A stretch of DNA of 64,000 nucleotides, taken from NCBI GenBank assembly GCA_020137815.1, contig CM035354.1:1612001-1676000 (forward strand), given 5' to 3'. This document shows positions 1-64,000 of the stretch, piece after piece. Numbering within the stretch: the stretch's first letter is position 1; each line of letters begins with the position of its first letter. Position numbers and translations under genes: made by a program. This DNA is from Hormiphora californensis. Its lineage: Eukaryota > Animalia > Ctenophora. The notes under the pieces are model-generated. The model was given only the letters and a program-made list of their open reading frames with translations, was not told the DNA's origin and searched no databases.

Positions 1-1490
1 GGAGTAAATGGGAGGTAGGGAAGCTGAGAGATGGAGTAAATGGGAGGTAGGGCAGCTGAGAGATGGAGTAAATGGGAGGTAGGGAAGCTGAGAGATGGAG
101 TATGTATGGGAGGTAAGGAAGCTGAGAGATGGAGTAAATGGGAGGTAGGGAAGCTGAGAGATGGAGTAAATGAGGGGTAAGGAAGCTGAGAGATGGAGTA
201 AATGAGAGGTAGGGAAGGTAAGAGATGGAGTAAATGGGAGGTAGGGAAGCTGAGAGATGGAGTAAATGGGAGGTAGGGAAGGTAAGCGATGGAGTAAATG
301 GGAGGTAGGGAAGCTGAGAGATGGAGTAAATGGGAGGTAGGGAAGCTGAGAGATGAAGTAAATGGGAGGTAGGGTAGCTGAAAGATGGAGTAAATAGGAG
401 GTAGGGAAGCTGAGAGATGGAGTAAATGGGAGGTAGGGAAGGTAAGCGATGGAGTAAATGGGAGGTAGGGAAGCTGAGAGATGGAGTAAATGGGAGGTAG
501 GGAAGCTGAGAGATGAAGTAAATGGGAGGTAGGGTAGCTGAGAGATGGAGTAAATGGGAGGTAGGGAAGCTGAGAGATGGAGTAAATGGGAGGTAGGCAA
601 GCTGAGGGATGGAGTAAATGGGAGGTAGGGAAGCTGAGAGATGGAGTAAATGGGAGGTAGGGTAGCTGAGAGATGGAGTGAATGGGAGGTAGGGTAGCTG
701 AGAGATGGAGTAAATGGGAGGTAGGGATGGAGTAAATGGGAGGTAGGGAAGCTGAGAGATGGAGTAAATGGGAGGTAGAGAAGCTGAGAGATGGAGTAAA
801 TGGGAGGTAGGGTAGCTGAGAGATGGAGTGAATGGGAGGTAGGGTAGCTGAGAGATGGAGTAAATGGGAGGTAGGGAAGCTGAGAGATGGAGTAAATGGG
901 AGGTAGGGAAGCTGAGAGATGGAGTAAATGGGAGGTAAGTAAGCTGAGAGATGGAGTAAATGGGAGGTAGGGTAGCTGAGAGATGGAGTAAATGGCAGGT
1001 AGGGAAGCTGAGATATGGAGTAAATGGGAGGTAGGTAAGCTGAGAGATGGAGTAAATGGGAGGTAGGGAAGCTGAGAGATGGAGTAAATGGGAGGTAGGG
1101 TAGCTGAGAGATGGAGTAAATGGGAGGTAGGGTAGCTGAGAGATGGAGTAGATGAGGAGTAGGGTAGCGGAGAGATGGACTAGATTAGGGGTAGGGTAGC
1201 TGAAAGATGGAGTTGATGAGGGCTAGGGAAGCATAGAGATGGAAACGATTATGGATAGGGATTCCCTACCCCTAATCGTTTCCATCTCTATGCTTCCCTA
1301 ATAGGGAAGCTGAGAGATGGAGTAAATGAGGAGTAGGGTAGCTGAGAGATGGACTAGATAAAGGGTTGGGTAGCTGAAAGATGGAGTAGATGAGGGGTAT
1401 GGTAGCTGAAAGATGGAGTAGATGAGGGGTAGGGTAGCTGAGAGATCGAGTTGATGAGGGGTAGGATAGCTGAGAGATGGAGTAGATCAA
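1..1490. repeat. 32-bp purine-rich minisatellite (GGAGTAAATGGGAGGTAGGGAAGCTGAGAGAT)n, degenerating after ~1150
   Basis: Unit recurs with 32-bp period from position 1 (1, 33, 65...) with point variants and no unique spacers. Confidence 0.95.
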
Positions 1491-2172
1491 GATCGAGAAA
1501 TATTTGATTCGGCACCGACCCTCTCTCTACTCCTCGATGTTTCCCGCCATGTTCTGCAGCTGCTGTGTGAGAGTTGAACGCGAGCGCGTCAATAACATGA
1601 CACGACATGCAACACGACATGCAAGATGCGAATTTCATTATTTTGAAGTTTTGTGGGGTTGCGATTTTTGTTTTAGGTCGGAGAGTGAAACGGCCGGTAC
1701 AGTGGTAAACTAGATTAAAAACTGTACGCCTCGTTAGACGGCGATTTTTCCTATCTTGTCTGGTTCCTGAGATATGGCCCCCTAAAGAGTTGGTGTCTCA
1801 AACTGCTGAATCGGGGTCACGCGAGGAAAATGGGCATCAGTTTGCGTGTACTGCTCCGTTTTTCACGGGACTTGAACGAGGGTGACGGCAAGAGTCTCAC
1901 CTATTACATGGTATCCTTACATTGTGTATTAAATCTAAAATGACTGAGCAGCATGCTTGTTAATGAACCTTGACGTGTTTGCTTGTCTCGCGAGCGCGCT
2001 CGCGACTAGCAAACACGACATGCAGTTCACACCCTGATTATGGTTCCTTATTTTTCAAAAACCAGGAGCAGCTCGGACACATAAAGTCCGTTTCAAGCGA
2101 CTTGACCCGTAATTCTTGGAATTTGGCGCATTGCGCGTGTATTTACAAAGGGGAAATCCTGAATTTCCAGGA

Positions 2173-2394
2173 TAGTGGAAGCTCTTACGGTATTTCCCAC
2201 GCCCCGTGGGAAGTTTTTGACCGTGGGAAAGTTTTCAAACCGTGGGAAAAGAGAGATACATACAATAACATACAAAAAATAATTATTTTTTTTAAAGTTA
2301 TTGTATGTATCTCTCTTTTCCCACGGTTTGAAAACTTTCCCACGGTCAAAAACTTTCCCACGGGGCGTGGGAAATACCGTAAGAGCTTCCACTA
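2173..2394. mobile_element. Palindromic MITE with TAG...CTA termini and 3-bp TSD (Academ-like)
   Basis: ~100-bp near-perfect inverted arms TAGTGGAAGCTCTTACGG.../...CCGTAAGAGCTTCCACTA; GGA directly repeated at 2170-2172 and 2395-2397. Superfamily is inferred from termini and TSD length. Confidence 0.75.
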
Positions 2395-2412
2395 GGAATC
2401 TCAGGTCAAGTC

Positions 2413-2563
2413 AAGTCGGATTTTTTGAAGTTGTCACCCCAAAATGACCGCGCATGTGAAATTTATCAATTTTGACGCGCACACCACACGTTAACATGTG
2501 ATGTGACGCGCAAAAACATTCCGCGCACGAGAAGGGGGGTGACAACTTCAAAAAATCCGACTT
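2413..2563. mobile_element. Short MITE (AAGTCGGATTTTTTGAA...TTCAAAAAATCCGACTT family)
   Basis: ~27-bp terminal inverted repeats; related termini at 57459-57683 and near 6415-6437. Confidence 0.65.
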
Positions 2564-2807
2564 TCGTTTGAAACGCACTTTAAGAGTTCGGGGCAAATGA
2601 TCGAACCCAATGTGAATGAGACTCATCGCGATTAACTCTTCATACGGTTACCCCCTTTCTCTCTTCGGCAGCTTCTCTTCGGCTGTTGGAAAGTGATGCC
2701 AATCGGTGTTGGGGTTAGTGAATTAAAAGAAGAACTTTAAGAGTTTGCGCGTTACAATGAATGCGACGCATAATTATTCGTGCGCGCGAAAACATTTCAA
2801 ATGCAAA

Positions 2808-2850
2808 AGTTTCAAACTTTTCAACACTACTTTAAACAAATTAATTTGAG
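2808..2850 (+). other. Spliced-leader (SL) exon-like sequence forming the retrotransposon 5' end
   Basis: AGTTTCAAACTTTTCAACACTACTTTAAACAAATTAATTTGAG (43 nt) matches my recollection of the ctenophore (Pleurobrachia) SL ending ...AATTTGAG; begins right after the left TSD and is followed by ATCTC, not GT. Confidence 0.75.
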
Positions 2851-2891
2851 ATCTCTTCCAACCCGGCCCTCGCGGTCGGTTAGGTTTAGTG

Positions 2892-5800
2892 ATGAAGAAA
2901 AGTACGAAGAGGAGAACGAACAAGACCACCGTTCCCCCTTCCTCGTCCTCGGATCCACGCTACAACTGCCCAGCATGTAATGTCTACTTGTACGAAGAAG
3001 ATGACATCCCCTGTGTAGCTTGTGACAATTGTAACGGTTGGTTCCATTTAAAGTGTGTTGGTATTCCGGACTCAGACTATGCCAAAGTTACTGCCAAACC
3101 TCACTGGTACTGTCCCAGCTGTATTAGGCTTCCAAACTTTATACCTGCAGCTCCCCTCAAGACATCATGGGGTAAGCTGTCAGGCCAAGCTCTTTCTGAT
3201 TCCTTCTCACGCCTCCTCGTCTCTGTTTCCTCTTTCCGTCCCAACCTTTTCAAGCTTCCTTCCGGAAGTTCCGGCAAGCAGTTTATAACTGAATGCACCC
3301 GGCTCATCAAGGAATGGAACTCTTCTTCTGGCCTTGAGAGTGTTGCAATAACAGCCATCCATCTCATGGGTCCTCTCCTATTGCAAAACCCTGGTAAAAA
3401 ATCCAAACCAAGTGAGCAATCGGCTGCCCTTCTCAGACGTTTACTCCTTTGGCAAGCTGGCGAATTTCACACTTTACTATCAGAGTGCATGGTTATTCAG
3501 TCCAGGTTACCTAAGTCTACAACATCAGACAACAGAAGGGGTTTTGTAAGGATGATGTTTACAGGGAGAGTCGGAGCTGCACTACGACTACTCAGTGCTA
3601 CTCCCTCTGCAGCCCTCGACATCACCCCCGAGGTGTTGGAAAACCTCAAGGAAAAGCACCCGGATGCTGCTCCTCTCAGTCCTGATCACCTCGTGTCTAC
3701 CCAGCTCCCTCCTTCTTTCGAACCCGCCATTTTTCATGACCTCAACTCGGATACCATAAGGCGAGCTGCTGCTGCCACAAAGGGTAGTGCCGGCCCAAGT
3801 GGTATGTCAGACGGCCTCTGGACCCGTATGCTCTGCAGTAAAGCTTTTAGAAAGGCTTCCGATGACCTTTCTCACGAAGTTGCCATCATGACGAGACGTC
3901 TATGCACGGTTTATGTCGACCCCAGCTCACTAACTGCGTTCCTGTCCTGCAAGCTAATTGCCTTGGACAAGAATCCTGGGATAAGGCCTATCGGTGTTGG
4001 CGAGGTTCTCCGTCGGATAGTAGGTCGAGCAGTAGCACAACATCTCAAACCCGAAATCATTCAGGCTGCCGGCCCCTTACAACTCGCTGCCGGCCAGCAA
4101 GGCGGAGCTGAAGCTGCTGTTCACTCAATGAGAGAATTCTATGCAGACGAGGGTACTGAGGCTGTTCTCCTAGCTGATGCTCGTAACGCGTTCAACATCC
4201 TAAACCGGCAAACCGCCCTGGTGAACCTCAGGCACCTTTGTCCAGCTCTCTCCATCTTTGCGATAAACCTTTACCGTTTCCCAGTTCGTCTATATCTCTC
4301 CAACGGCACATTTATCCTCTCTGCAGAAGGCACCACCCAAGGGTGTAACATCGCCTCTCCTTTCTATTGTATCAGTCTTCGCCCTCTCATCGACAAACTG
4401 TCAAGGACTTCCCCAAAACAGATTTTTTACGCTGATGATGGAGCCTCTGCCGGTTCCCTAATCGGTGTGAGAGAATGGTGGGACGCTCTGGTCACCAACG
4501 GTCCCGGTTACGGCTACTTCCCAAGACCGGATAAGTCAGTATTAATCGTAAAACCAGAACACCTTGAAAAAGCAAAGTCGATCTTTTCAGACACTGCTGT
4601 AATCATCAAATCAGACGGCCACAGATACCTGGGCGCTCCTATTGGTACCTTAGATTACCAGCGGGAATATGTGGCCAAGGATGTTTGCCGCTGGGTAACG
4701 GATGTCACAGCGATCTCCAAAATTGCTGAAACTGAACCCCAGGCAGCATACTCGGCTTTCTGTATGGGGCTGTCAAAGAGATTTCTCTTTCTAATGAGGA
4801 CGACCCCGAACATCTCTGAGCTCTTCAGGCCCTTGGAGTCAACAATTTCATCTGTTCTCCTTCCAGCTATCCTCAACAATCACTTCACCCCTCTACACCG
4901 AGAACTGTTTTCCCTGCCTTGCAGAAACGGAGGACTTGGTATTGAAAATCCATGTGAAGTCGCGGATCTTGAGTATCAACGATCCCTTCATGCTACTGCA
5001 CCGCTCTCTCAGATTATTACTGAACAGAACATAAATATTACTGATGAGAGAGCGGTTGCTGTTGCTAAGGGGTTAAAAACAGCCAAGCAGGAAGTAATTC
5101 AGATGAAAAAAGAACACCATAAAAATCGTTTATCTGCTGTTTCCGACCAGCTAGCCCCAGACTATCGCAGACTCCATGATGAGCTTTGTAGACGTGGCTC
5201 TTCCACCTGGTTGACAACCCTTCCCTTGGAGGAACACGGCTTCAATCTCAACAAATCCGAGTTTCGTGATGCTCTTGCCCTGAGGTATGACCTTTCCCTT
5301 CGGGAGTTTCCCAACCATTGTGCTTGTGGTAAACCAAACTCCATTGAACACTGTCTAACTTGTGCTCGTGGAGGCTATGTGCATCTCAGGCACAACCAGA
5401 TTCGCGATCTAACTGCCAATCTTCTAGTGGAGGCTGGGTGTACGGATGTTAAAGTGGAGCCCCATCTTCTCCCTCTAACTGGTGAGACTCTCCAATATGC
5501 CTCCGCGATCACCAATGATGAGGCACGTCTTGATGTCTCGGCTCGTGGTGTCTGGTCTGACTTATCAAAACTGTTCATTGATGTCCGCATCTTCAATTCT
5601 CGAGCCCCAACCAACAAATCATTGCCAGTCAACAAGGTTTTGAAGAAGCACGAGGACGAGAAGAAGCGTGCTTATGGAGAGCGTGTACTGCAGGTGGAGA
5701 AAAGCTCCTTCACACCAGCTGTTTTCTCTACCTCTGGAATCATGGGCGATGAGGCTGACAAACTTTACAAACAAATTGCCCACCTACTCTCAAAAAAGAC

Positions 5801-5972
5801 CAAACAGTCCTACCCCGATTGCATCCGGTATATCAGACAGAGACTATCTTTCTGCCTGTTAAAAACTCTTATCATTAGTCTCCGGGGTCATCGTGGCCAG
5901 AGCCCGAAGAGTTTTAGTGATCGCAATGACATTAACATTTTATACATGATTAAAAACAATAACCAGAATTAA
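2892..5972 (+). CDS. Retrotransposon polyprotein: PHD finger - reverse transcriptase - CCHC zinc knuckle - restriction-like endonuclease
   Basis: 1026 aa from first ATG. PHD CPAC..CVACDNCNGWFHLKC..WYCPSC; RT motifs RPIGVGEVLRR, DARNAFN, GTTQG, YADD, YLG; CACG..HCLTC; RHNQIRD, RLDV, FIDV, EKKRAY. Confidence 0.92.
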   Translation: MKKSTKRRTNKTTVPPSSSSDPRYNCPACNVYLYEEDDIPCVACDNCNGWFHLKCVGIPDSDYAKVTAKPHWYCPSCIRLPNFIPAAPLKTSWGKLSGQALSDSFSRLLVSVSSFRPNLFKLPSGSSGKQFITECTRLIKEWNSSSGLESVAITAIHLMGPLLLQNPGKKSKPSEQSAALLRRLLLWQAGEFHTLLSECMVIQSRLPKSTTSDNRRGFVRMMFTGRVGAALRLLSATPSAALDITPEVLENLKEKHPDAAPLSPDHLVSTQLPPSFEPAIFHDLNSDTIRRAAAATKGSAGPSGMSDGLWTRMLCSKAFRKASDDLSHEVAIMTRRLCTVYVDPSSLTAFLSCKLIALDKNPGIRPIGVGEVLRRIVGRAVAQHLKPEIIQAAGPLQLAAGQQGGAEAAVHSMREFYADEGTEAVLLADARNAFNILNRQTALVNLRHLCPALSIFAINLYRFPVRLYLSNGTFILSAEGTTQGCNIASPFYCISLRPLIDKLSRTSPKQIFYADDGASAGSLIGVREWWDALVTNGPGYGYFPRPDKSVLIVKPEHLEKAKSIFSDTAVIIKSDGHRYLGAPIGTLDYQREYVAKDVCRWVTDVTAISKIAETEPQAAYSAFCMGLSKRFLFLMRTTPNISELFRPLESTISSVLLPAILNNHFTPLHRELFSLPCRNGGLGIENPCEVADLEYQRSLHATAPLSQIITEQNINITDERAVAVAKGLKTAKQEVIQMKKEHHKNRLSAVSDQLAPDYRRLHDELCRRGSSTWLTTLPLEEHGFNLNKSEFRDALALRYDLSLREFPNHCACGKPNSIEHCLTCARGGYVHLRHNQIRDLTANLLVEAGCTDVKVEPHLLPLTGETLQYASAITNDEARLDVSARGVWSDLSKLFIDVRIFNSRAPTNKSLPVNKVLKKHEDEKKRAYGERVLQVEKSSFTPAVFSTSGIMGDEADKLYKQIAHLLSKKTKQSYPDCIRYIRQRLSFCLLKTLIISLRGHRGQSPKSFSDRNDINILYMIKNNNQN

Positions 5973-6471
5973 TTTATTATACCCAATTTATGTACAGATA
6001 AGATTGATTTCTATATCCATTTTACTAATTGAACCGGTACCCCGGCTTTCGAAAAAAATTTCAAATGCAAATCCAAAATTTCGCAATTTTCATCCATTTT
6101 TAACAAGTGGGTTGTTGTTTTTAACAAATCCTTAAAAAAAAGGTCTTTTTGATTTCCCCAAAATTTTACTTTAACGTTTCGTTTTTGTTTGGACACACAG
6201 TTTACTGGACACCGCCCCTGCTCTAAATCGGGGACTGCAGCAGCACCCAGTCATACCCCGGTCGAGGTGATCACTGCCTGAAATCTACCCTGCACTAAAA
6301 TAACCAACTAATGTGGCTAATAACCACTCAAACATTGTATTTATTTTGATTAATTCAAAGTTTATCTGATAAATCTCAAACCCTAAAAACAAATCATGTG
6401 CCAAAGGGCGGTCGGACAGTTCAAAAAATCCGACTTTAACTACTGTAACTATAATAGGATGGGTCGGTGAT

Positions 6472-7747
6472 ATGATTAGCGTGCCCTGGCTTGGCAGTAG
6501 AGCTGCCCTCGCCACACTGAGAAGCAGGCTATCAGGGAAACTAGTTGAAAATCAAAACAAGCTATCCCGATCATCGTGCGCTGTTTTTCTTCCGTTATGC
6601 CACAAGGAAAACAAATTGAGCCTTCTCTACACGAAGCGAGCTGACACTTTGAACAGCCATACGGGGCAAGTCAGGTTTGTACTTGATTATAATCCCCCCC
6701 CCCCCCCCCCATTATAACTACTTTTTGTACAGTTTGAATCCCTTTTTATGAGCCAAGTTTTCGAGGTCTACTGCTGAATATCATGCAAGGATACATTTTC
6801 GTTGCATTTGAATTTAATCGAAATTCTTTTTCCCCAGTTTTCCCGGGGGAAGATGTGACGATGGAGAGACGGCTGTGATTACAAGTGTGCGAGAGATGGA
6901 AGAAGAAATCGGTCTATCTCCCCTTGAAGTTTGGGGGACCTTGAAGCGACCAGTTATAAGTTTGAAGATGGAGAACGTGTATGGTTGTGTGGGATATATG
7001 GGATCTTTAGACAATGCCAAACTGCAGATATCTCAAGAAGAGGTATTAGATATTGCAGTCAAATTATTTGGTCATTGTACTCCAAGACCATTGCCCTTTT
7101 GTGGATAGTAAACATCAGGAACCGAACGAATTAAGTAAACAGCCAATCAGAACTCGTTATTTAGGTCACGTGACTGTTTATCAGCCAATCAGGGACCAGT
7201 ATTTCCTGATTCGGTCGGTTCCTGGTAAACATCCAATAGTAAACATGCCCCTCTAGAGTTGTTTATCGTGGTTCACACGTGAGTTATAAGGGTGACTGCG
7301 TCACCAAACCCTTTCCAAATTGTTCCAGTTTTTGGTTGGTAACGAAGTAACCCCTATGACGATGTAATGAGGGGTAATTTCTTTTTTTTTTGTACATTTG
7401 TTTGAACTCCTCCAATTTTCCAGGTTTCCCACGTGTTCACTGTGTCACTGGAGGATCTCCTCCGAACACGATCAGTCCGGAACTACAACAACAACGTAGC
7501 AGGTAACAGGAATTGGGAACGGTTCACTACCGAACTATCTAACGACCCAGACCAGCAGGAGAGATTCAAACAGTTAACTGTTATAGGGACAATCGAGGAG
7601 TATTCTATGCCCCAGTTCCCCTCACCCATCCAAAGTGATCCTCCTATTTGGGGTCTCACGGCCATCATGACGGACAGACTATTCTACGCTGCCCTGAGGG
7701 AGGAAGGATATCCCAAACACAGTTTTCTTCCTGTTGATACTAAATGA
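6472..7747 (+). CDS. NUDT8: Nudix hydrolase, NUDT8-like CoA pyrophosphatase; exons 6472-6674, 6838-7042, 7424-7747
   Basis: Spliced product reads LLYTKRADTLNSHTGQVSFPGG..ETAVITSVREMEEEIGL (CoA-type motif plus Nudix box) and IWGLTA; GT-AG introns keep frame. Confidence 0.85.
7116..7224. mobile_element. 109-bp hAT-type MITE in NUDT8 intron 2
   Basis: TIR CAGGAACCGA.../...TCGGTTCCTG; 8-bp TSD GTAAACAT (7108-7115, 7225-7232). Confidence 0.85.
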
Positions 7748-8035
7748 GATGTACCAAACAGAGAGATAGAGATAGAAAGAGAGGGGGAGAGTGATAGAAA
7801 TAATGGGGAAAGGATTTATTTGTTACCAGGAAACGGGTTTTTAGTGTGTATACTTGCAGTTTCTTGTTTTCTTTTGTTATTTTCGGCCATTTTATTATTC
7901 CTAAACAGTTTGCACATTTTTGTTTTCTTCCTGTGTCGGTTTAGATCTAAGAAAAAAAGAAAAAAAATTTATATCTAGAATAATTTAATTGTCACGTTGT
8001 ATTCCCCAATCTTCTATAATTCTACTTCTCTAGTT

Positions 8036-8869
8036 ATGATACGAGTAGTGAGATGTTGCACTGGGACTGTTATCCGGCGAGCGGCACTGCATACTACTCC
8101 CCCTGCTACTGCTACTGAACAAACCACCCATTTCGGATTTCAGGACGTCCCCGAGGAGGAAAAAGAGGGCAAAGTTAGGGAAGTTTTCGAAAAAGTGGCA
8201 GACACCTATGATGTCATGAATGATGCCATGTCACTAGGTATGCACCGGCTCTGGAAGGACTGTTTTGTATCTCGGGCAGACCCCCAACCGGGATTTCAGT
8301 GTCTAGACGTGGCGGGTGGGACGGGTGACATCGCATTTAGAATCGCCCGGCACATGTCCAACATTAGTAAGGACCACGGGCCCGTGACCATCTGTGATAT
8401 TAACCCAGAGATGTTGAGGGTTGGGAGAGCACGTGCCGAACGGAACGGAACATCAGACCAGTTTGTGTGGGTGGAGGGGAATGCAGAGACCCTCAACTTT
8501 CCCGACTCCTCATTCGATCTGTACACTATAGCTTACGGTATCAGGAACTGCACCCACATTGATCGTGTTTTATCGGAGGCCCACAGGGTACTGAAACCTG
8601 GAGGGAGGTTCATGTGTCTCGAGTTTAGCGAGGTAACTCAACCTGTCCTGGGGAGTGTCTATGAGAAATACTCCTTTGGTGTTATCCCCGTGTTGGGACA
8701 TTTAGTGGCGGGAGATATGGAGAGTTATCAGTATCTGGTGGAGAGTATTAGGAGGTTTCCCAAGCAGGAGGAGTTTGCTGATATGATAGTGAAGGCTGGG
8801 TTTTCAGTTGTGGAGTTTGAGAATTTGACTTTTGGTGTGACCTCCATTCACTCTGGGTATAAGTTGTGA
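8036..8869 (+). CDS. COQ5: Mitochondrial 2-methoxy-6-polyprenyl-1,4-benzoquinol C-methyltransferase (UbiE/COQ5 family), intronless
   Basis: [75 protein letters not shown]; Arg-rich presequence-like N-terminus. Confidence 0.95.
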
Positions 8870-9457
8870 GCGAAGGAATATAATTATTTTGTTGTTAGGG
8901 AGGCCGAGATATTTGTAGTTTTTTTTACCAGAAACATCTTGAAAAACTAACTGAGTAAATATGAATTATGATTAGACGATTGTAATTCTATGTCAAAAAA
9001 AATTCGTCCCATATCGTACCAAAATTTGTGTATTTTCATTGTCCTTTTTTGTTAGACTATCTGAGAGCCCAGTCAAAATGCCAAAAAACTCCCCTTCTCC
9101 CATCCCAATGACCCCTAGCCGAAGCAAAGGCCAAAGCCCTATGGATTATTGAATCCCCTCACCCCCTAATGAATACCTTCACTCCCTACTGATTCCCATC
9201 AACCCGGCCTCCCACCCCTGTATTGAATCCTCTCCCTCCTGTTGAATCTTATCACCGCCTAACGACTTCGACTCCTCTTGTCCCCTTTGACTCATTTCCC
9301 TCTCTATTGAAACCTCCCACCCCATATTGGCTCCCTACCTCTCACCCCTATTGACGAGCAGAGCCCTTTCCCAGGAGCCTGAGCATCCCGGTAAATCGGG
9401 GTCTGACTGAATTCTATTTCAACTAAATTTAACCCAGTCTCCCATGTTTAGCAGTGC

Positions 9458-10692
<1,235 letters not shown>

Positions 10693-11032
10693 TTCAAATG
10701 CGGTCAATATACTCCACAAAAAAGATTGTAAAAAAATATTACCCAGTGTTCTACTTCACTTTACCCTACCTATTGTATAAATAAATTCTGCTCTTTCCTT
10801 ACTCGTGTATTCAACTTGGGTATGATATCCCTTCTTTCTTCTATCCTCCTGCGCTGTCTCTCAGTCTCATGTTATCGCGCGCGCTACGTTTAGTTCGGAA
10901 TGGGGGCCACCCCCTTCCCAAAAAGAGAGGGTGCACCGTACCCAAGTATTCAACCCAGTTCTGTTTCAACTAAATCCTGCCTTGTCTCCTATATTTAGCA
11001 GCACATATCTGGACCAGATACGACAACCAGAC

Positions 11033-12010
11033 ATGATGGGCACTACCAGGACTCCACCTGCAGCCGATACTATACAGTGGGGAGATCAGACCGGTATTGT
11101 ATTTTCTCCACGACCTTTCCTAAAAACAGAGCCGATCCTTATTGACCAACAACAACCAGTGAAAGCAGAACCAGCAGACAATGAAGATGTGAAGTGTGAG
11201 GTTAACTCTGGGTTTATCAAATGTGAACAGGAAGTTGCGTGTAAAGAGGATCCTGATTTGTTGACTGTTAAAACGGAACCAGTTGAATCGGTTCATATCA
11301 AGTCGTTGTCCGATTGTGGACCTGTTAAAACGGAGCCAGTTGAGTTTTCTTCCTTCCTTGATAATTCTGACACACCTCCTTCATCACTTCCACAAATTGG
11401 TGAGTTGTCCAGTTTCACTTATTACTAGGTAGTGTGTTGTTTTATCTGCAATTTTGACTTTCAATTTTCTGCCACAGGTGGAATACCAGCAGAAATCTTG
11501 ACGGACTCTGGAGAAAATGACGATAACGTTTCAGAAGATTGTGAAACTGAACTAACAGCTGGCCCCCGAGAAATAGTTGTCACCCCTCAACGTCCATACG
11601 TGTGTGATGTGTGTGAAAAAGGTTTTAGCTTTTCTAGTCGTCTAAAAGAGCACATGAGGACCCATACTTGGGAGACACCCTACAAATGTAAGGATTGTGG
11701 TAGAGGGTTCATTTATTCGGATAATCTAACAAAACACATGAAGACACATACTGATGAGCGTCCCTACAAATGTGAGGAGTGTGGGAAAGGGTTTGTTCGT
11801 CCAAGTTCTCTAACAACTCACATGAAGACCCATACTGGGGAGCGGCCCTACAAATGTAAGGATTGTGGTAGAGGGTTCACTCAATCAGGTAATCTAACAC
11901 AACACATGAGGATCCATACTGGGGAGCGGCCATACAAATGTAAGGAGTGTGGTGAAAGATTCACCCGGTCTAATATTCTTAATTTTCACCTGAAACGCCA
12001 TACTAGCTAA
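11033..12010 (+). CDS. C2H2 zinc-finger gene copy 2 (exons 11033-11399, 11478-12010), apparently intact, 5 fingers
   Basis: Same two-exon structure, phase-1 GT-AG intron, uninterrupted frame. Confidence 0.85.
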
Positions 12011-12650
12011 GAGGATATGCGTAATAGAATTAGCAATGTGCTTAGTGCTTACCGATTCGATATAATGTACTCGATGATTTTTATAAGCTTTCCTGATCCT
12101 ATCTTTGTCAATGAGAGGTCAAACTTGCTAAATCGATCGTTTTCCATTGAGTGTCTTTTGCTACCATTATAGTCAGATAACTAGAGAGCCCAAGATAGTT
12201 ACCAAAAACTCCTCTCACCCAATACTGACTCTTTATATCACCCCATTCTCACTCCCCTCACGGCTCACCCCCTCATCCATATTGAATCCTCCTAACCCTA
12301 AAGACAACTCTATTGACTTCTCTTACCCCATACTGCAACTGACACCGCCGCCCATTGATGCATTTCAACCTCTATTGAATCATCCCACTCCCTATTGATT
12401 ATCTACCCCTCTCCCCTATTGAATCCTCTTAAGCCCTACTGACAACCCCTTGTACGTATTATTTGATTGTCTTAATTTGTGTCCTATCCTATCCATACCC
12501 CTTCTATTGACAGGTTACCCAGTGTTCTACTTCACTTTACCCTACCCTACTTATTATCTAAATAAATTATGTTCTTTCCTTACCCTTACTTGTTTTTGAC
12601 CCAGTTCTATTTCAACTAAATCCTGCCTTGTCTCCCATATTTAGCAGTAC

Positions 12651-13907
12651 ATGGAACGACAACCAGACCGAATGGGCACTAACAGGACTCCACCTGCAGC
12701 CGATCCTATACAGTGGGGAGATCAGACTGGTATTGTGTTTTCTCCACGACCTTTCCTAAAAACAGAGCAGATCCTTGTTGACGAACAACCATCAGTGAAA
12801 ACAGAACCAGCAGACAATGAAGATGTGAAGTGTGAAGTTAACTCTGGGTTTATCAAATGTGAACAGGAAGTTGCGTGTAAAGAGGATCCTGATTTATTGA
12901 CTGTTAAAACGGAACCAGTTGAATTGGTTTATATCAAGTCATTGTCTGATTGTGGGCCTGTTAAAACGGAGCCAGTTGAGTTTCCTTCCTTCCTTGATAA
13001 TTCTGACACACCTCTTTCATCACTTTCACAAATTGGTGAGTTGTCCAGTTTTACTTATTACTAGGCGGTGTGTTGATGAAATCCCCTTCGTATGCTTAGT
13101 TAGCCGTGCTGATCGCCGCTAGTGTTATAGGGGTGAATGCGTCACCAACTAGTTGGTGTGTTGTTTTATCTACAATATTATCTTTCAATTTTCTCCCACA
13201 GGTGAAATACCAGCAGAAATCTTGATGGACTCTGGAGAAAAGGACGATTACATTTCAGAATGTTTTGAAGCAGAAATAACAGCTAGCACTAGCGAAATTA
13301 CGGACTCTGTAGAAAATGACGATTACGTTCCAGATGATTGTGAAACTGAACCAACAGCTAGCACTAGCAAAATTATTGTCACCCCTCAACGTCCATACGT
13401 GTGTGATGTGTGTGAAAAAGGTTTTAGCTTTTCTAGTAAATTAAAATTGCATATGCGGACTCATACTGGGGAGCAGCCCTACAAATGTAATGTTTGTGGT
13501 AGAGGATTCACTCTTTCGGATAGTCTAACAATAATTAAACACATGAAGACCCATACTGATGAGCGGCCCTACAAATGTAACTTTGTGGTAAAGGGTTCAC
13601 TCAATCAGGTAATCTAACAAACCACATTAGAACTCATACTGGAATGCGTCCCTACAAATGTAAGGAGTGTGGGAAAGGGTTTACTACTTCGAGTCAACTT
13701 AAATGTCATATTAGGACTCATACTGGGGAGCGGCCTTTCAAATGTAAGGAGTGTGGGAAAGGGTTTACTACTTCGGGTCACCTTAAATGTCATATTAGAA
13801 CTCATACTGGAGAGCAGCCCTACAAATGCATAGAGTGTGAGAAGTCATTCAGTGAGTCTGGTTCCCTCAAGAGACACATGAGAACCCATACTGGAGAGCG
13901 GACCTAA
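12651..13907 (+). pseudogene. C2H2 zinc-finger gene copy 3 (exons 12651-13035, 13202-13907) with a frameshift near 13580
   Basis: Finger array split between ORFs 13153-13617 and 13644-13907. Confidence 0.7.
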
Positions 13908-14237
13908 AAAAGAGTATAGAAAACGGTTAACCCAGACTAGTTTGGCAGTATATTACCCATACAAACTACCCAAACATCACTTGAGGATTTCGGAGACTGA
14001 TTTAAAAATAGCGTGTGAGGGTCAATAAACTCCACAACAAATATTGTAAAAATTTTTATTTGATTGTCTAAATGTGTGTCCAATCCTATTCATACCCCTT
14101 GCATTGACAAGTTACCCAGTGTTTTACTTAACTTTACCCTGCCCTACCTATTGTCTAAATATATTATGCTCTTGTTTTTAACCCAGTTCTATATCAACTA
14201 AATCCTGCCTTGTTATGTCTCCCATATTTAGCAGTGC

Positions 14238-16590
<2,353 letters not shown>

Positions 16591-16989
16591 ACCCTCTCGA
16601 CATCCCCGATCCAATCGACCCCTTAGCTAAACCAAAGCCCCTCTCCCTCATGTTAAGTGTTGAATCCCTTCACCCCCTACTGACTGTTGACTCCTTCCCC
16701 ACAAGCCTGTGGATCTTCGAGAAACGTGCCCTTTGTTTTCAGTGTGGCTAGCGATTTTCCTCGCACGGGGACGGACTAAATTTCGGACTGTTTTTAGTGT
16801 GTTTGATTTTCTATATTTTGTTCATTATTAAATTTCTTCAATCAAATCAATCAAATCTTACCCAAATGTTATCACCCCACTCAGACTCCCCTCACCTGCT
16901 TTGACTCATTTCACCCTCTATTGAATCCTCCCACCCCATATTGACTCCTCTCCCTCTTTTTGACTCCCTTCCAGGGCTGGCTCCAGGGG

Positions 16990-18170
16990 GTGGTGAGGGG
17001 GTGAGCACCCAAAACTTTAAGGGCATCTCCCGGAGTTCTCTGGTCTTGTTGAGGGTGTAGTTAAGGACTTCAAACTTCTGCTCATGCAGCAGCATATCGT
17101 TTCTTCTCGACCATTCTGCTATCTGTTCTAGATTTTCTTGTAGGGCATCCCTGTCTTGAGTCTTCCAATCCAGTAATTGCTTGGCGGCTTTTGGTGTCGT
17201 CCGCGAAGGTAAGCGTACCTCCAGTCGTCCGGGATGCCAAGTCGCACACATAATATGATGAATAGAAGGGGTCCAAGCACAGATCCCTGGAATCTGGATG
17301 ACACTGCTGGATGACACTCTCGGCCCTGGAACATGCTCCGTCTATCACCACAGTCTGTGACCTTCCAGTGAGGAAGGCTCTGATCCACTGAAGTAGTCTT
17401 CCTCTGACATCATATCTTTTCAGTTTATGTCGAAGGTTTTAGTCACGTGGCTGATTAGTGCTACCGGTCGGTAATTCTCAGCTATACTTTTGTTTCCTTT
17501 CTTGAAGATGGGGGCTATCTGCTGTCTCTTCAACTCCTCCGGAATACTTCCCTCTGCAAAGGATTCTGTCCACAGGGGGTAGGCTAAGTAGCTTGAAAGT
17601 CCCTTAAAATGAGAGCCGGAATTCCATCTTTGGGTGACGCTGAGTGTGGTTTCAATTCCGCAAGTGCTTCCTCGATATCTGCCGATGTGAAGGTAATGTC
17701 GGTCAGCTCCTCTGTCTGCTCCTCGATACCTAGAAGGGCGTCCTCTACCTTTACCTGAGATTGATCGCTGAACACCTTGACGTACTGGGTCTGGAGGATC
17801 TCGGCCTTTTCCAAGGGGTCATCAGTAAGGGCTCCACTCGGCGTTAGTAGGGGTTCGATGTTTGAGTGTGTTTTCCTCTTGCTATTCGCATAGGAAAAGA
17901 AGACGTTCGGGTTAGTCTTGATCTGGGTCACAATCTTGTCCTCTTCTGGTTGATTAAATGCGCCTTGATGGCTGTTATAGCGACTGCAATGAGTTCTTCT
18001 AGCTTTTCCACTCTCGAACGGCTGGAGCCTTTCTTTAGAAGTTTAGCTATTCTTCGGTTGATTTGTCTCCTCTTTGACTTGAGTTTGGTGAAAATTCTCA
18101 TTTTCGGGGGCTTCGCCCTCATCAAGACATGCCGGTGCTTTGCAGACAGCATGAAGCTGAAGGAAGTTTA
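16990..18170 (-). mobile_element. Degenerate CR1/Jockey-group LINE fragment (RT region)
   Basis: Broken ORFs with IKTNPNVFFSYAN, QGSVLGPLLFII, FADDTK, LHEQKFEVL. Confidence 0.8.
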
Positions 18171-18849
18171 AAACAATATTGTTTTGATTTTCCAAATGAG
18201 ACCGGAAATTAGATCCCGCTTCGGATGATTCAAATGATTCTGGTCTTATTTTTCAAATATTCTCACTCTCAAGTCGGATTTATCAATGCCTAAAACGTGT
18301 CAAAATTGTTAAAAATGCTTAAATTTGGGAGCCTGTGCCCCCCAAACCCCCTGCCATAGCTCCCTACGTGCCCTTCGGCCGCTACGGTCACACATACAAA
18401 ATGTTGGGAATAGTTGCCTCCAGCCCCCTGGAAATATCGGGCTGGAGCCAGCCATGCTCCCTTCATCCATCCTCCTAGCCCTACTGACTACTCTATTGAA
18501 TCATCCCACCCCGGACCCCCTATTGGCTCTCTTCCCCTATTGACTCCTCTCAAGCCCTACAACTGACTCCTCTCATCCCCATTGACTCCCCTCACCCCCT
18601 ATTGAATACTCCCCTAACACCCTGGCCTATTGATGTATCAGTTCAAAACTCAGTCATTTCTCAACCAATTTCAAAAATCCTTGGATCATTGCCAATTGCG
18701 AAAATGGCAAAAAATTTTTACTGAATGTTACCTACTCAGTTCGCATTTTGTTTCCAATGAAATTGGAGATAAAATGCAAAATGATTACCATTTAGTCGTG
18801 CAAAAGTTCAATAACATAACTTAGGACAAACTTGCAATCTAATTTACTC

Positions 18850-19100
18850 CTTGATTTTCAGAGTTTTTATTATTCTCTCTGGGCTGTACAAATGAACCAG
18901 ACGGTGATTTATTTATTGAAACTCAAACTTTCATCATCTACAACGTAAAACTATTTATTGAGCCTGATGAAGAGGTAGATCCTCGAAACTTGTTGCGATA
19001 ATAAATCACCGGCTGGTTCATTTGTACAGCCCAGAGAGAATAATAAAAACTCTGACAATCAAACATGAGGCTAATAAACAGTTATCCGATCACCCAACTG
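18850..19100 (+). mobile_element. Penelope-like element remnant (pLTR with inverted 5' segment) carrying a hammerhead core
   Basis: 12-bp direct repeat TCTAATTTACTC (18838-18849, 19101-19112); ~18851-18913 is an inverted copy of ~19000-19062; CTGATGA-A-GAGG-TAGAT-CCTC-GAAAC at 18964-18989. Confidence 0.6.
18954..19005 (+). ncRNA. Putative minimal type-I hammerhead ribozyme
   Basis: CUGAUGA core, stem II GAGG/CCUC, GAAAC, GUU triplet, and stem I (UUUAUU..GC pairing with GC..AAUAAA). Confidence 0.5.
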
Positions 19101-19524
19101 TCTAATTTACTCTTCATGCTATTACAGCTAGGGGTGGCCAAATCGACCACCCTTTCTAATGAGTTATGAGTAATGAAAATGGATAGGTGATATACCCCCC
19201 CCCCCCCCCCCCCTCAACCCCTCCCCTCCCCACGCATGAGGGTGAAACGATGAGGTTGCGCGCGCCGCGGTACGCGCCTTTTATGAAAAGTTTTCACTTT
19301 TCAAATGTCAGCACTCGTTTCACGACCGATCCCGTTCGACAACTTCCAGACTTAAAGATTGAGTCTTGACTTGGACATAAACACAACCCGATCCTTGTCA
19401 ATGTCGGTGGGTCGAGAAAGGCAACCGAACACCCCCCCCCCCCTCCAACCAAAATCCCGATCCTCCGAATTCTAATAACCATCTGCATCCTCCCACCCCT
19501 ACTTACTTACTTCTCCCTAGAAAG

Positions 19525-20397
19525 ATGAACAACAGTGGTACGGTGATTGTATGTGTGGTTTTCTTCGTTATCCTCGCATTATTCCGGCAAAATGTTATGA
19601 TCTTTGTTCCACACAACCTTAACCGTAACATAAAGCACTACGAAGTGACATTCCGGGCATTCGACCTTGACAAGAACGGTGTTATTGATCAAGATGAATT
19701 TTTCTATGTTGGGAGGATGTTGCAAGTTGAGCAGAATCGGGACAACATAGGGGAGCAGGGGGAACCGGAGCTGGGGGTGAGTTATGTGGATTTTAGGGTT
19801 CAATTCCCGGGGGATGAACACTTTTCGGCAGTTAACAAAACTGTCACCTTCGCGGTGGAGAGGTTTAACCAACTTCGTCCAACATTTCTCACGCTGGGTC
19901 AATCGTGGGTGCTGTTCAAGGGTTACCATACACCCACCGAGTCTTACTTTCCTACACCCGTTACCCGCCGTGATATCTACTACCCCATCCACAAGCTCCT
20001 CTCTGTTCTACACTGGAATCCCGCCCTAGCAACCAGAACAACTCCTGTTTCGGTTGCCATAGTAACAGGACTCTCAGATACCCATGTTAGGGTTAGTTTA
20101 GCGATCAATGTTGAGTACCAGTTATCATGGCCTCCTGATAGTCCCCTGTGGAGGTCGCTATGTGACCCCATGATTGGTCACGTGATTTGGTCACGTGATA
20201 TGAAGTTTCTTGAGAGTTTTACACTTGGTTGTGGTGGTGAGATAGGGGACGTTTTTACTAGTAGAGGAGGGAGTTATCAGTACAAAATTCAGAATAGTGG
20301 GCTAGTTGCAGTTCCTGTCACATTGGAGGGTCATTCGGAGGGGTGGTACAATGAAGAAACGAATTGGCTGGAAATAGTGAAAACTAAGTACTTTTAA
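19525..20397 (+). CDS. Selenoprotein-N-like membrane protein (TM + EF-hand + SelN central region) lacking the Sec/thioredoxin-like C-terminus; intronless
   Basis: N-terminal hydrophobic helix; EF-hand DLDKNGVIDQDEF; IHKLLSVLH..TRTTP..INVEYQLSWPPDSPLW..GHVIWSRD resembles SELENON IHRLLSMFH..TRFAP..IHAEFQLSEPPDFPFW..GHIILSKD (from memory). Confidence 0.65.
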   Translation: MNNSGTVIVCVVFFVILALFRQNVMIFVPHNLNRNIKHYEVTFRAFDLDKNGVIDQDEFFYVGRMLQVEQNRDNIGEQGEPELGVSYVDFRVQFPGDEHFSAVNKTVTFAVERFNQLRPTFLTLGQSWVLFKGYHTPTESYFPTPVTRRDIYYPIHKLLSVLHWNPALATRTTPVSVAIVTGLSDTHVRVSLAINVEYQLSWPPDSPLWRSLCDPMIGHVIWSRDMKFLESFTLGCGGEIGDVFTSRGGSYQYKIQNSGLVAVPVTLEGHSEGWYNEETNWLEIVKTKYF

Positions 20398-21133
20398 TTA
20401 TCTTTAATTAATTATCTTTAATTAATTATCTTTAATTAATTAATTATTTAAGCTGAGTTTATTTGTGGTTATAGTATATTTGATCCTTTTGTCTGATTGT
20501 ATTCCTGATGTAAGTGTTTTGTTGGCTACTGTTTATTTCCCATTCTATATATCTGACATCATAAGAATGTCGTCCTGAAGAGTTATGTATTTGTGGATTT
20601 ATTCATTTATTTGTTGCCGTGAGCTTATCAAAAGTTAACTTTCTATGCTAACAATAAACTACAATGTCCTTCTTTTGATATCCCTAGCATGAGCATTCTA
20701 TTTCTCATTATCTCTCTCTTATTGCAGGCATGTCCTTAATGATGAATAATGAAGAGGAACTGGAATTTGGAAGGAACAACTCTCTCTCTCTCTCTCCAAT
20801 TACGCTCTCTCAGCTCGGTCGCCAGAACTTCGTATATAATGGTCGAATAGTACTAAGGTAATGAGTCTCTCAGCTCTTTTCTTTCTCTCCTTTTGCTATT
20901 TCTCAATTCGACTCTTTTTTCGTTTCTCATTGAGTAACTAAAAGATGAACTCACTCAAGTGCCTACTTGTGACTATAATGGTTCTCTCTCAGTCTTCAAA
21001 ACTGTACTACCCATTGCTCTCTTTGCAAAATGCGGAAACCATTTTGTAATCTAATCACGATACCTGCACCTCCGAGCACTAGAGGAGAGGCTGAGAAACT
21101 GGGAGGAGGAGTAGGGAGTTAGAAGTAAGGAGA

Positions 21134-21797
<664 letters not shown>

Positions 21798-22050
21798 AGG
21801 AATGACCGCAGACAGGAATATTTTAATGATGAAATCATTTCGATACACATGCTGTTGCTAATGATGTATCTGTAGCTTATTCGATTTGTGGAGATATCAC
21901 TTTATAGTCTGCACTTTTCCATGACATTTCCTGATATTTCCTGCTCTCGTTTTGGTTAAGAGCTTTGCAACAATTTTGGTTTTACTATTCCTTCACTATA
22001 TTCAGCTCTAGATTTTGTTCCTTGTATATGATTTGCCGTATGTCTTCCGA

Positions 22051-25000
22051 ATGTTTTTCTTGATTATTTTGCTGTTAGTGACACCTTGTCACAGCTTGGT
22101 TAATCAGAATGTTAACATTCACAGGGTCACCATCGGTATGTGTCAGTGTATTTTCAAGTTTCAACTGAGAGTTTTTAAACGGCTGTCTGGCGGCGCCAGA
22201 CCCCGATTTGATTCTCAAAAAGTGTGCTCATATGGGGTCGCGGCGCCAGACATTTAAACGGCGCGGAGACTTGTGTTAGTCAGTAATACAGCTCTCCATT
22301 AACTTTCAGAAAGTTGATCTTGTTTTTATTCCCTGTTCATTCTCTTCTCCGCCACGCTATCTTTAACAGCTCTTTTCCCCACCAGGCATTTTGGACCGTG
22401 GTGCGAAGTACAAGGAGTATTTTGACTTTGCCCTCCAGTATGTGGAGAATCACCCCACTTTGTTACGGGATACCAAGGTTACAGCCCTCTACAGGGAGAT
22501 CGATCCACAACCTCTCACCATTAGTAGACGAGGTAATGAGGTAGTAGTTGTATGTACTTGTAATTCCCAAAGTTCATCTTTATTTTGAGATATTATTAGT
22601 GAGATCTCTTGAGATAAGATGGATTTGGTTCAATGTACCAATTGTTTGTTTGTTTGTTCGCTTGTTTGTCTGATCTCCGTAACTTCTCGGTTCTCAATTT
22701 CAATCTCCTCCACTACAACTACATTATGACAGAAGTAGTACTAACACCCGTATACTTTGCAGTATTTGAGTTGCTGCAGCGTGGGGTATCAATGATTGTG
22801 TGTCTAGGGCCCTCCAGTATAACCCAACAAGTAACCAACTACGCCAACCAAAAGGGTGTTCCAGTAATTGCCGTCACTGCTACAGATCCTCTACTGGAGA
22901 ACAAGGAGGTAATGACATAATAATGGGTTAATTATTTAATTTAGTTAATTATTTAATTTAGTTAATTATTTAATTTAGTTAATTATTTAATTATAAACAG
23001 AATAATTATAGGATTTTGGCCACATATAATGTTCTCAAGTTATGTCTAAACTCACTCTCATTTCCCAGGTTCGACCCTATCTTCTCCGAATCTCCCCCAG
23101 CGATAACCAACAAAGCAGGGCAATAGCTGATATCCTGGGGTACTACCGGTGGCTCCACTTCTCCATTCTGACGTCATATGATCCATACGGGATCCACGGG
23201 ATCTCAGGAATTCAGGAGGCTGCCTCCTCCAGGAACTGGAAAGTTAATAATATTCAGCACTTCGCTGTCCCACTTGATATCGGATCACTTGATGTCACGT
23301 ACGTTATTGGAGATGATGCTCAAACTATCTTATTCCCTCTTCCTACCCCTACCTCTAACCCTACTCCTACCTCTCTCCCTACCCCTATGTATCTCATATT
23401 AATCCCTCTCTTCCTCAGTGAAGAGCTAGACAGGATTAAAAAGAGTGAATCCCGGATAATCGTGCTGAACTGTGGTGCGGGTGCCGCTGGCCAGGTCCTC
23501 CGACAGGCCGAGAAGAAAGGTCTGACGGAAAAGGGATACGCTTGGATAGTATCTGATGGAATAACTGGAAATTTCGTAAGTTCATTGATGACACACGTCT
23601 ATAACCGCACTATATATATGATCTGGTCTCACAAAAACTGCCCTCTTCGCACCGGGCGGCGCGATGATTAATTACACAGTACACGGGTGTTATTCAACAT
23701 TCTATGTATACTATATTTGGGCAGGTATATCTAAGTGAGATGGTACAGGCTGGGGAAATAAGCCCCAATAGGGTGAGAGAGCTACAGAATCTCCTGCTGT
23801 GCTGTAGTAGCTATACCCGGGTAGAAATGACATTTTAGACATATAGTCGGACCCCGATATACCCTTCCCCCGAGCATCCCAGTAAATCGGGGTCCGAGTA
23901 TATTACTGAAAATATATGTGTGTGTATGCAAAGTTATTTACCCTTAAAAAGCGTGCCGCTGTGAGTGGGTGAAGATAAGCAACACGCTGGGAATGGCTCA
24001 ATTAAACCAACAATGGAACTCTAAAAATGCAGCTATCTATCAAAAAACGCTCCGCTTTTATACTTAGTTGTCTGCTAAATTCAGTTTAGGCCATCACAAG
24101 ATCAGCTGTAATTAGCAGCTGTAACTAGACCCGATTAATTAGTCTGCCAATATATGTTTCAGAACGAGCTGACTCGATACACGGGTAACCGGTCCATATT
24201 TGGAAAGTACTTGACCGGTTTGATCGGTACAATCCCCGCATCTCGGGATGGAAAGGATGTGTTGAGGAAGTTTGAAAATGAGTTCAGTGCCAGGACTGGC
24301 CGAAGAAAAAGGGATATCACACCGTACGCCCGGCTGGCTTTTGATTCGGTCCTGGTTATGGCTCAGTCTATTGATGATTTTATCCAGTAAGTAATTAATA
24401 GGATAATTAGAGTGAGTAATGACTTGACATACTGACAATCAACCATCTGGCCCAGTTTTGATTCTCAAATCAGTGCCCTCAGATCGCCAGTCAGAGTGTT
24501 CCTTTTGGATAGAAACTATCCTACTAATTATCTAGGGTAAACCGGGGCAATTCGAACAACCGGGGCAATTCGAACATAGTACTGCCCGTCTCTCACCTAG
24601 TTAAGCTATCATAATGACGTCATCCTATCTCCAGAAGAAAACTGCTCGTTCGAGCCTGCCCGTTACCACTAAATAGGCTCTAGATCCGGTTTAAGTTGGT
24701 CAATTTCCGATTTGAAAAAACCAGCTGAAAGCTAATAATATCAGCTTTCAGATGGTATAAAAATTATTCAAATATTCGCATGTTTTCATTCCAAATTCTG
24801 GTAAATTAAGATTACCGGGGCAATTCGAACAACCGGGGCAATTCGAACATGGGCAATTTGGTTAACACACCGGGGCAATTTGGTTAACTCCCGGGCCAAT
24901 GATGTGCAGTTCTTTGTACCACGTGATCACGCGTGATACCGGGGCAATTCGAACAAGAACGACCAGCGTGTAGATTGCGTGTAGATTACATTGTTCGAAT

Positions 25001-28000
25001 TGCCCCCACCTCTAACAACACCAGGCGGGAATCTTCTTCTGGTGTTGTGAGGACGTTCACGTGACTCCCACGTGACGAAATAAAGCACTCCTATTGGTGT
25101 TGTCCGAATTGCCCCGGTACCATTTTTTCCGACCAAAATTTTTAAATTAGTTATTTAGTTAAGTAAATGATGGTCCCTAGAGTCGAAATTTATCTTATTT
25201 GAAAGATAAAATAATGAACTTTAATCCTATATAATTTTTTTCATTGTATCTTTTTTTAATTGGGAGTGAGAACCGATTAAGTAAAAAGTTAACCATTTTG
25301 CCCCGGTTTACCCTAATTACCATAATTAATTACAGGGCTGGTAACAAGATAGATGAGGAGAATATCGATTTCTGGGCGGAACCTGGCCGATATTCAAACC
25401 AAGGACCTGAACTTTACAACTTCATGAAGAATGTAAGACACATCGAATTAAATCGATTAATAATCAATGATTACAATAGTTGATCAAAGGTTGGAGATCA
25501 AATATCAGATAATTAGGGAATCCCAAGTTCATGTTTACCATAATATAATGTCTCATAATTTTCCAACCTTGTTATAACATTTCAGGTAGTTGTGAACGGG
25601 TCAACCAAAGTGTTGTCATTTGATGATCGAGGAGCTATTAAGAATGCAAAGTATGATATTGTTAACTTTGTTGTGGACGATAAAAACGGGTTCTTCAATG
25701 ATGTAAGTTATGGGTTGGGAAAGAACGGGTTGCTATGTTCTAACCCTCCCTTTACATTTGTGATTCGGGGGCGGGGCGCCCGAAACACAGTCTAGCTAGG
25801 CAAAGAACGGGTTCTTCAATGATGCAAGTTGGCTGGGGTAGTACCATCCTGAGGGGGAATCTGACCATCCGAGTTTCGCATTGAAATCTCCCGCCACGAC
25901 TACAAGATTGTGGGCAGGGATAGTATTGATACAATCCCTTAGGTCATGGTGAAACTTCTCTACTTCATCCCTGCTGTAGCCCTCAGTTGGTGGTAGGCGG
26001 TAAATGTTAACCAGATCTGTGAGAATTTCGCACGTTTTTGCCCATAACTCAGCCATTTCTTGACCAATTTGCCAAATATTCAGTACTATCTAGAAGGAGT
26101 GAAGTAATACTACACTCCTTCTACAGATACAGACAGAAGGAATGTTCTCACCTCAATTTTTGACAAACACTCACAGCACCTTACACAGCCGGGCAGTAAT
26201 GTAAAGCAACAGTTTTTGAATAAAATAAAGAGACGTGATTGTAAATATACACTAATAAAATTACAACAAGACATATGAATAATGCTAATAAAAGTTCTTA
26301 TTAGACGCTCCCTCCACCCCCCCCCCCTCCCCATAATTATCCAATTTCAACCAAGATCAGATCAACATTCGTTGGTCATTTCCCACTAATGTAATTGGGG
26401 TCCATCATTATTAGAAATTGGTATTGTCTGTGGCCCGTTGGTGGGATCAGTCGGTCCAATCTCTCTCTCCTCATGAGTCAGCATGTTGGTCCTCTCTCTC
26501 CCTCTCTCCTCGTGAATCAGTATGTTGATCAGAAGAAGCTATTGTTTATTACATCCTCTCACAGTTGTACAAACTACTCAACTTTGGTGATAACAGGATT
26601 AAAACTGACTGATGCAGATGGCTTCACACTCTCACCTTCCTCTGCATTCCCTTGCTCCTCCCCTGCAGCAGATCCCCCTTCTTCTCCCTCTGCCTCTGTG
26701 GTTTCCTCTTGTATCGGGGGTGTCTTGGGTTTAGAGGCGTCCACTGCTCGGGACAGTGAGGGAGATTGGTTCCTCCTTCGAACGCTATTATTGGAGGGGT
26801 AGGCAAGTTCAAATATAAGCTCGTACCAGCAAGTAAAACAAGACATTTCATTCGAGTGATTGTACTAGTAGTAGTAGTAGTGTGTAAGAGAACGATGTGA
26901 TCAATGAGAGTGTGGTGATGGGCCGCAATTTTATCTCACTTGGCACTGGATGAACATGAGCACATTGCTGCATACAGTGTAGCTACTTCACCCACTCACT
27001 TCATGGACTCACACCCAGACACGTGACTAAGCCTGTACGACAAGTGATTGATCGTTGAACGTTTCAATTCTGTATGAACAATTTAGATGACACCTCAATG
27101 GTCTACAAATTTTAGTTTGAGAGCCATGCCCAACGTTACCTGCAAAACTCTGGAAATAACTGCACTATCCGTGCAAATTTGTATTCAACACACCACCATA
27201 TGTCACTTTTTCTTTCTGTAATCGTGAACATGAGATTCAACATGAACTTCACCATTCCTTCCTCATACGTGGGCGATTGGGACCTCCTTACGGGGGTGTG
27301 ACAGCTCCTCTCAATCCTCTCAATCCCCTAGTCCTAGGTTCCCTGACCTGTCATACCATCACTAACTACTGTCCCCTAGTGACACACCATCAGGGACAGT
27401 AGTTAGTGATGGTCCATCACTAACTACTGTCCCTTAGGTCCCCTCCTATAGCAGGATCCTAGGTTCCCTGACCTGCCATTACACACCAACACTAACTACC
27501 ATGTCTCCTATAGGTGGGTGATTGGGACCCTACTACGGGGGTGACAATTGATGATCATGTTGAGTTTAGTGGGGGAGCGATGGTAGCCCCAACATACCAA
27601 CTGGACAGTCTCTACGGACGGCACCTTATCCTTGGGATAGATCCGGTGAGTTCCCCCCCCCCCCGAGTTGTCGCTGCTTTATAATTGTGGTTGGATTAAT
27701 GTAGCTAATTTGCCAACTTATATTCTGTTTCGTGAGATTCTCCCAGCTATCTGTTGAAATGTACATACAATTATGCGTCAATTAAATGACATCAATGACT
27801 TCGTAACCAAGGAGACGAGAGGGATAATGACTCTTCCTCGTCTCCTTGGTTACCAAGTTACCTACAACTCTCCTCTCAGGATCCACCGTTTATATTTGAG
27901 AACCTAACCTGCACCGCACAGTGGGGAAAGGGTACTAGGAAGTGCTACTACGGATACTGTATTGCGCTAGTGGAGGAGCTTTCCAAAAAACTGAATTTCA

Positions 28001-31000
28001 CCTACGAGTTTACACTGGTATGTAATGGGTTACCTTGGTTACCACTGGTATGTAGTGGGTTACCACTGGTATGTAGTGGGTTACCGTAGTCACCACTGGT
28101 ATGTAGTGGGTTACCATGGTTACCACTGGTATGTAGTGGGTTACCACTGGTATGTAGTGGGTTACCGTAGTTACCACTGGTATGTAGTGGGTTACCGTGG
28201 TTACCACTGGTATGAAGTGGGTTACCATGGTTACCACTGGTATGTAGTGGGTTACCATGGTTACCACTGGTATGTAGTGGGTTACCGTGGTTACCAATGG
28301 TATGTAGTGGGTTACCATGGTTACCACTGGTATGTAGTGGGTTTCCATGGTTACCACTGGTATGTAGTGGGTTACCGTGGTTACCACTGGTATGTAGTTG
28401 GTTACCATGGTTACCACTGGTATGTAGTGGGTTGCCATGGTTACCACTGGTATGTAGTGGGTTACCGTGGTTACCACTGGTATGCGGTGGGTTGCCATGG
28501 TTACCACTGGTATGTAGGTGGTTACCTTGGTTACCACGTGAACCAACCCTAGACAATGCAATGGTGACCGTGCAATCGACATTATTGAATGAATACCTCT
28601 CAGACTCAACTAGCATATATTTTGTTATGTTCTAATGACCCTCCTTTACATTTGTAAAGGGGGTCGAGATAGGCAACCAATACATTCTCTTTAGTTGTGG
28701 ATTCTAAAATGAATCAATATTAGGATAATAAGAACATCTCCAATCTCACATAGTCCTTACATACAATATCTCAATCAATACGCATGTCAGTGTTCATCAT
28801 TCGTTCCTCCAATATCAGTGTTCATCATTCGTTCCTCCAATATCAGTGTTCATCATTCATCCCTCCAATGTCAGTGTTCATCATTCGTTCCTCCAATGTC
28901 AGTGTTCATCATTCATCCCTCCAATGTCAGTGTGATCGGGTAGTTACTCCGTAGTCTACTAGTTAGTCCGTAGTTACTCCGTCTGCCTCTATCCATCTTT
29001 TGTCGTCATATCTGATCAATGCTTTCTTTGTGTTGGTGATGGTTCTAATAGTGTGGGTTGTCGATCTAATGTTGGTCTGCTGCACGTTGAAGCTGTACTG
29101 TCCACTTGAGTTGAGCGTTTCCATGTATCTTTGGTGAGTTAGATCTCTGCTAGCTATTGCTCGAGGGACCCCTGCAGCTGCCATCTTCCTCTTGCCATTC
29201 TGGACTAGTACCGAATACATTTTTTAGCGAAGTCCTACGAATTCGTACGTCCTTCCGTTTCGTCCTTGAACAATCCTATCACAGCCTTGTTAGCATTAGA
29301 GAAGGGGGGGGTGATCCTGCGGGTAGTTGGAAAGGTCCACATGTGTTCTTTGAGGAGTGGAATTTGTGTTCCATACAGATCCTTGGTGCTCAATTTGTAC
29401 AGAAATGAATCTGTATCTGTGAAACAAAGTTGTGGATCCTTAAAGAAGGGTACCATAACCCGGTATAGTGAAAGTTGTACATTAGCAATTTGCTCGATTC
29501 AAGAACAGTCAATTCAACCTGAAAATAGAAGTAGGTTATTGAAAAATGAAAATTTACGGACTTACCGTGAATTTGCATATTTCGCAAGACCCACAAGCTT
29601 ATCCGATGACGGATGGTATTTTACAGCAAAGGGTCTGACGATACATGGTTTCATGATCGGTTAATGAAGAAGTATGTGAAACTTGCTTAAATATACTCAC
29701 CACTACAACTTGACGACACGATTTGCTGCATGTTTGACAGGCCGGTGATGATTGTCTTTCGAGTTTTAGCCCGCATTCGTAACACGTCCAATGTCCGCAT
29801 GGGTAAATGGAAATTAGTCCTGTTACCTAGTTAAGATGCATGTTAGTTGAAGGCTACATGGGAACAACACACATAAAGTCCATTTTTTATTCAACTGTTC
29901 AGGCCTCAACTCGTGCGGTATTTACGATGCACGCGCTACACGTTAACATGTGATAGACACACAAAACAATTCCGCGTACGACTTTGGGGGGAGGGGGTGA
30001 ACAGTTGAAAAAAGAATGGAGTATACATACACACTTACACATAGACTTACCGTCAACTTGCATAATTCGCACCGAGACCCCGCAAGCTTATCCGATGTGG
30101 GATGGTAGAGGGTGGCAAAGGGTAAAACAATCGATGGCTTCATGATGGGATAATGAAGAAGTTGTTGGCTGTTGTTTAGAAGCTTCCAAAAGGCCTTCTC
30201 TACCGCATCCAAAGCAGCTGTCTCGCTCGTCGGATAGCTGTGTGGTCAGTGGTCAACCGTCAAGCAACTACAAGTAAACGAAGATAAGAAATGAGTGCTG
30301 AGCAGAGTTTTTATATTGACCACCCAATTAGAACATGCAACATCACCAAGCCCCCTGCAAGGTGTACGGCCCAATTATAACATCACCAAGCCCCTGCAAG
30401 GTGTACTGCCCAATTACAACATCACCAAGCCCCTCCAAGGTGTACGGCCCAATTACAGCATGTTAATGTTATACAAACAGAAACGCCCAAATTTCAGCAA
30501 CTAAACAAATACAAGGACAAGTACTGCACCTTGCTTCAATGAGATCTTCAGATCTAATTGGTTCAAACAAAATCAATGCTCATTTAAGTTAAACATACAC
30601 ACCCTGCTCTCCTCCAATAATTGCTGCCAATTAGTTAATTAGACACCAGATAAGTTAGGATGGTATAGGAATCACTTCCCTGCTATGTAAATATGTGAAT
30701 TCACGTCGCGAAAAATTAGGGTTCGTCTTGATAGGTCACATGGTATGCCACTACTGCCACTACTGCCACTACTGCTATAGTAGTGATTTGTTACAACCCC
30801 CTCTCCCCCTGCAGCCCAGTGATATTATAGTTATTACAACCCCCTCTCCATTACAGCCGGTAGGCGGTAAATGTTAACCAGATCTGTGAGAATTTTGCAC
30901 GTTTTTGCCCATAACTCAGCCAATTCTTGACTAATTTGCAAAATCTTTGGCTCATTGGAAAGAGGACATTGAGATCTCTCAAATGTGCTCAAGAAAATAT

Positions 31001-34000
31001 AAATTGGCGCAAATTGCGCGGCGTGGTGGCGAAAACGCACATTTTGCGCCATGACGCCGCGCATTTTGCACCGATTTTAGTTTTATTGGGCTCATTTGAA
31101 AGAGCTCAATGTCCTCTTTCCAACGCGCCCAAGATTTTGCAAATTGGTCAAGAAATGACTGAGTTATGGACAAAAACGTGGTTTTGCACGTACGTTTTCT
31201 CTCAGATCTGGTTAACATTTACCGCCTACCATTACAGCCGAGTGACAGTATAGTTATTACAACCCCCTCTCCCCCTACAGCCCAGTGACGGTATAGTTAT
31301 TACAACCCTCTCCTCCCCATTACAGCCCAGTGATGGAACCTGGGGTGGATACGATGATCAGGGTGACAGATGGACGGGGATATTTAGTGATCTCCTAAAT
31401 CACAGGATCGATATAGCAACTGTACACATGTCTATCAACAGTGTGAGAGAGAAAATAATCGACTTTTCTGTGCCCTTCATGCAGGTACACAGATTTTAAA
31501 TTGGATCATCTTGTATGTCTTACCTGTATACATACATTTGTAAAGGTGAGTGGAATTTAGTTTTCTTCAAGCTCATAACATTTGTAGTCTTCTATCAAAT
31601 TGTGAAAGGAATAATCGACATGTTGACTGTGCCCTTCTTCAGTACACAGATTTAAATTGGCATCTGTATTGGTTCTTACCACGTTTACATGTAAAGGGGC
31701 ATTACTGGCAAATCATACTCTCTTATAAATTTACAGCTTCAATAACGTTTCCCATACTCATGCTACTGGTATACCAGGGAGAGGAGAGAGAGTGACGGGT
31801 ACTCTTCTAATCCCTGTCTCTAAAGTATTAACATGATAGGAGCCGTGGTTCTTGCGGTTTCATCTCTTCTGGCCCCACCATGGATACGCTCCAGGGATCG
31901 AGGGAAGTATGGTGGTTATACTGGTTTGTTAGGGATCCATTATGGTGTTAGTTGAGTACCCACTACCATCCAGTGTGTTCACCATGTAAACAAAACATGT
32001 ATGTGTTGTTACCAACCAATTGAGACTAAAAATAATAACCTAAATTCCGCTGAGACTGAATCCAACTAGTTTTTTATCATAACGCTTCATCACCTGTGGG
32101 TCACCTAATGGCAAGTATGGAAAAACAGTTTGCCCTAATGACCTGTCACTGTCTGGCGTGTAGAACGGCAATTAAGGAGGGGAGTCCGACAGGATAAGGG
32201 GGATGGCACCTGGACACCCATGAGAACAAACTGTAATCATCGAACCTACTGAATTATGAGTATACTGATGAATTTAGTGTACGTCGACCGGGTCATATTA
32301 ATGATTATATCCACCTCGGATGAAATATGTAAACTGTACTAAACTACTTTACCATACTCAAACCCTCTCCACCCTCGGCACTGGACCATAGCTGGTAGTA
32401 TTGGCGTCTCTGTTGAACCAGGAGCCCGTAGTGAGATGGCCTACAAGTCTTCCTGGCAGGATAGTCCTGCTAGCTTGGTGGCTGATAGTTCTTATTGTGA
32501 TATCCATGTATACCGCCAACCTGGCCGCCTTCCTCACAGGTATATCTATTACAGTGCTGCTTGCAGTCAAAATACGGTAACGCAAAATACAGTAAGGAGA
32601 CGCGCACGGTGCATAACGCGCAGCAAAAAGTTCATGTGTCAGCACGTACTAGCGCCCTGATTGGTCACGGTTGCGCGTCGTCTTACTGTATCTTCGTTTT
32701 CCATTACCGTTTTCCCACTACAAGCGACCGTGTTATGCGTGCATGTCTCAATAATTTCAGAGCCTGAGGATTGGCCTGATCCTTTTCTCATTTCTTTCAA
32801 AGAGCGCATGAGTCTCACGCCGTGAGAACTGCATGTATATGTGGTCAGAGCATTGGCCTGACAGATGTAAAATGGGTCTTTGATCTGGAATCTTTTTTTG
32901 CCCTGTTGTTTTTGTTGGAAAAAGGCTGAATCTAAACGTGAAGCTAGACCTTTTTATGTTGAATATCAAACACACATGTCTTAGTGAACCCCCCCCCCCC
33001 CTCAGTGAACAAGATGGCAACAGGAATGACGAAGATAGAGGACTTGTTGGAACAAAGCAAATATAAATGGGGTACGGTAAAAGATACTCATCCTGAGATC
33101 GCATTGAGTAATAGTGTGAGAAAGGAACTCAAGGATATAATACGATTACAGGTATATTAGTATTAGCGTGACTTGTATATTAATCAGGTATATTAGTGTG
33201 GCTTGTTCGGACGTTGATATCTCTCCAGATGTACTATGGAGTATCATGGGGCCGACAGGGAACATTTTAAAAAACCTGAAATTTACTGCCCCCTACCAAC
33301 TCATTTTACCCAACCTGAACAACTCATCTCCCTCCTCATATAGGATCCAGTAGAGACTACAGACGAGGGATTCAACAGGGCAATGGGAGGCAACTTTGCA
33401 TTCATATATGAGAGTCCTATTTATGAGTACATGAAGAGAAAACATTGTTCTTTGGAGAAAGTTGGTATTGGAGATTTCCTCAGCTTTGAGTAAGTGTTTC
33501 AGTGAAAATGAGATACAATATGATGTTTTGAATACAGTGCCTCTCCCAATCCACATGACTACTTCTGCACCCCAAAATGGGCTACGTGATTCTAAAAATA
33601 TTATCATTTCAGTTATGCCTTTGGTTTCCCGCCCCAGTCCCCCTATGTTGATATCTTCAACCGGGCCTTGTTGCGGATGCAAGAGACCTCCCAATTGGAG
33701 ACGATGTGGCAGTCTCTACTGCAGAGCACTGGGCACTGTCCTGCACAGATTGCCAGCGCTCAGCTGACAATGCAGTCTCTGAACGGGGTGTTTTCTACCT
33801 TAGCAGCTGCAATTCTTCTTAGTATTGTAGCTCTGGTTGGGGAGTATGTCTATGTGGCGTGGGGAGATGTTAACACCACTGAAAAGGTATTGGTGGATTA
33901 TCATTGACTTCAACTGTGACCTTTGTCATTACTCTACATACCAGGAAACGACCGAACCGGGGTTTTTTCCATCGAACCGAACCGAACCGAATTTGAAAAA

Positions 34001-37000
34001 CTTTTTTACCGAACCGAACCGAACCGAACCGAACCGAATTTCGGTAACCGAACCGAACCGAACCATACAAAACTTTTTCTGTATAAATGTTTCTCTAAAA
34101 AGTCATGGAGAGCACCGATCAAGGTATTGAGAATCATTCTCTGAAATTTTGTTCAAAAATGTTTGAAAAAATTTCAAAGTCAATTTTGTGAAAAAATTTT
34201 CAAAGTCAATTTTATCGTAAATTTTCTATGTCAATTTTTGCGTACGAATCGTGTTTCGAATCGGCAATGCTATACGGGAATGGTATTGCTAATTAGCAGG
34301 ATTAAACGAACCATGAATGATTCATTGAATCGTGTCTCTCTTAATTTCCTAATTAGATTTGATGGGGGATCACGTATCAGCACAATCCATCTCGGACCCA
34401 CTAATTACCAACATCACTCCCGTTTAGCATTGTCGATTAGAAACACGATTCGTATACCATAATTTACTTAAATAAGCCTGTCAAAACGTGTTTCAACCTA
34501 GAACTCACTAGAGGCAAGCCAATTCCGGTTGTACATCCTAGGTATAGGTCTCCTAAACATAAAAAACCAAAATGTCAGTCTCAATTATTTGGAGGAAGGT
34601 GTGTAATTAGCCCCTAATTGATTGGTAATTGAGCACAAGGGAAAAAAACTGTATCTACCCTTAGGAAAGGAGTAGAGACAAAATTAAGGGCACCAAAGTG
34701 TTCAGCGTCCTCGCATTAGTGGGGGTAGGTGCCGGAATGAAGTCTCTATCAGCTCATCTGGTTAATTAGATAATTGGATAATTAGGAATGCGCATAGCCG
34801 TTTGCTGGCCATATGGCTATAGCCATGTTAGGAAATGAGTAGAGACAAAACCGAGGGCACTAAAATGATCAGCGTCCTCGAATTAGTGGGGGTAGGTGCT
34901 GAAATTAAATCTCTATCTCATCCGGTTAATTAGATAATTGGATAATTAGTTTTGCGAATAACCGTTTTTAGGCTATATGGCTATAGCCACTTAGGAATGG
35001 TTTAGAGACTTTTCATTGGTGCCATTTTGTAGGCAATGGCCAAGTTATGGGTGGTCGACGTCGGACTTTTAAGCTCTATCTTCAACCGTTTAGCCGTTAT
35101 TTGGCTTTAAAGGTGCTAAAAATGAGCAAAAAACGGTAAAAAGCCCGATTTTTGCTCATTTTCAGCACCTTAAAAGCCAAATAACGGCTAAACGGTTGAA
35201 GATAGAGCTTAAAAGTCCGACGTCGACCCCCATAACTTGGCCATTGCCTACAAAATGGCACCAATGAAAAGTCTCTGAACCATTCCTAAGTGGCTATAGC
35301 CATAAAGCCTAAAAACGGTTATTCGCAAAACTAATTATCCAATTAGCTAATTAACCGGATGAGATAGAGATTTAATTTCAGCACCTACCCCCACTAATTC
35401 GAGGACGCTGATCATTTTAGTGCCCTCGGTTTTGTCTCTACTCCTTTCCTGACATGGCTATAGCCATATGGCCAGCAAACGGCTATACGCATACCTAATT
35501 ATCCAATTATCTAATTAACCAGATGAGATAGAGAATTCATTCCGGCACCTACCCCCACTAATGCGAGGACGCTGAACACTTTGGTGCCCTTAATTTTGTC
35601 TCTACTCCTTTCCTAAGGATAGATACAACTTTTTTCCCCTTGTGCTCAATTACCAATCAATTAGGGGCTAATTACACACCTTCCCCCAAATAATTGAGAC
35701 TGACATTTTGGTTTTTTATGTTCAGGAGACCTATACCTAGGATGTACAACCGGAATTGGCTTGCCTCTCGTGACTTCAAGGTTTGGCCAAAAATCGACAC
35801 GTTTTGACAGGCTTAAAGCCAAATAACGGCTAAACGGTTGAAGATAGAGCTTAAAAGTCCGACGTCGACCCCCCATAACTTGGCCATTGCCTACAAAATG
35901 GCACCAATGAAAAGTCTCTGAACCATTCCTAAGTGGCTATAGCCATAAAGCCTAAAAACGGTTATTCGCAAAACTAATTATCCAATTAGCTAATTAACCG
36001 GATGAGATAGAGATTTAATTTCAGCACCTACCCCCACTAATTCGAGGACGCTGATCATTTTAGTGCCCTCGGTTTTGTCTCTACTCCTTTCCTGACATGG
36101 CTATAGCCATATGGCCAGCAAACGGCTATACGCATACCTAATTATCCAATTATCTAATTAACCAGATGAGATAGAGAATTCATTCCGGCACCTACCCCCA
36201 CTAATGCGAGGACGCTGAACACTTTGGTGCCCTTAATTTTGTCTCTACTCCTTTCCTAAGGATAGATACAACTTTTTTCCCCTTGTGCTCAATTACCAAT
36301 AAATTAGGGGCTAATTACACACCTTCCCCCAAATAATTGAGACTGACATTTTGGTTTTTTTATGTTCAGGAGACCTATACCTAGGATGTACAACCGGAAT
36401 TGGCTTGCCTCTCGTGACTTCAAGGTTTGGCCAAAAATCGACACGTTTTGACAGGCTTATAAAATATTTTTCACAAAAAAAATTTCACAAAATTTCAGGT
36501 AATGATTCTCAATACCTTGATCGATGCTCTCCATGAATTTTTAGAGAAACATTTAATTTTGTGAAAAAACTTTGTAAAATATTTCAAAGTCAATTTCGGT
36601 AAAAAAATTATATGTCAATTTTGCCGTACGAATCGTGTTGCGAATCGGTGATGCTATGCGGCAGTGCTCTGAGAGCACTGCTCTCGCTAATTAGCAGGAT
36701 TTATTGAAACATGAATCGTTTCCCCTAAACTTCCTAATTAGATTTGATGGGGGATCACGTATCAGCATAATCCATCTCGGACCCACTAATTAGCAACATC
36801 ACTCCCGCTTAGCAATACCGATTCGAAACACGATTCGTACGCAAAAATTGACATAGAAAATTTTCCATAAAATTGACTTTGAAATATTTTCCAAACTTTT
36901 TTACAAAATTTCAGAGAATGATTCTTAACACCTTGATCGGTGCTCTCCATGAATTTTTTGAAAAAAACGTTTCTGAATTTGTTGACCCTCTCATGAGGAC

Positions 37001-37628
37001 ACGATTTGACGGGAAGTCAGGTATCAAATCAATCCATATCGAACCCGCTAACTAGCGAAATCATTTCCACATAGCACCACCGATTCGAAATAGGGTTAAT
37101 ACGGCGAAATTGACATTGAAATCCATACAATTTTCGTGAAATAATTGAAAAATTTTGCATGAAAAAGCCCGATTTCTGGGCATTTTTTGACCAAAAAATT
37201 CGGTGGTTCGGCCAAAATTTCCTGCCGAACCGAACCGAACCGAACCGCCCAAAAAACACCGAATTTCCGAACCGAACCGAACCGAACCGAATATTCGGTC
37301 GCTTCCTGCTACATACCTTTACATACTTAGTACCGTGTTCCAACTTTTGGGCTTTGGTTGGAGTTAGCATTTCGTGTTTCTTAACTCTTCAGATTCTCTT
37401 CAACTGTTAATATTTCAGGGCCCCAAAACACTGATGGAAGCGCTCAAACGACGACTAAAATACTTAATTGCGGATGTACGGCAGTCGATTTCCCTCTACC
37501 GATCAGAAACCCCAGCTTTCACCCGCCGGGAGGATTTTGAACTGCACAACATTGAGGAAGAAGAGGGTGACTCAGAGGAAGAAACAGACACTGATCAGGG
37601 GGATGTAGAGGTAGAGGAGGGTAAATAA
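22051..37628 (+). CDS. Ionotropic glutamate receptor-family subunit (ctenophore epsilon-like), multi-exon; M1 exon not recognisable
   Basis: Signal peptide at 22051; ATD exons (RPYLLRISPSD, YAWIVSDG, ARLAFDSV); S1 exons 27880-28017 and 31326-31484 (DPPFIF, INSVREKIIDFSVPFM); M2/M3 exon 32392-32539 (GRIV..WW..MYTANLAAFLT); S2 exons 33006-33151, 33344-33489, 33613-33886 (FAFIYES, YAFGFP, M4); last exon 37419-37628. Confidence 0.9.
24535..25313. mobile_element. Non-autonomous TIR element (pogo/Tc1-type, TA flanks) in iGluR intron
   Basis: TIR GGGTAAACCGGGGCAA/TTGCCCCGGTTTACCC with repeated subterminal CCGGGGCAATTCGAACA motifs. Confidence 0.75.
25845..25990 (-). mobile_element. RTE-type LINE APE endonuclease fragment, abutting a partial MITE (25992-26080) of the 30859 family
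   Basis: PTEGYSRDEVEKFHHDL..IPAHNLVVVAGDFNAKLG. Confidence 0.65.
28013..28537. repeat. 21/30-bp minisatellite built on the iGluR 5' splice site (CACTG|GTATGTAGTGGGTTACCRTGGTTAC)
   Basis: About 18 units starting at the exon end 28017. Confidence 0.9.
28787..28932. repeat. 28-bp tandem repeat (TCAGTGTTCATCATTCGTTCCTCCAATR), ~5 copies
   Basis: Direct inspection. Confidence 0.85.
28963..30212 (-). mobile_element. Degraded Maverick/Polinton (adintovirus-like) protein-primed DNA polymerase B fragments
   Basis: Motifs in correct order on the minus strand: KAFWKLLNNS, SKLLMYNFHY, LCFTDTDSFLY, GLFKDE, KKAL..YDDKRWI; frameshifted and interrupted. Confidence 0.75.
30859..31230. mobile_element. Mutator-type MITE (9-bp TSD)
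   Basis: Long TIR GGTAGGCGGTAAATGTTAACCAGATCTG; TSD ATTACAGCC at 30850-30858 and 31231-31239. Confidence 0.85.
33942..37308. mobile_element. 3.37-kb non-autonomous hAT element with (ACCGA)n subterminal arrays and internal foldback/duplication
   Basis: TIR CAGGAAACGACCGAA/TTCGGTCGCTTCCTG; 8-bp TSD CTACATAC (33934-33941, 37309-37316). Confidence 0.88.
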
Positions 37629-37920
37629 TATACTCAGGGGTTTCTGTGTGTGTGAAGGAGTTTAAATAATAAACTGTTGATAAAGAACACACTAGCATCA
37701 ATACACAATTGATCTCTGTAAGCATCTTTCTCAAGGGACTAAATTTACCTAGGGACTAGGGTTTGTTCATTCCTATTTCAGAGTTTCAGTAGTTCGTTTA
37801 TACTCTTCAAATCTAGCAATTGACACCTCCACAATATTCAATCAAATTGACTCTCAGATCTATATTTGATGTAAAATGTCCATTTCACTGTTTGTATCAG
37901 TTATATCCGTGTATCTCTTG

Positions 37921-43129
<5,209 letters not shown>

Positions 43130-44276
43130 CCCAAATACCTAAACTGGAATGCTTAGAGTAAAGAAATACAAAACGAAAACCGCAGGGTTTGAATTGCATC
43201 AAAAAGCCATCAAATTCATGAATAGCGAACACTTTACTGAACTGCACCTAACGTGCAAAGCTTGTGAACTAGATTCTCTTAACATACTAGACCTTTTGTA
43301 AATGCGATTATGTGAATATCAAACTACAAGGCCACGTGACGTGCATGCGAGAGCAACTGTTCATTGGATGACCTGGTGCGACAGGCCACAACGTAACTAT
43401 AGTGCTATAGTGCTTCCTCCGCAAAATTTTAACTGTGGACGAACAAACGCGCATGGGATTTAAAACCAGGCTTTCGCGCGCTTGAGCCGCGCACTTTAAA
43501 TATATTTGCGCGTGCCATTTCTTGACGATCATCAAATTGCCAGTTTTACGGTTTCGGTGTACAAATTTGGTGCAGGAGAATAGAAAACACGAGTTTTGGA
43601 AAGGCTATATAACTAGAATAAAAAGGATCTCGTATTCGGACAGGATATAATGCGGTCAGTGGAAATAATATTAGACCTAAACTCTAGAAAACACAGGGAC
43701 CTGTTGCTCTATATATCGAATATAATGCCGGACATGCAGATTCTTCATTTAATAGATTTAAATTTAAAAATCATAAATTAATTAAAATATGGATAAAAAG
43801 AAAGCTGCAATAATAAGTTGTAAAAACGGATTAGATCTGAATAACGTCACGTCTATATCCAGGGGGTATGCATGGTACGTCACAAAGGCTTGTGGTAGTA
43901 TAAATACTCTGATAGGCTATAATAGAGATAGGATATACACTTTCCCTAATACAGTATAGTTTCTTAAAATATAGTTCTAAAACACTGTTCTCGAACATAT
44001 CGAACCCTATATAGTCAGGACCACCATTGGTCTCCTCCTTCCTTGGATGCACACCAATAGTGGTCCTGACTAATATAAAAAGGATATTTCTAGTCGTTTG
44101 TTGTAACTACTAACTAACCGATTAATATATATTTTATACGCAGTTTCTGTTCAGTTGTCTATTTCTCCAAACAGCGAGGACTATCCCGCTTGCCACTGTA
44201 TAATACCGGCATAATTCACTCCCTTTCTTGCCTAGCTAGAACGTTGCGAGGTAAGGGAGGGTTAGAACATTACAAT

Positions 44277-49458
<5,182 letters not shown>

Positions 49459-49745
49459 TCCATCACCACCATACCCCGGCCATTACACTACAGCACAGCT
49501 ATAACAGAGTGTTATTTATTAAATCTTTATAACTTACACAATTATTATTATTACTATATTATGAGAGTGTTAATGATTAACATTTGTCGAATCTTCCCCT
49601 TTCAAGGATCCATCACGAAATGTGAGACTGTAACCTCTGGGTGCCCGGCAACTGTGTACAGGAGCCGTCACCAGGCAACTGTGTGCATGAGCCCTCACCA
49701 GGCAACTGTGTGCATGAGCCCTCACCAGGCAACTGTGTGCATGAG

Positions 49746-51587
49746 GTCAGTGATCTAATCGTTGCGAGGATTTTTCACAAATTTGTATTTAGATATTTAA
49801 ATATGCTCCTATTATTACTGGTACTCATAATACCACTAGACCGGTGTACAATTGTTTACTCTAAATTTCTGTGAAAACTAGAACATATTTACTTGCTCTA
49901 AAGCAAAGTTATAGCCGTTTAAACACGTGTGGAGCAAAATTCTGCGGAGCCCCCTCTAGAGGAGATGTTTTTCATCCTTTCTCCTTGAAATTTTAGTAAA
50001 TATACAATCAAATTATTTCTAGCTATACCGTTTAAAAATTAAAAGTCAGGAACTCAAATTGTGCGGAGCACATCGATTTTTTGTAGCAAATCTTACTCTT
50101 TGGGGTTACTTAAATTTACTTTACATTTTATTCATAAACTATTAGATTCTAGAGACATTTTAGGAGCTTTTTAAGTCATTAACTTGATCAAAACATTTGC
50201 TCAAATTTGTGTGGAGCTGATTTTTCCTAGCCGATAATTTATTCCAAATTTAATCGACGGAAGATCTGCAGCTATACTTCCAAATAGAGTAATAAATCAA
50301 AAAGTAATAGGAGTAGCTTCTTGAAATAAGTCAATTAAGTTAGCAAAATGATAGTGGAGCAAGATTCTTGTGTATTTCGAAGATACTAACTCAAAATATG
50401 TGGAGCAAATACTGATTTTTTGACAAAAACTGCTCCACATCGTTTGAGTTGCGGTTTAACCGGTTCTTGATTTTGAAAATAAGCTGTACAGATAATTGGG
50501 CACCAACAATTTACCATTTTAACCACAAAAAGTTACTCAAATTGTGTGGAGGAGCCCCTAAAGGAGCCGTATTTGTATCCAGACAGTCATAAAATTCGCC
50601 CAAAACCTTATGGCATGCTCTGTTTCTGATTCTCAGAAAGGAAAATCATTGCTCCCCTGATTTTGAGTAAGGCTATAACTAATATTTGGTTAAATTATAG
50701 CTAATATTTGGTTAAATACTCAATTGGTTGTAATATAACTCGATTTGTCAAGGCCAAAGTAACTGATGGTATTCCAAGGTTTTATGTGTAACTGCTCCAC
50801 ACAATTTGAGTCCCATGATTAGGCAATATTATTTCTGTAATATTATGGTCCGATGAACGTTATCTTGATGCAAATAAAGCTTATTATGTTGATATTCAAG
50901 TAGATATTTTATACTGCGAAAATGGAGGGGGAAATCGTGATTTGCTCCACAAATTTTGAGTCATAAGATTAAATTAGTGATAAAATATGTACTGGTATGT
51001 TATTGTTACCACTTAGCATACGTTTTTAGTTTGATTGCTTGTGAATTGAACCCGCAAAGTATCGAAGTAAAAAATAATAATTTGGACCCATGAATATAAC
51101 ACCCGCTCCACACAATATGAGCATATCAGGGTACATTTTTTAGCATGGAGATTTATTTTTAACATTTATGAAAGAAGTTCTATTAATTTTAGAAGATACA
51201 ATTATGTTTATCTTACCTCAAATGGGCAATAAAAAAAGCTACCCCTTCAAGCAGCTATGGCTCCGCATATTAGGAGCAAACCTTTACTCTTCGGTAATTA
51301 CGGTTCAGTTTCATCAATTATCTAGACATTTGCATATATCCGACTGTCATACTGATAAAACTCGAAAATCCAGGGAGCATTTAGCATCTTTGCCTTTGGT
51401 CTCCACATTATTTGAGTTGAAGGTTTAAAACACATGTAGTATGCTAATTTAAACATATTTACATAAGTATACCAAATTTTAAATTAATTCAAGTAGTATA
51501 AGATGTCCTAATATGGATTTTAGGAAATTTGCAGTGAAATCAGTCATCCCTTTTTGCAAAAATCCTCGCAACGATTAGATCACTGAC
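49746..51587. mobile_element. 1.84-kb non-autonomous TIR element inserted in a 27-bp tandem repeat
   Basis: TIR GTCAGTGATCTAATCGTTGCGAGGATTTTT; flanking duplication CATGAG (or ATGA); GTGGAGC motifs in the left half and GCTCCAC in the right half; unit CCCTCACCAGGCAACTGTGTGCATGAG on both sides. Confidence 0.82.
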
Positions 51588-53370
51588 CATGAGCCCTCAC
51601 CAGGCAACTGTGTGCATGAGCCCTCACCAGGCAACTGTGTGCATGAGCCCTCACCAGGCAACTGTGTGCATGAGCCCTCACCAGGCCACTCAATAACACA
51701 AATGTACACCAGTTGGTATTCGTTTTAACAGTGATGATTTAAAACTTATAATCTATACTAACTTATTTCCATTTTATTTATTTCCGTTAGATAAGAAACT
51801 TTTCACACATACTTTCATATATTTGGAGAGTGTGTGAAAGTGTGTAAGTTATTGAACCACCTTCGGAGTCTAAGCTACTAAAAGCCTTAATGTCGACCCT
51901 ATTTTTGCCCACAAAATGGAGTATTGTATAGAATCAATAATAATAAAATCGTTTTAAACGTATCCCGTATGTGCAGGCCGCGGGGGCTAAGAGGAGGGCA
52001 CCAATCGGGATTGAGGAGCGAGCTCCAAAAGACCGGGAGGCGGGATGGGGCGCCAGCCGGCAGCCACGATTCGGCCACAAGGCACAAACAGTGTCCAGGA
52101 CCGCAATCTCGGAGGGTGTAGAGAGGAAGAGCTCCAGCGAATAGTGCGCACGACGGGGAAGGAACCCGGAAGGGGGCCCTTCAAGGGGCCGGGGTGCGAA
52201 AGGAGCTGGGGCGAAAATTTTTGAATTTTCAAAAAAGAAAAGTGTTTTTAAAAATGTTTTTTAAACTTTTTTATGAACTAGAAAACCCGTTGAAGTAGAG
52301 CGCCCGTTGACCCGAATCCCCACCCCTCACCCAGGAGCGCCCCTCTCACCCGCTGCACCAACCCGCACGTGCAGCCATCAATCACTCGCTGCGTAGTGGC
52401 TTTGGCACCTCCTTGGCAACCCCCCCCCCCCCCCCCCCCCCCACCATTTGCACGTGATGATAGGACATCATCACGCCACTCATTTGTACTTTATAATAAG
52501 GACTAGAGAGCCCAGGCAAAAGAACAAAAAACTCTCACACTCTATTGACTCCTCTCAATCCTGATCCCTGACCCATGCCTACTTTGCTCCCTACGGCGCC
52601 GCTTCGCGGCACCTCCGGTCGCGAGATCATACTTCACACCCCCTTCCCCCTGTTGACTACCCTCAGTCCTCACCCCTGATCTTATCCCTATTGACTCCCT
52701 TCGGCCCCTATTGAATCATATCGTCCCCTATTCACTCCATCTCACCCTCTATTCACTCCCCTACAACACCATAATGAATACTCCCCTCGGCCTCACCCCT
52801 GTCTCAATCTGTGATCTGAAGCAGTTCAGAACCCCTAATTTTCCCTAATTTTTCACCATTTTCGCCATAACAATAATAATAATAATTAATAATAATAATA
52901 ATTCATGACATTTAATATACCGCTTAATAGTGTTTAAAATAAATGGTTTGCTACTGATTCAATCAGATCGATGCTACACCATTTACCACTTTCTAAAGCG
53001 GTCCAAGAAAGGGCCAGTGGTAAAGGAGAGCCAATAACATATTTTTAACGCTCAGTCAAGATAACATTAAGATAATATGTATTAGTAAGAGAATATGCTA
53101 TGATGATTATTTATAAATTAAGTAAATAAATTAATTTGATTGATAGAATTCGATTAAAAAGAGTGCAATCATATTTATTAATTGAATAAGTAATAAAGAC
53201 ATAATATAATACTATTCATATTAAGAGAGATAAGTTAATTGTTATAGACTATTATTAAGTATAGGTGAGTAAGTGAATGTGTTGGTGAGTGATGGACATG
53301 TATGGGTAGTGGAGATGTGGGTGTTGGTATAGAACTGAGGTAAGTACGATTTAATGTATCATATAAAATA

Positions 53371-54246
53371 CCGTGTGCGGCAAAAAAAAAGCCCCCCCTA
53401 GACCACCATAGTTGCCGATGTGGTGGAGAGCTGTAACTTGGCAGGGTTGCTCCACTATGTCTATCTTGATCCTGACAGAAAAATCAGAGCTCTAGCTCAA
53501 AATTCATTTTCATGAACGGAATGAACATTGTCATTCATTCCAGGAAAAAATATTTTCCGGTCCAAAATTTAACTAATTATGTTTGGCTATCGATTTGCTT
53601 TCCAATGTGACCAAGATCAGCTAAATTGGACAACCACAAGAGACACAGTGTCATGTTGCTTTAAGTTAGTCAGGTCATGTGATCTTCACCGAATCGTTGA
53701 GTTTCCGGGATTGCTAATCGGGCCAATGGGCAAAGGAATCTCGTATCATGGCCGCTAATTGGGTATGTGTACCAATACAGGGTGATGTGATTCGAGGAAA
53801 GAGTACATTTATCAAAGAGCTACAGATCTGATGACCAATCAGCATCGTCATCCCTCATTAGCAGATGTGATACGTGATTCTCTACCACTTAGACCAATTC
53901 GTAATACTGAACACGATCAACGATTCAGTGAAGATCACATGACCTGACTAACTTTAAGAAACATGACACTGTGTCTCTTGTGGTTGTCCAATTTAGCTGA
54001 TCTTGGTCACATTGGAAAGCTAATCGATAGCCAAACATAATTGGTTAAATTTTGAACCGGAAAATATTTTTTCCTGGAATGAATGACAATGTTCATTCCG
54101 TTCATGAAAATGAATTTTGAGCTAGAGCTCTGATTTTTCTGTCAGGATCAAGATAGACATAGTGGAGCAACCCTGCCAAGTTACAGCTCTCCACCACATC
54201 GGCAACTATGGTGGTCTAGGGGGGGCTTTTTTTTTGCCGCACACGG
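53371..54246. mobile_element. MITE with ~330-bp TIRs and TA TSD
   Basis: TA|CCGTGTGCGGC...GCCGCACACGG|TA. Confidence 0.88.
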
Positions 54247-54511
54247 TATATAATCTGTATATATAATATAAAAAAAAAAATACGTGCACATTGTTACAGA
54301 AACAGTATACAGAATCAATACATGAGTCATGCATAGAAACAGCATACAGTAGTAAACAGTTTACAGGGAGAACAGTTTACATGGATAACAGTGTACAAGA
54401 GTGATAAAAATATTAGTGATAGTAAAAAAAAACAGTTAATAATTAAAATTCAGATGTTCACTGACCCTGGTAGTGATCACTGTATAAAATATCACCGATA
54501 ATGAGAGACAC

Positions 54512-56083
54512 TTAGCAATAAGCTTTCTTAAAGAGGTAAGTTTTAAGTTGCTGTTTAAACACATCGACAGATTCACTTTCTCGCAGGATTTTCGGCAACT
54601 CATTCCACAATTTAGGTGCACTAATACTAAAGGCTCTACTAGTGGATGTGTACTTGTGTGTGTATGGTTTGTGGAGGAGTGTGCTATCCTCGTCTGCCCT
54701 GACTGCCTTGACCTTTGGCTTCCGGAGGGGGATGAGGTTGGAGATGTAGGGGGGAGCCATTCCATTGATGGATTTGTATGTTAGTAAGCAGATTTTGAAG
54801 ATGATTCTGCTTTTGATCGGAAGGAAGTGTAGGTCTTTCCGCATCTGGGTCACTCCTCTCCTCTTTCTTGTTCCATAGACGAACCGTACAGCACTGTTTT
54901 GGACCTTTTGGAGGCGGTTTAAGTCAGATTCTGTGGCACCATAGAGTAGGGCATTTCCATAGTCTAGGCGAGAGTGTATTAACGAATGCACTAGCTTGAT
55001 TTTCAGTTGCCTGGGAAGTTTTCTAGCTATCCTCCACAGATTCAGAAGTTGCATATTACATGCTTGGACAATTTTCGAGATATGGCTTGCCATTGAGAGG
55101 GTGGGATCGAGCCAAATACCGAGATTACGGGCACTTGTCGTTGATTCGATTTCCGTAGACTGTACAATTGGACTTTCGTCTTTTTCAATCACTAATCCAG
55201 TTGGCCCAGGAGTGCGGTCGGCTTTGTGGTTGAGTATCAGAATTTCCGTTTTACTGGCATTTAGCTTGAGGTAGTTTTGCTTCATCCATTGCTTGATGTC
55301 ACTGATACAATTTTGTAATTTATCCACAACAAAGTCAAAGGTTTCCGGCCTAAAACTAGTATAGATCTGGGTGTCGTCAGCGAAGAGGTGAATGTTAAGA
55401 CCATGCTTTTCCGCAATCGACTGGAGCTCTTTGGTATACATAATGAAGAGAATAGGCCCTAGGATGCTACCCTGCGGCACACCAATATCCACCTCTATCG
55501 ATCTTGATCGTGCATCTCCAATTTGTACCGAGGTGGACCGACCTGTGAGATATGATTTGAACCAGGCGAGAGCAGTATCTTCTATTCCGTAGTCCGTCCG
55601 CATCTTCTTTAGTAGTTTGCTGTGTTGAACTGTGTCAAATGCTGCAGATAGGTCCAGCAGTAGTAGCACAGCCTTTGACTTCTTATCAAGCAGTAGCAGA
55701 AGATCGTTAACAACTTTTAGTGTTGCAGTCTCACAACTATGGTGTTTGCGGTAAGCAGATTGAACTCCCGATAGCAACTGATGGCTCTCTAAATGCTCGG
55801 TCAACTGTAAAGATACACATTTCTCAATGATCTTTGACACAAATGGTAGATTACTGATCGGGCGGTAGCTGCCAAGATCTTCAGGGTCAAGACCTTTTCC
55901 TTTGTATGCCGGCCTGATGACTGCTTCTTTGAACTTGGTAGGGAAAATTCCTGTCTTTAGACTGTCGTTGATGATTTTGGAGATAGCCGGAAGAAGCTCA
56001 ATAAGAACAGAAGATACCATTGTGGATGGCATCGGGTCAAGAGAACAAGACTTTTTCTGCATTCCACGGATAATTTTGAGCAA
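54512..56083 (-). CDS. LINE reverse transcriptase (L2/CR1 group), N-terminally truncated
   Basis: SCSLDP, YRPISNLPFVSKIIEK, QSAYRKHHSCETA, LLDLSAAFDTV, GVPQGSILGP, FADDTQIY, SRLDYGN, APKLWNELP. Confidence 0.9.
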   Translation of the reverse strand: MLKIIRGMQKKSCSLDPMPSTMVSSVLIELLPAISKIINDSLKTGIFPTKFKEAVIRPAYKGKGLDPEDLGSYRPISNLPFVSKIIEKCVSLQLTEHLESHQLLSGVQSAYRKHHSCETATLKVVNDLLLLLDKKSKAVLLLLDLSAAFDTVQHSKLLKKMRTDYGIEDTALAWFKSYLTGRSTSVQIGDARSRSIEVDIGVPQGSILGPILFIMYTKELQSIAEKHGLNIHLFADDTQIYTSFRPETFDFVVDKLQNCISDIKQWMKQNYLKLNASKTEILILNHKADRTPGPTGLVIEKDESPIVQSTEIESTTSARNLGIWLDPTLSMASHISKIVQACNMQLLNLWRIARKLPRQLKIKLVHSLIHSRLDYGNALLYGATESDLNRLQKVQNSAVRFVYGTRKRRGVTQMRKDLHFLPIKSRIIFKICLLTYKSINGMAPPYISNLIPLRKPKVKAVRADEDSTLLHKPYTHKYTSTSRAFSISAPKLWNELPKILRESESVDVFKQQLKTYLFKKAYC

Positions 56084-56555
56084 ATCTTCATCAGTGACTG
56101 GCTGAAAGCATATTAGTTTGGGAGGTGATGTAGCACGGCTAGGGATATCAGGAGCAGGAGCAGGAGGGCTAGGGATAACAGGAACAGGAGGTCCAGGGAG
56201 AGCAGGAGCAGGAGGGCTCCGTCATTTCGCAACCAATTTTAAAAATCTTGGGCTCATTAGAAAGATAATCTCAAGCTCTTTCCAAAGAGTTATTATCCCC
56301 CAAATTTATAAAACCTTTACACCCGCACGTGCACGCCCCAAGCCCCACCAACCATCCCTAACAACACGTCAATTTTCCACGTGCAAGCCCTAAAACCCCC
56401 CTCCCCAAATTTTGTCTTGCAAGGTTCTCTGCTTTATAATATAGATTCGCGCGCAATTTTCGTTGAATGTACGCTGCAGAGTAGTGCCGCGCGCCGGTCT
56501 GGAATTTAAATATCCAAAAAAACAACACGAACCAAACTTTACTTTCACTTGTAAA

Positions 56556-57056
56556 CCCCGTTCGAAAATTCAAAATTTGCCAACCAATTGGAAAGAAATG
56601 TCTCCCAGGATGCTGATTTTTTTAACGAGAATGCTGATTTTTACAATTCAAAAATTTCATCTACATATTATGTGCTGAAAATTCTGCTGAAAATAAAGGT
56701 GGTGCAGTGAATGTGAAAGACTGAAGAGTGAGAGAGAGAGATATCTGGGGATATTATGTGCTGGTTGTGTGTGACAGAGAGACAGAATATGCTGGAGAAT
56801 GTTCCAGTTTTGCGTAATGCACCGACAACAGTTTTCAGCACGATTTTCAGCAGATTGGTTGAAATGGTCAGTTTTCAGCACGATTTTCAGCAGATTGGTT
56901 GAACTGGTCGCGCTGAAAAAGAGAGAGAGAGCCAATTCAATTGCAATGGTAATGTATGAATCTCTCTAATCTCCCCCTTTCCCCCTCTAGACTGTTGTCG
57001 GTGCACTACGCACAACTGGCGCCAACCAACACATATTCTCCATCTCCCTCCCCTCT

Positions 57057-57133
<77 letters not shown>

Positions 57134-57300
57134 CACACTGCTGCAGTACTGCAAGAATAAGAATCTCTCTGCATGTGTATCTGATATGATTGAGAGGAAT
57201 TTTCAGCACATTGGCGGACTAAAATGCTGAAAATTCTGCTTATTTTAGATCAGGATGCTGCCAGTTTAATACTATAGATAGGACCAAAATTCGATCGGGG
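56556..57300. mobile_element. 745-bp non-autonomous element (CCCCG...CGGGG termini, 8-bp TSD) carrying (CT)n; copy 1
   Basis: TSD CTTGTAAA (56548-56555, 57301-57308); near-identical to 61722-62484. Confidence 0.88.
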
Positions 57301-57304
57301 CTTG

Positions 57305-57683
57305 TAAAGTCCATTTTTTTTCAACTGTTCACCCAAAAACTGAAATTTAATAAAAATTGGAATTTGGGTGGCGCGCGCTACACGTTAACATGTGATAAAC
57401 GCGCAAAACAATTCCGCGCACGACTTTGGGGGGTGAACAGTTGAAAAAAAATGGAGTATAAAGTCGGATTTTTTGAAACTGTCACCCCCTGGAGTTTTCA
57501 AATTTCTTTAAATGACCATAAGTCCGGTTCCTGATGAGATAGAGACTTGAAATTTGGAGGTTACAAAGATCTTGCTAAGTTCTTCCGAACCTCCAAATTT
57601 CAAGTCGCTATCTTATCAGGAACCGGAGATATGACAAATTTTGTTATTTCAGGGGGGTGACAGTTTCAAAAAATCTGAGTATA
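57305..57683. mobile_element. Two adjacent short MITEs (~57305-57460 and ~57459-57683)
   Basis: Inverted termini similar to those at 29875-30025 and 2413-2563. Confidence 0.6.
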
Positions 57684-57696
57684 CCAGGAGTGGTGG

Positions 57697-58098
57697 ATAA
57701 GGAACCATAATAAAGTTCAAGAGCCTCCAAGAGCGCACCCCATCCAAGAGAGACCAAAATCAAGAGCGCACCACAACCAAGAGAGACCAAAATCAAGAGC
57801 ACACCACAATCAAGAGAGACCAAAATCAAGAGCACACCACAATCAAGAGTGCACCACAATCAAGAGAGCTCCCTATCCAGATGTGGTGCGCTCTTGAATT
57901 TGGTCTCTCTTGATTGTGGTGCGCTCTTGATTTGGTCTCTCTTGATTGTGGTGTGCTCTTGATTTTGGTCTCTCTTGATTGTGGTGTGCTCTTCACTCTT
58001 GATTTTGGTCTCTCTTGATTGTGGTGCGCTCTTGATTTTGGTCTCTCTTGGATGGGGTGCGCTCTTGGAGGCTCTTGAACTTTATTATGGTTCCTTAT
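57697..58098. mobile_element. Foldback element whose arms are built from ~30-bp tandem units
   Basis: ATAAGGAACCATAATAAAGTTCAAGAGCC... and exact reverse complement; internal CAAGAGAGACCAAAATCAAGAGCACACCACAAT units. Confidence 0.85.
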
Positions 58099-58274
58099 TA
58101 GTCTCCGGGGTCATCGTGGCCAGAGCCCGAAGAGTTTTAGTGATCGCAATGACATTAACATTTTATACATGATTAAAAACAATAACCAGAATTAATTTAT
58201 TATACCCAATTTATGTACAGATAAGATTGATTTCTATATCCATTTTACTAATTGAACCGGTACCCCGGCTTTCG
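58097..58274 (+). mobile_element. 3'-terminal fragment of the same CRE-like retrotransposon
   Basis: Apparently identical to 5874-6051, ending ...GAACCGGTACCCCGGCTTTCG. Confidence 0.92.
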
Positions 58275-59307
58275 CAAAAAGAAGCCACTCTTGCTGTGTC
58301 CCTCTCCCATATTCTCCGTGTGCCAACACAACACTATAATGGTACACCCGCACAGTCGTGTTCCTTTTATATCTCGTTCTTTCACTTCGCGAACCGTCTT
58401 TGAAAAGCGCTGCCTTATCCCGGGGGCCAGCAACGTTTGCCAAGAACCGTCTGCGTTCTGAAGCCGTTTCCTAGCTATGATCTGGGTGTTTAAAGGCTTT
58501 TTTACAGGCATGTTCACAGATGCACACTGCCAAAAAGTATACTGCACTAAAATGGTTCGAACCACCAAAACACTCCACCATTTTTGGCTAATTCAAAGTT
58601 TATCCGATAGGAATTCTCAAGCCCTAACTCCAACCGAAACCCCAGCCCTAACCCTAACCCTACTTTAGCCCTAACCCTAAAAACCGTGAGTGCTGACACT
58701 TAAAACACGCCGATTATAACGTTTCCCTCTGCGTTTTAAGTTTTGACTTTTGACGGTGAAGCATCTGGCCTCCGTGCTTCAATGATCAGTCATCAGCTTA
58801 CCAAGCTTGTGTTGCGTTGACTGCTGTTGCCTCAGAGATGCTTTAAGTCAATCCGCCGTAATAAAGTCTAAATTTAATTCGCGTGAGAATTGTGGGCTGC
58901 GTTCAGTTCTACAGTGACCTCGTGCATGTCACTAGTTTGCCTTGTTCGACCCTCCTTCCCCGCGCCTCGTCAGTCACTGTCTGTTGAATCTCAACTTCAT
59001 ATATTACTTCCTAGGGTAACATGGTATAAAACTGTTGATTGAGCCGCCACAGGCTCCTTCCAGAAACAAAAATGAGTGATTTCGGACAGCCAAAAATGCG
59101 GAATAAGAAGACGCGTAGGACACGTGTCATTAAACGTGAAATGTATTCTCGCCGTGACTTCAAAGGTTCGATTCTACCATATGCTTTTCTCTCTCTCACT
59201 ATCTATATCTTGCTCTACCTCTCACTCTACCTCGTTCTCTTCTTCTCTCTTCTCTCTTCTTCTCTCTTGTAACTTGTTCTCTCTCTCTCTTGTTCTCTCT
59301 CACCCAG

Positions 59308-60723
59308 CCTGTAACCCATGGTAACACCTCAGATTTTAAAAACGGCGAAGAGATATACGAGACTATTACAAAACTGATAGGTAAGTTTGTAACATGATGA
59401 TGTGACAGCACATCATTGTAACATGATGATGTGACAGCACATGTCAGCTCTACCAGATTTTATAAATTTTACGAATCTTTTTTCAGATGAGGAGGAGATC
59501 GAGGCGGGAAAGAGACAGGGAATTTACTGCACAGTGTACAAACACCTACAGGGAAATGCTCGCACTTCTATGAGTAAATAAACACCGTAATTATTAGTAT
59601 TAATTAAACCCTAAATTATTATTAGGTAGACATGTTGTGTCACACCATCTCTAAATAGTGTGCATCTCAGTGTGCATCTATTTTGGTGTTTGATGTTTAT
59701 CTTTAACCCATCCACCCAGTACACGACATGACGCCTCACTTAACCCACCCCCCCCCCCCCCACCCAGTACACGACATGACGCCTGATTTAACTGGCTCTG
59801 TCGAGCTTGGCACCAAAGAAAGGTTGGCAGTCCTTCTTTCAATATCACGACGTGATGTCGACAAGTTGGTCAGGAACTCAACACAGGAGCTGAAAATAGA
59901 CGTTCTGGTTGAACTGAGTGAGGGGGATACGACACTGACGAGGTGAGATGTAGTAGGGGGAGGGGGCCGTGGGGGGGCTGAAGATAGACGTCCTGGTGGA
60001 ACTGAGTGAGGGGGATACTACCCTGACTAGGTAACGTGGTAGTAGGGGAAGTAACGTGGTAGTAGGGGGAGGGGAAGTAACATGGCAGTAGGGGGAGGGG
60101 AGGGGAAGTAACATTGTAGTAGATGGAGTAGTACATCATCCTAACCCTATTAGATCATACAAAATCATATGCTATGAATTATGATATAGTAGTATTATAA
60201 TAGGGCCCCATGTACACATGTTATGATCCCATGTACACATGTTATGATCATGATGTTATAATGTGTATAGGAACTTTAGAGTGAAACTAAATGCCACCTG
60301 GAGTGTAGTATTTCATACTAGTTCCTCTCCTCATATTTCACACACACACATGATACAGGAAAGGGGAGGTATTTTTCGATGCCCCCCATGTGAGAGAGAG
60401 AGAAGAGAGAGAAGACAATATTCAATCTCATTCCGAACAGTATATTTTCATGACTTCTCATACCCTCTATCTCTCTATCTCTCCTCCCAACCCCACTTCT
60501 CATATAATACCCTCTATCTATCTACCTCTCAACCCAGGTTTCCAGTCCGGTACTACACCACTACTCATACCCTCTATCTCTCGCTCTATCTCTCTATCTC
60601 TCAGGTTTCCTGTCCGGTACTACACGACTACTGAAGATGTGATTGGGTATGTACTGAAGGATAAAGGTGTTGCAGATTCGGCATTGGATTATCAACTAAC
60701 TGTTATTAAACAACCATTCAAAG
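59308..60723 (+). CDS. Putative exons of an uncharacterised gene, possibly with a Ras-association (ubiquitin-fold) domain; structure incomplete
   Basis: AG/GT-bounded segments near 59308-59380, 59488-59573, ~59790-59943 and 60605-60723 (FPVRYYTTTEDVIGYVLKDKGVADSALDYQL). Confidence 0.35.
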
Positions 60724-61238
60724 GTAAAACACTAATTGATAAACTACACTTGGTAAACACTTGGGGACATGCATTTCTCTCCAAATGTATTCTACATTTT
60801 CGGGTTGTTTCTAGCTGAAATACTGACAGTGTTCCTCGCTTCTAGTGTAGCTGGGATTTGTTGAAAATAGAAAAGATGGTGTTCATTGTTTATTGTCACT
60901 CGATCAATACATGTTCTATAGGAAGTTAATAGACACACACATGGCTCCACTGGCCCCTCCCAGCTACTATAGGGAATGGAATGTGTCTCATTAATTTCCA
61001 CATAGTAGTATGATCATATTATTATTAGGACACACTCTGTGATGATGTCACTATTGCCCACTGAGTCACTACATCACTATTGACTTCGTCATGTCCTCAT
61101 TTAATGATATCACGGGGTGTGTTAGTATGGTATGTGAGATATAAAGCAAACAATAACTTCTTAGTGTGAAATATACCCCAGTAGATTGCTGTAATGTTTC
61201 TCTATTACTATACTCCCTTCTCTCTCTTCCCCCCTTCT

Positions 61239-61321
<83 letters not shown>

Positions 61322-61721
61322 ACCGAAATACTATACTCCCTTCTCTCTCTTCCTCCCTTCTATCTCTCTATAATACTACACCGGCATTTCTTCTCTATAT
61401 CTTCATTACACACCAGGATTATATATAGAGTATCTAGCATCCCTTTATTGGCTAGACTGGGGTGACATATAACTAAGGGTAAAATAAAATGCAGTATGTG
61501 AAATGCATTCTGATTATTATTAGTCGCGGATAATTCAGGGGGGGGGCTATCATTTATCAAGTATCGGGTAACTGCTGCTGCAGCTACATAGCGGTTGGAG
61601 TGGAATGGAGAGAGAGTGAGAGTGAGAGGGGGAGATAAGTTTCATTACTCTATCTTGGCTCATTTCCAATGAACTGGACTCTGAAGGGATCCTTTTTACT
61701 GGAGGGACCTTTACTGGGAGG

Positions 61722-62230
61722 CCCCGTTCGAAAATTCAAAATTTGCCAACCAATTGGAAAGAAATGTCTCCCAGGATGCTGATTTTTTTAACGAGAATGC
61801 TGATTTTTACAATTCAAAAATTTCATCTACATATTATGTGCTGAAAATTCTGCTGAAAATAAAGGTGGTGCAGTGAATGTGAAAGACTGAAGAGTGAGAG
61901 AGAGAGATATCTGGGGATATTATGTGCTGGTTGTGTGTGACAGAGAGACAGAATATATGCTGGAGAATGTTCCAGTTTTGCGTAATGCACCGACAACAGT
62001 TTTCAGCACGATTTTCAGCAGATTGGTTGAAATGGTCAGTTTTCAGCACGATTTTCAGCAGATTGGTTGAACTGGTCGCGCTGAAAAAGAGAGAGAGAGC
62101 CAATTCAATTGCAATGGTAATGTATGAATCTCTCTAATCTCCCCCTTTCCCCCTCTAGACTGTTGTCGGTGCACTACGCACAACTGGCGCCAACCAACAC
62201 ATATTCTCCATCTCCCTCCCCTCTCCCCCC

Positions 62231-62317
<87 letters not shown>

Positions 62318-62484
62318 CACACTGCTGCAGTACTGCAAGAATAAGAATCTCTCTGCATGTGTATCTGATATGATTGAGAGGAATTTTCAGCACATTGGCG
62401 GACTAAAATGCTGAAAATTCTGCTTATTTTAGATCAGGATGCTGCCAGTTTAATACTATAGATAGGACCAAAATTCGATCGGGG
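61722..62484. mobile_element. Copy 2 of the CCCCG-terminal, (CT)n-bearing element
   Basis: TSD CTGGGAGG (61714-61721, 62485-62492). Confidence 0.88.
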
Positions 62485-62730
62485 CTGGGAGGTTCTTCCA
62501 GGATTTCATACTTCGAATGGAAACGGTTTTTGGGATTTTGTCACTTTCAAAAAAGAAACCATCTCAATGAAAAATCATACTTTTTTATTTGATCTAACGA
62601 TGCACAACAGTACAATTATTCTTTAGGCGGGAATATGTAGATTACTGGACACATATCCAGCAGCGGGCGTACCTTCAGACAGTCTTCAGTGTTGTCAACA
62701 GCTTTGCAACAAACTTAGCAGAACGATAGG

Positions 62731-62784
<54 letters not shown>

Positions 62785-62792
62785 GAGATAGA

Positions 62793-62864
<72 letters not shown>

Positions 62865-64000
62865 AATAGAAAGAGAGAGAGAGAAAGGATACCACATACC
62901 TGCACATGTCACACACACACATACGCACACTTTCTTCACCCTTCTGTGTGTGCGTCGTGTGCTCGGTTTATCGTCCTGGCCTCAAGTGCTGCTTATAATT
63001 ATACCATGTTGTCTGACAATTCGTGACACCCTGTACAACATTTGTATCAGACACAATATGGAGATACATATTTATATTGTCATCTTTCAAGGTATAATGA
63101 TGATTGATTGATTGATGTGGAGTTGGAAATTTATAAGACTGCTTGATGTTGGGGTGGGGTTAGAAGTATCATTTATGCGGTTTTGGGTTTCTCATATAGA
63201 TAATACTAGTAAGCCCGCTCGCCCTACGGGCGAATGTCGGGGATGGTCATACAGTAAACTAAGCAAATAGTGTAGTATCACTTGAAATTTTTAAAATCAG
63301 TAAATTAACCAAAGGGATTCTTTCGACAGAAAAACCACGGGCCCTCTTTTGCCAAGTCCTGAAGTATTTTATGAAGGAGCACATGTGCAAAATACTTTCA
63401 CGTATTACTGTCATTTCTTATTAGTGCCATTGATACTTTGTTATTACGTGTGTTGACAACATTTTTTGAATAATAATCACCTCTTTTGTAGGGTTCTATC
63501 ACGTAGTCTATAGGGGTCAGCGCCAGTTTGCGACATATGGCTCCTCCAAACTCGCTGGCGATTGTGTTGAAGTTGAGTAGTCATGTTCACGAAACGTGGC
63601 GAACAGATCAAATCGAGCAAACGATCAATCACACAACCGGCAGAGAGATGAATCAAGGATGCACGTGCAGTTTAAGGCTCAAGCTGGCAGGTTGCCAGGG
63701 TCCCTCTAGGGACAACACGTGCAAAAGGCCATTTCCAGGAATTTCCAGGAAATAGGAACACTGTTTGCCATATTTGGTAAAAAAACCATCACCCATCATT
63801 TCCCTATTTGCTTTAATAATAGTATGATTACTATCAACGTGACACCATGTGGGTACTGCTTCACACCACGTGGGTGCTGCCTGACACCACGTGGGTGCTG
63901 CCTGAGTAGCTTTAGCTAGATCATCAGAAGTAAAACGCCCAAAACTCACCGCCCATCTAGAATTTAGTGTATCAGTATTTGAATATTTGCTACATGTGTA

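What the first reader, a model, noticed from the sequence alone, without database searches (positions are those of the whole stretch)
2794..6071. Retrotransposon whose 5' end is the host spliced leader: possible trans-splicing-dependent life cycle
Seen: left TSD (ATTTCAAATGCAAA, 2794-2807), then a 43-nt SL-like exon (2808-2850), a 41-nt UTR, an intact 1026-aa PHD-RT-RLE ORF, a short 3' UTR, A6 and the right TSD (6058-6071). The SL lies inside the TSD and is followed by ATCTC rather than the GT of an SL RNA gene. Known: ctenophores use SL trans-splicing; trypanosome CRE/SLACS and nematode NeSL elements insert INTO SL genes; R2 frees its 5' end with an HDV-like ribozyme; dinoflagellate retrogenes keep relict SLs. 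Inference: this copy was reverse-transcribed from an SL-trans-spliced RNA. Because the genomic SL copy ends in a T-rich ...TTAATTTGAG, it could itself act as a trans-splice acceptor. Any read-through transcript could then be re-capped with a fresh SL at the same point, regenerating a full-length translatable RNA without an internal promoter or ribozyme. I do not know of this being described for a dispersed element.
Basis: partly seen in the sequence, partly recalled or inferred. Interest (0 to 1): 0.92.

Follow-up and report, generated by a model that had tools for sequence, protein, structure and literature searches.

The report
Comb-jelly retrotransposons capped by spliced leader
An intact jumping gene in a comb-jelly genome begins exactly with the 43-letter leader that these animals splice onto their messenger RNAs, as do unrelated jumping genes in other sequence bearing the same leader, so these elements likely copy themselves from leader-spliced RNA and would regain a fresh leader each cycle.

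Summary
Observation confirmed: 14-nt TSD, a 43-nt head matching the published ctenophore spliced leader (SL), 41-nt UTR, intact 1026-aa PHD-RT-RLE ORF related to SLACS/CRE, A6 tail. It is not in an SL gene. It is not a one-off. A second organism's contig also joins the SL to this family. An SL scan of metagenomes gave 42 loci: 30 mRNA-like, 1 SL/5S gene array and 11 element-like. Eight of the 11 are APE-type LINEs unrelated to this one, each starting with 28-43 nt of perfect SL in unrelated flanks. So SL-headed RNA is likely a normal template for several ctenophore LINE lineages. Re-splicing at the genomic SL's terminal AG is my best mechanism (about 0.5) but is unproven. That acceptor is a GAG with little pyrimidine tract, and 11 of 12 elements keep a YAG downstream, so 'promoterless' is doubtful. 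Other 5' ends in this genome were not resolved. Ten literature searches found no description. This scan's unchecked notes report SL-headed LINEs on other DNA (dinoflagellates, Perkinsus, Euglena, a tunicate-type genome).

The parts
2794..2807 (+). left target-site duplication, 14 nt
   Evidence: exact match to 6058-6071, not extendable; shares a 7-mer with the SL's 5' end (sequence)
2808..2850 (+). complete 43-nt copy of the ctenophore spliced-leader exon; first bases of the element
   Evidence: 43 of 44 nt of the leader in PMC8527503; 43/43 with the SL gene exon in L027; its 3' 27-mer heads 30 mRNA-like contigs
2849..2850 (+). terminal AG of the SL copy: candidate (inferred) trans-splice acceptor, GAG type, after a 40-nt AG-free stretch
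   Evidence: AG occurs only at SL positions 1 and 42; its use is untested
2851..2891 (+). 41-nt 5' UTR with a small hairpin (2863-2879) and two TAGs (ending 2883 and 2889), the second acceptor-like and 2 nt before the ATG
   Evidence: (z = -1.6, not significant); no Rfam ribozyme
2892..5972 (+). single intact ORF, 1026 aa: PHD finger, non-LTR RT, CCHC knuckle plus restriction-like endonuclease
   Evidence: aligns over aa 350-999 with a SLACS-named protein (25%, E 2e-30); the predicted fold's best matches are R2 proteins
2967..3122 (+). PHD finger (aa 26-77)
   Evidence: PF00628, E 1.9e-7, above cut-off
3975..4442 (+). part of the RT core matched by Pfam (aa 362-517, ending in YADD)
   Evidence: PF00078, E 1.2e-5, below the curated cut-off; conserved across 13 aligned relatives
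5319..5675 (+). CCHC-type knuckle, RHN motif and RLE-type D..D..K residues (aa 810-928)
   Evidence: conserved in alignment A1 and against the SLACS-named protein; motif names recalled
5973..6057 (+). 79-nt 3' UTR and A6 tail
   Evidence: sequence; shared with the second copy
6058..6071 (+). right target-site duplication
58097..58280 (+). second, 5'-truncated copy of the same element (3' end of ORF, 3' UTR, A5); no clear TSD, unrelated flanks
   Evidence: 184 nt at 99.5%

Best explanation
This is a young, intact, dispersed SLACS/CRE-related retrotransposon whose first 43 bases are the host spliced leader; it was likely copied from a trans-spliced RNA, and its lineage likely persists because transcripts running through the genomic leader copy would be re-spliced at that copy's terminal AG. 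Shown: the element anatomy; the leader's identity; the site is not an SL gene; SL heads recur in this family in a second organism and in unrelated APE-type LINEs, with exact exon-end junctions and unrelated flanks. Inferred: a pre-mRNA starts at or upstream of the leader copy, either by read-through or from a promoter inside the UTR. The leader DNA then acts as the end of an outron and a fresh SL is joined at its last AG. This restores a full-length capped RNA with a complete leader even when the parent copy lost a few 5' bases. The RT/RLE protein copies that RNA by target-primed reverse transcription to the cap, which gives TSD-SL-UTR-ORF-A-tail-TSD. Also inferred: the canonical YAG nearer the ATG is an alternative acceptor that gives a UTR-less RNA, and the UTR survives because it has a function of its own. 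I put the general claim (SL-bearing RNA is a normal template) at about 0.85 and the renewal step at about 0.5.
For: The junction is exactly at the SL exon end in 12 of 12 element-like sequences (window plus 11 loci), which is what splicing gives. Eight of the 11 loci are APE-type LINEs (Pfam APE and/or RT in L011, L012, L019, L042, L024; L006, L026, L039 by homology) and have no tblastn match to the window's protein, so at least two unrelated LINE classes do this. Retained SL is 43, 43, 42, 42, 42, 41, 41, 41, 40, 38, 35 and 28 nt, with 136 matching nt outside the search 27-mer in the 11 loci. In contrast the next 60 aligned UTR columns are 35-58 identical among five related elements and their ORF1s 31-85%. 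The 8 flanks of 15 nt or more match neither each other nor the SL gene repeat. There are no tandem SL relics in 12 elements or 30 mRNA-like contigs, so any re-splicing must use the terminal AG. In run X10 (organism B) one contig runs from 26 nt of SL into a diverged form of this element, at depth 33 against 44-52 for neighbouring body contigs. Nearest relatives' contigs are about element length (3.25-3.7 kb). Precedents in print: re-splicing on a genomic SL copy in dinoflagellate retrogenes (PMC12014239, passages); SL on about 30% of Hydra TE long reads (PMC12220107, passages).
Against: The candidate acceptor is GAG, the least-used 3' splice-site type (recalled), with only 50% pyrimidines upstream. 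Eleven of 12 elements keep a YAG between SL and ORF: 8 within 6 nt of the ATG (7 by the pattern, plus L026 read by eye) and 3 as TTTYAG directly after the SL. Host mRNA-like contigs have the ATG 1-9 nt after the SL in 17 of 30. If read-through RNA were spliced freely, the stronger downstream site should remove the UTR within a few cycles, yet UTRs of 145-215 nt persist. The scan required an exact 27-mer, so decayed SL heads and SL-less full-length copies could not appear. No RNA read of this element's 5' end was seen. The 5' ends of other near-full-length copies in organism A are unresolved because the tables are cut.
Confidence: 0.5

Rival explanations
1. The leader was captured once per lineage and is now a fixed part of the element. 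Transcription starts at the leader's first base from an internal promoter (in the SL DNA or the UTR). The unspliced RNA is the template for new copies, while trans-splicing at the YAG near the ATG makes a translated, dead-end mRNA.
For: Conserved canonical acceptor next to the ATG in 8 of 12 elements and T-rich, outron-like UTRs in the APE group (T 0.29-0.41). Complete SL heads exist (2 of 12), so selection for complete copies could offset truncation. Trypanosomatid LINEs use an internal promoter and unspliced RNA (PMC1874656, passages). An SL exon acting as a promoter element in Ascaris is recalled and was not confirmed.
Against: It needs every base of the host SL to be held by selection in several unrelated lineages while adjacent UTR drifts. 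Ten of 12 copies lack 1-15 5' bases and could not restore them.
Confidence: 0.25
2. Master copies have their own upstream promoter and outron. Unspliced RNA renews the masters, and SL-headed insertions are frequent but mostly dead-end daughters of the spliced RNA.
For: My SL-pattern scan could not see SL-less masters. Contigs drop rare variants and the loose-end table is cut (692 rows not shown).
Against: The organism B contig passes from SL into the element without a break. Five of 7 element contigs from one assembly end within 38 nt upstream of the SL. Relatives' contigs leave little room for a long 5' end, for example 3258 nt for a 1028-aa ORF.
Confidence: 0.15
3. Classical SL-gene targeting: a master sits in an SL RNA gene at the exon end and is co-transcribed from the SL promoter, and this copy is an off-target daughter.
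For: The protein is SLACS/CRE-related, and that clade inserts in SL genes in trypanosomatids (PMC12278014, passages). The TSD shares a 7-mer with the SL.
Against: The window matches the SL/5S repeat only over the 43-nt exon; the TSD lies outside the SL; the second copy has unrelated flanks; unrelated APE LINEs have the same exact junction.
Confidence: 0.06
4. A one-off processed copy, a chance insertion beside a stray SL copy, or an assembly chimera.
For: Only one full-length copy is in the window. SL copies are abundant and dispersed (718 in PMC8527503; heterogeneous loose ends). No single contig spans the whole stretch.
Against: The perfect TSD encloses the SL; the 3' junction is found in three samples of organism A (records 8, 24, 32); there is an SL join in organism B; 11 further SL-headed element-like loci.
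Confidence: 0.04

Closest known systems
CRE clade: SLACS, CZAR, CRE1/CRE2 of trypanosomatids (PMC12278014, passages)
   Same: Single ORF with RT and restriction-like endonuclease, zinc-binding motifs, A tail, TSD; protein alignable to a SLACS-named protein over aa 350-999.
   Different: Those insert into SL RNA genes. Here the SL exon is inside the element, inside the TSD, at a dispersed site, and the N-terminus is a PHD finger.
Dinoflagellate SL-relic retrogenes (PMC12014239, passages)
   Same: Genomic DNA copy of the SL at the 5' end of a retroposed sequence; that copy is trans-spliced again.
   Different: Those are passive host genes, re-spliced at an AG inside the SL so that tandem relics build up. 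Here autonomous elements carry one complete SL and no relic (0 of 12).
L1Tc/ingi LINEs of trypanosomes (PMC1874656, passages; PMC3185411, search listing)
   Same: LINEs facing the same problem of keeping a full 5' end in a trans-splicing host.
   Different: They use a 77-nt internal promoter and an HDV-like ribozyme and stay unspliced. This element begins with the SL itself and has no Rfam ribozyme match.
SL-bearing TE transcripts in Hydra (PMC12220107, passages)
   Same: Animal TE RNAs use the host trans-splicing machinery (about 30% of TE long reads).
   Different: Reported at RNA level only in the passages seen; no SL-headed genomic copies or cycle described there.
R2 and NeSL-1
   Same: RLE-type single-ORF non-LTR elements; R2 proteins are the best fold matches.
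   Different: R2 targets 28S rDNA (PMC13188248, passages) and frees its 5' end with a ribozyme (recalled). NeSL-1 targets SL1 genes (recalled).

Membership tests
RLE-type non-LTR retrotransposon, SLACS/CRE-related | single ORF with non-LTR RT followed by CCHC and restriction-like endonuclease | tested here: met
   best Foldseek matches are R2 proteins, E 1.5e-16
RLE-type non-LTR retrotransposon, SLACS/CRE-related | 3' A tail and target-site duplication | tested here: met
   A6 and 14-nt TSD
RLE-type non-LTR retrotransposon, SLACS/CRE-related | 5'-truncated copies sharing the 3' end | tested here: met
   copy at 58097-58280; contig depth rises towards the 3' end in 4 of 4 runs
CRE clade (RT phylogeny) | RT groups with named CRE references against R2, NeSL and R4 | tested here: inconclusive
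   RT groups with one SLACS-named protein against four APE-type RTs (100/100), but long branches meet there and no R2, NeSL or R4 rows were available
SL-gene-targeting CRE/SLACS/CZAR group | insertion at a fixed position inside SL RNA genes | tested here: not met
   the window matches the SL/5S repeat L027 only over the exon; no 5S in the window; second copy in unrelated DNA
SL RNA gene | exon followed by GT donor and intron part, in a tandem array | tested here: not met
   window SL is followed by ATCTC; L027 shows the real gene with GTAAG and 5S rRNA
SL-relic retrogene (dinoflagellate type) | passive copy of a host mRNA | tested here: not met
   encodes its own RT and endonuclease
SL-relic retrogene (dinoflagellate type) | tandem SL relics from re-splicing at an internal AG | tested here: not met
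   0 of 12 elements and 0 of 30 mRNA-like contigs
Ribozyme-processed LINE (R2, L1Tc) | HDV-like ribozyme at the 5' end | tested here: not met
   no Rfam match at gathering score in the window or in 14 loci; only three chance hits (E 5.5-8.9) in 2600-3100; the UTR is 41 nt
SL-renewing element (proposed) | element RNA trans-spliced at the genomic SL's terminal AG | not testable with these tools
   needs long or raw RNA reads of known copies; the runs laid were all contigs
SL-renewing element (proposed) | all full-length copies in one genome start within the SL, with different TSDs | tested here: inconclusive
   no genome held; supported in organism B and in other families, unresolved in organism A

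The most novel reading that the evidence does not exclude
Several unrelated LINE lineages in ctenophores have converged on a life cycle in which the host spliced leader is their 5' end. The genomic leader copy serves as its own trans-splice acceptor, so each insertion regenerates a full-length capped template from any overlapping transcript with no promoter or ribozyme of its own, and a large share of the hundreds of dispersed 'leader loci' in ctenophore genomes are retrotransposon heads.
Probability: 0.3. Interest if true: 0.9.

Novelty: new variant of a known kind. Interest (0 to 1): 0.74.

Why it matters
LINEs must regenerate their exact 5' end at every cycle. The known solutions are an internal promoter or a self-cleaving ribozyme, and in trans-splicing hosts LINEs were argued to avoid splicing in order to stay full length (PMC1874656). 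Ctenophore elements of two unrelated classes show the opposite arrangement, which would be a third solution that uses host RNA processing. It is directly testable with existing ctenophore long-read genomes and Iso-Seq. It also offers a reading of the 718 genomic leader copies and 35-48-nt 'shared first exons' reported in Hormiphora, and predicts the same pattern in other trans-splicing animals.

Tried and rejected
No whole genome is held, so no copy census was possible. The SL pattern gave 0 matches in viral contigs and genome contigs; relatives in viral contigs were 0 confirmed of 8 candidates; the full records behind L011, L012 and L019 are not held. Twenty-one relatives in prokaryotic genome bins (likely host DNA, host inferred from the bin titles) were fetched as controls. 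I examined 12 of the 21: none holds a 12-mer of the ctenophore SL, but their ends could not be fixed, so they say nothing on UTR length. UTR folding is not significant (z -0.1, -1.6, -1.4). The PDB sequence search listed only PHD-type matches among the 60 shown of 143. L020, L037 and L040 could not be assigned: no Pfam family above cut-off and only unnamed clusters in the Atlas for L040, so they are not counted as LINEs. An attempt to collect cis acceptors from the zinc-finger genes returned one non-informative site. Contig depth of element body against 3' flank (about 2x in X1, 2-4x in X4, 7-14x in X5) hints at several near-full-length copies, but the tool warns that depth is no copy number, so it is not used as evidence. 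No empty-site joint was listed in 4 of 4 runs; contigs do not show absence. An AG-free zone after the SL (22-36 nt in 8 of 12 elements) was rejected as evidence because 7 of the 8 are related. The bacterial promoter scan is irrelevant here. Derelle et al. 2010 is not held and the supplements of PMC8527503 could not be read; both may bear on SL variants and on what the 718 loci are.
Full report
Observation. The described structure is in the sequence at the stated coordinates. An exact, non-extendable 14-nt repeat at 2794-2807 and 6058-6071 encloses a 43-nt head, a 41-nt UTR, a stop-free 1026-aa ORF (2892-5972), a 79-nt 3' UTR and six A's. Four of 2000 random 60-nt window pairs share 14 nt or more, and here the repeat abuts both ends. 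The head equals the last 43 of the 44 nt of the leader printed for Hormiphora californensis, where it is on 56% of Iso-Seq reads and has 718 genomic copies (PMC8527503, passages). A metagenome locus, L027, holds the real gene: the same 43 nt followed by GTAAG, in a 778-bp tandem unit with 5S rRNA. The base before the exon in that gene is C, so the SL likely starts at this A and the window holds the whole exon (inference). The window matches L027 only over the exon. The host is therefore a ctenophore by inference; no genome is held.

The protein. Pfam gives a PHD finger above cut-off and a partial RT below cut-off. A homology search gave 161 proteins among 7988 candidates; the nearest 9 (46-80% identical) lie on contigs of 3.3-4.1 kb. 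The RT, CCHC and RLE-type motifs are conserved in a 13-row alignment (motif names recalled). The protein aligns over aa 350-999 with a protein named SLACS from Diplonema (25%, E 2e-30). Its predicted model (mean pLDDT 72.8) matches R2 proteins best. In a 22-row RT tree it groups with the SLACS-named row against four APE-type RTs, but long branches meet there and R2/NeSL/R4 rows were lacking. I call it SLACS/CRE-related. It fails the defining habit of the trypanosomatid group, insertion into SL genes (PMC12278014, passages).

Other copies of this family. A 184-nt, 99.5% identical 3' fragment lies at 58097-58280 in unrelated DNA. Twenty of 22 listed runs hold part of the element, 11 of them from organisms A and B; I laid 4. 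The 3' junction with this flank is present in three samples of organism A (records 8, 24, 32). In organism B (run X10) the body is about 97-98% identical, and one contig joins 26 nt of the SL end to a diverged 5' part of the element at 3020 (depth 33; neighbouring body contigs 44-52). A contig that passes from SL into the element without a break implies no common alternative 5' end in that run, though rare forms are dropped. In all four runs, contigs that leave the SL's 3' end are many (28-33 per run at 2850) and disagree with each other (agreement 0.40-0.42), so SL copies are followed by many different sequences in these runs, which are guessed to be DNA. Whether the other near-full-length copies in organism A start with the SL remains open, because the tables are cut.

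The trait is general. An exact scan of metagenome contigs for the SL's last 27 nt gave 42 loci. By my reading of their ORFs, 30 are mRNA-like (SL within 7 nt of the contig start, host-like ORF), 1 is the SL gene array and 11 are element-like. Eight of the 11 are two-ORF APE-type LINEs: Pfam finds APE and RT in L011, L012, L019 and L042 and APE in L024, and L006, L026 and L039 are homologous to the first four. Three (L020, L037, L040) are unassigned single ORFs. None of the 42 matches the window's protein by tblastn. Two assemblies that look like DNA supply 11 loci: 10 element-like, 1 SL gene and no host mRNA copy. In all 11 the junction is exactly at the SL exon end. The SL is complete or lacks 1-15 5' bases, with 136 matching nt outside the search pattern. 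The 8 flanks long enough to test match neither each other nor the SL gene repeat; 3 flanks under 15 nt were dropped from that test. Among five related members the 60 aligned columns after the SL are only 35-58 identical. These loci share only the SL with the window and may come from other ctenophores. The scan could not see decayed or SL-less copies, so it shows that SL heads are common, not that they are universal.

Mechanism. An exact exon-end junction, a TSD outside the SL and small variable 5' losses are what reverse transcription of a trans-spliced RNA up to its cap would leave (inference from TPRT and SL splicing). A LINE spreads only through its RNA, so a lineage whose RNAs are SL-headed must either regenerate them from SL-headed copies or keep separate outron-bearing masters. 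A perfect host SL beside drifting UTRs in unrelated lineages is most simply explained by renewal at each cycle. With no tandem relics (0 of 12, 0 of 30) and AG only at SL positions 1 and 42, renewal must use the terminal AG. Re-splicing on a genomic SL copy has a precedent in dinoflagellate retrogenes, at an internal AG (PMC12014239, passages), and about 30% of Hydra TE long reads carry an SL (PMC12220107, passages).

Results against that reading. The site is GAG (rarely used; recalled) with 50% pyrimidines upstream, against 75% at the inferred acceptor of the neighbouring COQ5 gene. Eleven of 12 elements keep a YAG downstream of the SL. In the window it is 2 nt before the ATG. Five of seven APE relatives share GGTGTTTTAG one base before the ATG, L019 and L026 have a YAG within 6 nt (L026 read by eye), three loci have TTTYAG directly after the SL, and L037 has none. 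Host mRNA-like contigs place the ATG 1-9 nt after the SL in 17 of 30, so these look like ordinary acceptors. Free splicing of read-through RNA should strip the UTR, yet it persists. A GT lies 6-9 nt before that AG in the window and in the five APE relatives. An earlier unchecked note (e1-9893155) suggests that such a donor protects unspliced RNA; here the GTs are poor matches to the SL gene's GTAAG and I could not test the idea. No ribozyme was found. I put renewal at 0.5, a fixed SL head with unspliced template at 0.25, outron-bearing masters at 0.15, SL-gene masters at 0.06 and a one-off or artefact at 0.04.

Comparison with what is known. It works like an RLE-type non-LTR element, and its 5' end is like a dinoflagellate SL retrogene, but it is neither an SL-gene-targeting CRE/SLACS member nor a passive retrogene. 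Trypanosome L1Tc solves the same problem with an internal promoter and unspliced RNA, and its authors argue that splicing would cost the element its 5' end (PMC1874656, passages). Ten full-text searches listed no paper whose title or abstract start describes dispersed SL-headed LINEs. Term look-ups found no mention of spliced leaders in three papers covering ctenophore retroelements (PMC13188248, PMC5035012, PMC10886601) and nothing on SL-headed elements in the passages shown from PMC7986045, PMC12460157, PMC3229502, PMC10161547 and PMC1657053. The library lacks most subscription papers and repeat-database reports, Derelle et al. 2010 was not held, and the Hormiphora supplements could not be read. 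This scan's own unchecked notes report SL-headed LINEs in dinoflagellates, Perkinsus, Euglena and a tunicate-type genome, and nothing for this genome or sequence; I did not use them as support.

Verdict. The feature is real and the SL head is a recurrent trait of ctenophore retrotransposons of two unrelated classes. The self-renewing splice step is plausible, untested and has specific evidence against its simplest form. New variant of a known kind; interest 0.74.

Noticed in passing
L027:693-1513: Tandem SL RNA genes alternating with 5S rRNA genes, 778-bp unit; the exon is followed by GTAAG.
   Followed up: yes
L024 (351 nt upstream of the SL): An SL-headed APE LINE with 351 nt of upstream flank, in an assembly whose other 6 hits are mRNA-like; possibly a read-through transcript across a genomic SL head, or DNA carry-over.
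   Followed up: partly
L040:499-1640; L020; L037: SL-headed single-ORF sequences; L040 ends in a (TAA)n run and L020/L040 are 27% alike. They may be non-autonomous ORF1-only elements. L037 starts SL-GATG where L020 starts SL-TTTTAG-GAT, as if a downstream acceptor had been used once.
   Followed up: partly
window 5569-5575 (runs X4 and X5): A contig joins element sequence at 5575 to the SL through 9 other letters: likely an SL-headed insertion inside another copy of this element.
   Followed up: no
window 3020-5600 against organism B: The element body is about 97-98% identical in a second organism while its 5' part is much more diverged and the flank is not shared: possible 5' exchange between subfamilies or recent transfer.
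   Followed up: no
window 2173-2394 and 2413-2563: Two MITE-like inverted-repeat elements just upstream (46-nt and perfect 28-nt arms); the second is at very high contig depth.
   Followed up: no
window 8036-8869: Single-exon COQ5/UbiE methyltransferase with a pyrimidine-rich acceptor-like site 2 nt before its ATG.
   Followed up: partly
window 54515-56221 (-): 5'-truncated RT ORF, 38-43% identical to ORF2 of the SL-headed APE LINEs; no SL 14-mer anywhere else in the window.
   Followed up: partly
window 9400-16550: Tandem cluster of about four related C2H2 zinc-finger genes.
   Followed up: no
window 1-1487: 32-nt satellite with strong G/C strand skew.
   Followed up: no
L043-L063: Twenty-one CRE-like eukaryotic elements inside prokaryotic species genomes, some on contigs of 0.7-1.6 Mb: likely host DNA mis-binned into those genomes.
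   Followed up: partly
PMC8527503: The 35-48-nt 'shared first exons' and 718 genomic leader copies reported there overlap the 28-43-nt length range of the SL heads found here; many may be retroelement heads.
   Followed up: no
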